64,000 nt of DNA from Bigelowiella natans CCMP2755 (GCA_000320545.1 ADNK01000461.1:1-64000), one strand, 5' to 3'. Positions 1-64,000 are shown, counted from the first letter of the stretch. A program made the numbers and translations. The notes: generated by a model not told the origin, from the letters alone.

Positions 1-167
1 ATATCTTTATATCCATCTGCATAAACCCAGAGCAACACACGAGGACACACACCGAGAGACACTCACATGCACAGATACCCACACATAATTGAATTGTCTT
101 AATAGAAAAAATACAACAACGACGTGTATATCCATGAGGTCGTGTATACAGCGATAAACCCAGACAT

Positions 168-170
168 AGA

Positions 171-223
<53 letters not shown>
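168..223. repeat. (GA)n microsatellite upstream of the WNK kinase gene
   Basis: Direct reading of a near-perfect GA run. It is one of many (GA)n/(CA)n/(TA)n/(CAG)n/(TAG)n tracts in introns and flanks throughout the window. Confidence 0.95.
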
Positions 224-226
<3 letters not shown>

Positions 227-332
227 CGGAGGGGTGAGCGGACGACTTACTTTTAGAGCTTATTCACCGGATAAAGGACACGGGTTGGATTGCTAGAAAC
301 TTGCAAGAAACCACCAGAATAGAAACCCTACA

Positions 333-1765
333 ATGTCCACTGGTGTCCCTAGCGAGAGCAAGAATATTACGGGCTACAAGGATGAGCCGCCACCTGGTGG
401 CGGGAAGGATGGTGGAAAACAAGGAGGAGTGGAATCATCCCGCGGTGGTGGCGGCAAATCTACAAAAGATTCCAAAAAAGAGCAGCAAAAGAGCCCTGAT
501 GGGAAATGGATTCGAACAAACAAGAAGCTAGGTTCGGGTTCATTCAAAAGTGTTTATCTCGCGATCGCGATAGACGGGAAAGAGGTGGCGTGGAATGTTA
601 TAAAGTTGGGCAGGATGGGCCCAAAACAAAAAGCCAAGGTGAGAAGTATTCACTTGATTAAAGCATCTCTTCAATGCACATATCGCTTGAACTCACAGAC
701 CATCACACACACGTTTTCAGGTTAGGCAGGAAGTGGAAATTTTAAAAGATACAGAGCATCGTAACATAATTGAATTCCTTGACAACTGGGAGACGAATCA
801 CAGGCTAATTTTCATCACAGGTTTGAGAGTTAAATTTTGAGGAATGAAGTACGTAATCGGATTTCACATTGAAACATTCCATTTATACCAGAGAAGGCAT
901 CTGCCACATTGAAAGATAGGATTCAGGCGTTGAACCCTGTGGCTATTTCGACTATAAGGTATTTTACATATTTCATCCAAACTCATCACAATCCTCGCTA
1001 ATACAAATACAACCAGGATTTGGGCCGAGCAGATTCTCAACGCTCTCGTTTATCTCCATACTAGGTCAAATGTTTGTTAATATTCTGATCCGGATATTTG
1101 AAGACATCCTTATCTGCTACCATATATTTTTGGTTCTATTAGGCTATTTTTTTTTTTTTTGAAGATATCTAATGTTTATTTGGTGGTGGAAAGCGAAGTC
1201 GAAATGTTCATAAAAACTACTATTTAGGGCATCCCCAATTATTCACCGCGATCTGAAGCCAGATAATGTCTTTGTGGCTTCCGACGGAACAATAAGACTT
1301 GGCGATTTCGGTTTGGCGGTGGAGACAGTGAAGAACAGCACTATTCTTGGTTCTCCTGCATATATGGCGCCTGAAATCTGGCTTTCCAATGGATATGACT
1401 CGAAGGTTAATCCAATAGTAGTTATTGTCATGTCTCTCATCATCATCACAACGGTGATTTATTGGCTTTAAGGTCGACGTTTATGCGTTCGGAATGGTAT
1501 GTCTCGAGATGAAGACGAATCAGACACCGTAAGAATAATATAAAAGTCCAACACTTCCCCCTTTTCTTACATCTTTTCTTCTTTTTCATAATTTATTTGT
1601 TGATTTAATGATTGTTTGCGAAAAACAGATACATCGAAAACAACGATCTGATGGTCGACAGAGCGAAAGGGATCAAGATACCTCCTCCTGAGGCCCTTGA
1701 TGTATATGCACTATCATCCAAACAAACAAACAAATTAACTCTCCTCTCTCTCTTACATATACACT

Positions 1766-1805
<40 letters not shown>

Positions 1806-4562
1806 CTTGTATCCTTTGTGTTGTAAATCGGGGGATTTTTCATTATATTCTAATTTATCTATCGATTGAACAATCAGTCCAAGACATTCCATGTCGAACC
1901 TAAAAGAATGCACGGGAAGCTAAGGAAGATGATCCTCTCGTGTGTATGGTAGTGATAATACAAATTGCAAGTAGTACATCATCATAGCGTTTGATTTGTC
2001 TGTGTTAATGGCGCAGCTGGGAAGCAGAGAAAAGACCAACAGCAACGGAATTGTTGGATGATGAATTCTTCCATCCTTCGCTATTCAAGATTGATGCGTG
2101 CAAAGTAAGCAGCCAAGTATAGCAGCAGTAGCAGCATTTTACCATCTTTATTTTATAGAGAAATAATTATCATCATCATCATCATCATCATCATCATGTT
2201 AACTACTCGCAGGTTGCATTTCCAGACGTGAATTGCAAGGAGAAGGTTCATCTAACACTGGAAACGAACGTTAAGAGCAGGTTTGTGATGATGATTAGTT
2301 TGGCAACATCGACAAGAAGAACATATTGCGGAATCATAAAAAAGAACTGAGAAAGATGGATTAATACCGTTTTATTAAATCTTCTGACTGAAATAATATC
2401 TAAATGTCAGCCGGACAACCGAGTTCAGCATTGACCAACGAAACGAGAATCTTAGAGATATTGCAAAAGAATTTGCCGAGGAATTCAAAGCAGAAATTTT
2501 AGAAGGTTGTTCAAACTGGAGATGTCCTCCTCGTCGTCGTCGTTGTCGTTTCGTTATGTCGTGTACTTCTAAACTCCTTTGTTTTCCTACTACTCACAGA
2601 GTATCCGGATAGTTTAGGACAAGATATAGCAGATATGGTCTACGGCGTAATACGGGTGAGAATATCTATACAAATTATATATTATTTGTTGAAAATACAA
2701 CTGTGATGATGACGACAAGTGTAAAACATAGTTACATAATTTGTACAGAAGGAAATAAGAGATCGGCAACGGGAGTTTGAGGAATCCACAAAGACTCCAA
2801 GAGAAGGAGGAGGAGGAGGAGGAGGGGGTGGACAGTCTAATGGCAATAGTGACATTACAAGGCGCAAATCACAAATTAGTAGTACCACAGCAGCTAGCAA
2901 CACTGAAGTTGCAGGGACCACGAAGACGACGACTACGACGGGATCCCAGCAGCAGCAGCAGCAGCAGCAAGTACAACAGCAGCCGCGGCCAACTAAAGAC
3001 CAACCTGTGCCAAATTCCACCGAGGCATCATCTAATACAGCAGCTTCAAATCTACCGGATGAGGAGGTCAAGCGCGTGCTTGAGAATGTAATATTACAAT
3101 CATTTGTTTCCGCATTAAACAATAGTTGTAGGACATTGTTAAGGAGGGCTGAGTTGCCTCATTTCTTTTTTTATTATTATAATACTTTGGGATTGGAATA
3201 CTACATTTTGGGGGGGATTTTTTTGTTGTTGGGAAGACTCCGAGAGGACATACTGTGAATCTGGTTCTTCGTCGTTCTCCCAAGCAACACGGTGGTGGTG
3301 GTGGTGGTGGTGTCTTTCGATCGCCAAGTGGGAACTTCCATATCATACGTCCCACTTTACGTACAATGTGGAGTGCCCCTCATGATGGCTCCCAAGTACA
3401 AAAGAAGGATGATGCAGAGGAGGAGGAGGAGGTGGAGATTAAAACCCCGACAACGACGATTGGTGCGGGTGGTGGGGTTGTACGGTTAGCACAAGAGGAG
3501 GAGGATGATGAGCATTTCTGCACCATCAAACATCAATCGCCTGGCAGACCACGTCATAAGAGTGATGTAAATATTACTAATAATACTACTACCCGCAACC
3601 ACCCTCCTACTATTCAAACGCCAACAGCAGCAGCAGTACCAACAGGAGGAGGTGGTGTACGGGGGGGTTTGTCTCAATCTATAACCCTTCCTCGGTGGCG
3701 TGAGCAACAGCAGCAGCAGCAGCAGCAGAGATGTCATCGTGGAGGCAGCTATCATTCTTTGACAGATACAAGTGGAAGAGGAGGAGGAGGGAGGGGGGGG
3801 GAGAGCAGCTTATCTGCTCACAATAATGGCAGAAAATCCAAATCAGCACATCGTCGGGAATTCGCCTTCTCTCAGCCTTTAATCCATGATTTTATGGTGG
3901 TCTCTCCCGCTTTTTAAATCTATACTTTTGGGTCAGAGGAGGGGAGGTTTAACTTGATATTTTCTTATTATCCTAAGAATTATGTGTTTCTGGTTGTGTT
4001 CCTTCTTGCTGTTGATTATTATTTAGCAATCTGGCCAACAAGGAACATCATCTTCAGATCAGCAGCTGGAGGACTTTGAAGTGCTAGCTATCAAGGTACT
4101 ACTACTATTCCTACTACACACCACGCCACGAGTACGTATGGTGCGCATTTTGTTTCAAGATTAAGTATTATTATCTTCATTGTCATGTTGTTGTTGTTGT
4201 TGCTGCTGCTGTTGATCAGATTCTGGAGACAGCAGAGGGGGGGGCATCATCATCTCTTGGACCAGAGCATGTGAGAATGAACGTCGTTCTAAAAGTTAAA
4301 GGCAAGACTAGGGTAACAACGAGGAGGATAAATACGATGATGATGATGCTGATGATTGATGATGAAGAAAAAGAAGACGATGACAACAACAACTAGGATG
4401 TAGAATTACAATCAACACAATTTTATCTCACATTCGAATTTGACATTCCTCCTCAATACTCATACACTGTAATTATTTGATATTATTTTAGGAATTTTCA
4501 TGCGGTTTCGATTTAGGAAAGCAAAGTCATTTCAGGGTTGTATACACATATATTTATATATA

Positions 4563-4606
<44 letters not shown>

Positions 4607-5161
4607 GTTTATTTCATTCAGTAGATCGTATGAAGGTATTAATAATATCATCTACTACCTCTTAGAGCGCATCGGATATATTACGTCAATTTTTGGACGT
4701 GGAGAAGTTCCCAAAGGTGAAGATGAGAGAATGATGATGATGATGATGATAATGATGATGATGACGGCAATGTGTTTCTCCTCTTTCTATTGTTGTGTTC
4801 TTTTGGGTCATCACAGCACGTGGAGTACGTTGAGTTGCTTGCAGATAAAATGAAAGCAGCGTTGCTACACAAACAAGAGGTATATATATATATATATGTA
4901 TAATATCTCCCCTCCCACTTGTTCATACTCAGGTTCGATTTTCCATCATCATTATTATGCGTTGTTGTTATTTATGATGGCAATATCTTAGATGTTTAAT
5001 AAGAGGAGAGAGCTAGATACAAAGATGGGTCTTGAGGACATGCTCAATGCAGCGGGCATAACTGACCAAAAAGTTATGGAGAAAATCATAGAGCAAGAAA
5101 TCACGGTATTTCTTATTTATTCATTTATTATCATCAGTGATTTTTTCACCAAGTACACACG

Positions 5162-5204
<43 letters not shown>

Positions 5205-6657
5205 ATGCAATGCTAACCCCCTCCTTAACATTGTATTATAATGAATTTATTTTTATCTACTACTATCATCAGGTGGATGATTTAAGAAAAGGCGTCTTGA
5301 CAGAAGAGGACTTGAAAGAAATTATTCCAAAACTTGGACCCCGACGTCGACTAATTAGAAGGGCGCAACAAGAAGGTGATACGTGATGTTTGTTCTTCTT
5401 GGAGGATCAACTTATTCCCTAGTATACGCATAATCGTACATAATATTATTTGTGTTTGTTTGTGTTTCGTGCGTGCAGCGCGGTCGATTATACGCACTAC
5501 TCACAGATGATGGATATGTCTCTTCGTCGGTGTGTGTGTTTTTGCTGCCTGCTGTTGTGTATAGGGTCCCTTCCATCAGGAGGTAATAAGGAGGTCGTAT
5601 CATCCGAGAATAGCATCTCTGTAGGAGGAGGAGGAGGGCCAATATCCTCCAACCCAATGCCCGCTCCTTCTACGGCTACTTCTTCCAGTAGCGTGCTGAT
5701 TGATCCACAGCAGCAGCAGGTTGGTTGTTGGGATTGAAGTACATATAATTTGTGTATTTCGTATCATCAAAGGTTGAGATCACTTCCTCTGCCCCTCTCC
5801 TCTCCTCCCCCTCCTCCTAGAGCCGGATGTTAAAATCATCATCGCATGTCAAGAAGGTGGTTTCGTTAAAATCTACAGGCGCTCAAGGTGATGATTTAAA
5901 ATAATAACAAGAATGTGCTGAGCATCGCCGCCGTCGACACACAGAATAGTAGTATTTTTGCACTTCTTCTGCATGCACAGCTATTCCTCTTGATGGATGG
6001 GGGAATGATTAATATTTTTTAAATCCAGTAGTAGCAGCAGCGGCACCAACCGATAATGGCCCAGAGTACGTCGTCGCACAAAGCAATTCCACGGTGTGTT
6101 TCGTATTCTTACAATTTTAGCTGTGGTGGTGGTAGTAAGTAGCTTTTTGTTGTGGGAGTGGTGCTATCAAGTAGTAGTAGTAGCAGTAGTAGCAGCAGCA
6201 GCAGTAGTCTCCATCATCTTGAAGGATGATAGATGTGAGTAAAAGATTATCTTATTCTTGGGAATCATGCATGCATGCATCATTTGATGCAAGAAATGAT
6301 ACTAATACTACATTACTACATCTCAGGCGGTTGTTTCAAGTGATACTACTGGGGGGGGGGCAACTGAGGGAAAACAAGGTGGCAGTTGTAGTTTTGGCAA
6401 GATAGCAGTGTGATGTGTAATAATATCGTCGCAAAGGAATCGATTCTTCCTCTTATAATCGTCCTTTTCCTTTTATTGGGTGTTGGAAATATAGACTACT
6501 TTTGTATGACTTGACTCGACTGTTCTGATAAGAAGAACATCTTCTAAATTTGTATTTTTAGTCACGAGGTCAGTGGTTGATCCCCATGCCAATAGTAGCG
6601 AAGCCATCGACGGCCATCGATTACAAACTAGTAGAAGAAATACGTCTCCGTGACTAA
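333..6657 (+). CDS. WNK (With-No-Lysine)-type Ser/Thr kinase with C-terminal SAM domain, multi-exon (3' end approximate)
   Basis: [10 protein letters not shown] (Lys in the Gly loop) with EVAWN lacking the subdomain II Lys is the WNK hallmark. Later exons give [42 protein letters not shown] and [11 protein letters not shown]-like segment [10 protein letters not shown]...[19 protein letters not shown] at ~5030-5370. GT-AG introns. Confidence 0.85.
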
Positions 6658-6774
6658 GCAGAGAATAGAATGAGTGCTATGGCCTCTCGAATCATCTGTA
6701 ATATGCATGTCTAGATGTTACGCAAAATCATCGCGGTAGTAGGCATGTGCTGTTTATTGGTGTGTTACGTATTC

Positions 6775-6824
<50 letters not shown>

Positions 6825-6838
6825 TTATATATATGTAC

Positions 6839-6879
<41 letters not shown>

Positions 6880-7958
6880 CTGAAGGTCTAACAATAATAA
6901 GCTTAGCCAAGTGCGAGTCGAAGCGCGGAAGCATCTGCATTATCGATCATGTTGTTAACGATTCCCACATCGATTAACGTCGATCGTTGTGAGGGATGCA
7001 TTGTATGCATCTCTGATCTTATAGCTTTGCCAGGCACTTACATGGAGATGGAGCTCATCCACTCACCTCGCACATCTGTAACATCTGCCAGACTAGTATA
7101 TACACTGACATGCTAGCATGCTGCACAGTGTAGTCATGCAACGTGCTAGCTATAGTAGCGTGCGCGTATACGTACAATGTGACTTTTTATTACACATTCT
7201 AGCATTGTGCACGCACGCTACATCACATTATTGCTAGAGCGTACATGGCCATTCGATTCTATAGCATTATTGCAGCTGACATGCATGTACGTAGCGTCCA
7301 CGTGTGCATGGCTACATCTCATTACATACTAGCATATTGCGCGCGGGATGATATGCTCTAGCTTGAAAATTTTAATTTATTCACTACACACTGCACATAT
7401 CGATCCGTCGCACACATAGCTAGCTAGCTAGCGCCAGCTAGCCAGCATGCTAGCATGCTGCACCAGTGATGGAATGAAAATGACACACTGAGCTAGTAAG
7501 TAGCGCCAAAGACATGCCTCTTTGTCCCGCTCGATGGCAATGTGGATCGTATACTTGCACAAAACAAGACTTTGTGTGCATTCTAGCATATCGTAGTGTC
7601 ACGTTGAGCATCCTGTCATCATGCTGTCGTCAATGCATGAGGACACCACACACGTGCATGCTCCCAACTCTGGAGGTGAACGTACTGCATGTGAGCGGTT
7701 ACTCTAGCATAGCTAGTACCTGTGTATTTCTACCTACGTGGCATGGCGGCATGTAGTTCCACAGTTGCATCTATCTGCACCCGTTACGTGGCGGGGCATG
7801 CATGAATAAGGTCAAACGTGTGTTCATTTGTCTGTGTAAACAAACTAGATAGCTAGCCGCTGCTGATACAGTACACTCGCAGTATGTAGCATCTCATTTG
7901 CAAGCGTATGATATATTTTAAGGTGAAACGTAACATCACATTGCGATAGCGCTCAACG

Positions 7959-10872
7959 CTAGTTCATGATATGGGACCAAGCATGATAGCCTGTCTCAGC
8001 ATGAAGATTCCACATAAAACCATTCAACCCATACTTGACGCCCTGGACAGGCGGACACCCACCGTGGTAGCTCATGTAGTCGTTCACACCAGCACCAGAT
8101 TTTGAGTAAAATAGTGCAGCTGTTCCTTTCTTCGGTTCGACTCTTAATCCTGCCGCACATTCGCTCATGCCTGGCCGCTCTTCAGGTCTTTGTGATGCCA
8201 CTAAAGTGCCATTTGCACGAACAATGAGCTGTCGTGCTCCTTGAGGTGGAATTGCTCGTGGGAATACAGTCTCCCCCCCAATGAAATCGTCGTTCAGATA
8301 GCCAAAGAAAGTAGCATGTCTGTTCGGCTCGACGCGATATTTTTTGCGACGAAGAGGATTTTCTGTCGACATCGATTCTTTTCTTGCCCTTAGGTCCTTC
8401 ACCGCCTCGGATCCATCAACACACCTACAGCAACAGCAGAAACGCACAAAACAACCAGAACAAATTATCACACTCTACAAACGTATCATCCTAAAGACCA
8501 TAGACACTCAAATTTAAACCTCGACTACTGGTTGTTCATTAGCAGCATATTGGGATTAGCAGGAATTCTTCCCCAAACGCATCATCGATGTCAATTAGAA
8601 AAGGACGAGCCATAATGTTGGTACAACAGCTATGTACTATACTATGCTGCTTCCTACTACTTTAGTAGTAGTAACCCACCCTCCATCTCGTTCCCATGCC
8701 ACTTGTAACGCTGACAGCAAATCGACAGAATTGGGGTGTGCGTCAAATAAAGCCGAGGCGAGGTCCCGAGATCTGTGTATGTATCATGATATACAATGTG
8801 AAGTTTATCTTGATGATTCTTTGGCTTATTGTGTGCGTGTATTTGTGTTAAAAATGAATAATCAATATACAACCCACGCTTGATATTGTGACGTAGCCAG
8901 GATGTCCAGTCATCGTTCAGCAGTTGGGAGATTGTGGGGGATTCCAATGAAAATTGTGCAATTTTCATTTCGAAGTCAATTTTGCTGCTACTGCTGGTAC
9001 TGGCGCTGCTTTTGTCACCGTATTCCTTCCTCCGCTCGGCTAGGAATTTAAGTGGTAGGGGACACTTTAATACGGCAGCCTTCCAGACACTAAAAAGTCC
9101 ATAATTCTTTTTGTAGGTCTCTTCTATCGACGCCCTCTTCTTATCTAGCAAGGGATCAACCCAGTTGTGAAAGAAATCATGATGACCTTTGTACCTGAAA
9201 AATACATTGAGACTAACATCGCTATAATCTCGTCATCATATTACGAGTCACTACAGCCAACATCCACCACCATCATCAACATCATCATCATCAATTGTCA
9301 TCGACATCATTATCACGATAATAAGTGCCAATCATCATTGTTAGCCACTCTTCCAGCACTTTGCCTCCCTTTCTTCTTCCCCAACTGTGACTACCACGCC
9401 ATATTTTTCAGGTTCGCTACTAAAATGAACAGCCAAAACTTCTTTATAACTACCATTCCCCAGGATGATATCTAACCAGCTGTAGTTTTTCAGAATAACC
9501 GGGGGGTAAACGAGCGATTCGTTCTGCTCGCTCTCGAGCCCTTTCTTCAGCTCCACCAAACAAAGATGCCGTGCTAGACGTGCGGTAGTTCTTAAACCTT
9601 TCCATTACGAGGACAGACATCACCAACATCGCAGCGCAAGTAGTCAGAAAAAGAGGAAACATCATCGTTGTTTAATTGAATGGTCAAGAACCAGGTGATG
9701 ATGTTCCCAGTATCATCATATCATCAATAAACATCACGATTGATCTATTGTAGTTGCTACGAAACATTGTAAATCCTCCTTGTGACTTCTTTCTTTCTTT
9801 CATCATCAGAATTACATCTTACTTGGGATCATCAGAGTAGTGGCGTTCCGGAGAACGCTGCATACTACGAGATCCAACAGTAATCAAGTCGTCGCATAGG
9901 GACGGAGAGAGAGCGTTCTCAACGACAATGACCTGATCAACAACAGAGCATAACAAGGGGATATCATGAATACGCCTTTCTAAGTAGGTAGTAGGTGGTT
10001 AAGCACATCATCCCTTTCTATTCGAAAATACAAAAAAATATTAATGCCACATAGCTTTGAATTGTCATCAGACTCGCTGTTGCGCTGGAGCATGGTCACT
10101 ACAAATACTGCTGCTATTACTACGTACATTGTGCAAATATTGTTACATTCTTCCTCCTACTACCTTAGGACTCATCGAAACCGTCGTGTACTGCACCCCC
10201 TCTGACTCCCATTTGTGTCCTACCTGCTCATACAAGCAGCAACACGTCCATTTATACCAACAGAATTTCAGTATATTTTCTTGCCAATAATTTGCTCTCA
10301 TGCATGCATATACCACCGACTGCACACGAAATGTATGCGCGCACGTGTCTGTGAATGAAAGAGAGAAAGAGAGTTATGCCGCCCTCAAATCTTTGTTCTA
10401 TTTACATCCCTATGTGTACATGTGTGTGTGCGCGCGCGCGCGCTTGCGCTTATCTGTGACCCTGATTCCTGGCCACACCCACGCCTCACCCTTTAAAAGT
10501 ACATATAGACTATTGCCTGTATATAATAATATGATTGTTGCATTGCGTGTAAGTTTTGGTAACTGGTTGTTTTGTAAGAGTTTGTAATATTTTTATAGCA
10601 TCTGCTACTAGTATGGTGTAGTGGAAGATATTTTGGATGATGCTGATATAATCCTAAATCACATTATATGACCAACACCTCATGAATTGTATAACGAAGG
10701 ATAGTGAGCATTATGTTGTCGTACCAAGAAATTCACATACCTGCGCCATTTACACGCGCTCGTTGCTGCTCCTCATTACCGTTGGCCACGGGATATCTGA
10801 TGATGTTTGTTTGTTGAAGTTCTGAATCTTTGGTATTGTCATTGACAAGGTTATCGTCCAGAATAGCCTCTG

Positions 10873-10922
<50 letters not shown>

Positions 10923-11462
10923 CCCCTCTCTAGCTCTATGATATACCAATATTTCCTGTTGCTATTACTACCAACTAAAATTTCCCAGCTTATTAACAAC
11001 TACCCTTACTACAACAACAACAACTACTACTACTACTACTACTACACTCTATGCACTAGTCACTATCCAATAACGGCATAAAAAATTATGAACCAACCCC
11101 ATGCTATCGTAAAGGTAAAGCGATGCAAAATCGCCATTGTCGCTGGTATTGTCATCAACACTGCGTAGGACATCTATTGCAGCCCTTGCAAGATCGTGAG
11201 CGCATCCTGGCTTCCAAGAGAACATTACACCTTTCATATTCATGTTATCAATTGATCATTCTAATATCTTCAACATTTAGATCAACAGGTGAGGAAAGAG
11301 GAATCGTAAACAACGAATAATGCAAGAGCAGCAAAAAGTGCATGCACTAACTAAATCGACCACTGTTCTCCCCATTTAGCATCATCAGGACTCTGTCATT
11401 GCCGCTAATGTTGTCCTTGAATCAAACGTACCAGCATCCGAACACACACACATACACACACA

Positions 11463-11505
<43 letters not shown>

Positions 11506-12019
11506 TATTCATTCATATATAGTTCGTGTGTGGACAAGTGTGCGCGCGCACAGATTTACAAAAAGGAGATAAAAGGGGGGATGAGAATCGTATGACACAA
11601 TTTCCAAAGGACGACGACAAAGTTGGAACAACCCTTTTGTCATTATCATCCTTGCCTCACTTAATGGTGTTAAGTTCTCTTAAGGTAGTTACCTGGTTTT
11701 CACCCTCCCCTTCTTCCTCCATTGTCGCATGCGCTTGCCCTTTGCAAGAGTTTTCATCGAAATCTTTGCTTGATGTTGGCCAAAGGCTGATATCTCTACC
11801 CATGAGTCTCGAATCTTCACCACCTATTCTGTTGCCGTTATCGAAGGCACAGCTGCCACCACCTTCTTCCTCTTTTCTTGAGCATGTTGATGATGACAGC
11901 GACGACGACGACGACACCAGTGGAAAGATGGAACCGGTCTTCGCAATAAATAAAGAAAATATTATTAGGGCAGTTATACACATGCAGAAGCTTCTTGAGG
12001 AACTACATTGCTTTATCAT
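7959..12019 (-). CDS. Prolyl 4-hydroxylase-like 2OG-Fe(II) dioxygenase with N-terminal signal/anchor, multi-exon (start approximate)
   Basis: Exons read TTVSMSPK, VENALSPSLCDDL, RTSSTASL, EKLQLVRYHPGEW, YKGHHDFF (HxD), RHATFFGYLND..GGETVFP, VEPKKGTAALFY and YHGGCPPVQGVKY (distal His and 2OG-binding Lys). Hydrophobic N-terminus ITALIIFSLFIA. Confidence 0.85.
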
Positions 12020-13214
12020 ACATTCATCTGAATAAAATTGACAGAGACAGTAAGAGCGGGTGGCCAAAATATAATCTACGTCAACGTTTAATGACAGCAC
12101 ACCTACGCGTGCATGCTATTCCCGTGAGGATACGCGCATGTGTGAAGAGTAAAAGTGTTTTAAATTCATTCAATCTCATACATTTTCTCTCCCCCTCTCC
12201 CTTGCGCGAGGGAGAGGGGTAGAGATTGTGTGAACGTGTTCGTAATGGCGGTGGGGAGTGTGGGCAGACGGATGTGTGGGTATGCGTGAAATAATGTGTT
12301 AAAACAGTACCACAACAAGGAGGAGAATAAATTCCAGGGAAGACCCCATGGACCGCGAAGCAAGCACTCGCAGTGGCAGATAGATAGAGATCTTCGTCGA
12401 TGGTTGTATGTACGTGTGTACTGCCCTGCCCGATGATGGGAGATGCCGACTGGCTGGCTGGCTGATGACGCACACAGCGCCGGTTGCTGACGGGTTTACA
12501 TCGGGGATTTATTTATTATGTTGATCTCCTGCTTCTCTCTGCTCCTACTCCTCCTCTTATACACACCGCTTAGAATCTTTCTCTCATGTCATCCGTGGCC
12601 AAGTGGACGAAAAAAACCAGAATTTAGCTGATAATACCGTAAAAAACACGGCATGTGAGCTGTGTGATCTTGTGGTTGAAAAGTCTGGTGGGTACATGTA
12701 CCATAGTACGATCCTACCGTGCTCAATGGCCAAGCGGAGGTTAATATTGACTAAATGTAGGCAAATTATTGGCAAAAGTACGTAGCCTGAGCGAATCAGA
12801 GAGCACACACGTTGTGAGATCCAAGGTTTTGACCAAACATAGGCAACAAGGACTAAGGTTTTCATACTTCTGCAAGTCGTAGATCAGAAATACTCTTTGG
12901 ATTCATGTGAATTAACCCACGAGAAGCTGTCAAACTAAGAGATGACAGCGGGTTGTTCTTGATATCCTAATTTCTCCTGAAACTACCTGAAATATTCATA
13001 AAATTCTCCATGTATTTCCATTTTCCTACGAATTCAACGGCATTACGCCTAAAGACTTCCAAATTTTGAGCTGAAACTCCAGCATCCATTCTAACCTCAG
13101 GCAGGCTTCGCAAGATACTTGGCTCATTACATTGCGCTCCCCCCTGAAAGTAGACACTCCAACCAAGTATTCCAGAGATTTTCTTCAATAGAGTAGGGTA
13201 TTGTTGTTGGAACA

Positions 13215-14243
13215 ATGCGGAGAAGGAAAAACTCACATCGTCGAAAGCGGAAAGTGATATCGGAAACATATGAGCGAGAAGCAATAGCTGCCCTCTTTGT
13301 TCTCAGCCGTTCTGGTATCAATGATGATGACACTGCGACAGCCTCCTTAGTAACACTAAACATGGGCGAGTGGAATAAGGAGAGAGGAGAAAATACAACG
13401 ATGATGAATGGTCTTCCGAATAGGAAGAAGAAAAGACACCGGAGACAATACAGCAGAGAAACGCGTTGGTTATACACCAAAAACGTTCAAACACCAGCAA
13501 GTTCAAGCCAGTGTTTGCTTGGAGCCAACGCTAGGGGTTTTGCACCTACCAAGTCACATGCCTCTCGCAATTTAAAGAACATTCACAAAGAAGTCCTTAG
13601 AAGTTCTGGCAGATCAACCCCTGTTTCGCTGCTTTCATCAGGGAAGAAACAAAGGAGAAAACTGACTGTCTTTCTATCCCCCCCTCCAAAAAACCCGTAC
13701 ATCTCTGACTCGATCAGACTTGCATCCCATATTTCGCCACTCAGCTCTTCTCATCATCACAACGACTCCAAGGATGGATGTTCTTCTCGGATAGTTGCTG
13801 ATGCTCCAGCGACATCTCTCCTAAAGAGGGAGACAAAGACGCGAAGAGCAGGGGAAAAAAAGAGGCAGAACTTTGACTGCGCAATAGGCTATATTACCTC
13901 ACATATATGCACACGCAAGATGAGGGAGATCGGCTACTCCAACTCTGTCCTCGTATCTTTGAAGAGTCGCAAACCTCAGTATGCAAGAAAAGTGGTCCTA
14001 GGAAGCGTAAGCTGGCGCTGCAACGCTTTAGTCAACAACAGCAAGAAATATAGCCTAGCTGCAATTTTTGCCTTTGGTGAGGAGGATGATAAATTAGAGC
14101 TGCTTATTCCCGATACAAGAATACCGGTATCGATACTCCAGCTCGAACTCAAGTTCAAAAAGGTAGTACGTACGATGAGAGGGAGGAGGGAGAGACGAGG
14201 GAAGGGAGGAAGGGAAACGGTGGTAGTCGTGGTAAGTGGGTGA
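13215..14243 (+). CDS. Hypothetical basic protein, 342 aa, single ORF
   Basis: Long ORF in normal-composition DNA with several NLS-like basic stretches. No family recognised. Confidence 0.5.
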   Translation: MRRRKNSHRRKRKVISETYEREAIAALFVLSRSGINDDDTATASLVTLNMGEWNKERGENTTMMNGLPNRKKKRHRRQYSRETRWLYTKNVQTPASSSQCLLGANARGFAPTKSHASRNLKNIHKEVLRSSGRSTPVSLLSSGKKQRRKLTVFLSPPPKNPYISDSIRLASHISPLSSSHHHNDSKDGCSSRIVADAPATSLLKRETKTRRAGEKKRQNFDCAIGYITSHICTRKMREIGYSNSVLVSLKSRKPQYARKVVLGSVSWRCNALVNNSKKYSLAAIFAFGEEDDKLELLIPDTRIPVSILQLELKFKKVVRTMRGRRERRGKGGRETVVVVVSG

Positions 14244-15206
14244 AATAAGGACCATGACCCATACACCTCAATTTTAGCATCTGAGCCTCTATTCTATCAG
14301 GTGCTCAGAGATATTTGTCCAAATCTGCCCGTGAAAAAGTTCAAAATTCAGATCAATACAGATTCGTGTATTGCTAGAAACGCAGTTGTGTAGTTGCTTC
14401 CAGTTGAATAAATCGCGTTGTTTTATGCTCTTTAATTTCACCTCATATACCGCTTAGTTTCCAAAAAACTTAGTCTTGTCGTTCTATAGAATATACCACC
14501 GAAATACAATATCGTGCGAAAATTATGCCGGAATAGAATCGTATCGTCGACAGATAATATATTCAATTGTGTACTATTTTTATTTGATGACTTGATTCAA
14601 ATCGAATGGTGAATCTATTCGATCCTCATCACGTCGAATATTTTGAATTTCAATAAGATATATTGATTTTGTCCTTCACAAGTAAGAGGGGTTTTATGAC
14701 CCTTACAGTCAGTTTGTGTTGTCATCTATGCTAGTGTCTTTGTTGTTTGCTTTCTGTGAGTGAGTGATGTGAGTGAACAGCAAAAAGTTTATATGGTTTG
14801 ACAACAAAATTTATTTAACTAAAATGAATCAAAATGTCTCTAGATACGGTTGGAATCCATTCTGCTAGTCTTTATAGATTGAAGAAGAAATTTTGTTATT
14901 TATCTGTCGGACTACTTCGTTTGTATGTCCATTCTTGGTCCAAAATACGATACAATATTTGCGCTGATATATGCCATGCATATACCACGCCGTCCACGTA
15001 TCGATACTTAACATGAAATTACATTCCTCGCAGGGGTTATGCCAACACTGATTTGTTGCTGCTAGCTATTGCTAGACCTGCCGCACATAGCTGTATCGTA
15101 TTGTATGCAAGCTGACATTAAACATGTGTGTTACTTTGTTCCTTTGAAAAATAGCAGCACGAAGGGTTTTGCTGTCGGCAGTCGCTTCAATGTTGATAAT
15201 ATATAT

Positions 15207-15279
15207 ATGAGACGGATGTAATGAAATGTTTAAATTTTTTCAACGGTCATCCTAATGTAGCTGTGCAATGCAGCGGCTA
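15207..15279 (-). repeat. 73-bp duplicate of the retrotransposon 3' end (copy of 15331-15403), flanked by (TA)n
   Basis: Direct alignment at offset 124 shows 3 mismatches (15228/15352, 15244/15368, 15254/15378). Confidence 0.9.
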
Positions 15280-15353
15280 AAACAATATATATATATATAT
15301 ATATATATACATACATATGTACATACATGTATGAGACGGATGTAATGAAATAT

Positions 15354-18300
15354 TTAAATTTTTTCAATGGTCATCCTGATGTAGCTGTGCAATGCAGCGG
15401 CTACAGCGCTCAAATTGTGTCTGTTTGTTTCCTTGGTCACATGGCGCATGCATGAAAATGCATCATGTTTTGGTCTAGCATGTCGCGCTTTGCGCGCAGC
15501 TTCTCGACTTGTTTTTTCTGCGGTTGTGAGGCGCGTGGTCTCATCATTGCGATCCATGATCGCCGTCAGTTGTTTGTTGATTCCGAGTCTCTGTGGTCCG
15601 CATTTCCTGCATTGCAGAATGTGGTCCATGTCTTGCAGTGTGTTGCATGTGTCGCACATTGCTTCCAATTTTGTGCGTTGTCCTCTGGACAGCAGAAATG
15701 TTCCAATGTTGCCAACACCACAAATGGCGCGCATCCATGATGTGGCAATGCTTGGCAGCTTCAATGTGATTCCTGTTGTCCGAGAGCCATGCATGAAGTC
15801 AAGTTTTTTCAAATGCATGGCCTTGGTTCCCTCTTTGCTCCAGTTTGTTTTGAAGTTGGACACCGCGTTCCGCACAATCGTTTTGTTGTGTGCATTCAAT
15901 TTCCTTTTCAGTGTCTTGTTGGCAGCACGTGTTGTGGGGTGTTCCGCTCCAAGCAATTTGGTCGTGATCAAACTGAGTCGGCGATGCAAGGACACTCTGT
16001 TCCACGGCCTAGTTGTGTTGTGCCAATTGTGTTCCAGCAAGGATTCAATGTGGTGTCCGAAAGAGCTCCAATTGAGCACTTCTTCTTCCACCACGTGTCC
16101 GTTGCCATCAGCATCCTCCACCCATGCCAGCATGCATTGGTTCGCAACCATGTCTTGGTGCATTGAACTTGTGTGTGATGACGTGGTGGCAACGTTGCCG
16201 CTAGCACATGGGGTGTGTCGTTGGAAATGGATCCTGGTGATCCCAGCACTCTTTTGAGTGTTTGTGATTCCACGGAATCCAGCTGCTTTGTTTTGAGGTC
16301 ATTTTTGGACCTCCATGTGGGTGCGACACATCTGCTTGTGGCTGTGAACCACGTGTTGCAAAACTTCAATCTCACATTGAATGGCATGTGAGATCGTGTG
16401 GAGCACAGCCTGAGCAAGAATCTTCTCTTTTTCTGCAGCTTCAGATGTGCAACAAGGGCGTGTTTTTCGAAAGTTGATCTTTCGTCAAACCACAGTCCCA
16501 AACGTTTGCCACATTCTTTTCTTTTCACTTTTCCTTGCAGGTTGAGTGTCATGTTCCACAAGGCTTGTTTTTTGTGTGCATCCTTCCTCCTGTCCACAAG
16601 GAGGCATCCACTCTTTTCCCCATTGAATCTCATTCGCCACTTCACGCACCAGGTTGTCACACTTGTCAGATCTTTTTGCAGCCTGGTTTGCATTTCCCCC
16701 CAGCGGGATGGCGCAAGTGGTTTGCACGGGGTGACATCGTCGCAATGCATCTGGTGGTCAGCAAACTTGATGTGCTCGCACGTGTCGCAGCAGGTGATGA
16801 ACAAACAGCAGCTGAGGGAGGATCCTTCAGGTGCGCCGCTTTGCAGTTGCGTGTGTTGTGACAGCATGCTGCCAAATTCAAACCTAGCAGCACGCTCCCT
16901 TGGCCAATCATCGATCCACAGAAGCAGGCATCCCCTTGCACCACACTTTTCACTGAGTTTCCGCACCATTCCTGAATGCCAGGCTTCAGGGTGAGCTTTT
17001 GATGCGTCAGTGAACAGCACGATGCCGATCAGTTTTTTGTCAAACGTGCCGTCTTCGATCCGCTGAGTCATTCTGGACAGTCAGCGCTGTCTCGCATGAT
17101 CTGTTCTTCGTGGAAGCGCATTGACATCTGCTCAGCTTCTCTGGTGGGATGGCTTCGCGCAGTGCAAGTTCAACCAATTTGTCTTCGACTTTCGAAGCAA
17201 TTTGGAGAAGTGAAATTGTTCTGCCGTTGAGGGGGTGTTTGATTCTTTCCCGGGTTTGGGGATCAAGCAGAAGACACAGCAGCTTTTCGTGATTTGTGAC
17301 GGGTGCCCCATTGAAATGACACATTGAAAAAAAGAGCCCAGAGTTGATGCAGCTTGTTGCTTTTCTTCAACACATTCAGATGGATGCCATCGTCACCTGG
17401 GGATTTGTGTGGTGACATTGTGTGCAATGTTCTCTGGATTTCCTTGGGGGTGAATTTCCTGTTGCAAGGCAAGGTGCCACATTTGTTCTCCGAACTTCGG
17501 AAGGTGTGTCTCCACTGTTCGGTTTCTTGGTGAAACGTTCCATTTTTCCTGTCTGCAAGATGCATGAGGTTTGCAAGTGCGTCCTTCCAATTCGAGACAC
17601 ATGCTTGGCACTTTTTCGTTTCTGAAGTCTCACTGTCGAGGGTGCGATGTTTGTCCATCCCTCCAGACTTTTGGAACAATTTGCACAAAAGTCCAGTGTG
17701 GTTTCCATCATTGTGTTTCTCGAAGCGAGCAAGAAATTTTTGCCATGCTTCGTGTTTGAGTGTTTCTGTGACGGATTCAAGTTCAAAGTTGATCTCTTTG
17801 ATTTTTTTCTCCAATTTTTTCCTCTTGTTGCATTTCCTCTCGTGTCTGAGAGATCTGAAAAGTTTGACTTGTTGTGATTTGATTTTTTTGCAAGCTGGGT
17901 GGTTTTGGTGTGGCTCAATGGAGCTCCATTGTTGCTGTTTCTTCGGCGCACCAATTCTGTGTGCTTTTTGAACTGAATTCCAGAACCATTGTTCAACGTT
18001 CTTTGAATCCGCCTCCGATGCAACGCGAAGTGTTCGTTGTCTCAAAGGGGCTGTGACCGAGTCCAGGTGTTTGTCAAACAGGTCCACATTGAATTTGTCA
18101 ATGTCATGAATCATTGATTTGGTTTCCACTGGGTTGGGCACAGCTTTTCCAAAGTGCATGCCGAAGTGGTCGCTTGTTGCAGTGGTGGTCACTTGATGTT
18201 CAATTTCTTGGATCACGTTTGACGAGCAAAGGACATGATCGATCGTGCTCGCATGTCCTTTCCGAAAATGGGTCACTTCGCCAGGGTTGAGCATCACGAT

Positions 18301-18849
18301 GTCATTGTCTGCGAGCCACTGGTGCAATGGTTTGCCCCGCCTGTCTTCTTGGTGACGGACATCAAAAGTGGAATGTTCAGCATTGGTGTCGCCAACAATG
18401 ATGTGATGTTTCCATTTTTGTTTCTTCACAGTGTCCGTGATGAAGTCAAGCCTTTCCTCAAGATGGCACACATCGTGAGGTTGCAAGCACACCATTGTCA
18501 TTGCACGTTTTTCTGTGCGATGTGAGAAGAAACTCGTGTCGCGTTTGTTGTCATCTGTGGTTGTGTGCACGATGTCTGCACTTTTCTGGCGCAGGCCGAA
18601 GCTCCCAGAAGGGCCATCAGTGCGAATGATCTCGCATCCAGGTGGCGGATGTGATTTTTCATTGTTTTTTGATCTGCCCTCTGCAAACCAAGCAAGTTCT
18701 GTGTTGTTTGCAGTTGTTGTTTCTTTGATCACGTTGCATCTCCGGTTGATTCTTTGTCTCCCTTGTTTGTCCGTCCCATTTTTGCTCCGTGTGTTTTGGA
18801 AGCAGAACGGCAAGGCTCCAAACACTCTTGAGTCTTCTTCTGTTCTCAT
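15354..18849 (-). pseudogene. LINE ORF2 (AP endonuclease + reverse transcriptase + zinc knuckle) broken into at least 4 frames
   Basis: ORF pieces 17263-18849 (EN), 17040-17324, 15968-17071 (RT) and 15354-16163 (CCHC). Catalytic YxDD reads HCDD. No Tyr in the 528-aa or 367-aa pieces. Confidence 0.88.
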
Positions 18850-20110
18850 GTGCCCTGATCCGCAGCCATTTGCCTTGGCACGTGATTTCAGTGTTCAGTG
18901 ATTTTTCGACTTCCTCTTGGGAATTTGCAAACAATTGGACCAATGGGCCCTTCCCCATGGATTCCACTGCTTCGATTTTCACGTCTTCAGTGCTTGTTTC
19001 AACAATTTGGTTGGCCATTGCATTGCGCACTGCCTTTCTCTGTTCACCAGGTCCCAATCGTGGTCCTTTCATCACCACGGAATGGTTGGTTGGTCTTGAT
19101 GTGGCTGGGCGAATGGTTGTTGCAAATCTGAACAGAGAAGGGAAGAATGGTGCTGAAAGCTTCTTGTGCTCGGCTTGCAGTTCTTCGATGTGAACATCCA
19201 CTTTTGGTTCTTTGCTGCCCCTGAAAAACAATTTCAGATGGTTTCTTTTCCCAGTTTTGCATTGAACGCCTTGGAACACGTTTCCGCATTTCTTCACGAA
19301 AGTTTTGTGCACAGCGAGTTCAGTGAGGCCCAGTTTTCCAATGACATCGGGTGCAATTTCTGAGTTTGTTTTCCCGACGTTCAGGGACACGTTGTCAGTT
19401 GGTGTGGTTTCTGCCGGCTCCGTCGGTTTGGGCAGGGTTTCAATGGTCTCATTTTTGTTCTCATCTTCCTCGGAGTTCATTGGTGCATTTGAGTCAATTT
19501 GTCTGTCCGCATCACTTGTTGTTGGATTTGCCTTGTCATCGGGGGAAAACGTTGCCAATTTTTTCTCGGTGCTCTGGTTGCTTGGTGTGGCAGGTTGGTG
19601 TTCTGTGCCATTGCATGTCCTTGTGAAGTTTCCCGTCTTGTTTGCCTTGGGGGTGTTGTGGGCCTTTGCATGGGCGTCACCGTTTCATCGTTGCGACTTC
19701 TAGACACAACAGTTGCGCAGGAGTTTTCGTCTCGTTGCGGGGCTGGGGTTCCTGGTTGCCGCAAACCTCGGGGGGATTGGTTCCTTTCAAGTGTCATTGG
19801 TTCTTGTTCAACCTTGGTCAGCCTGGATTTCAGCGAGGTGTTTTCCTCGATGATTTTGTTTTGGTCATCCATGATTTTTTCCAAAACAGTGGAGAGAATT
19901 CTGTTGAATTTTTCCACGTTTGCTCTTTTGTCCCGACTTTGGTTCATCGTGTCAGGTGTGACGTTTGCGAGTGCCTTGCGGATGCATTGAGAAAGGTCGA
20001 AGTCCTTCCTGTCCTCACCTTCATCAATGGTGTCTTCATTTTGAAGGTTGGAATCGAAGTCATGAATTGAACATGCGTTTCCTTCCTTTGTTGTTGCTTC
20101 TGTGTGTTTT
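18659..20110 (-). pseudogene. LINE ORF1-like region (coiled coil plus low complexity), frameshifted
   Basis: ORFs 19477-19947 (heptad-like KIIEENTSLKSRLTKVEQ) and 18659-19558 lie immediately upstream of ORF2 on the same strand with the same TA-free composition. Confidence 0.6.
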
Positions 20111-21186
20111 GCTTCATTGCTTGAAAGCTCAGTTTTGCTGCGCGCAGCGCAGGTCTTCGCTTTGCGCAGCTGCGCGAGGAGAAGAAGCTGGCGCAGCGGT
20201 CACTGGGCCGTTTGAAACATTGTGTGCATGCCAGCATGTGCACACGTGCATTTGTGTGTGTGCATGTGTGCATGTGTGCAGACACATGCCTTTCACATCT
20301 TCGCACTGCAGCCTTGATGATTCTAGAATTGTGAATCAGCTGATGATGAGCTCACGAGCTTGCACATGTGGGACACTGCGTCTTTGATGTGCATGCGTGA
20401 GCTTGCGCACATGGATGCACGCAACCTTTGAGTTTGCCATGCAAGAAGCATGTGTTCATAGCAGTTCAAGCAAAACGGAACTAGCACATGGGTTCGATGC
20501 ACGTAGCAGGATGTCAAGGTCGATCATGCATGCACAATGCTGCGCCCCAGCGCCCTGCTAACCTGCTCTCGTGCTAGAGAGCGTGATGTCCACAGTGATG
20601 GCATCTACAATCGCAATCAGGCGCATCTGCTGCAACAGGCTTGTCATTCAAGCACGCCAGCGGCCAGGGCCTGCATCACAGCTGCATGGGCTATCTAGAT
20701 GCATTTTTGGGCAATTGCGCAGTCCATGTGAGTCTATGCACATGCTGCAGCAGCATTTGATGCGGTTTGCGAAGCTAGTATCATTGCATCGTGCAGCGCA
20801 TCTAGCAACATGTACCACAGAGACAGAAGTTAACAACAACTCAACATGCGTTCTCAACATGCTAGATTGGCACTTCTATCTCTACAACGCGCGCTAGCGC
20901 GGTCGTGTCGACGACACTATGTGACATTGTCAAATTGTTGCAACATCACTCAGCACATGCGAACGGTCGAAAAGAATGCATGGCAGATGCGCACATTCAC
21001 ATGCACAACTGCTAAACCTACAACGCTTGCTGCTGGACAGATAAAGAGACAGAAATTCACAAATAAAGCGATATTTATGGCATGTAGCACATGTGGCGGG
21101 AGCATACATGTAGTACATCATAAAATATAGCTATGTACATATGTGTACAAGAATATTTTCAGATATTACATCAAACTAATTTAGCC

Positions 21187-21226
<40 letters not shown>

Positions 21227-21483
21227 TTTGTAAAAATGTATGTATTGATACTTTTAAGGTAGCAGCAACAGCATCAGCAGTTTGTCATGTGGGTGGACGT
21301 TATCGTATAATAAGCCCTCCAGTGGCATCAGAATTGAAACTTTTACATGACAAGTCATTTTTGCACTGTTCGTACTCCACGGATAAAATCCAGCAACACC
21401 TAATAATGCGTAATGTCTTGGTCTTCACCATCTCCTTCTTCAACTCAATGTCCATCACGACTCACGCATAAGATACATGCCAA

Positions 21484-23298
21484 TCACTTAGCCTCTTCAA
21501 GTAATGTTTTTATTTTCTCGAGAGCTTCTTTGGCATCAGTATTGGTTTTGAACTGAAATACGGATAAATAAAAACAATACCAAATTAATTGTACATATCG
21601 TTATGACGTAAGAAATTGCACTTGAACCTTTGCCAAGAAAGTACGAAGTTTCGAGTGTTCCTCAGCTGCATAAACACGAATAAATTAGAAACGACAAGTG
21701 ACAAGCTAACTGCATAGAATGATTGTATTACGATCATCGAGAATGTTGACGCCCCAGAAACGAATGTACTTTTCGGCATGTAATTTTTGGTCCATGTTTG
21801 GATGTACCGGGCAATTAAGAACCAACCGTTTAGTTGTATCATTTCGCAGTATTAACCTGCCTTTTTTAACACCATCCTTGACGACGTAAGCGTTGATGTG
21901 AAGTTCCCCCTTACCCCTTTCCTTCCAATCCCGCTTGTCGCCTTCACCGCTCAACTCATAGACTTTTGACTTCCGCTTGAAAAGGACATCGTCATTGGCG
22001 TCTCCCTTTTCAGCAGGTTTTGCATCTTTAAAGCTATCACTCTCTTCAACATCCTCATTCTTATCACCGCCCAAGGAAAACGACTGTGTCCATTCCGAAT
22101 CTTTGCCCCCCTTGTCGCCTCCTCCTGTGAGTCCAGAGTTTTCTTCCTTGCTTGCAAAACTACCAAATGAAAGCTCCTTATCTGAGAAGCACATATATAC
22201 CATCGTATGAACAACGTGAAAGGTAAAGATTCAAGGCTGCACGCTAACAACCTGTATTAAATATTGTATTTGCTTCAGGCGCAGTAAAAGAGAATCCGAC
22301 AATTTCTTCAGATTTCTTTTCGGAACCAAACATGGGAGCACTTGTGTCGAACTTAAACCCTGTATCGAGCTATATTCAAAGGAAGAACCAATTACAAAGA
22401 AGACCAATTTTAGATAATATTCAGAATAAAATCCCTGGATAAACAAAACATAACCTGTTCGTTGTTTGTCCCGAAACTGAAGTCCTCACCACTACCGAAT
22501 GAGAAGTTTTCACCACTCTGGACATGGAGAATTGCTGTGTCATTCTTACAAGTACGGCAAATTATTTGCAAGGTTATCTTATCATTATATGAGAGACCTT
22601 CGCCTCCTTTCCATCAGAGCCATTTTCGGGTGCAGCAGCGGCAGAAGCACTTTTCTTTTTAGGGACAGCAGCCGTGACCTCCTTTTCATCAGAACCACTC
22701 GTCTTTGGTGCTGTAGTAGTAGTAGATTCAGAAGAAGGAGCTCCAGTTTTTCCAGATTTCTTGCTTGTCACACCGCCTTCATCCTCACATTCTTTAGTTT
22801 TACTCTCTCCTGCGCCATTGCTATCCGCGTTGCTGATTAGATTGAAAACTGGAAGAGAACTTGTCTTTTCCGCTACGACTGGAGTGTCCGAGCTTTCTCC
22901 AAAGTTGAATTTGGGAAAACCATTAGAGGGCGCCTTTTCTTTGTCATTGCCCCCGAAATTAAAAGACGGCACCTGTATCAAGGGATATTTAAGATTGAAA
23001 CAAGATGTCAAGAATCCCCAATAATCTGACCATCATGCTCGCATGTACGTAGTCTCTCACCGAAGCTGCTTGATTTGGTGGATTATTTTTCCTTCGGATA
23101 GAGACTATTTTGCGCTTGGCAAGTTTCTCTTTGGAAGCCATCGCACTTTCTCTCCAACTTGTCCCCTGTGCATAAATATGGATGATAAGTTTCATTTTCA
23201 CTGATACGTCATGCATAGTTATGAGAATGTTTATCTATACTGTTAAAATCAATGTACGCAGTTACGGATTCATGGACGCGCACACGCACACGCACACG

Positions 23299-23329
<31 letters not shown>

Positions 23330-23618
23330 ACACACACATCAATTTAGTTTGTGTATGTGTGTGTGTGTGTGCCAGAGTTTTCATAAGCAGTTATATTCAT
23401 CATATTAAATATTAAAAAAACAACGATAAATTTGTCAAGATTCTGCACGTATAAATGAAAAAAATCCCATTCCTTAAAAGAGTTTGATCTCGGCAGGAAT
23501 TGGGATTATCAAGGCCAGTGAGAATCGAAAGCAGCACAACCTGAGAGCCTTGTTTCTCATCCTGGTCGTCAAGGTTGTCATCCTTCGTGATTTGACGATC
23601 GTTCCGCCTTTTTGACAT
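21484..23618 (-). CDS. NUP50: Nup50/Nup2-like nucleoporin (N-terminal NUP50 motif, FxFG repeats, C-terminal RanBP1 domain)
   Basis: MSKRRNDRQITKDD...ASKEKLAKRKIV; FNFG/FSFG/LSFG repeats; RanBD motifs LFKRKSKVYEL, WKERGKGELHIN, GRLILRND...LVLN. Last exon FKTNTDAKEALEKIKTLLEEAK-stop. Confidence 0.85.
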
Positions 23619-24128
23619 GCTTAGCGCTTCTATCTTCGATGATCGATGGGAAGTAGAGAGGGGAATACGAAAGCAGCTTTATTCTGAGCGCGGGAGTATT
23701 GAGGAGGTGACTGGTTGAGGGAAAGAGAACGCCGAATAATTAGTTGTTAGTCCATAGAAATTAATTATTATTAAATCGGCTTTTATTTTTATTCTATTTT
23801 CTCTGCATTATCAATCACATGTGCGAGTATGACGATTTGTCCTGCAAAGTAGATCTAGAAGGTAGATCTGATAGGTCTAATAGCAGGTCATTTTTCTTGT
23901 CTTATTATCCTGTTAACAAGTTGGAAAAAATATTACCCGGAGGACATCTAAAATAATTAAAATTTCGGAATCCAGATACGGCTACTACCCCTTCACGGAA
24001 TCTATGCGCGTCCAAACCCGTCGCCACAATGCAGGCTCTGGCTGAGGAGCTCCTTCCATCTTAGCAGGCATTAATAGTTTTGCACGAGCGATTAGAGAAA
24101 ACGACTGAAGTTGTTCTTGGGCCTGTAC

Positions 24129-25416
24129 ATGATGCGAGGAGGTAATCTTATGCATTAAAGAACCCATGTCCGAACCTTGCGTAATTTGGTTTCTGTCTCA
24201 GATCACGGGAGAACGAACATGAACCCTCAAAATGCCTTTCAGGCAGTGCAATTATCTGCATTGATAATCTTGATGTACAGTCTTTGGATCTTAATCACGG
24301 CTGAAACATCTCCAATTCATATTCAACCGGTAAAGCGACAGGCACATTCATTTCCCATTTGTTACCCACATGTTTTTGGATCCATTTTCCATGTATTACT
24401 CACATATTTTTTTGATCCAGAAATGGCCCGAGAAGTTCAAGGGATCCAATGCTATTGCATCTCACGCTATCATTGATAGTTCAAACATCACAACCAGAAA
24501 GACTAATCTAGAGCCGCATAAGTATGAAGATCCAGATGTATTCGCTCCAGGAAGCCTAAAAATGTCTCAACTCGAAGCTTTCTCAAAATGCTACATAGAT
24601 CCCATTGGTATGTATAGAACCCACTTTGGTGATGGTCTTTGCGTAGTTTCGGATTCGAAAAAGTTTGTATTTTACCACGTGAGAAAGAGTGGTTCCTCTA
24701 CTGGTAGATCAGTTGCTACACAACAGTTTGGGGGTAGGGACATGCAGAGATGCGACCACCGCGGGAAAAGAAGAGACGAGTTCTATAAAGTAGCATTTGT
24801 GCGAAACCCAACGACACGATTTTTCGCTCAATATGAAGAAACATTCGTTAGAACTCTTGGAGGAAAAATGAAGATACCAGATGAATTTGATGTATTCCAT
24901 AAAGACATGAAGGACTATAAGGAATATGAGAAACTATTTTGTGGAGAAAGTGCGAGTCTGCCTCGAAAAGGTCGTAAGAAACCGTGTGACCAGATTCCAT
25001 CCCAGGACACTGGGAACCTAGCAAGGAGATTCGAGCGTTTTATTGATGCCTGGGACGGCACAGTTTTCGAGGCCCATCTAGCGATGCAAGCTCCAATATT
25101 ATCGAATCGGAACACAGGCCTCCCTTTCGCGTTAGATTATCTGGGAAACACTAAGACTACAGATAGCGATTGGCAACAAATTGGGAACAAATTAGGGGTA
25201 ATGCATGTGGAGACAATTAGAGGACGGGCATATCCCCGACGGATGAATATCTCCTACATATCAAAGGGCACCTACGAAAAAATGTGCCGTCTTGCAGCAA
25301 TAGATTACTGTTGTCTGAACTTTAAACTTCCTCCCGAGTGCACAAACGCAGGTGTTTCATGCAGATGGATCAGTAAAGATGGATCCAAGCGTATAGTACC
25401 CGAAGTTGGGTTATAA
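24129..25416 (+). CDS. Golgi-type carbohydrate sulfotransferase (Sulfotransfer_2 family), type II membrane protein (start approximate)
   Basis: 5'-PSB motif FVFYHVRKSGSST, 3'-PB motif VAFVRNPTTRFFAQY, and an N-terminal TM segment LSALIILMYSLWILI in an upstream exon. Confidence 0.8.
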
Positions 25417-26278
25417 TTTCAAATATTTTAAGTGAAGAAATACCTCAATACGAAACATTTCAAGCACTGGAATGCTGCTAAAAGCTGGGATGAAATAAAT
25501 GATCCAGTCTATTCCAAGTTTCCTAAAAAATTCAATTATTTTTATCACTTCAGTGACTATACAGTTCCCTGAGCACTACAACAGCCAAGATTGAGCAAGT
25601 AGAACTCATAAACGCTGACTAGACGCTTAACGCACAGGCACAAGCCTAGAAGTGCATAGTTGCCATGATCTCACACATACACGCCGTCGCGTAATCGCAG
25701 TTATTTATATAGATCGAGTAGATAGAGGCAGATGCAGTAGTAGCGGGTGGCAGTTCCATACTTCTTTAACATTGTACACGTATAGATAAATGATCCCAGT
25801 CTCGTGGGGATTATATGCTTGCATGCTGCATGCACCAGCGCCAGCAGTCAGCTACGGATGGCATCTTTGTATCTGTAGCTAATGCGATAATTGTCCTCAA
25901 TAATTTAGCAAAAGTTAATACATCATCATATGTCTCAAATAATCGTTGGTTTTATGGCTCGGTAGCGCGTATCATATATCTAGATATGCGTATATCGCTC
26001 TGGCGTGCACAGTCGGCGGAATATGTCATGTATGCATATGGCAGATGCATATGCACTTGATCCAATGTACGCGGCCGGTCGCAATTTTCTTGACGAACGT
26101 TCCATGTGCTACGTTGAGGAGTCGAGTAGCTAATAAGATTAAAACCTTTATTGCCATGACAATGAAGCGACTATGCCATCGCCTGAGAATCTTCAGTTAT
26201 TGGAGACGATGGAGTGCAAACTTCGAACAAGACAACATTTCCTTGTCGGTAAATTATTGATTCGAGTATGGAAAAACA

Positions 26279-28051
26279 CTAAATCCATCGCCTTTGTTGT
26301 TGCTGTCGAATACGCTTTGCAGTGTCTGCAAAACTAGTTGCAGCATCCGCCATCTGAAAGGAACAAAACTTGACAAATATACATCCTCAATAATAAGCGG
26401 GTATAATCTTACATCTGCGGCCTTTTCCTCCGTCTCTTGAAGCTCTTTTCCTCTTGCAACGGCTAGATTTTTGTTCTCGCTCATCAGCTAAGTGTTTGAC
26501 GAAGTGTTAGATCGCGCATTCTAGTTGATAGTAATCTTTACCTTTTTACTTGAACCTAAAATGTTGGACTGCTGGGAATCCTTTTCTTTGTAATTATACT
26601 TCTTCTTTACCGCGCTGCGAAAAGCCTATCGTAGGAAGAATATAATCAAGAAATTTTAGATACTGATTGGAATTCATTACCGCTCTCTCTTCAGGTGTTT
26701 GTGGTTTTTTCTCCCTCAGCATCCTTTTCTCCAAACGGGTCAACTATTGCAGAAAAACTGTCAGAACGAGATACGACAATATATACAAAATTTCAATCAC
26801 CTTTGTGTTTTTAGCTGGAGGAAGAATTTTCTCGGAGCTGCTCTTCTTGTCCTCGACGACTTTCAAAAGTGGTATGATAACACAACGTTGCAAAACTTAA
26901 TTGTTGAGTAGCAATAAAGGCAAACCTGTGCTCTCCTCATCTACTTCATCAATTTCTTCTCTCGCAGCTTCCATCTTTTTGAGGTCATCGCTAACAAAAT
27001 TAAAAGATGCTCAAATAGAAATAAATATATTTACAAATTAAATTAGTAACTGTAACTACATTTCTACATTTTGATTTTCTACTTATTTCGGATAAATTTT
27101 CCCTACGTACTTGATTATTGTGAATTTCGGCATCAGTAGTATCTCGTTGAAACAGAGATCGCAAACCCTGTAACCCTAATAAATAAGTGAGAAAATCGCT
27201 GATTGTCGGTGAATAATGTCATTGATATTCATGAATAATCATCCTCTGGCTAGAATTGGTAAGATCTTGTTCTCTTCCTCCTCCTCCTCCTCCTCCTCAA
27301 TAATTCGTAGTTAGCACCTTGCTGCTATTCGATACTCCTTGCAAGCTGCAACTCTTTCTTGAACAACTGCTGCATACCAACCTTAAACAATAGATCGTTA
27401 CTATCTCAGTTTTGTCTGCAATCCTCCATCAATTCACCCCCCACTCGTCGAGTTCGGAAGAAAGATCAACAAATAAGTAAATATTATTGTGAGCGATGAT
27501 AGGTTTATATAGATAATGTGGTTAATAATAATATATTGTTCTCGTCGTGTGGTGATGTCGATCTACTACGTTCCGCATCTCCTGCAGTGGTGTCGTCGTA
27601 GCATCATGCTCCAAGATCGTTGGCACAATGGACAACAATGCTAACCAAGTACCATAATAATCAATCATACAAGAACCAACGTCACGCATATGCAAAAATC
27701 CCGCAACCGCCACCAACATCATCATCACTACCATATGCCAATGCGATGAGAATGATTAATATATTATCATCAATATATGTACTAATGTTCCAAAGCACTT
27801 GTTCATCTTAGTGTTTTGTTACTGAATGATCGTCTGGCATCCATTCTTTGTCGTCCTTGTTTAAGACTGAGTATTGGAGTACTATTGTTTAATAAGACGA
27901 CGACATAAACTCTGGAAGAAGAGGAGGAGAGGGGGGAGGAGGAGGAGGAGGGCATTTTCGAAATAAATGATGTATATATAAAAGGGACACTTTCGTAAAT
28001 TGAGTTTCTGAAAAACAAATTTTAGACAACAAAATCTTCCATTCTTATATA

Positions 28052-28091
<40 letters not shown>

Positions 28092-28763
28092 GCATGTGTG
28101 TTTGTGTTGAAATAGGGGAGAGGTAAAGTGAGAATACAACATCCATATATGCAGCATGCAATCAAATGGTGACCCTTTTTCTCTGGAATGAGGACTGTGA
28201 GCTTGTCCCTCTCGTCTATTGCAGATTGTATTTCTGCGAACTCAGAGCTATTATAATTATTTCAAAGAAGAACAAGAACAAATACACAAATAATCCATGT
28301 ATTATGTTTCTACAGATATTTTCTTCAAATTATCAGATCTTCTTCTTCTTCTTCTTCTTCTTCTTCTTTCTTTAGTGTTACACCTTCCTGCTTGTTTACC
28401 CTGGCAATTTACCAGCTCTGGTCGAGCGCCATATTTCACTAAGACCTTACAGTACATTGAAATCATTTTTAAAAGATGATGTTGTCTTCTTTTCATTCAA
28501 TATTGTAGTTATCGACAAAAGCGAAATGTTAGAATATGCATATCAATACTAGCTAATCAACGATTAGTTTTCTTTTCTCTTCATTTCTATTTTTTATCTT
28601 ACTGGTCGTATGCTGCCGGTCGCCAAATGAAGAGGTGTATTTTTTACATTATCACAAGAGTTGATTTTCGCTCGCATTTTGAGTAAGAATTGAGCCTTTA
28701 AGGAATTCAAACAGCCCAATATATAAATATATATATATATATATCATATCATATATACTAACA

Positions 28764-28800
<37 letters not shown>

Positions 28801-29452
28801 GTACTCTCGCATCAAAACAATATGCAGCACACTACTACTAATAGGGATGGAATTAGACTAACATATCAAAATATGTATGTAAAAACTAGTAGGGATGATT
28901 CAGACGTTAAAACTAATAATTTCTTGACCGGTTGATTTTTGCATGCACAATTTGTCGTCAAGTGTATGTGGTTGTGTCGTGAAAATTGATGTAATTTAGA
29001 AGTATAGTAGTAGTAGTAGTAGTAGTAGTAGTATACATGCAAACAATAGATGATGACTTGTCACTAAATCTCGTGAAATGAATTTGAGATATGATTCAAA
29101 ATAAATCTGTATTTGTTTTTTATTATCTTCGTATTGTATGTATATCATGTGGATCTTCTATGCTTGTAGACGACGTTCTGTTTTTGTCATCCTCGTTCTT
29201 GAAGAATAAACGAATAATATCCCCATTGTTGCGTTTACGATAATATGATACAACATTGAAATATTATTATTAAATCACCGCTTCCTTTTGGTCATGAAGG
29301 GCTGCCTCATGTAGCGGAGTTCGGCCTACCAGCGAAAGGAGGACGCAGAAGGACATGAAGTAAGAGAATAATATTTCATACAAGTAGATACATAATGTGT
29401 AAAAGTGCAATTTTGCTTATCTCTATTGATATTTTTGAATCAATTGTATTTC

Positions 29453-29492
<40 letters not shown>

Positions 29493-32489
29493 ACCATTCT
29501 TCTTGTTGCAAACATCCACCAATTCTGGGTGCTTAGTCTGTAGTACCGGCAGCAGCAGCAAATTATGTAGAAGCGCATGTTATAATTTAGTATTATTATT
29601 AAATACTTGAAACAATTTAATCTGTACCAAGATGAGGGACAGTCCTTCGATAAAACCATTTCTCGCAGCAACATGCAGGATTGCTAAATTTAATAGTCAT
29701 CGGATGTAGACGCAAGAAACACGCACACAAAGAATCAGAAATACACACACGTACGCACAGAATTTTTAGCACCGATCAAAAAATTATTGACAGTTCGTAA
29801 TACATCCGATATAAATGATTGAATTATTGACAGTTCGTAACACATCCGATATAAATGATTGAAACAGATTATCACACATTAAAAGACTGACTCTCACAGC
29901 TATGATAGTCGCAAACAACAAATACAACGATGGTTAGGTGTTACATTCGCCTTCTTCATCTCGCTCAGAGAGAATCTGTTCAGGTGGCAAAATAATAAGT
30001 TGAAACTGAAAGTAAAGAATCCTTACATTGCAGGCCCATTATCATTATCAAAGTTGCTATTCTATAGTCGAAATAACAATTCTACCTCACTGTAAAACAT
30101 TGCTGCTACTGCTGCTGCAAATGAGAAAAACTAGTACAAAATGACCATCATCTAAATCACAACAGTGATGTACTTTGTTGAAGCAATCTGCACTCTTTAA
30201 GAACAAATCAAAAATAGCAGCATTCTTTCTTTCTGCCACCGCCAACCAGGCAATGGAATGAACTCCAGATATCGATCCTCCTGATAGCCTATAAGACCAT
30301 CAATATCATAACCAAGCCAACAAAATAATTCTTCCAAGATTTCGTGGTGTCTACTTCTCTCTCTCTCTCTCCCTTTCTATCTGAAGCTGGCCAATACAAA
30401 CGCTGCTGCTGCTGTTATTTTAGCCACATCAGAGGCACAATAGCAGCAGCAGTAGTCATGGTAGTTGTAGTAATACCCAATTCTGCGAGTGGGATCTGCA
30501 TTAGAATGAATGAGTGCTTGCACGCTCTCGATGTCGTCTTTACGCACTGCCACCTCCAAAGGAAGAACCTTCGACATCATATTATCATTATTGTTGTTGT
30601 TGTTGGTGGTGGTGGTTACTTCTGCTACAGATATGCAGGTGGTAGGCTAGAATCTAGGCTCATTTCTCGTGTTTCGTCTCCATTTCTTTTTCGTGTATAG
30701 ATTTGATGCTGAAAATGGTCTTCGTTTAATGACAACCCCATCTCTATTAGGCATATCCACAGCAGGCCTAGCAGCATTACACAGGAGCTGTAGTATGCCA
30801 TGAAGGCCCTTTGCAAATGGAGGAGGAGAAAGGTAGGAAGAGAGAATAAAAGATGGACGGTTAATAATCAGCAGCATGTTTTCATTAGTCCCTGGCAATC
30901 GATTCACTGCTTTATTCATCATTACATGATTAATAGCAATATGGAATGTCGTCTGTCCTTCACTGTCTTTAAAGTGAGGCTGGGCCCCTAATAAGTACAT
31001 TAGAGGTGGCGCGTTTAAGAATGGAAATGATGATTTTCATGGTAGATGTTTGTTCTTATTACCATTTTCCAAAAGAAGATCAACGATATCCACGTCAGGG
31101 TTGCTGTCGATAAATTTATTTTACGGCAATTCGATGAAGCTTGCTGTTTTTAGGAAGGGCACTCCTCACTACTGCTACTGCTGCTGCTGCTGCTACTACT
31201 GCTACTACTACTACTACCTAGACGGATGCACAGCAAGATGCAATGCACAGTTGCCATCCAGGTTCTTCAAATTCACGTTAGCTTTTCCCTCTATCAATCG
31301 CTTAACTTCCGAAGTTTTGCCGTTGTGAATACACCAATGCAAGTTGCCTTTATGTAGGTCAGTCGACGACGCGTATTTCTGCACCCCTTTCATATTTTTC
31401 TTCAGATGTGACTGAGCTGTAGCTCTAACAATAAGATTTTTAACAGGAATAAATGGAAGTGATGCACATGATCAATGTCGCTACTTACTTTACAAGGGTG
31501 ATCCACATCTCTCGGGTATCTTCGTCTGGGAATCTACATTATTTAAAAGAACACAATAGACTGATTACCACTTTTATCGTCACACTTCATGAAATGAATT
31601 ATTTTCGCAACCCCAGAACGACATAGTCCTTATCATCCTTTTTTTTAATCTTGATTGCGTTACGCATCTACAAAACAGGACAATAACTCAGAGCATCAAT
31701 AACACATGGTGAATTGTATTAGATGAATCCAAATGGCAATAATAATACCCTTATCAAACCCTTACTAACGTCTTCATCCAAGAATATTTTGTCTTTTGGA
31801 AGGAATAAAAATCAGAACGGGGTTGTTGAGAATTACATGTTAGCGTCATTGCAAGTTCTCTTCGGAAGATATATAAAATAAGTTCACCTAGAGGATAAAT
31901 TTCTTTGGGAAGAAGCATGTCTTTATTACTCTTGGATGTCTTACAGACACATATCTGAGCCACAAAGTAGATCATGCTGTTGCGGGATAAAGATTAGTCT
32001 TTACTAATTCTGGATTACCACGTCGTTGAAGAGGACAAGGGTTCGCTCCGTTTTATTTATCTTCCCTTGCTTCATGACCTTGCGAGGTAGTACAATTTGC
32101 TTTTACCATTGCTGAGAATAAATCAGATGCAACAAACTATACACCTTTGCCTCTTTAATCAGATGCCTCCCCGGAATAGCTAGTGATTCGCCACTGAACA
32201 CGGTAAAATGAAATAACATAGAGTCCAATTCAAGCACGAAATTGGATGTTGATTCAACAGAAGATATAGTTGTAGAAGACAATAGTAAATCAATAAATCT
32301 CCCTCCTCCTCTTTTCCTGTCGTCAACTGAGAGTACGTGTCGGTATTGACGAATCGCTGCAGGACGGTCCTATCCACCGTTATTCCCTATTTTGGATAAG
32401 ATTGATAGTAAGTATTTCACCAAAATTGTTTGGCAATGGACCTTTCCAGGTAGGGCCTCTCCCCCCCCGCCTTTCTTAGAATCCGCCAT
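26279..32489 (-). CDS. Multidomain protein: PH-like + ankyrin repeats + FYVE zinc finger + C-terminal R-SNARE-like coil, multi-exon
   Basis: PH-like KVMKQGKINKTERTLVLFND; ankyrin motifs NLDGNCALHLA, DSEGQTTFHIA, GRTPLHEAA, NTPLHLA; FYVE WMPDD / CPLCQRSWSMMLRRHHCRRCG / VCSSCS / RVCDLCF; terminal MSENKNLAVARGKELQETEEKAADMADAATSFADTAKRIR. Probable start MADSKKGGGG at 32489. Confidence 0.8.
29782..29861. repeat. 40-bp tandem duplication in an intron
   Basis: Two copies of AATTATTGACAGTTCGTAA(T/C)ACATCCGATATAAATGATTG with a single mismatch, 29801 T vs 29841 C. Confidence 0.95.
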
Positions 32490-33259
32490 CAGCAACTCCA
32501 AGTTTAAGTATCTACTTGGGCAGACTAGGAGTGTTTTTTTTGTTGTGGTAGGAAATTGCAGTTTCTGTTGGTACTTCTGTGGTATATATTTGATCTATTA
32601 TATTGCTAGATCTTAAAAAGAGATCGAGATATCTGTACACTGCCTGCGCAGAACTAGTTTTGCAGTAGAAGTATGCATAACAAAAAAAGTATTACTAGAT
32701 CTAGGACTAGATTTTATATCTTAGCGCAACCAAGAGGAGGGAGGTTTCCTATCAAAAAAAGTGTCCTTTTCTATGTCGCAGTACGTATTTGTTCGTTGAG
32801 AAATTTAAAAAAAAAGGATGGACAAACAAGCTAGAAGCACTTGTAGCACTAGGACTCACCCGTAGGTCAAGGTCCTCCTCCTCCTCCTCCTCCTCCTCCT
32901 CCTCCTCCTCCTCCTCCTCTTGCGTAAACTACTTTCCTAGTACTCACTTACTAACTGTGGTCGTCGTCATCGTCGACCATTACGTAACCTTAAACACACA
33001 ACACACGGGATTACATTGTACAAATTTGTCACCAGTCACGAACTGTCACTCGCTGAATCGTATCCCTTGAAGTATGTCATGAATTATGGGAAAGGACGGC
33101 GGTCCTATCTACGGATACGGACACTTTATTCATTTATAAGGCTCGAGGTGGTAGCAGAAGAAGCAGCAGCAGCAGCAGCTTTTCTGGTGGTATTTTTCTC
33201 TTCACCTGGATAGAGTCCTTCATACTGAATGAAACGGCAAAAAAGAAAGAGAGCTTATC

Positions 33260-34281
33260 ATGAGGAGGAGGAGGAGGAAACCCATGATGGGAAACAACCC
33301 CGACGGGTTCGCACAGGTTCAATTATTCTATTTCTATTCGTAAACGATGCACAGTATCAAATCTAACAAGTATGGCATTTATTTGGAACAGGATATTTCT
33401 TATGACTCGATGATGTAATTAGCAGAACATAAACCTCCAAACACTGAGACGAAGAAGATATGTAATGCTACTAAAAGCAACATTAAGGTGTATGATAATA
33501 ACCGTAATAATATCCAACGCAAGCCGTCTTAATAGCTTCATTTTGATCAGATACTCGAGCTGCTTTCCATCGTAATACCTCATATATTATCGACTTTTTG
33601 GTATATCTTTTGTCTGATATTATTAAAATGCATGAAAATAACCGGTTGGCTTCGTATAATCCTGCGAGTTATTGAAGTATTGACAAACGAAAATTCTGAT
33701 CATCCTAAGGTTTGCAAGGACGCTTTTCAAGCAAAAAATTTTGACGAACGGTTGAAAAATATCAAACAGAGTTTCTTCGAAAGAAAGTATTGCAAAATTA
33801 GCAATAAAACTCTTCTTATATTTTGGACTGTTTAGCATTCCTTGAAATATGACTACTACTACTACTAATACTACCTCAGTTATGAAGACGTGTTTTCGAA
33901 ACCAGAGAATCTTTGCTTGTACGCTGCTCAGTAAGAACAATCACCGATTTCATGGAGACGACACAAATTAATACTATGAAGGCAAATGTCGACTAAGTGC
34001 AACGATGGTGATTCTGGATGATATTCAGATACGTGCCTCCAAGAGCAATGTGCTATTATAATGTAGATTAAAAACTAATATCGAACGAACTCTTCTATCT
34101 ATTCTGTATTAGCGCTTAATTTTGCACCCCCCATCATGAGAAGAAGAAAGCAATTGATTGTTTGTACATATACAGTTCCTACGGAAACATGGACAAATTT
34201 TTGGAGAGCGCTTTTGCCCGCCAGATCCATCCAAATGGCTTTCAAAAAAGTGCTAGCGTAGTTATTACACTGTGCTATTTG

Positions 34282-34344
<63 letters not shown>

Positions 34345-34710
34345 GGTCTTTCTAATATTTTTATATATAATGAATGTATATTAATAAGTATATTATACTT
34401 AAATTGCGCTTGTTTGTGTTAGCTCGCGTGTATACATAATCGTCTTGTTGAACGTACTTACGCATATATGCATTATATATACGTAATATATTGTTTTGTA
34501 CTATTCTTCTGAAAAGAGGCAAACGTCGCAAAACTACAATACATTGCATCGGGGGTGGGCCAGGAAGGTACCTAGGACGACTAATAATAAAAGCTTGTTT
34601 GTTGTTGTTGTTGTTTCCAAACACTAGCATCATCTCCTTGGTTGGTTAGTTGGTTGGTGTTGGCATTCACGGTCTACTACTACTACTACTACTACTACAA
34701 TTACTACCAT

Positions 34711-34746
<36 letters not shown>

Positions 34747-34806
34747 GCGAGGCCATTGGAATTTCACGTTTCTTGTCTGATGAGCTGCTGCTGCTGCTCT
34801 TGGATC

Positions 34807-34837
<31 letters not shown>

Positions 34838-35376
34838 CAGTTGTTGTAGTAGCAATCGAGGAGGAAGAGGAAGCTCCTCGCAAGGATCATTACCAGGGTC
34901 ATCTATACTTCCACCTCCGCCACGTGTGCACATACACACGTACGACAGAAGCGACTTCTCCTGGTTGTTGTATGTAATAATCACGTTTCTACTTATTATT
35001 TTCAATGTACGTAGATATTATTATTATCCTAGATGCTCTTGTGCTGCCTTCATTTTCCAAATTTTCTGGAATTTAGTGTGATTACTTGCAAATCATACTG
35101 CAAGGAACTGCCGCGAGAAATTCAAATATTTTATTTTCCGCTGCCAACTCTTCGATTTTATCCTACCTTCATTATCGTTGTTTCCTCCTTGTAGGCTGTT
35201 CTCTAAGGCAGATGGGTACAAGAAGCTCGTGAGATCATGGTCGTTATCGCAATAATAATAATAATGATAATAATAATAATGGTAATAATACGATTAAACG
35301 ACAAGGATGAGACGACGACGACGAAGATTATCGATAATCCGGAATAGAATGAACAGTGGAACTTTGACACAGCAGT

Positions 35377-35409
<33 letters not shown>

Positions 35410-36012
35410 TTATTTTGATACATACCTTTTATCATTAATATTTTTATTACCGTTACTACTACTGTCATCATTGCATGATGATTAAGACTGTTTTGGTAGA
35501 CAACACGATGGTGCCATGCATCAAAATAATTTGATGACGATGATGGTGATGATGATGATGATAGTGACAACGAGGATAGATCAATAGATAACGACGACAT
35601 ACTACTACGATGCTGCTGCTGCTGCTGCTTAAGCGTCGTCGTCTTTGTTGTTGTTGTTGTTGTCGCGTGTTCGTATTTGATTGATACTACTCTCTGTTGT
35701 AAAAGGTTCTGCGATAAGACCACTTTCCCTACTACTACTATATCAACAAAGAAGAAGAAGAAGACAATGACGACAACGGCGCCAATCTTACACTTTGAGC
35801 AGCTAGATGTTCTTCATCCTACAGAGAAGGTAGAATAGTCTTGTTATTTCTTGTATTGTTTTGATACTTTATTATTAGGATCCATTCCTTCAGTTTCTTT
35901 GCAATTATTATCACAAATTGTTGAGAACCAAAATAAATCAATCCCCCCCCTCATCAATCATATCATTATTTACTTAAATACACATATGCGGATGGGAAAG
36001 ACATTCCAAATG

Positions 36013-36054
<42 letters not shown>

Positions 36055-36486
36055 GTTTTTAAATTATGGAAACGCGCACATCTGGTAAAATTTCGAATAT
36101 ATCTTCTTCATAGTATTATCTCCGTCATCAGAATTTTGTGGTAGTAAATTGAAGCCGTGACAAAAAAATTCAGATGGGACCCTTAATCCTTGAAGAGAAG
36201 CAATAATCACTATTTTGCATCTTCGTTGCTATTCATCTAAATCCTGTTTGCAGATCACGTTCTGCTTTGTGGTGGCGGAGTTGTTCAAAGCAGATGGAGA
36301 TAATACTCTTTTGCTTTTTCGACGATTGAGAGACCAGATGTCCAAGCGGGGGGCCATGATTCTGGTATAGTCATAGATGTATAGGAAGATATATTCGCAG
36401 CGAACACATTTGTGTAGGTAGCACACAACGTTTCATTTCTTGTGTCCCTTCTTTCCTCCCTCTTGAACAGTCCTTCTCCTCCCCCT

Positions 36487-36534
<48 letters not shown>

Positions 36535-37013
36535 ATATCTCTTATTATGTAGGTAATTGAGTCGGCAGGAACTTTTTCTTTTGTCAAACCCAAGAAGGTC
36601 TTATTTCAATCTGATTTTAAATGATTCGTGGATTTTCTGCTGTGCTGTAGGCGGCGTATTCCCCTTTTTTATGTGCTCGTTTATTCATTGCCAAGGTTGG
36701 TGGACAAAAGCAATGGATTTATTGCATACTAGATCGTTTGCTATTGGAGAGGAATAGTGAAGGTAATTTTCCGCGAAATATTATAATTTAGTACAATAAA
36801 ACAGTCCTTTTGCCGATGATCTTTCAGGTGTAAGTACTTGGGAGTGTGTTGCTAAATCAGATTCAGAATGGTACTGTCATATTTACGCATAAGAAAGGAA
36901 CTATTTGAGTTAAATAAAATAACCGCAGGTTTCGTTTGGAAAAGGGATTGGATTATCCTTTGAAATTAAACAATATGAGATATTTCTACAGGTTGTATCG
37001 TAGGAAACAGTGA
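33260..37013 (+). CDS. Bmt6-like (Methyltransf_34/DUF3115) LSU rRNA m3U methyltransferase, many short exons (start uncertain)
   Basis: Exons read by eye: RLKNIKQSFFER..YEDVFSKPENLCLYAA; IASGVGQE (SAM-binding loop); YDRSDFS; LDVL; ITFCFVVAELF...LLLFRRL...GAMIL; VIESAGTFS; terminal WFRLEKGLDYPLKLNNMRYFYRLYRRKQ-stop. This order and the C-terminal motif match my recollection of yeast Bmt6. Confidence 0.7.
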
Positions 37014-37039
37014 ACTAGTTTTGGTTGAATTCAGCTCGT

Positions 37040-38260
37040 GTGCTGAAGACTGCATGGTCACTGTCTTACGGATGATTGGTCTCAACAAATGCATGCTCGT
37101 TGCGTCAAAAATCCTTTTGTTTGGGTGTTGACCTTGTGCAACTATCGCCATTTCTTCAAATTGAAACTCACATCTTGAATGCCATGCACACACTTGCATG
37201 GCGAGCCTTGTCATTTGCAGCATTCTGGCATTCAGACATCACATTGCTAGATGTCGGGTGGGGCTGAGATTGGCCGCAATCGCAAGGGCCAGTTGCGCTC
37301 TTCAAAATGAACCAATCACATTTTTTTCTGACTGCGTTGGGGTCGCATCATTTTTCGATGAAAATGCAGACGACCATGCTCATTTCCCCTCCACCCACGC
37401 CAGCACGTTCGCTCATTGCAGCGCTGGAGTTTGTGTGCGCGCGTGTGCACGCGCTGCTGAGTGAAATCGATGCAGAATCATGCAAGTGATGCGTGAGAGC
37501 ATCGCAAAAATGCAAGCGTCATCCACAAACCATCAATGCACATGCGTGCTGAGCACAAGCACGCTCACAGGTGGCGACGGGCGATGATGTGCACGCAGTG
37601 CCATGCACAATGCTAGAATGTGACAATTGCGCGCGCACTTTTTGGTCTAGCGCAGCGAATTTTTGTCCAATTTCGGATTTTTTTGCAGATTCAGAACTGT
37701 CATGATCAGCGCTTTGAGGAGGTCTAGAGGTGTCAACCATTTCAATCAACAGCCAGTGCACTTGTTTGAAAAGTGCTCAAGTTTCAAAAAACCCATCAAA
37801 ATTGCCATACTGGCGTAATTGTGCACCAAAAACAGCTGTTTCTGGGCGTTTTCATGCATGGTCATTGTGAAATTTGAGCACTTTGTGCGCGCGCGGTGCA
37901 TTTTTGCAGTTGAATGCGTGTGCGTCCGCCTCGGCACGCAGAGGAATGTGGGGAAAAGAACAGTGCAAAAACTCCATTGCAAAAACCCACGAAACCTGCC
38001 ATGTGCGGGGTTTGACCAAGTTGTACGTGTGATGACGATGCGATGTGTTGGCATCACAAGTCTAGAAGTGCATGATAGTCGACAACAACATCGGCAGTTT
38101 CGATCATGCCCTCGTGCGCACAACGCTAGAACGGCATACGATGTGTGAGGAAGATGTGCGTGCTGCGCTAGAACTGCATACGATGTGTGAGGAAGATGTG
38201 CATGACGCACATCACGCAATGCTAGAATGTCATGTGTGTCTCATCATCAACACGACGGTA
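37040..38260. other. TpA-depleted, CTAG-retaining intergenic island
   Basis: Between ~37146 and 37806 the only TA dinucleotides are four CTAG sites. The region is TG/CA/CG rich and has no credible coding signal. Confidence 0.85.
38124..38202. repeat. 42-bp-period tandem duplication
   Basis: CGCTAGAAC(G/T)GCATACGATGTGTGAGGAAGATGTGC at 38124 and 38166. Confidence 0.9.
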
Positions 38261-38318
38261 ATACGTTCTTCCAGATGATAGCATGTAATTTTCTCCAGCA
38301 ATCCAGTTCTAGACTTGC

Positions 38319-38936
38319 TCATTCATCCGCATCAGAACGTATCTGCTCAAGTTTGGTACCCACAATATTGAAAAAGGCAGCAATGGAATCTTCCTCAATG
38401 CCATTAACAATCCTTTTCCCCACCTTAACCATCGGTTGTGCTACAAAACCCTCTTCAATCTCAACTCCATATCCCTGGACCCATTTCCCCCCATATTCAT
38501 TTATTATGGCTTCTCCAAGGTAAGATCCGAGCATAGACATCATTCTCTCTGCGCTGCCTTCACGAATCCAAGTTCTTCTGTTTCGGTCTATCAGATCATC
38601 GACATAAGCTACAGAGTCCTCGTCGAGTCCGAATTCAAAATTATTCCCTCCAAAAAGGCGCGCCATTTTATCAATAACGGCCTGGCTGTTCGCTTCAATT
38701 TGTTCTTGCACTTCCTCAGGTATATCAGCGGGAGTTTCAGGGGAGCATTTAACGCCAATAGACCTACAGCACAAGCACTTTGAGCAAACGGGAGCACAGC
38801 TGACAGAATCATGTACCTTCTGTGCCCAGTAGAAGAAGTGAGTGGGCGCCAAGAAACTTGTGCAAATTTTAAGGGACGTGGCAGTGGATGCTTGTGATGT
38901 GATACAGCCTAAAATGAACATTGGTATGTGATTTTG

Positions 38937-39018
<82 letters not shown>

Positions 39019-39220
39019 TATTGGTGAAATATTAACATCTTACCTTCATTCCGACGTATTTTACTTTGGAACTTGATATGGCACCGCTTGATCCAAGGAT
39101 CACCAAAAATATGCTCACTGCAACGCAAACTACAGATCGTAATTCAAACCTACTTTTATGATGTGCACGAAACATTCTTGTATGCTCTTCCTGGCCTGCC
39201 ACAAACAGCAACGTGGACAC
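38319..39220 (-). CDS. Protein with signal-peptide-like leader and a bacterial-type (DUF3806/DUF6278-like) domain, 2 exons
   Basis: Exon 1 has a hydrophobic stretch VVCVAVSIFLVILGSSG, followed by an intron with (CT)n(TA)n(GA)n. Exon 2 is Ser/Thr/Cys-rich and then reads SVAYVDDLID...LGSYLGEAIINEYGGKW...PMVKVGKRIVNG.EDSIAAFF. Confidence 0.7.
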
Positions 39221-39745
39221 GAGCTAACGGAATCCAGAATTGTGGGATCCGATATGAGGTGGATCACGGGAGAACCTCGAGATATTTTTGTTTATCAGAA
39301 AGGGGTACAAGGGTACTTGGTTTCACATATTTTCTGTACCCCTACGGTAGATCTAGAAATCGCCAAGAATGCAAATAATCGTAGCATGCGTTTCCTCCCA
39401 GAATACCCCTTCTTACAGATTTATTTTGTGAATACGTAGTAGTCTATTTCCCTGAGGGCCTGAGGGGGGTGTCTTAAATCCTATACCCCATAATAATTTG
39501 TTGCCTTGATGATATGTTTTCATACCTACGACAACATATATATATATGATTTTTGGGCATTAACGAGGTGGAATCCCCAGCAAAAATGCAAAAATGTTAT
39601 TGTACCGTACCCCATACATCATAAGCATTTTCCATGACAATTCTTAACAGCGACAACACCGATAGCCTAACTTCCGAAAAGATATCTGATCGTCACCCCG
39701 CGCCGACTCAACAAAGCATACACGTCGCCCGCCTCCACAGCCAAC

Positions 39746-40320
39746 ATGCCAACTGACACGGTAAACCGAAGCTGTGAACCTTGATCCCTGATATATTAAA
39801 GCTTTCTAAAGCATTCTTAAAGTGTAAAACAACATTTGTAATTGCAGGAAGAGATGGCTCAGATTCTTCTGCAAGCTGCTGCTCTGATTAGAAACACCGA
39901 GGGAAAGAAAAAGAAGCCTTCGCGACAGAGTGGAGTAAAGAAGCGATCACGCAGAACAGCGAGTACAAGAACAACAAGTGCAACACAACCATCTATTCGA
40001 AGTGGGCGAGTTTCTAATAGTAAGAGGCAACGGCTTGCTACCATCCCTCCAGCAGCCCAAGACTCCACTCCTGCATCATCATCAGCTTCTACGACATCCT
40101 CAGAGCCTCCATCGCCTATTGGTATGGAGCCTCATATAGAGGATCAACGTTTAAGACAAACATCAAGACAGATTGGAAGCAGGAGAGCAGGAGCTGTTGA
40201 GCTTGGGGCTTGGCTCAGTGCAATGTAAGTTTTCACAATCACAGCGATATGGGTTGTGCTTATGGTGTTGAAAAATCATTACTCAGGGAAAGAAATGGTC
40301 CAACTATTGCCGTGCATTAA
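39746..40320 (+). CDS. Hypothetical small basic/Ser-rich protein, multi-exon (ends uncertain)
   Basis: ATG-MPTDT, GT-AG intron, then exon EEMAQILLQAAALIRN...ELGAWLSA. No family recognised. Confidence 0.4.
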
Positions 40321-41718
40321 GGCATTAACAAAATGAACGAGGTTTTGATTTATGCGGAGGAGGAAGACGCAACGTTGCAGGTCGTGACAGCGACAAAACA
40401 TCCCTGAGTACTCTTGCCACACTTTCGCGTTCAGGAATGATTGGGAAAATAAATCTTCCACAAGTAGCAAAATTAGTTGGGGCATATCACCTCTCAAACA
40501 TGTACATATAGCACAGAAGTGGCTCGTAAGAGAAGAAGTAATGAACAGAATGAGCAATATAGGATAGCGTGAAACAGCCTTCATGTACAAACCAAGTATT
40601 TCCTTTGAAAATGTATTCATTATGAGGTAAAAGTTACATCTTTGCTTCACAATATTACGGAGCATGCGTATCCCATGTATATTGTACAAATTGGGGTTTC
40701 AGATGCTGCTAGTGCGTAGTACTATGCGGCGTAAGATGGAACCAAATTATATGCATTTGCTCGCTCTTTAATTCCAATCAAAGCTGCTCTGAAATTTGTG
40801 CGTGCAAGCAAAAGTTGTGAGGCATTTTCTCTAATTCTTGCTTTATGGGCCGATGCATACAGTGCGCATATTTTATCATCATGTACATGTACACTTGTAC
40901 ACATGCGCATATGCTCACCTAGTCATGCGCTTCATGAGGATCTAGGGATGGCCATTGTACAAATTTAATTCAAATAATTCATTACATCCGTCGCTACATA
41001 CATGCACTTTCACAGCACACATGCATGCGTGCACATTTTAGACATTTTAAATGGTCTAGTGTCTAGTGCAAAGTGGTGTGACTGTATGTACGCATCGCAC
41101 GTGATCGACACGCGTATATATGTAGTACTGCTACCATAAATTCTAGAATTATTAGAATTAGCGGTTCGGAGCGTAATTCGAATTGTATCATTGCTAGCGT
41201 CAACCGCGCAAGTTCGTGTAAACGTGTCTCTAACTCGTTAAGCAATTTTGGAGTACATCGCTGGACGCAACCTCAGCGCAACTATTACAACAGGACTTTC
41301 TGGGCGCGCATGTCGTGGCTGTGTCTAGCTGCGCGTGCGCTCAACATTTACAAACTAACACAGAATTAAATAAATTCATTTGGACAAGTAACAATTAACC
41401 CTGCTGTTGCTAGCTAGCAACTGCGCGCATTTTATAATTTGGCACGACAAAATAGGCATATCCTGCCACAGACTATGTGTACGTATATAGCTCTAGAGCT
41501 AGCTAACACTAATGTAGAGCTAACCTAGTAACATGCATGTTTCTAGCATGTTTGTTCGCTTGAATTGACACACTACAGACTACGATACACGCGCTGCATG
41601 TGTGCGATGCAAGCACCTACACTATGAGCCGTAGTGTCAACCAAAAACATATGCCATGTGGTGCGTGCGCCATATAAACGGCTACGTACTACACGCCAAC
41701 TGGTCTAGTTTCTCGCTC

Positions 41719-42615
41719 TCACGTATCAAATTGTGCAACATTTACACTTGACGAAATTTCTGCTACTTTTTCTCTTATTTTAACTGCCAATGAAGCAGAT
41801 GATTTTGACAACTTTTCGTTGTTCCTATTTTTTATCGTCATTCCATTATGTGTCTTGAGGCGCTTGAGCGAAAGCTCGTACGTAGGAATCAAATGAATAG
41901 TCGGCCAAGGAGATCTGTTAGCAATGTGAGACATAAATGGCAGCCCCTTTTCCAAACAATGCTGAAACTGGGGTGACCCGTCGTAGTGTGTTTCGTTTAA
42001 TCTCGGATGAAAAGAGATCATGCTTATTGCTCGCAAGGCTGTACTTTCCTGTAAGATGTCGTGAATCTGGCGTTCCGTATGATTTAACGAGCTCCTATTA
42101 TCTTCCAGCTGTTGACGTAATTCAACCTCTAAAGCATGCCCTACTCTCCAAGCTTCGATTTTCGACAGCAGTTCCGTGTTAACAAATCTTTTGAAGCATG
42201 AAGGATTTTCTTGGAATCCCCTCAGTCCGGGAATGACAACCATTGCATGAGGTACATCATTATTTCCCATTCTAGCACGGACATCCTTTGCAGCCATTTT
42301 CACTGTGTTCGTGACCCTAGCAAGTAGATCCGGGGCAAACTCTGAGCAACTTTTTCCCTCTCTTCGATGATCTAATCTTCGCCTCTCAGCTTCACCGTCT
42401 GAGTGTTTACAGACCACTATTTCCAGACTGCCGGTGGACACGTAAGGGCAAATATTGTAACGAGCAACACATGATCGAATCCATTTTTCAGTCATCTGCT
42501 CTACCTCTGACATAGTTTGCGGACAAAGGGTATAATGTGCAGCTCTTCCTTTCTTTATGTGGGAGGCAAATGGAAAGGAAGAAATAAATCTTTTGAAGGA
42601 ACGTGGAGAAGACAT
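41719..42615 (-). CDS. DUF1415-family protein, intronless, with organelle-transit-like N-terminus
   Basis: KWIRSCVARYNICPYV, ISFHP and NRSPWPTIHLI match the DUF1415 motifs (W...V..xNLCPFA; FHP; NRSPxPxxHL). Ser/Arg/Phe-rich leader. Confidence 0.75.
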   Translation of the reverse strand: MSSPRSFKRFISSFPFASHIKKGRAAHYTLCPQTMSEVEQMTEKWIRSCVARYNICPYVSTGSLEIVVCKHSDGEAERRRLDHRREGKSCSEFAPDLLARVTNTVKMAAKDVRARMGNNDVPHAMVVIPGLRGFQENPSCFKRFVNTELLSKIEAWRVGHALEVELRQQLEDNRSSLNHTERQIHDILQESTALRAISMISFHPRLNETHYDGSPQFQHCLEKGLPFMSHIANRSPWPTIHLIPTYELSLKRLKTHNGMTIKNRNNEKLSKSSASLAVKIREKVAEISSSVNVAQFDT

Positions 42616-43005
42616 TTGGATCTATGAAAGGGTTTTCCCTCCTCCTCTTCCTCCTCCGCTACTATTCTCCTGCGCACCAGTTGTTGTCTTTGTTGTTGTC
42701 ATTTTGGATTTTTTATTAAACCAATAAAATCCAATTTCGTCTTTTCCTTCTTTCTCTTTAACTGTTGTCGTAACAGTGTTTCTTGTTTGGATATATCTGT
42801 ACAAGCAGTAGAAGAAGTAGTATCTAGATCTAAATATATCGACAACTATCTCACCACCACCAATTACTTACTATTCGTACTACAGTATCGTTGTCGTTAA
42901 CTACTTACTACCTACCTCCATTACCAACCATCATAGTAGGGAAGAAGGAGCGAGCTCACACGAAAACAGAACTCATAACTATTGAAGCTCCGAGAATCAC
43001 TAACA

Positions 43006-45867
43006 ATGCTCGGAGACAACCCCTCCTTCGACCATTCCCCCACAATCAACAACGCTCTTGCATCTTCAAAGAATCTTAGCTTTTCCCACATTCCCCAAGA
43101 TGACGTACAAGAAGGAAAAGATCAACTTCTAGACCTTGATGAACATGGAAACCCTAAGAGAGAACCGGTTGTGACCTTTGTGATCTTTTCTAAATTAACT
43201 TGAAGTTGGTTGAAACACATTAATTGCAGGGTACAGCCGGAATGTTCTCTTGCATCATGAATCTAAGCAACACAATACTCGGAGGTAATAATAATCCTTA
43301 TTTTATTCATGAAATTATGGTGTAACTCACAACATGCGTGGATGAACGTGACGAACAAGAAAAGGCTAGTGCTTACTGCTGTATTTCTCTGATATATGTT
43401 CATATTCATGAAGCTGGAATGCTGGGTCTACCTCATGCTTTCGCTTCCAGGTAGTAGATTTATTCGCTCATCATGGTTATATTGCCTTCCTAATTTGAAA
43501 TTTAATTTACCAGTGGATACTTGCTTGGATCAATTCTATTATTTGTCTTTGCGCTCCTAAGTGGTTTCGGTAAAATACTACTAGTTGATACCTACCTTTG
43601 TTTATGCTTCAAAGAGATAATACTGATGCTACTACCACTGCTACAATTACGAAAATGTTAGGGTTATACCTTTTGGCAAATATATCCGTGGATCATTTCT
43701 CTGGTGATATCATTTCTTCGTTCTATTACTAATGATTCTAAAAAAAATCCTGCAAATTTAGAGAAGCGCAATGCTACGTTCTACAATGTTGCAACGAAAG
43801 CCTTCTCACAGGTATGATGATAATGCACTTTGCTTCAAGATCTAGAATTATTGTTTCGATGGTATGTATGTATGTATGTAGGGCGCGCTAGTTATTGATG
43901 TTGCGGTAGCAGTCAAGTGCTTCGGGGTTGGAACTTCTTATCTTATCGTCGTCGGGTTGCAGAAATATTTTTCGAAAGATGATAAATGCACCCTAGTTTT
44001 ACATTTCTCCGTATCGCTAAAATATACAGGGATCTCTTGCCGAAAGCATTCAGTTCAATGGGAGCTTGTAATATGTGCTCACAATCTAATTATTAAAATC
44101 TAATCATACGCTTATGTTGCCATGATTTTTCTTCATATGTGTCAATCGAACATGGTACTACTGTTCTCTGTGTAGCTGGTATCATTACAGATCGGAGATT
44201 TGTCATAACCCTTTTAATGGCTGGGGTGGTAGCACCGCTTTGCTGTCTTAAAAGTAATAGTATATCGTTTCTGTATAGAAATTTTTGTGCATGTGAAATA
44301 ATCATTCGGGCAGTTTTATTGAAGAGTATATGCGTTTGAATTTTTAATTCCTAATATTCTATCTCCAGAACTTGATGCACTACGATTTACCAGCACGCTT
44401 TCCATTGGATTCGTTGTATTTGTGACCTGCATTGTATTCGCATATGCTGTATCCCCAGATTTAAAGGTTAGTGCCAAAACATATGAGAGAATGTGGCGGG
44501 AGTGGTATTTGACAGCATAGATTCTATTTAGATCGATCCTGAAGATGTTGGCCCAACACAAATGGTGATAGGAAATGACGATACCTTCAAAATCTTGACA
44601 ATATTCATTTTTGGGTAATGCATTGATCACCTAACTTGGTCTACTGTTGCTTTAAGTAAACACTCTAAGTAAACATGCTATCAACTTATTTTTCTTTAGG
44701 TATACATGTCATCAAAATATATTCTCAATCTGTAATGAGCTGAAAGACCTTAATAAACCCAGAATAAATACTGTCATTGTTTCATCAAGTAACTCACTCA
44801 TTCAACTATGTGATCTGTTGATGATCTTATTTCTGAGTGAATAATAATTCTAGTTTCTAGCGCACTATTTGTGTATTTGGTCATCGCTATCTCTGGGTAT
44901 GCAACATTCGGTTCAAAGGTAATGCCAAAATGAGCATCACCATCATCATCCTCATTATATCGTCGTCGTTGTTTTGTGTAGGTATCTGGAGATGCACTTG
45001 AAATGTATCCAACCACGCCACTCTTGACAGTTACGAGGTGTTGGTACACAATATGACAAAGAAGAAAAATAGAAAAAGGAGACGACAACAACGACAATGA
45101 CGTGAAATATGTTCTTGTTTGAAGAGCATTGTTTATTTCGTAGGGTATTCGTGGCAATTCTCGTTGTATGCAGTTTTCCTCTGCAGGTTGCTTGACCATG
45201 AACCATATGTCTTTATGGCCAAGGGGCTGAATCCCTCTATTGTATCCGAGTGTTGCGTGTGTGTGTGTGTGTTTGTGTGCGATGTGTGTTTCATTCGATG
45301 TGAACGTATTCACCATAATTTGATTATCATATTTTAGTGTTTCCCATGCCGACATAGTACTGAACAAATTGTCACTAGTATCCTCGGCGCACCAGAGGTA
45401 TAGATTTGTATAATGGGGCTTGAGTAATCTCGTGACAGCAACTTTCGACATATTTACCACAGAGCGATATGATTAAGCAACGTCGCTGGTGGATCATTAC
45501 AGCTTGTATTTGCATTTTGGCATGGTTTATCTCTATGGTTGTCACTAGTCTCGGTAATTCTTGATATGTAGGAAACTTTGCGTTTCATTTTCTACCACAA
45601 AGACACATTAACTTAAATCAATTATTTCTTCAAGGATTGGTACTTTCAGTGGTCGGAGCCACAGGATCCACTACAATCAGTTATATTTTGCCAGGTAAGA
45701 TCCTTTTTGTGTGTACAATTTGCAACTACTAATTATTCGTTTTAGGTTTCGTTTACTATTCCTTACAAAGAGAATGGTCGATATTGCGTGTTCTCGCGTT
45801 TGCTCAATTTGTATTGGGATGCATTATTATTCCTTCAGCACTCACATTTATATTCTTGTATCAGTAA
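43006..45867 (+). CDS. Amino acid transporter, Aa_trans (SLC38/AVT-like), multi-exon
   Basis: GTAGMFSCIMNLSNTILG|AGMLGLPHAFASSG, AVAVKCFGVGTSYLIVVGDLLP, YTCHQNIFSICNEL, GYATFG, VVGATGSTTISYILPG. Stop at 45865-45867. Confidence 0.9.
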
Positions 45868-45896
45868 AAATCTGATCTAAATGAAATGAGAATTTT

Positions 45897-45960
45897 GCTA
45901 TGAAATCAAAACCTTATTGTAAAACATGGCTATGAAATCAAAACCTTATTGTAAAGCATG
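45897..45960. repeat. 32-bp tandem duplication just downstream of the transporter stop
   Basis: GCTATGAAATCAAAACCTTATTGTAAA(A/G)CATG x2. Confidence 0.9.
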
Positions 45961-46474
45961 CATGGATGTATACATATGTTAAAAATGTATTACAGCTCAT
46001 ATTTCTCTAACGAGCGACACTTCAATGCCATATTTGTTTATTTGGGAAGGAATACTACGTCTAAGCTCTAAGATTGTGCAAACAAGCATTTATTACGCGC
46101 GTAAGAAAATTAAAAAGTAGCGTTTTAATTTATGATACCGCAATACGTGTTCGCATCAGCGATGCAAACTGTCCATGCCATATACAATGGGTTTGTCTAC
46201 TATTGCACGAATATACACGAGTGTGATCACTATTTGCTAGCAAAGCGTATATTGCACATGAGGAATGTGCTAAATGCATGTGTTATGATTTCTTTATGCC
46301 TGTGAATGTTGATTAAAGTTCAGTTAGTGTGAATTTAATTAATTGGCTTCACTTTGCCAAATGATATGTGGTAGCTACATAGGCCAATTATAATGAATCG
46401 AAATCATCATGATGCGATCTTGCATGAGCTGATATTATTTTAGATTAGTCTAGGCCGCAATGCAATCGCCCCGA

Positions 46475-49400
46475 TTACGATCCCACATTCTCAGCAGGTG
46501 GAAAATCAGGAGTGAGAGGTCCACAACCACTAAATGCAATCTCGATCCAATTTGCGTTCTTACACTCCCATGCATGCTTGATTCTGCTGCCAATCTCAGT
46601 AATATTCCTTTCATTCCATCCCAGTAAAATTTGGATGCCTAAATGTGAAATGAGCAAGAAGATTTCTTCTAATTATGCTGAGGTCATATCCTCATGGATC
46701 ATCAGTCACATTGTAGAATCTCTTCATCATTTCAATGTATTTGAGTCGGTCGTAACAATTTTTTTTCTATGTTACATTGATGAAGAACGGCGATACTGAC
46801 ATCATCCTTTGTTATTCGGTGAGGCACGTGGTGCATTTCTGCTCGGACTAGAAAATCATTGTGCGCATGTCCTACAACCAAAATGAACACTAAAAATCGA
46901 ATGAAGGCTAGACTAGCAAAATAACAGCTCTCTTCTTCACCTTCTTCTTTATTTCTTTTCAGTCAATACCTGTAAAATGGTTTTGACGTGCTTCTGTAAA
47001 CGGATCTAGCACGTACTGGTGCTCTAACGGGAAACTAAACAATATTAGCATAGAAGAAAATATAAATACATCAACTTCTCACGGAAACACGTATTTACCT
47101 GCTTAAATCATTTGGAGCTTCATTTTGAAATCCTATATCCGGAACATGCACTCCAGCGTAAAATGCGTGATTAACCCATTTTGCTAGCGAAGCTGTGCCT
47201 TTAAAAGTGTGCATTATGTATCAGTTTTGATTAGTATATAATAATTATCAGGCCAGGTGTAGAAAATATTGGCGTCGAATCAGCAATCACAAGGTATCAA
47301 ACGAGGGTTATAACTCCATAAAAGTTAAGGTACTAATCTCTATTCCATGCGTTTAAATTATAAATCCCTAACACTGTACTATTCTACACACATACAACAA
47401 TAACAAACATACTATTCTGCAAGTTCTAAGTACATATCTTTCAAAAATAATGATCTGCAATTTTACAACATACGAATGTAATTGTCGCCCATATGCGATA
47501 TGATACATCCAGATGCATTATAATAGACGCCTCTTTTGTGCACATTTTCATCGTTTATAGCTCCATAGCCATGATGAGGCATTGTCACACCCGACGGATA
47601 CCTATTGAAAATTTTAAGGGACGTAAATAGTAGCATGGGCAAAAATTTAGCTTCTTCTTCCCCTTCTTCTTCTTCTTTACTAAATACTGTCTGTATAGCC
47701 ACTGACTACATATAACTCCACCAGAACAAGACGTTACTATAATTTCCTTATGGAACGCATTGTCACTAGTTTATTATCCTTTATCCTACTTCCCAGTTTT
47801 ACTACTTTGAAGAGTAATAGGTTCACTATTTCAGTTTTAAAAATTAATAATACTGACTCGCTGTGATCCAGCACTTGAAAAGGTGTGATTTTACAGTGTG
47901 TGCAACCGTCATCATTTTCGAAATTCTTTTCCATCAAAGATGCATTAAACCAGGAGTACTCCAGGAATGAAAGAGTACGAGCATCAGAATATTTTTTCTG
48001 CGTCAAAACATCTCGCAAGTCACGAAAAGAACCCAGAGGTTGAAAGAACTCATCAGCCTGAGCATTTAGTACCTAAAAGAAATCATCAATTGAGACATGT
48101 TGGCGTGTTTGAATTTTAAATTTTTATCGTCATCAGATTATAAAAAGTATGCGTGTTGTTACTCAGATTCCAGCAGTATGTTGTATCTGTAAGATTTTAT
48201 TCAGGTAGATAGCTTCCATGCTGATAAATAATAGAGAAGACCCAGTGATAGTGCTCTTTTGCTCGCCACATGCAATTATCGTAAGCGCTGAGGTGCGAAA
48301 TCTCGATCTCAAATCCTCGAGGGTGATATGGCCATGGAATAAGGCTTACCTGGAGTATTATTATTTAGTAGTAGTAGTCAATAGTAGCAGTCGTAGTGGA
48401 ACCAGTGGCTGCAGCAGTATAGACAAACACACATTCTCACACAAACATACAAACGCACAAATGCAATATTGCTATTGCATTTATCGGGGTGACGATTGTA
48501 GTGGTGAAAATCAGCGACTATTGCAAGGAAAAATTGTACACCATAAATTACTTACTTGCTCATACTCATTATTGACCGGGAAAATTTATCTATCATTTAA
48601 GTACCGCTTCAAGATCCACGACCCGTGATAATCCTGTCCAAATTGCCTCGTACTCGTCTACAAAGAGGAAACTGCCGTTGGATTCTTGGCTACGGCGAAG
48701 ATTGTTCGTTCTTGGGATCATATACACAAACACCTAAATCGAAATTTGCATGATCAGGCGAAAACAAGGACAGACAATACAAGAAATTGGACAGTGAATG
48801 ACCCTAGCAAAAGCATTTCATATGTGAATGAAGCTATATCAATATTACTGAGGAAATTAAAACCAAAGGTACGTCGATCATCACACTGATGCATAACTTC
48901 TAACATTCTCCCTTGCAACAAATGATTGTGATGATAATGATGATAATAATGATGACGATAAAGATTAGGATGATGTTGAAATCACCTGTTCTACACCAAC
49001 AAGTAAATGATATGCTATCCAGGAGATAATGCGCTCTGTTTCAGAGTCATATTGCGGATTGACTACTGTACACATCGCAAGCTGTTTATGTTGTTTTCGC
49101 TGCTGATAACGATGGTTTTCTCCTCCTCTCATAGTTGATAGAATTATGTTATTGAATTTATCATCGTGATACTCTACTGTTTCTAATTTCTTGCTTTTTC
49201 CAGAATCAGCAGCTATGCTTTCATTTTCACCATCGTCGATATTACTACTGTAGTGTTTATAGTGGTAGCCTGTGTTTTTCTTTCTCTTTTTCGTCTCTTC
49301 TCCTTCCACATTGCTGATCTTCCTATTCTCATCGTCATACTCTCTTATCCCAATCTCCTCCTCGTGGTGATCAGAAGAAACAGAAGAAGGGGACGAGTAG

Positions 49401-49563
49401 ACGGGATACAATCGATGTGGACAGATGAGAATTGGGAAATATCGCTCCTTTTTTGCCCGAATTAGAGATGCCACAATAGGCTCTCGAGCTTCAAATTAAC
49501 AAACCAATAGACAAGAGAATACATAACAAAAATTCGTGTTGATGTATGTGTGTAGTATGTGTG

Positions 49564-49615
<52 letters not shown>

Positions 49616-49737
49616 AGAATGCTTCTATGTGTGTCATCGCTCATCGAGATTTCAATATCTCCCAGGAATTGTAGTAGAGAATCAAGTACCCTACATAATC
49701 ATCACCACCTGCTATCTTCATTTTTGCTATCATTTTC

Positions 49738-49780
<43 letters not shown>

Positions 49781-49796
49781 GTGGGTGTGTGCGAGA

Positions 49797-49845
<49 letters not shown>

Positions 49846-51541
49846 AAATGACAGCGAGAGAGTGAGGGATGAGAGAGTCGTGTGGTCTGAGTGAGTGTGT
49901 AAATATTTAACTTATAAAATGATTAATTAATCTGACTATTCCTATGTACTTGTTAGAATCTTGCGTGTGCTGTTTTCAAGCCGGCAGATAACGAACACAT
50001 TAAATTGACACATTCTGGATATTATGAAGGGGGGGGGGTTGAGATTTTATACCACGCATTCATGTTATATGTGCGTGTTCATGAGTGCCTGCAAGTGCCT
50101 TACTGTGCGTAGGGACTGTTTATGTTAGTATAAATATACTATTCACAAACACACGCGCATAAATATTCATATTTATATATAATCTTATCTACCTATAGTT
50201 GTCATAATCCTTGGGCGGGGCTGTTTGATCATCGTACTGTTCATCAAATTCATTGTGAAGTTTTACGGGCTCACAACGCGTCCTCTGTATTAGTGAGGGG
50301 AAAGATGGCGATTTTTTGCCCTCCCCCTCAATCGGACTGCGAGAATTGGTATCATCGGCACTAACAGTATTGCCATGACTACTACTGTCTGAATTGTCCA
50401 TGCTGCCGTATATTTCAACCTTAAGTTACATATAGCGTAAAATGAAATCATCAGAATGAGAACCCTTGAAGAAGAAGAAGAAGAAGAAGAAGAAGAAGAA
50501 GAAATAGAAGAGGGAGTGGATGTGAAAATAATAATGCGGAGTACATGGATGCAAATGAGCTATTCTTCACTCCACCCATAGCTATTGCTGCTGCTTACTA
50601 CCCTCAACACCACCACCATTTTAATAATTCTATTTAGTAAAAATTGAACAAATAACCTGAAAGGCATACGCCGTGTAGTTCATCCGAACGCAAATAGGCG
50701 TTCTATCCCTGACAAGATGCTCTTCTGGGCCCGCCATAGGTGTTAATTGGAAAATAATTGCATCCTGCCAACGACTTGCAAATGCATCCAGTAATACAGG
50801 TACCGGCCATTGTGTACGAGCGTGTTTCGGCCATAGGAATGAAGGTCTCGAGCTTTTATTCTGCCACGAACAGCAAGGTATGGCCTCATGCATCCAGGGA
50901 GACGGGTAACGTCCACCACAAGAGGTTATTCCAGGAGCCGAATCGAGTAGCCCTTTGAAGAGCGATATATTCGCTTTTGGTCTTACTGCGGAGAGTGATG
51001 ATTCTTTTAGTCGAAAGGGTCCAATTTGCTCAACAATGATGTAGCTCCTGTCATCCACCCAACGCTTTCTTACATTTGCTGTATCGTTACTGCCCTCATG
51101 ATTCTGATAATGATTTTTCGATCTCTTCTGATAAGTTTCTCCTTTGTCGCTGATCGGCCTGTCGCCATCAAAACCATCACTACCGGGGCTGTTTGATAGA
51201 TAGTTGTCTTCTTTCCCTTCAATTGCTATTGTGCTAGATTCTTCTTGGTCCTCCTGTTTCTCTTTTTCACCAATAATCCTACGGTTTATACGATCGACAT
51301 TAATCTTCTTCTGCCCCCCTTCCTCCCGTTTTCCTCTCTCGCCCAGCACCAGCTCCACGGATGCACTATTTAATTCGTCTTCACGCGAAATTTTGGGATT
51401 CACTTGCTCAAAGTCCTCATACAATACTCTCTCTCGTCGAAGCTGAGATATGATAAAAACGCATCCAACTAGGGTTGAAGCGACTAAAGCTATGCCCATA
51501 GATCGCACCAGCATTCGGTTGGGACACGAGCTAAGCAGCAT
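46475..51541 (-). CDS. Type II membrane glycosyltransferase, GT92/DUF23-like, multi-exon (3' end approximate; joining of ORFs inferred)
   Basis: N-terminal TM GIALVASTLVGCVFIIS, a charged stem, LAMCTVV...ISWIAYHLLVGVEQ (GT92-type EWIxYH..G motif) and QADEFFQP (DxD-like). ORFs 50630-51541, 50189-50401 and 48965-49474 can be joined by GT-AG introns. Confidence 0.6.
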
Positions 51542-51620
51542 TCGAAGTAATCATAGAGGTATTCTCTCTCCAGCCAATTTCAACTCTAGATGAAGAATTC
51601 GATAGAAAGGAACTCCAGAA

Positions 51621-52738
51621 TTAAACGTGGAGATTCAATTGGGTATCGTCGCGCTCTATTCCAGTCATCACATCGAAGATGAACGGCGATGAATTCATCA
51701 TTTTTACACGATAACGTGATCCTCCATCCCGAGTATTACTACTATTCTTCAACTTGTTCTGGACGGCCGAGATTTGTTCCAGGATAATCCGGGATTTGAA
51801 TATATAACCGGCATTTTCGACCTCTCCAAATCTCCAGAGAGTCTCCGCAGTGTCGTACCCCATCCCACACCCCCCTCAGCAAGAGCCTGGCTCCTTGACA
51901 CATTTGGGTGGGTAAACTATTGACTTTATCGCAGCATTGTCCAAATTTTGATTTATATATACTATCTATATTGTTCAGGTAGTGAAAGGGAGAGGGAAAC
52001 GAGCGTGGGAGCTTATTATCCGAGATGTGGCATTTGTTGCATTCCTGCATCAATCTCCACATATTTCCACATGGCTTAGTTCTTACAACCGCTATATTTC
52101 TGGTGAATAGCCTGTACTCGATGGTTCTTGAATGATCAATACTAATGGTTTTCCGCCCCTATCCTGTTTCGCCTTTTCTTTTATAATACTTCACAGACCT
52201 GTTCGACACAATCTTGCCACGGAACTACTTTAGTAGCGCATCTGGAAGATTCTAATGTGGAACTAGCACACCGAACAGAGAACCAAAAGTTAATGACTCT
52301 TCGAGGAGGTGCACTTATACCAAATGAATTTTGGCAGCCATGGAAAGCATTCGACAGATTTGGCAATTTAAATGGAGATCAGCATATCAAACGGCGACGG
52401 CGAAAGTAATGAATTTGTATTCGCGACAAATCGTGATCATTGCACGCTTAAAACCTTTCAATATTTCTTGGAAGTATTTGTCAATTATCACCGCCGCCTC
52501 GTACTTTATAACTTTCGAATTTATCTTCTTCTTTGTTGTTCAGAACCAAAAAACTTCGGAAGAGGAACTTGATTAGGCCTAGACGATATGCGAAGCATGT
52601 TTGGACAGAACCGATGATGACTCCCTTCGGCATAATAGATTCTCCAAATCCAAAGCTTTTGGAAAAGGTTGAGCTTATGTCGTCGTCATCCTCGTCGTTC
52701 GCTTGTTGGTTCTTGTTGCTGCTGCTTTGCACATTCAT
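51621..52738 (-). CDS. Hypothetical protein, probably multi-exon
   Basis: Series of same-strand ORF pieces in coding-like composition. No family recognised. Confidence 0.3.
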
Positions 52739-52880
52739 TAGAAATTGTTGACGTCATCTAGCCCCAAAATATTAAGTTTATCATTCCTACCTTGATTTTC
52801 TGACTCAGCCACAAGCAAATTATTTCAAGTTCTATGACTACTATTGGGATGGATTACCTCCTGTGTACTACAGGTGTTGC

Positions 52881-52921
<41 letters not shown>

Positions 52922-53065
52922 CGACTACTGCTACAACTACCGCTTCTTACTGCCACTCCTTCAGCCACAATCATCATCAATTATTATATTTTCCTGCTTC
53001 AGCAAAAACATACCTAATGTATCGATATTAGGCCATTTTTTCGCTGCACTCGAAAAGGGGACCAT

Positions 53066-54373
53066 ATGCTGAGTACATTTACACCTAAGCCTCGGAGGAA
53101 AAGAAGATGGCGCCGAATACATATGTTTTGGAGACGGATTTGGGCAGGAATGTTTGATGATGCCCCGGGGGTGAGTGACTTAGTTGGAGAGGTTGCTGTT
53201 GTATGTGGAACCAACAATAAATATACAGAAGAAGCAGAGAAATTTCGGCAAATTTTGCCGTGTAAGCAATGAGATTCCGTGGAAACTAATCCCAATGGTA
53301 CTTTTTCTTATACTATTTTAGGACAGTGTCACCAAGGACATTGATGTTCCAGTATCCGGCATTGATCGAGCAGATAGATATGGACACCAAGTTAACTGGA
53401 CAAAAATCTATGCCGATTGGCCTTTTCAAGTATCAGAAACTCTTTCAACAAGCAACAAGTTAACATCTGTAATTCTAACATTTATAATATTTCTTTCAGG
53501 AAGAGATTGAAGAAAATATGGAAAAAGAGCTAGATCAATACGTAATGCGCGATTTCCTTCGGATTGTATGTTGTCGTAGCTGCCCGATTGAATTCCTGTT
53601 TCTTTTCTGTCTAGTACCGTATTATCTTTTTTGTTGGGATATATTTTAGAATAAGATCGCGTCCATTTTCACCATTTATTTTACCGTTTTATATTTTTGT
53701 TAGGAAGACTACATTGTTCGAAGTTTTTTCTGGAAATGTTTGAGCTGGGGGGTGTGGATCGGGACCATCGTCATGTTCCACAAAGTATTTAGAAGTAGTA
53801 GTAGGAGGAGGAGAAAGAGGGGAAGGAGGAATTGCGGTGTTGCAGTAATATGTGGATCCATCACATTTTCGGTGGAGCTCGATTATATTTATTTGAATCA
53901 ATCGATGGTGAACTAACTTATCGTTCTTTCCCCTTCGTTCATACGCACGATATCATCAGCGGCATCCATATGTTTCAAACCTGAAAAAATGGAGACGAGC
54001 GACCATAGGGCATTTTCTAAGTAGAGAACAACAGGCATTAGCTTACAAGGATGGAATCATAGGAATTGAAGATCTTGACTTCCGAAAGTAAGTCAGCAGT
54101 AGTTGCATTCATAAGTATTAGAAACAGCAGCAGTAGACAGAGGAAGTAGTAGTAGTAGTAGTAGTAGTTGTTGTTGTTGTTTTATAGTAAGCAGCTGTTG
54201 TCAAAATAATATATTTGTACCGCAACAGTAGCTGTTATTTACATAGTTGAGCCCGAATCTTAGTAACAAAATTTATCTGTCATAGGGTCAAGAAAGATGA
54301 TTTCTTCAACCCACGCTACGATGATATTCTTACACCTGAAGAACGTGCCGAAATGGCAGCTAGAGAAAGTTGA
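53066..54373 (+). CDS. Hypothetical protein with Arg-rich mitochondrial-like leader and one TM segment, multi-exon
   Basis: Exons MLSTFTPKPRRKRRW..., DSVTKDIDVP...WPFQ, EDYIVRSFFWKCLSWGVWIGTIVMFHK and VKKDDFFNPRYDDILTPEERAEMAARES-stop, joined by GT-AG introns. Confidence 0.55.
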
Positions 54374-54489
54374 TAGCCAGATTTCTTCATTATGGTTGTA
54401 GAAGCGGGAGAAATAAGTAGGAGGTGCCAATGACGACACTAATTGCCGGGAACAACACGGTAAGCTTGCTACTGTTACCGTTATTAAGA

Positions 54490-57400
54490 TGTTGAGCTCC
54501 ATGCACACTAGCGCATGAAAACCATGCAAGTGTGTGATGTGACAGAAAGAATTATTCGAAAATTTACACAAGGAGCGAGCACATGAAATCAGAAATCATC
54601 GCTTGTGATCACAGCGCCAACAACTTCATTGTCATCATCCAGTGATTGAATGGAGTGTGTTTCTAATGCGCTTTCACAAATGGTTGATTTTATGTCGCAC
54701 CTGCGCAGCCTGCAGCCTGTAGCCCTGCATGCTGCATTGCTTCGATCTTGCATGGCGCAACAACGCTGCAACGATGACATGCATGTGCGAGCTCAGTGCA
54801 CCAATTTTGGATTTTTGTCAATGCTAGAATGCACTGAACCCACTCGATGATGGGGTTGCCTAGTTGCGTGTGTGAACAACTGTGCGCCAGTGTGTGCTAC
54901 GCTTGCGACGCTGTGACACGCACGGCTAGACGGAGCCGCCTGCATTGCACCATTGCACTGTGAATACGCTTCATCACAGGCTGCAATGTGCGCAGGTGCA
55001 TGTTTCTAGTCGTGGCTCATGCACATCGATTGCTAGATCGCACTGGATCGTTCGATTCATCTTGTTCTAGTGTTGTTCGATCGAGCTGCCGCGTGGCAAA
55101 TCATCACAGCTAGACAGCCGCCAATCTGCTAGTCTGGCCATCGCATCGACTTGCGCTAGTTCGATTGACAATGCCAGAATGAGAGCCAGCGCGAGGCCCG
55201 GCGGCCGCGCTAGCGCGGTAGCGAGAATCACAAGCAGGAGAATTGTGGAGAGAGAGTTTAGCAACTGTGGTCGGTCGCGCTGCTCGCCAATTACAGCAAC
55301 ACTGCGTGCTAGCGTGCAGCCTGCATCACTTAGCGCGGTCACACACGCAGCGCCAGCACGAACAAGCAATGTGCGCAGCGAGCAAACGTGCAAAACGCGC
55401 ATGCTGGCACTCTGGCACTGATCAAGAGCACGCTCATTGTTTCAATTTCGATGCAAACCTTGTGATGCGAATAGCCCAATTTCGATGCTTGACGAATTCA
55501 TTCACACGCAGGGAGCACAGCCACAGCAGAGCTGGAGGGCCCCAGCTGGCCAGGCTCGGATCAGTGTGTGCGTTGTGCAACAACATTGAGACACTCAGCG
55601 ATCACGCTAGCACGCCTCTGTTCTTGAAGAAGACTGACTGGTGCACACCCACCAGGCACAGCCCTGTTTTTCAGAGCAGATCCGCCAAAACAATGGAGCC
55701 ATGAAGGCCACACTTGTGCATGCGCGCACGAACGTGTGCAGTCACACACACACACACGTTTTTTCATCCCACCCTGTGTCCCACAAAGCACACATGTTGG
55801 CATGTGTCCTAGACAGGGTGCACGAATGGAGCTACAAAGGCCATGTCAAATCACCTGTTGTGCACTTGGTGCGCGATCAGCCAGCTGCTCGCTTCCAGAC
55901 TTTGTTGTTCTAGTGTTGGCCAAGACCCTGCTTTGTGAGACTTCTCGTGCCATCAGATCAGAGCATCATGGCATACTTCTTTCTTGTGTTCTTCTCAGAG
56001 CACAAACTCAGTTGAACCAATGAATGAAACATCAAAACATTGATTGCGATGAGGGGAGTGGTTCGAATTTGAATTGATCTTGGTGAAGACCAGTGCTCCA
56101 CGCGAGTCGAATCATTTGAAACAATGACGTCAATGGGTGGGCATTTCTGCACACAGATTGAAATGCAATGATGAAACATCGCAGGCAATTTTGCTTCTCG
56201 TGCATTTAGAAGTAAATCTCAAAAAATACATTTTCAATTTTACGATTGTGCTGAAAAACTGCTGCTTCCTGGAAGTCTCAAACATATTGGGACATTTTTG
56301 TGACAACCACCTCAAAACCCTTACTCTAAAACAAAATGATTAACATTTTACAGATTTGTAGGCTGTTTCTTGTGAATCATGGCTCATCACCTTGACTCAA
56401 CAACTAAATCCAATGCTTCTTTTTGATGCACACAACAAACAATTGTTCTGGAACAAAAGAAGATCTTTTCGTGACGAAAGGAAAGCTGTAGAGGAAACTG
56501 CACACAACAGAAACACTTGTCTCTGATTTGCTTTTGTGAAGATGGCGAGCGCAGGTTGGCTTGACACGCATAAAAGATTGATGATTAGGCATTCACAAAT
56601 ACAAATGCTGATGTGCTAATGTGCTAATGTGTTGTGTCGTTGTGTCGTGAGTTTAGCATTGAGTTGTTCAAACTACGAACACGTTGTACCACAGCATTTC
56701 AGACATTAGACAGTTGACATGTTTGATGCGTCCTCAAAAAATGACGCAAAGATTATGTAGGAGGACAGCAACAGCAACCAAATGAACCAGCGTGCTGCAC
56801 GAAATGTGTTGATGGTCTCCAAAACATGGATCCAAATGCGCTCACATACATCTTAAAAGTGGTCAACATCATCAACGCAGCCCTCCTTGCATTTTCTGGA
56901 ATATGGGTTTTCATCACCGTAAATCCGAATCTTCTTCTGGTTCTGGCAGCGCTATATGTGATGTAATGTGAACACAATGTATTCCACTTATTTTGACATG
57001 AAAACCTGAATTAGTGCAACTTTGTGCTTTCCATCTGAAACATTGAAACGTTGTGTTCCGGTCCTCCGTTGTTCCCAGTACATTTAGTTTCGTCCTCCTC
57101 ATGTTCGAACTGAAGCTGGAGAGTTGCAACAGATGCTTTCTGAGAAATATGGGTTTCATGTTCAATTGGACTGGGAGGCTCCTATTTTTCATTTTGTACG
57201 ATTTAAATATTTCAACATGTTCTACTTTCACATGTGAATCACGGCATGTGTTGTTAGCGTTGGAACTCTTGCCTTTGGTCTGGGCGTCGTCGGGATTGGT
57301 ATGGAATTTGGGACATAGCACCATGATAAATTTAAATGTTCGTAAATTCTTAGTGGCAGTTTAGAAAATATGTTGTGATTTGTGTTCTCTTTCGGCCTCA

Positions 57401-58000
57401 CTTCGCACAATGTTTGGCATTCTCTCTGGTAGTCATCGGTGCTTTCACAATGATCAACGCAGCGATCAATGTGGCCATTGTGTGCGTCCATCCAACATTC
57501 TTTGCAAATCTACGTGAGAAAGCTGAGGCAGAAGTCAGAGCTGCGGTGGCAAGTGAGGCGGTAGTACCTGTGAGCGTGAACATCCACAAGATTACAGCAA
57601 CCACAAGATTACATTCCTGTGATCTCGTCACATTGAACTGTCAAACTTCACCCTTAAGTGCTAGTTTGGTTACAGAAACGCCAAGGGGTTCTCGATCAAG
57701 CAGAGCGAGGGTTGGATTATGCAGCAGCAGCTGGCGTCACAGGCGCACAGCAGACCAAAGAAGCTGTAGAATGGGCTCAAGAGCAGAAACAGACACCGGG
57801 TTCAGCAGCTCTCCCGGCTGGCTGGAGAGAAGTTCGAGATGAGCAATCAGGTACATTCATGAAAATTACCACAAGAATAGCAACGCAAACATGAACTAAA
57901 ATGATCGGCAACTTGCGATTTTTATTCATTATTTACGAGACTGTTAAAAAACTTTTTGCTAAATTGAGAATGTGACAAAAACAGACACCATTCCACGCAC

Positions 58001-58041
<41 letters not shown>

Positions 58042-59410
58042 AATGTCATTTTCGAATGTGTTTCCATGTGTTTCTTGTTTGTAAATGCGTGCTGAAGACC
58101 ATGATATGACTCAGGAAGCCCAAAATTGAAATGTGTGTAATTGTAAGAATTGATTACATGTAAATGTAAATGTTGCATAGGAGAGGCTTATTGGATCAAT
58201 TCTGCCACTGGTGAGCAGACCTGGGAACGTCCAACATGAGGAAGGCGCAATAATGTTCACAATGTACGAATCAACAGGCATCATTGACAAAGCGCAGCAT
58301 GCACTATTGCGCTGGCGTTCGCATTTGTTACATGTCAGCGGGACATCACTAATTGTGCAGTTCGTATATGCACGTAACAGTTGTGTGTGCAAGTAGAAAG
58401 AACTACATCATGACTAGATGACGAGCGCAGAGCGAAGTCATAATAGACTCAGCAATGTAACACACATGTCATGTGTGTGGTACATTGCATGTCCATCATG
58501 AGTGCACCTCACTAGATCAGGATGATCATTCTAGCATTGAAAACGTTCAATCCATTCTTCATTGCACCTGTCTCACGCACGTCACGTGCTTGCGGGAACA
58601 ATGCGACATCCAGGTGTGGGCTGCACGTGATCTGCGATCTGCACAAATGGGCGAACTAGCGAAACCCGGGAATTTCACGTGACGGTTTCGCATGTTTCTG
58701 TCCGCAAGAATGACTGAAGCAATGCAGCGGCACTGCACGATTTGTGTGCGAAAAAAAATGACACGTTTTGGCTTGGTTCGAGAAAAAAACTCAATTTTTG
58801 AATGTGCTGGAGGTCAGCTTGTCTGGTTGTGACAAATGAATGAGGCCTGAAAAAAAAGCGCAAAATTTCGAAGTCACTGAACTCAAAATTTCGCAGCTTT
58901 CTCATTTTCGTCATGCCTGGTGCTCTGTCTGCTGTCCATCAGGATGGTCATGTGCTCAAGCGTGGTGTTTTCAAATTCACTTTTTGATCATGCGTGGCCG
59001 CACTAGATTGCACCGAAAATGAGAGAATTTTCTGCCTTTTTTTGCCCTCCTAGAATTTTTGCGCATTTCGCCTACTTGCACATCTAGACATGTGTGCAAT
59101 CCGCATTTGCGCATCATGCATCACACCAAGCTTCACATTCGCATGCGAGATGGGTGATGACAGCATGACAACGTAACGTGCACATTGAGGTGCACATCAT
59201 TTCAACTTCGCCATGTGTGGTAGCTCAGCGCAAGATTGACACTGCTGATGCACATGACGTGAAATGAATTAGCGAGATTACATCTGTCGTGCATGCATGT
59301 GAAATTGTATGTGCAGTGTGCAAGTAGTTCATTTTGAAAAACTGACTATGCTAGCATTCATCATTCATGCATCAACAACTTCATGCAGAGTGGCCGAAAC
59401 CTTGCACGAA
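54490..59410. other. Large partially TpA-depleted, CTAG-retaining island containing one gene
   Basis: Most surviving TA in 54720-56000 and 58400-59150 are in CTAG or in CTA/TAG half-sites. TGCA/CATG/CGCG rich. Confidence 0.75.
56542..58239 (+). CDS. COPI-associated (TVP15-like) membrane protein with C-terminal WW domain, multi-exon (start uncertain)
   Basis: ILKVVNIINAALLAFSGIW..LAALYVI|FSFVLLMFEL...NMGFMFNWTGRLLFFI|VGTLAFG...INAAINVAIVCVHP. WW domain LPAGWREVRDEQSG|EAYWINSATGEQTWERPT-stop is split by an intron. Confidence 0.75.
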
Positions 59411-59418
59411 GCGTACAA

Positions 59419-60420
59419 CTAGGAACCAGTGCAGCATGAAAAAATCCCTGCGACGATTTTTTTAAGAATCTTGCGCCCACATGGAATGAAAGATGCGGAA
59501 TACCTGCATTAATTTATAGTTAATTTTCAGGTGTCACATTTGCTAAATCTAAAACTTCAATTACCAAACTAAAGCACAGAATTGAAAGATCAGAGCTCCA
59601 ATTACAGCAAGTACGTTCCATGGAGGTGGAACCTACATTAATAATATTATCAACTTAATTACGACTTCAAAATATAACTCAAAATTTTCTTTCTTACCAC
59701 AAATGCACAAACCAACGTGATTGCCATAGAAACCAAGTAGATTGTGGTCGCAAGCCTACCGATCCAAAATAAAACAATCCGAATAAATTAGTTACACACT
59801 AGAGCAGCGAGTGCAAATTAATGAGTGAATAGATACCATCTCTCAGAGTCCCACATCTTCTTACACTGAGCGCATGGGCCCCATAGAAAGCATGTCCTAC
59901 ATTGTGCAATCTAATTTGAATAATTTGAGGATACGAACATATTTCTCAGGATGAAATAGATTAGTTTTATAACCCAGCCATTGCAACCAAGTTGCCCGAT
60001 GTGTAGAGTGCAGCAAATATTTCAGGTTGAGTAGTGATTTTAAGGACGAAGATTCCTCCCTGACAGATTTCATACATTGTGTTCCTTCAACAGTTGATAT
60101 GGAACTACAAGATACGATTCCATACTAAGAAAGAGAGGAAGGTTCCAATTCCGAAGCATACTCCCCAGCAGATAATTCTCTGTGTATGTGTAAAAATCAG
60201 TCAGACATGAAAATATTGGAAATTGGAGAGACAGCACTTACTGTTTTAAGGGATAGTTTCGGGCAATGCTCTCCGAATTGGTCCACCCAGCTATCCTCCT
60301 ATAAAGCAGCCACAAAATTAAGGACTTTCTTCTATGAAGAACATCTCTTGTGATCCACCATATTGCGACCTCTTCTTCGTCAGAAAATACATTCTTGAAC
60401 TTTCTCCAGATTTTCGCCAT
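59419..60420 (-). CDS. Vesicle transport protein SFT2-like (Got1/Sft2 family), multi-exon
   Basis: LSLKT|RIICWGVCFGIGTFLSFL, FAALYTSGNLVAM, TCFLWGPCAQCKKMWDSER, ATTIYLVSMAITL, QFCALVW|YSASFIPCGRK. Confidence 0.85.
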
Positions 60421-61143
60421 TGTACAGATCTGTCATTCCGGTAGAATTTTAATCAACTCTTCCCATCGTCCCGACACTTTTTCTCATGATGAATTCTTCC
60501 TCTATTCTTTCATTTCTTCTCCCACTCTGTCCTTCATCCTCTCTCCTTTTTCTTTATCACACCTTTCCTACAAGATTATATTTTCTGTCTCTCTCTCTCT
60601 CTCCTCTTTCGCCTGACGTCTTTTGGTAGATTTGGGGCGGGACCAACTTTTCCCAAGCGATATTTTAAACGATACTACAGGCCTGTAACGATCTTAAAAT
60701 CATTATTTTGCTACCATCGTTTAAATAGAGCGACACGTCTTGTTGTTGTCGCAACTTCACATAGTCTCGTTGCTCGTAAAGCTACGCACTATTTTGTCAG
60801 GGTTGTCCTTCAAAATTAAAAAAATGGCAACAAAATAACACGTGCATCATTCATTCATTCATGTGGAACCGTTTCGACAATAATTTTAGGTGTCTTCTGG
60901 GAGTTCGTAAAAATTACATGTTACTCATCAGACCCAAACTAAAATATCGGCGTACTCCTGAAAAGTTTCCAAAATAAACCAAACAACTTTTGGTGATTTC
61001 TCGTTGTTCTTTTTCTTCTTTTTTCAATAACATAAATAATAATATGACTAGCAAAAAAAGTTGTCCGGTCCCGTTTTTATGCTGGTAATATCTACTCGAC
61101 ATAATACTAGTCTCTCGAGAGCTTCACTCGTCGTAGAAACACG

Positions 61144-61662
61144 ATGTCCAAGTCGGCCTTCTGGGTAGGACTCAAGGCTCTCCCCCTCCTTCACATCATC
61201 ATCCTCACTTCCGTTCCTTATTTTTCGTCCTCTTTTCAATTTTTATCATCGTTTGAATTAATTCCCTTTTCATTTCAGTTTTCAGCTTTCAATGGGAGGG
61301 TCACTAAGACTTATCGAAAGCTTCTCCAAGAAATGCGCAGGAAAAATAAGGAATCCAAGTTTCTCCCGCAAGTAATCAAATCATTTAGGTCCAAAAAGAA
61401 GGACTCAAAAGTTCCAAGTAAGTACGAGATTAAACTGCAAAAATATGCTGAGGATTACTCCGTCATGCTAGCGTCATTGCACACATACGAACAACTTCTA
61501 AAAGAAGAAGGATGGGGAGAGCCGAGAAACGAGGCAGAAAAAATGAAAAATCTTGCGAATCACTGTGGATTAGAGCTCCCAGGACATACGAGAGAATTAC
61601 CTGAAGATGATGCTGGTGCTGGTCAAGCAGAAAGTGTGATTGAGAAGAATGAACCAGCATGA
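61144..61662 (+). CDS. FMC1-like (LYR-related) mitochondrial ATP synthase assembly factor, probably one intron at ~61165-61278
   Basis: TYRKLLQEMR...AEDYSVMLASLHTYEQLL...E.M...ANHCGLELP resembles the FMC1/C7orf55 pattern. The pyrimidine-rich in-frame segment looks like an intron. Confidence 0.6.
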   Translation: MSKSAFWVGLKALPLLHIIILTSVPYFSSSFQFLSSFELIPFSFQFSAFNGRVTKTYRKLLQEMRRKNKESKFLPQVIKSFRSKKKDSKVPSKYEIKLQKYAEDYSVMLASLHTYEQLLKEEGWGEPRNEAEKMKNLANHCGLELPGHTRELPEDDAGAGQAESVIEKNEPA

Positions 61663-62353
61663 GTTCAGGTGGGGGAAATGAAATCAACAAGAAATGTGGT
61701 TGTGGGATTTTACTCAAAAAATATCTGCTCCCCAGCATACGTAGATGTAGCATCATCAGGCGCAAGAGAAATGAAGCATGCATGCATGTCCATGTTATCT
61801 AGTTATATCTAGACATGTAGATATATAGATGTGTTGCGATGCGCAGTCCAGCACGAACTCGCGATGCGATCGCAGCTAGCTAGCTCTAGAGCTGGTAACA
61901 GCTGGAATGACATGAGCAACATGTTGCTTGCCTGTGCGTGGCCCATAGCACGCCACGTTACGTGCCTGAATCATCGCAATCAACGACGACGCTCATCATG
62001 CATGTTGTCACGTGCAAGCAAATATGAGCTATTTATTAGCAGATGAACATGCTATAGCACTGTAGCATGCATGGCGCTAGCTAGATGGCACACAGCAACA
62101 ATGCGTGCGTGCGCTCGTGCCTTCACCATGATACCAAGAGTCTTTATTTATTTGGGCACAGCTAGACAGCACCCCAAAAAATTCGGCTGTAACAATTCGT
62201 AATAATGTGCTTCACATCGACTGCAATTGTCTGTCTGCTGGGCCAATGATAATAATATTTCGCCGAACGTACATCTAGAATATGTATCAGGGCTGCGCAA
62301 TGTTGTTCGTGATATAATGTGCGTTTTCTTAAAACAAATTTATTATCCCGTAT

Positions 62354-64000
62354 CTAACTAGTATGGTATTTACAAAGGGATGTAGCTTCTTTCGGGCCCG
62401 AAATTTCATAATATTGACCCGGATGCTTTTCCTTTGCATACAACCTCTGCGCATCGACGAGATTCGGAGAATTGTGATCAAAAAATACTATGAAGTCGCA
62501 GTAAGTTTCGTAGAACATTGTTGAACCCTGATTTTATCATTGATTACATTAGAATCTTGTGTGATGTATGTAACGAGGCCAATGTCGAAAAGAAAGCAAG
62601 TATCAGTTTGTACTTACAATACCAACAATTGAAATTTTTTGTCCGACCTGTAATTGCAACACAGTAGCCAAAATGGATCGGATCCTTTCGTCGTACAACT
62701 CAACTGAAGATGAAAAACTCGCAAATATTCCGTTCCTATTACGCACCAATGCCTGCTCCAAACGATGAAGGAAAATACCAATATTTCTTGTCACACGAAA
62801 GCCTGTATTGATGCCGACACCCTGTTTTAACACAAAATTTATTATGCTGGAAACTATGGTAATTTATCTGAATAAAGAAGCTGGACTCTCCTTGTTTCTT
62901 CCTCATATATATTCTGCAACTAACTGCCTGCTGGTGTAGACTACTACCAAACGATAATGTGCTGTAGATAGAGCATCACCCACGAGAAGAATAGCTCCAG
63001 CAACAAAAGTGGTTGTGTCCTTAATCCCGGCTTTATCATCATCATCACCACCACCAGCTACTTTTTGAAAGATAGTCTGCTGCTGTGTCAGTATTTTGGA
63101 GGTATCCGAAGCGACATTGACAGTCACGGGAAAGATTCCAGCCTCAAGTCTGCAGCAGCAGCAGCAGTCGAAGCAACAGAAACAGTATCCATGTATAAAC
63201 AACAACAACGATAAACAAAAACAACGATATACACAACTCCAAATTCATGCAAACCAATCGCGTGCCACCTCATATCCTAAGTATCTTTGCACAAGAACAA
63301 TAGAACATATCTTTCTTACTTTCCATTGTGTTTCTTTGCTATCCTAGCCCTCATATCTTGCACATTTTTAAAGGGTTTTTTAAGTACTACACGACAAACT
63401 TCGAGAATAGTTTGCCAGGGAAGATGTCCATCCCCTCCCCCGATATTTCTTCTTTTCTCTTCAATAATTTTGTCGCCCTTCTCCCGCGTGAATAAGAACT
63501 GCATTTGACAATGACCGAAATAGAATCTCTGACAAAAGTATATTGTAACATCCCCAACTTGTCAATAATCAAAACGTTGTTAAGCGACAGAGAGAAGACA
63601 GTTTAATATTCTAATATCTATGTTATACAACCTTGAACACAGCAGTGACTCCCTCCACTAAGAACCCTACATAGTAAGGATCTTGCCCTTGAGCGTCATC
63701 TCTAGTTTCAGGACATTTACCGCTCATTTCTTCGGCCTATATATCATCAGGAAGTAGAAGAATACAATCAATGAACCCACAATTAGTGGAATACGGCCTC
63801 ACCCATTTTTCTAAAGCGGTAGCATATGATGTGATTCATCAAGGAAAACATTTCTGGATTCTGCTACGCGCTGCTTTCGACGGCATAATACGGTTATACT
63901 CACTATTCGATCCAAAATTACAAGTAGTACAACGAATTTTCATCATCATCATCATCATAATAATACAGTAATGTTACCTTGAACGTAATGATCATTGAAA
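62354..64000 (-). CDS. 3' part of a multi-exon hypothetical gene running off the window
   Basis: Minus-strand exon-like pieces (LEAGIFPVTVNVASD..., FYETYCDFIVFFDHNSP...CKYHTS-stop) separated by microsatellite-containing introns. Confidence 0.45.

Follow-up and report, generated by a model that had tools for sequence, protein, structure and literature searches.

The window analysed, a 64,000-nt stretch of the genome of Bigelowiella natans CCMP2755, contains an eroded non-LTR retrotransposon (LINE) that lies almost wholly in a tract from which the dinucleotide TA has almost disappeared (Table 1). The segment is an almost complete LINE copy, with its 3' end near 15326 and with the longest other copies ceasing to align near 20220–20227. 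An apurinic-type endonuclease and a reverse transcriptase occur within the one element, a hallmark of LINEs. The endonuclease matched the Exo_endo_phos_2 profile (E = 1e-14), and the match to RVT_1 fell under the curated cut-off because the element is eroded. The pieces have 60–65% protein identity to the ORF2 of an intact LINE carrying both domains (APE+RT), and the 299-aa open frame is probably the upstream part of the LINE coding region. More than 50 matches to the element were found in the genome, mostly 5'-truncated with the 3' end in common. As is also characteristic of LINEs, 25 copies begin at the shared 3' end and reach lengths of 540 to 4,900 b. The (TA)n tract that adjoins this end consists of pure TA repeats on its far side and is mixed with CA/TG on the element side. 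Beyond it lies an isolated second copy of the 3'-terminal unit, which serves as an internal unmutated comparator; all family copies match 15199–15279 as well as approximately 15326–15403.

Table 1. Features of the eroded LINE, its flanks and other TA-poor tracts in the window.
Feature	Coordinates	Strand	Basis or remark
Isolated second copy of LINE 3'-terminal unit, ~80 b	15199..15279	-	TAs kept
(TA)n tract adjoining LINE 3' end	15286..15325		TA positions and sequence
Eroded LINE (non-LTR retrotransposon)	15326..20227	-	Exo_endo_phos_2, E 1e-14; RVT_1 weak; ends from copies
TA-erased tract, no TA outside six CTAG	15403..20458		Dinucleotide count
CTAG survivor, ancestral to family	15475..15478		Kept in 20/27 copies
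RT piece, 367 aa, no Tyr	15968..17071	-	HCDD at 16736-16747
CTAG survivor, ancestral	16009..16012		Kept in 22/24 copies
CTAG survivor, ancestral	16201..16204		CTAG in ~13/20 copies
CTAG in this copy only	16884..16887		CTGG in 8 others
Endonuclease piece, 528 aa, no Tyr	17263..18849	-	ORF and Pfam profile match
299-aa open frame, no Tyr	18659..19558	-	Without Pfam match
CTAG, few aligned copies	19700..19703		Copy alignment
Single-copy 5'-side flank, fully converted	20283..20458		rhoTA 0.09, rhoTG 2.09, rhoCA 2.11
CTAG within single-copy flank	20323		TA positions
Fading edge, rhoTA 0.66	20459..20700		8 TAs remain, all CTAN or NTAG
Further erased tract on short dispersed repeat	37143..37816		Survivors are CTAG
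TA-poor, CTAG-dense stretch, no other genome copy	54600..56200		Many CTAGs scar-type
Erased tract overlapping dispersed repeat of ~425 b	58532..59004		TA positions and copy search

Between 15404 and 20458 (5,055 b, with 1681 T and 932 A) six TA dinucleotides were counted against approximately 310 expected (observed/expected 0.02); the ratio for the whole window is 0.75. All six lie within CTAG, with their T at 15476, 16010, 16202, 16885, 19701 and 20324, which bears out the count and positions given in a preliminary description of this DNA. The tract is bounded by an ordinary TA at 15402 and by the next TA outside CTAG at 20459. Within the tract CA and TG are in excess (observed/expected 2.0 and 1.41), and over 4.8 kb of it the values of rhoTA 0.02, rhoTG 1.37 and rhoCA 1.97 match the footprint published for hypermutated DNA of this organism (Mettrop et al., bioRxiv 2026, 10.64898/2026.01.13.699255). 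The triplets TAA, TAG and TGA occur 0, 6 and 112 times. The reading frames of the LINE are broken and every Tyr has been lost. The Tyr-free 528-, 367- and 299-aa pieces recognized earlier were seen in the translations, as were the motifs HCDD (His codon 16745–16747), TIDH, PGC and GAPEG. CpG shows no strong loss (rho 0.70), and the altered base composition accounts for much of this value. As an indicator of cytosine methylation in the tract, CpG decay was set aside as uninformative, because a gain of G and C by itself lowers the ratio.

The erased state is not peculiar to this copy, as 28 further copies on other contigs are in the same state with outcomes that differ between copies. Exact 31-mers of 15000–21000 were contained in 18 independent Illumina DNA runs of 2025 at 72–78%, and deep Illumina data have been mapped to this assembly (10.64898/2026.01.13.699255). 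All three observations speak against a sequencing or assembly artefact, for which the probability is negligible. Copies were tallied column by column, with no family consensus or ancestral sequence used, and across the 162 sites inferred to be ancestrally TA the outcomes were TG in 870 cases, CA in 862, TA in 242, CG in 6 and others in fewer than 20. Approximately 88% of TA sites were thus changed, against transitions of 1–4% per site elsewhere, so that the large excess of TA to TG and TA to CA anticipated in the preliminary description was recovered. Both TG and CA were each present in at least two copies at 111 sites, versus 19, 8 and 3 sites for control quartets. Because one site reads TA, TG or CA depending on the copy, TA was lost copy by copy and on either strand. 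Copy pairs that are 96% identical at non-TA sites share 66–69% of outcomes, true duplicates share 100%, and closer-related copies have more outcomes in common. This relatedness, together with HCDD being common to all 11 copies that cover the site, indicates that some of the loss was passed on by an already mutated source or took place before insertion.

The same genome carries an intact sister LINE, whose family is normal in TA and Tyr and which has YCDD where the eroded LINE has HCDD. The 36 aligned Tyr residues of the sister correspond in the eroded element to Cys (15), His (11) and never to Tyr. Its 131 aligned TA dinucleotides correspond to CA (49), TG (33) and never to TA, that is, 82/131 to CA or TG, and other dinucleotides are 33–63% conserved. 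Alternatively, no mutator may be involved: the family might lack TA intrinsically, or selection might have removed it as protection against, for instance, a nuclease that cuts at TA or insertions that target it. Such an origin would fit the uniformly TA-free long copies and the presence of HCDD in all copies, but not the single sites that read TA, TG or CA by copy, the TA retained in short copies and in the terminal unit, the broken frames with complete loss of Tyr, or the normal sister family. It is very improbable, and as the sole cause is refuted by the copy comparison and the intact sister LINE.

Hypermutation of this kind, A>G/T>C at TpA only, arose in B. natans mutation-accumulation lines (10.64898/2026.01.13.699255). 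In that study 231 de novo TpA mutations were recorded in culture, the measured targets were one giant-virus insert (single-copy) and one virophage insert, and the process was active in some lines only; the numbers given correspond to a rate of approximately 1e-5 per TA per generation (10.64898/2026.01.13.699255). TpA-poor genes were enriched for endonuclease-RT and RT domains, 124 TpA-poor clusters were counted, and an ADAT2 homologue was named as candidate enzyme (10.64898/2026.01.13.699255). The eroded LINE shares with this process the organism, the change of TpA to TpG/CpA on both strands, and low TpA with high CpA+TpG; its changes are almost only A>G/T>C and are restricted to TpA. The copy comparison, the intact sister and the mutation-accumulation lines therefore agree on mutation of DNA from TA to TG/CA on both strands, as had been proposed for this locus, whereas the accompanying remark that no such eukaryotic system had been described is superseded by the preprint (10.64898/2026.01.13.699255). 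The discovery of the process belongs to that work and, since it was shown there by experiment, the eroded LINE is a clear new example rather than a new discovery. The preprint contains no copy-by-copy retrotransposon analysis and does not treat CTAG, tract edges, strand runs or escaping intact families; added here are the refractory CTAG, the equality of strands without runs, the soft edges and the finding that copy number is not the trigger. We consider it probable, at roughly 85%, that the LINE was struck by the TpA-specific transition hypermutation of B. natans after chromosomal insertion, with the state of the locus or family, not copy number, selecting the target.

According to this reading, the LINE would have inserted in the chromosome and afterwards been hypermutated in place. 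At each TA step the A of either the top or the bottom strand would become G, yielding TG or CA, with strand choice at equal chance and without runs. CG would be nearly absent because after one change the remaining A no longer follows T and is safe. Once erased in full, a tract offers the process hardly any further targets. The changes would fill the LINE to approximately 100 b from its ends and, in this copy, extend a few hundred bases into unique 5' DNA, destroying coding capacity through the loss of all Tyr codons and the conversion of YCDD to HCDD, and TA within CTAG would largely escape. In the majority of long copies TG and CA are nearly equal in number (close to 1:1). Runs tests on strand outcomes gave z near 0, with 8/9 copies within ±1 and one at -2.2. 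Long one-strand runs, which would be the sign of a processive single-strand deaminase, were not seen in these tests.

The edges of the erased tract are soft, over approximately 100 bp. To the left of the tract the 3'-terminal ~77 b of the LINE, from ~15326, still carry ordinary TAs, and in all copies the final 100 b at the 3' end retain 45–55% of their TA. Long copies are all TA-free, whereas short copies and the terminal unit retain TA, and within the shared region shorter copies retain more (rho -0.61 to -0.67). The suggested spread of the effect past the element holds only for the 5' side of this copy, where 20283–20458 is converted (the analysis at this end took in 15321–20242 and 20283 onward); the flanks of 25 other copies are normal, with sequence beyond the 5' truncation point TA-normal from the first 100 b (observed/expected 0.77), and general spreading into flanks was not seen among them. 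The coincidence of tract and element at most insertions could indicate that the copies carried their mutations from the start, through editing of LINE RNA or cDNA during retrotransposition by an ADAR-like or APOBEC-like restriction, each insert with its own changes. Outcome differences between copies would fit separately edited transcripts, and some changes, such as HCDD, are common to all copies. However, editing of a single template would give one-strand changes, not equal strands without runs, and would not convert the single-copy flank of this copy. The 3' terminal 100 b, which are copied first, are the least changed, and short copies are less changed within the shared region. The same changes also arise in resident DNA in culture without transposition (10.64898/2026.01.13.699255), and editing before insertion is accordingly improbable as the source of the changes.

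Dense transitions confined to mobile DNA, fairly sharp edges, a dinucleotide preference and ruined frames recall fungal RIP. RIP is triggered by duplication and turns C into T (CpA into TpA), thereby creating TA. The eroded LINE has instead been changed from A:T to G:C, and in B. natans intact families of high copy number have been spared and conversion can reach single-copy DNA. ADAR and APOBEC3 likewise cripple mobile elements through deamination-type transitions, and ADAR prefers U preceding the edited A. The substrate of both is RNA or single-stranded cDNA, and the resulting clusters are confined to one strand, whereas in the eroded LINE the substrate is resident DNA, the preceding T is obligatory and, in place of ADAR-type one-strand A-to-G clusters, TG:CA is ~1:1 with a random number of runs. 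CpG decay also removes a self-complementary dinucleotide from silenced DNA with TG and CA as products, but it starts from CG, whereas here TA is lost, and lost completely instead of in part.

Among TA contexts, CTAG alone, a double half-site, is exceptional. The three ancestral CTAG sites are kept in 65–92% of copies versus 0–25% for other interior sites, and CTAG density in 52 kb of erased tracts is 0.52 of background, other TA contexts being zero in these 52 kb by definition of the tracts. Among the mutations of Table S2 of the preprint, A followed by G was changed at 0.45x the expected rate (p about 1e-5), with expected context frequencies taken from background DNA of the analysed loci, not from the giant-virus region (10.64898/2026.01.13.699255). 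These CTAG and context statistics derive from few independent sites and related copies. CTAG is a largely refractory context in the erased tract, and at the CTAG found in this copy only, an ordinary G>A change probably restored a TA, which has persisted since.

The chemistry would be adenine deamination to inosine. TadA, ADAT2-ADAT3 and TadA-derived base editors edit A after U/T (U33-A34 in tRNA), and ADAT2/3 is, to our knowledge, present in all eukaryotes. In the natural substrates of ADAT2/3 the edited A is often followed by G, the very context disfavoured in the B. natans mutations. The deaminase loci of the genome comprise one ADAT1-type and six CDA-fold loci of housekeeping appearance. 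A_deamin, the domain that ADAR genes join to double-stranded-RNA-binding domains, matched at one locus (contig C2414). In a search that covered TadA/ADAR-type enzymes, no lineage-specific expansion of the kind envisaged in the preliminary description was seen. This absence would suit a side effect of base modification, in which a symmetric TA mark on silenced DNA, for example methylated adenine or modified thymine, miscodes in the manner of 5-methylcytosine at CpG and the marking enzyme rejects CTAG. TA is self-complementary like CpG, the strands are equally affected, the state is all-or-none per locus and the context exclusion is sharp. Activity in some culture lines only would also fit an epigenetic state (10.64898/2026.01.13.699255). 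As a rate of passive decay, however, ~1e-5 per TA per generation would be very high, and we know of no such base mark in B. natans. A base mark is therefore an unlikely explanation, though a less remote one than editing before insertion.

The proposal that the mutator is directed at repeats is not supported by the copy-number evidence. At least six sampled copies of the intact LINE family, whose long frame is present at about a dozen loci, are 99.4–99.8% identical and normal in TA; so is the one copy read of an LTR-type family with more than 100 equal-scoring loci; and single-copy DNA has been converted. RT loci are bimodal in TA, all or none per locus. Copy number is not the trigger; the exemption argument carries the mutation rates of the preprint over to other loci. 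Taken together, the comparisons of copies and of families establish in which direction and context the changes occur, that copies changed independently and that intact families are exempt. The target is most likely chosen by the state of the locus or family, namely silencing, and the guide would be chromatin or small RNA. It is possible, and offered tentatively, that a heritable locus- or family-specific signal (small RNA or chromatin) separates the eroded from the intact sister LINE and that the mutator acts on TA steps of either strand of duplex DNA with CTAG as a blind spot, the candidate agent being a base mark, or an enzyme distinct from housekeeping ADAT2/3.

A natural process that converts A:T to G:C in chromosomes and is directed against viral and mobile inserts mirrors fungal RIP and APOBEC-type defence, and the enzyme behind it could be a naturally occurring editor of adenine in DNA. 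Any mechanism is constrained by equal and independent strands, one change per TA step, the near immunity of CTAG, soft edges of ~100 b, an all-or-none state per locus and the exemption of young, high-copy intact families. The eroded LINE family and its intact sister in one genome provide a clean natural experiment.

Other accounts of the surviving CTAG sites were rejected. A one-strand context rule, by which A followed by G, or TA with C two before the A, is never changed, fails because sites such as ATAG and CTAA have disappeared completely, through changes to TG as well as to CA. An origin of the survivors as young 8-b insertion scars also fails, as 0/6 are scar-type and three are ancestral. 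Scar-type CTAGs are genuine elsewhere, making up 36/194 CTAGs of the window.

The preliminary description held that TA is almost absent from 15404–20458, and direct counting confirms the observation. Six TA dinucleotides are present against ~310 predicted from base composition (observed/expected 0.02, with a window average of 0.75), and every one lies inside CTAG. CA and TG stand at 2.0 and 1.41 times expectation, respectively, and the stop triplets in the tract are 112 TGA and six TAG, with no others. The nearest ordinary TA to the left is at 15402, and the first outside CTAG to the right is at 20459. No tyrosine was found in the 528-, 367- and 299-aa minus-strand frames, HCDD is located at 16736–16747, and GAPEG, TIDH and PGC were all recovered, as had been described. 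At the base level, indirect support comes from exact 31-mers that the tract shares with 18 independent Illumina runs and from the many concordant copies.

Searches were performed against the 91.4-Mb assembly of B. natans, a chlorarachniophyte alga, in which the window is contig C3276. An endonuclease-reverse transcriptase (RT) domain was matched in the 528-aa frame (Exo_endo_phos_2, E 1e-14); in the 367-aa frame the match to RVT_1 is weakened. More than 50 genome matches were found, most with one common end and the other truncated at varying points, the hallmark of a LINE, here on the minus strand. The start of the element had been placed at 15404 and requires revision, since family copies extend the alignment ~77 b further left and put the true 3' end near 15326; at the opposite end, alignment of the longest other copies ceases near 20220–20227. 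Outward from the 3' end (~15326) lie a (TA)n tract and then an isolated second terminal 80-b unit (15199–15279), such that 15199–15403 holds the terminal unit twice with the (TA)n tract in between. At 15377 the element-attached unit reads TG where the isolated unit reads TA, and CA/TG admixture in the (TA)n tract is confined to its element-facing side.

For comparison between copies, 28 others were piled on the window copy and states tallied column by column, without a consensus or ancestral sequence. TG and CA each occur in two or more copies at 111 sites, compared to 19, 8 and 3 for three control dinucleotide quartets. Across copies, 162 inferred ancestral TA sites read TG 870 times, CA 862, TA 242 and CG 6, while transitions at other sites amount to 1–4% per site; the excess of TA to TG and CA expected from tabulating substitutions by context is thereby borne out. 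Given the same site can be TA, TG or CA in different copies, the only simple explanation is an ancestral TA altered on either strand, and the TA loss is mutation rather than native composition. Copy pairs ~96% identical at non-TA sites agree at only 66–69% of outcomes, whereas recent DNA duplicates (loci L008 and L011, and the window copy with L025) agree at 100%, so most hits occurred separately in each copy. HCDD is common to all 11 copies spanning that site and outcome sharing is higher between closer relatives, which suggests that source copies had probably lost part of their TA at a time when the family was still spreading.

A survey of RT loci identified a related, intact LINE family in the same genome. 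Its ORF2 is 60–65% identical to the eroded pieces and carries YCDD in place of the HCDD of all eroded copies. The replacement of Tyr by Cys or His, previously argued from family knowledge, can now be measured: 36 aligned Tyr of the intact sister correspond to 15 Cys, 11 His, 5 Phe and no Tyr in the eroded element. In a codon-anchored DNA comparison, 131 aligned TA became CA in 49 cases and TG in 33 and were never retained; the remaining dinucleotides were each 33–63% conserved. An intrinsic composition, in which intact copies are equally TA-free and encode HCDD, is contradicted by the normal TA content and YCDD of this family. Together with the copy comparison, the intact sister shows the proposed process and direction, mutation of TA to TG or CA on both strands, to be right. 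The last 265 aa of the intact ORF2 are TA-poor (9 TA versus 41–55 per 300 aa elsewhere; 2 Tyr, 8 Cys), a patch seen in three copies, and this still-intact LINE may carry an old, part-eroded 3' segment.

The belief that no such eukaryotic system had been described no longer stands. TpA-only A>G/T>C hypermutation in B. natans is already known, having been published as a 2026 preprint (Mettrop et al., bioRxiv, 10.64898/2026.01.13.699255); a literature search found no other published description. In mutation-accumulation lines, one giant-virus and one virophage insert together received 231 of the 302 new point mutations. Almost all were TpA changes of the A>G or T>C type, arising at a rate ~1000 times background and in some lines only. 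The giant-virus target is single-copy. The preprint also reports 124 TpA-poor clusters and an enrichment of TpA-poor genes for endonuclease-RT, RT and DDE domains, and its table lists 21 indels, many of which are short insertions ending in ACA. Neither CTAG nor LINE families are mentioned in it, nor are tract edges or strand runs. The LINE tract is a clear further instance of a known process and places useful constraints on its mechanism.

Among 22 sampled RT loci, ~13 are erased (observed/expected TA, rhoTA, 0–0.3), 8 are normal and one, L063, is part-eroded and a candidate for the process caught in progress. The long open frame of the intact LINE is present at ~12 loci, and six sampled copies are 99.4–99.8% identical, with few differences touching TA. 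An LTR-type element has more than 100 loci of equal survey score; the one copy read has a rhoTA of 1.1, and the element is apparently young and spared by the mutator. From the preprint figures, 211 hits over 3,132 generations and 6,169 TA sites give ~1.1e-5 per TA per generation, so that half of the TAs would be lost in ~6e4 generations. A divergence of 0.2–0.6%, by contrast, takes millions of generations at the background rate of 3.5e-10. If those rates apply, the intact LINE family would be exempt rather than merely young. Such exemption, together with the single-copy giant-virus target, argues against a RIP-like homology trigger and speaks for the state of the locus, silencing for example, as the selector. 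Copy number is not the trigger, and the repeat-directed targeting suggested earlier is not upheld, given that the intact LINE and the >100-locus LTR-type family (one copy read) keep normal TA while a single-copy insert is hit.

Retroelement loci and scar-type CTAG sites
Feature	Position	Properties
Intact LINE family	L055 (contig C515:12500-18000), with L059-L062, L069	ORF1 413 aa; ORF2 1,164 aa with APE + RT; normal TA
LTR-type retroelement	L054 (contig C1129:121000-127000)	1,657-aa single open frame, RT + RNase H
Part-eroded RT locus	L063 (contig C994:200-3200)	rhoTA 0.43, gradient along 3 kb
Scar-type CTAGs (NNNN-CTAG-NNNN, identical 4-mers), examples	54824, 54860, 54926, 55067-55309, 37613, 37724, 58531, 58656, 7113-7450, 40942-41525, 61799-62162	

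Elsewhere in the window, 37249–37845 and 58654–59078 represent two short dispersed repeat families (70–83% identity, dozens of copies, some parts inverted) that are TA-erased in the window and also in the majority of the other copies retrieved (L034, L036, L040-L044).

The near absence of CG at inferred ancestral TA sites (6 of ~2,000) indicates that T before A is obligatory. Conversion of TA to TG would leave the opposite-strand A after C and hence safe, allowing one hit per step. Most long copies have a TG:CA ratio near 1:1, and a runs test placed 8 of 9 copies within ±1 of random expectation and one at −2.2. Among the copies compared, there was no bias relative to the sense strand of the element and no locus-dependent bias of the kind a replication-strand effect would give. 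From these sequences we infer attack on duplex DNA, or on two equally accessible strands. Within the final 100 b of the LINE 3' end, 45–55% of TAs are retained in all copies. Spread beyond the element, as originally described, holds for the window copy, in which single-copy sequence at 20283–20458 is fully converted; it does not hold for the flanks past 25 truncation points, where TA is normal from the first 100 b. The tract continues past the element in the window copy only and fades by 20700, the eight surviving TAs of 20459–20700 each having C before or G after. In the shared region, TA retention rises as copies get shorter (Spearman −0.61, p 9e-4), a modest effect on small counts from related copies. 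Short copies that are eroded only in part lie, for example, on contigs C1680, C616 and C1129.

An ADAT2 homologue has been proposed as the enzyme (10.64898/2026.01.13.699255). The genome contains one A_deamin locus (ADAT1-type) and six CDA-fold loci. Judged by motif, two of the six appear to be paralogues resembling guanine/cytosine deaminases, one is TadA-like (on contig C3286), one resembles a dCMP deaminase, one is ADAT3-like but with a degenerate active site, and the last is a short fragment. The anticipated lineage-expanded deaminases fused to chromatin readers did not materialize, with neither expansion nor obvious fusion among these loci. As far as is known, all eukaryotes possess ADAT2/3, so that finding it here is not very informative. 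Moreover, G often follows A34 in ADAT2/3 tRNA substrates, whereas G after the edited A is disfavoured in the B. natans process. A live alternative cause is a base modification at TA steps that leads to miscoding.

Surviving CTAGs could be refractory sites or 8-b insertion scars, and both readings hold, at different places. None of the six in the LINE tract is scar-type, and of 31 in erased RT loci (30 kb), 26 are non-scar. Three point-aligned ancestral CTAGs are retained in 20/27, 22/24 and ~13/20 copies, compared to 0–25% at other interior sites. CTAG makes up 5.9% of TA sites in background DNA. In the erased tracts of several families (52 kb in total) it persists at 0.52 of its background density, the absence of other contexts there being by construction because tracts were defined as lacking any non-CTAG TA. 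By hand count of preprint Table S2, the base after the edited A is A 67, C 52, G 20 and T 67 times, G being at 0.45 of expectation (p ~1e-5). This TAG half-site effect alone predicts ~20% CTAG survival at this erasure depth against ~80%, too small an effect, and further protection presumably comes from C two before A or from the entire palindrome, although the context statistics rest on few independent sites. Across the whole window, 36 of 194 CTAGs are scar-type, with ~0.8 expected by chance, and these cluster in TA-poor islands. One TA-poor, G+C-rich stretch, 54600–56200, has no other genome copy and carries CTAG every 30–50 b, many of scar type. In the giant-virus region of Table S2, A>G in TAG occurs 3 times and the mirror T>C in CTA 17 times, unlike the equal counts that strand symmetry predicts.
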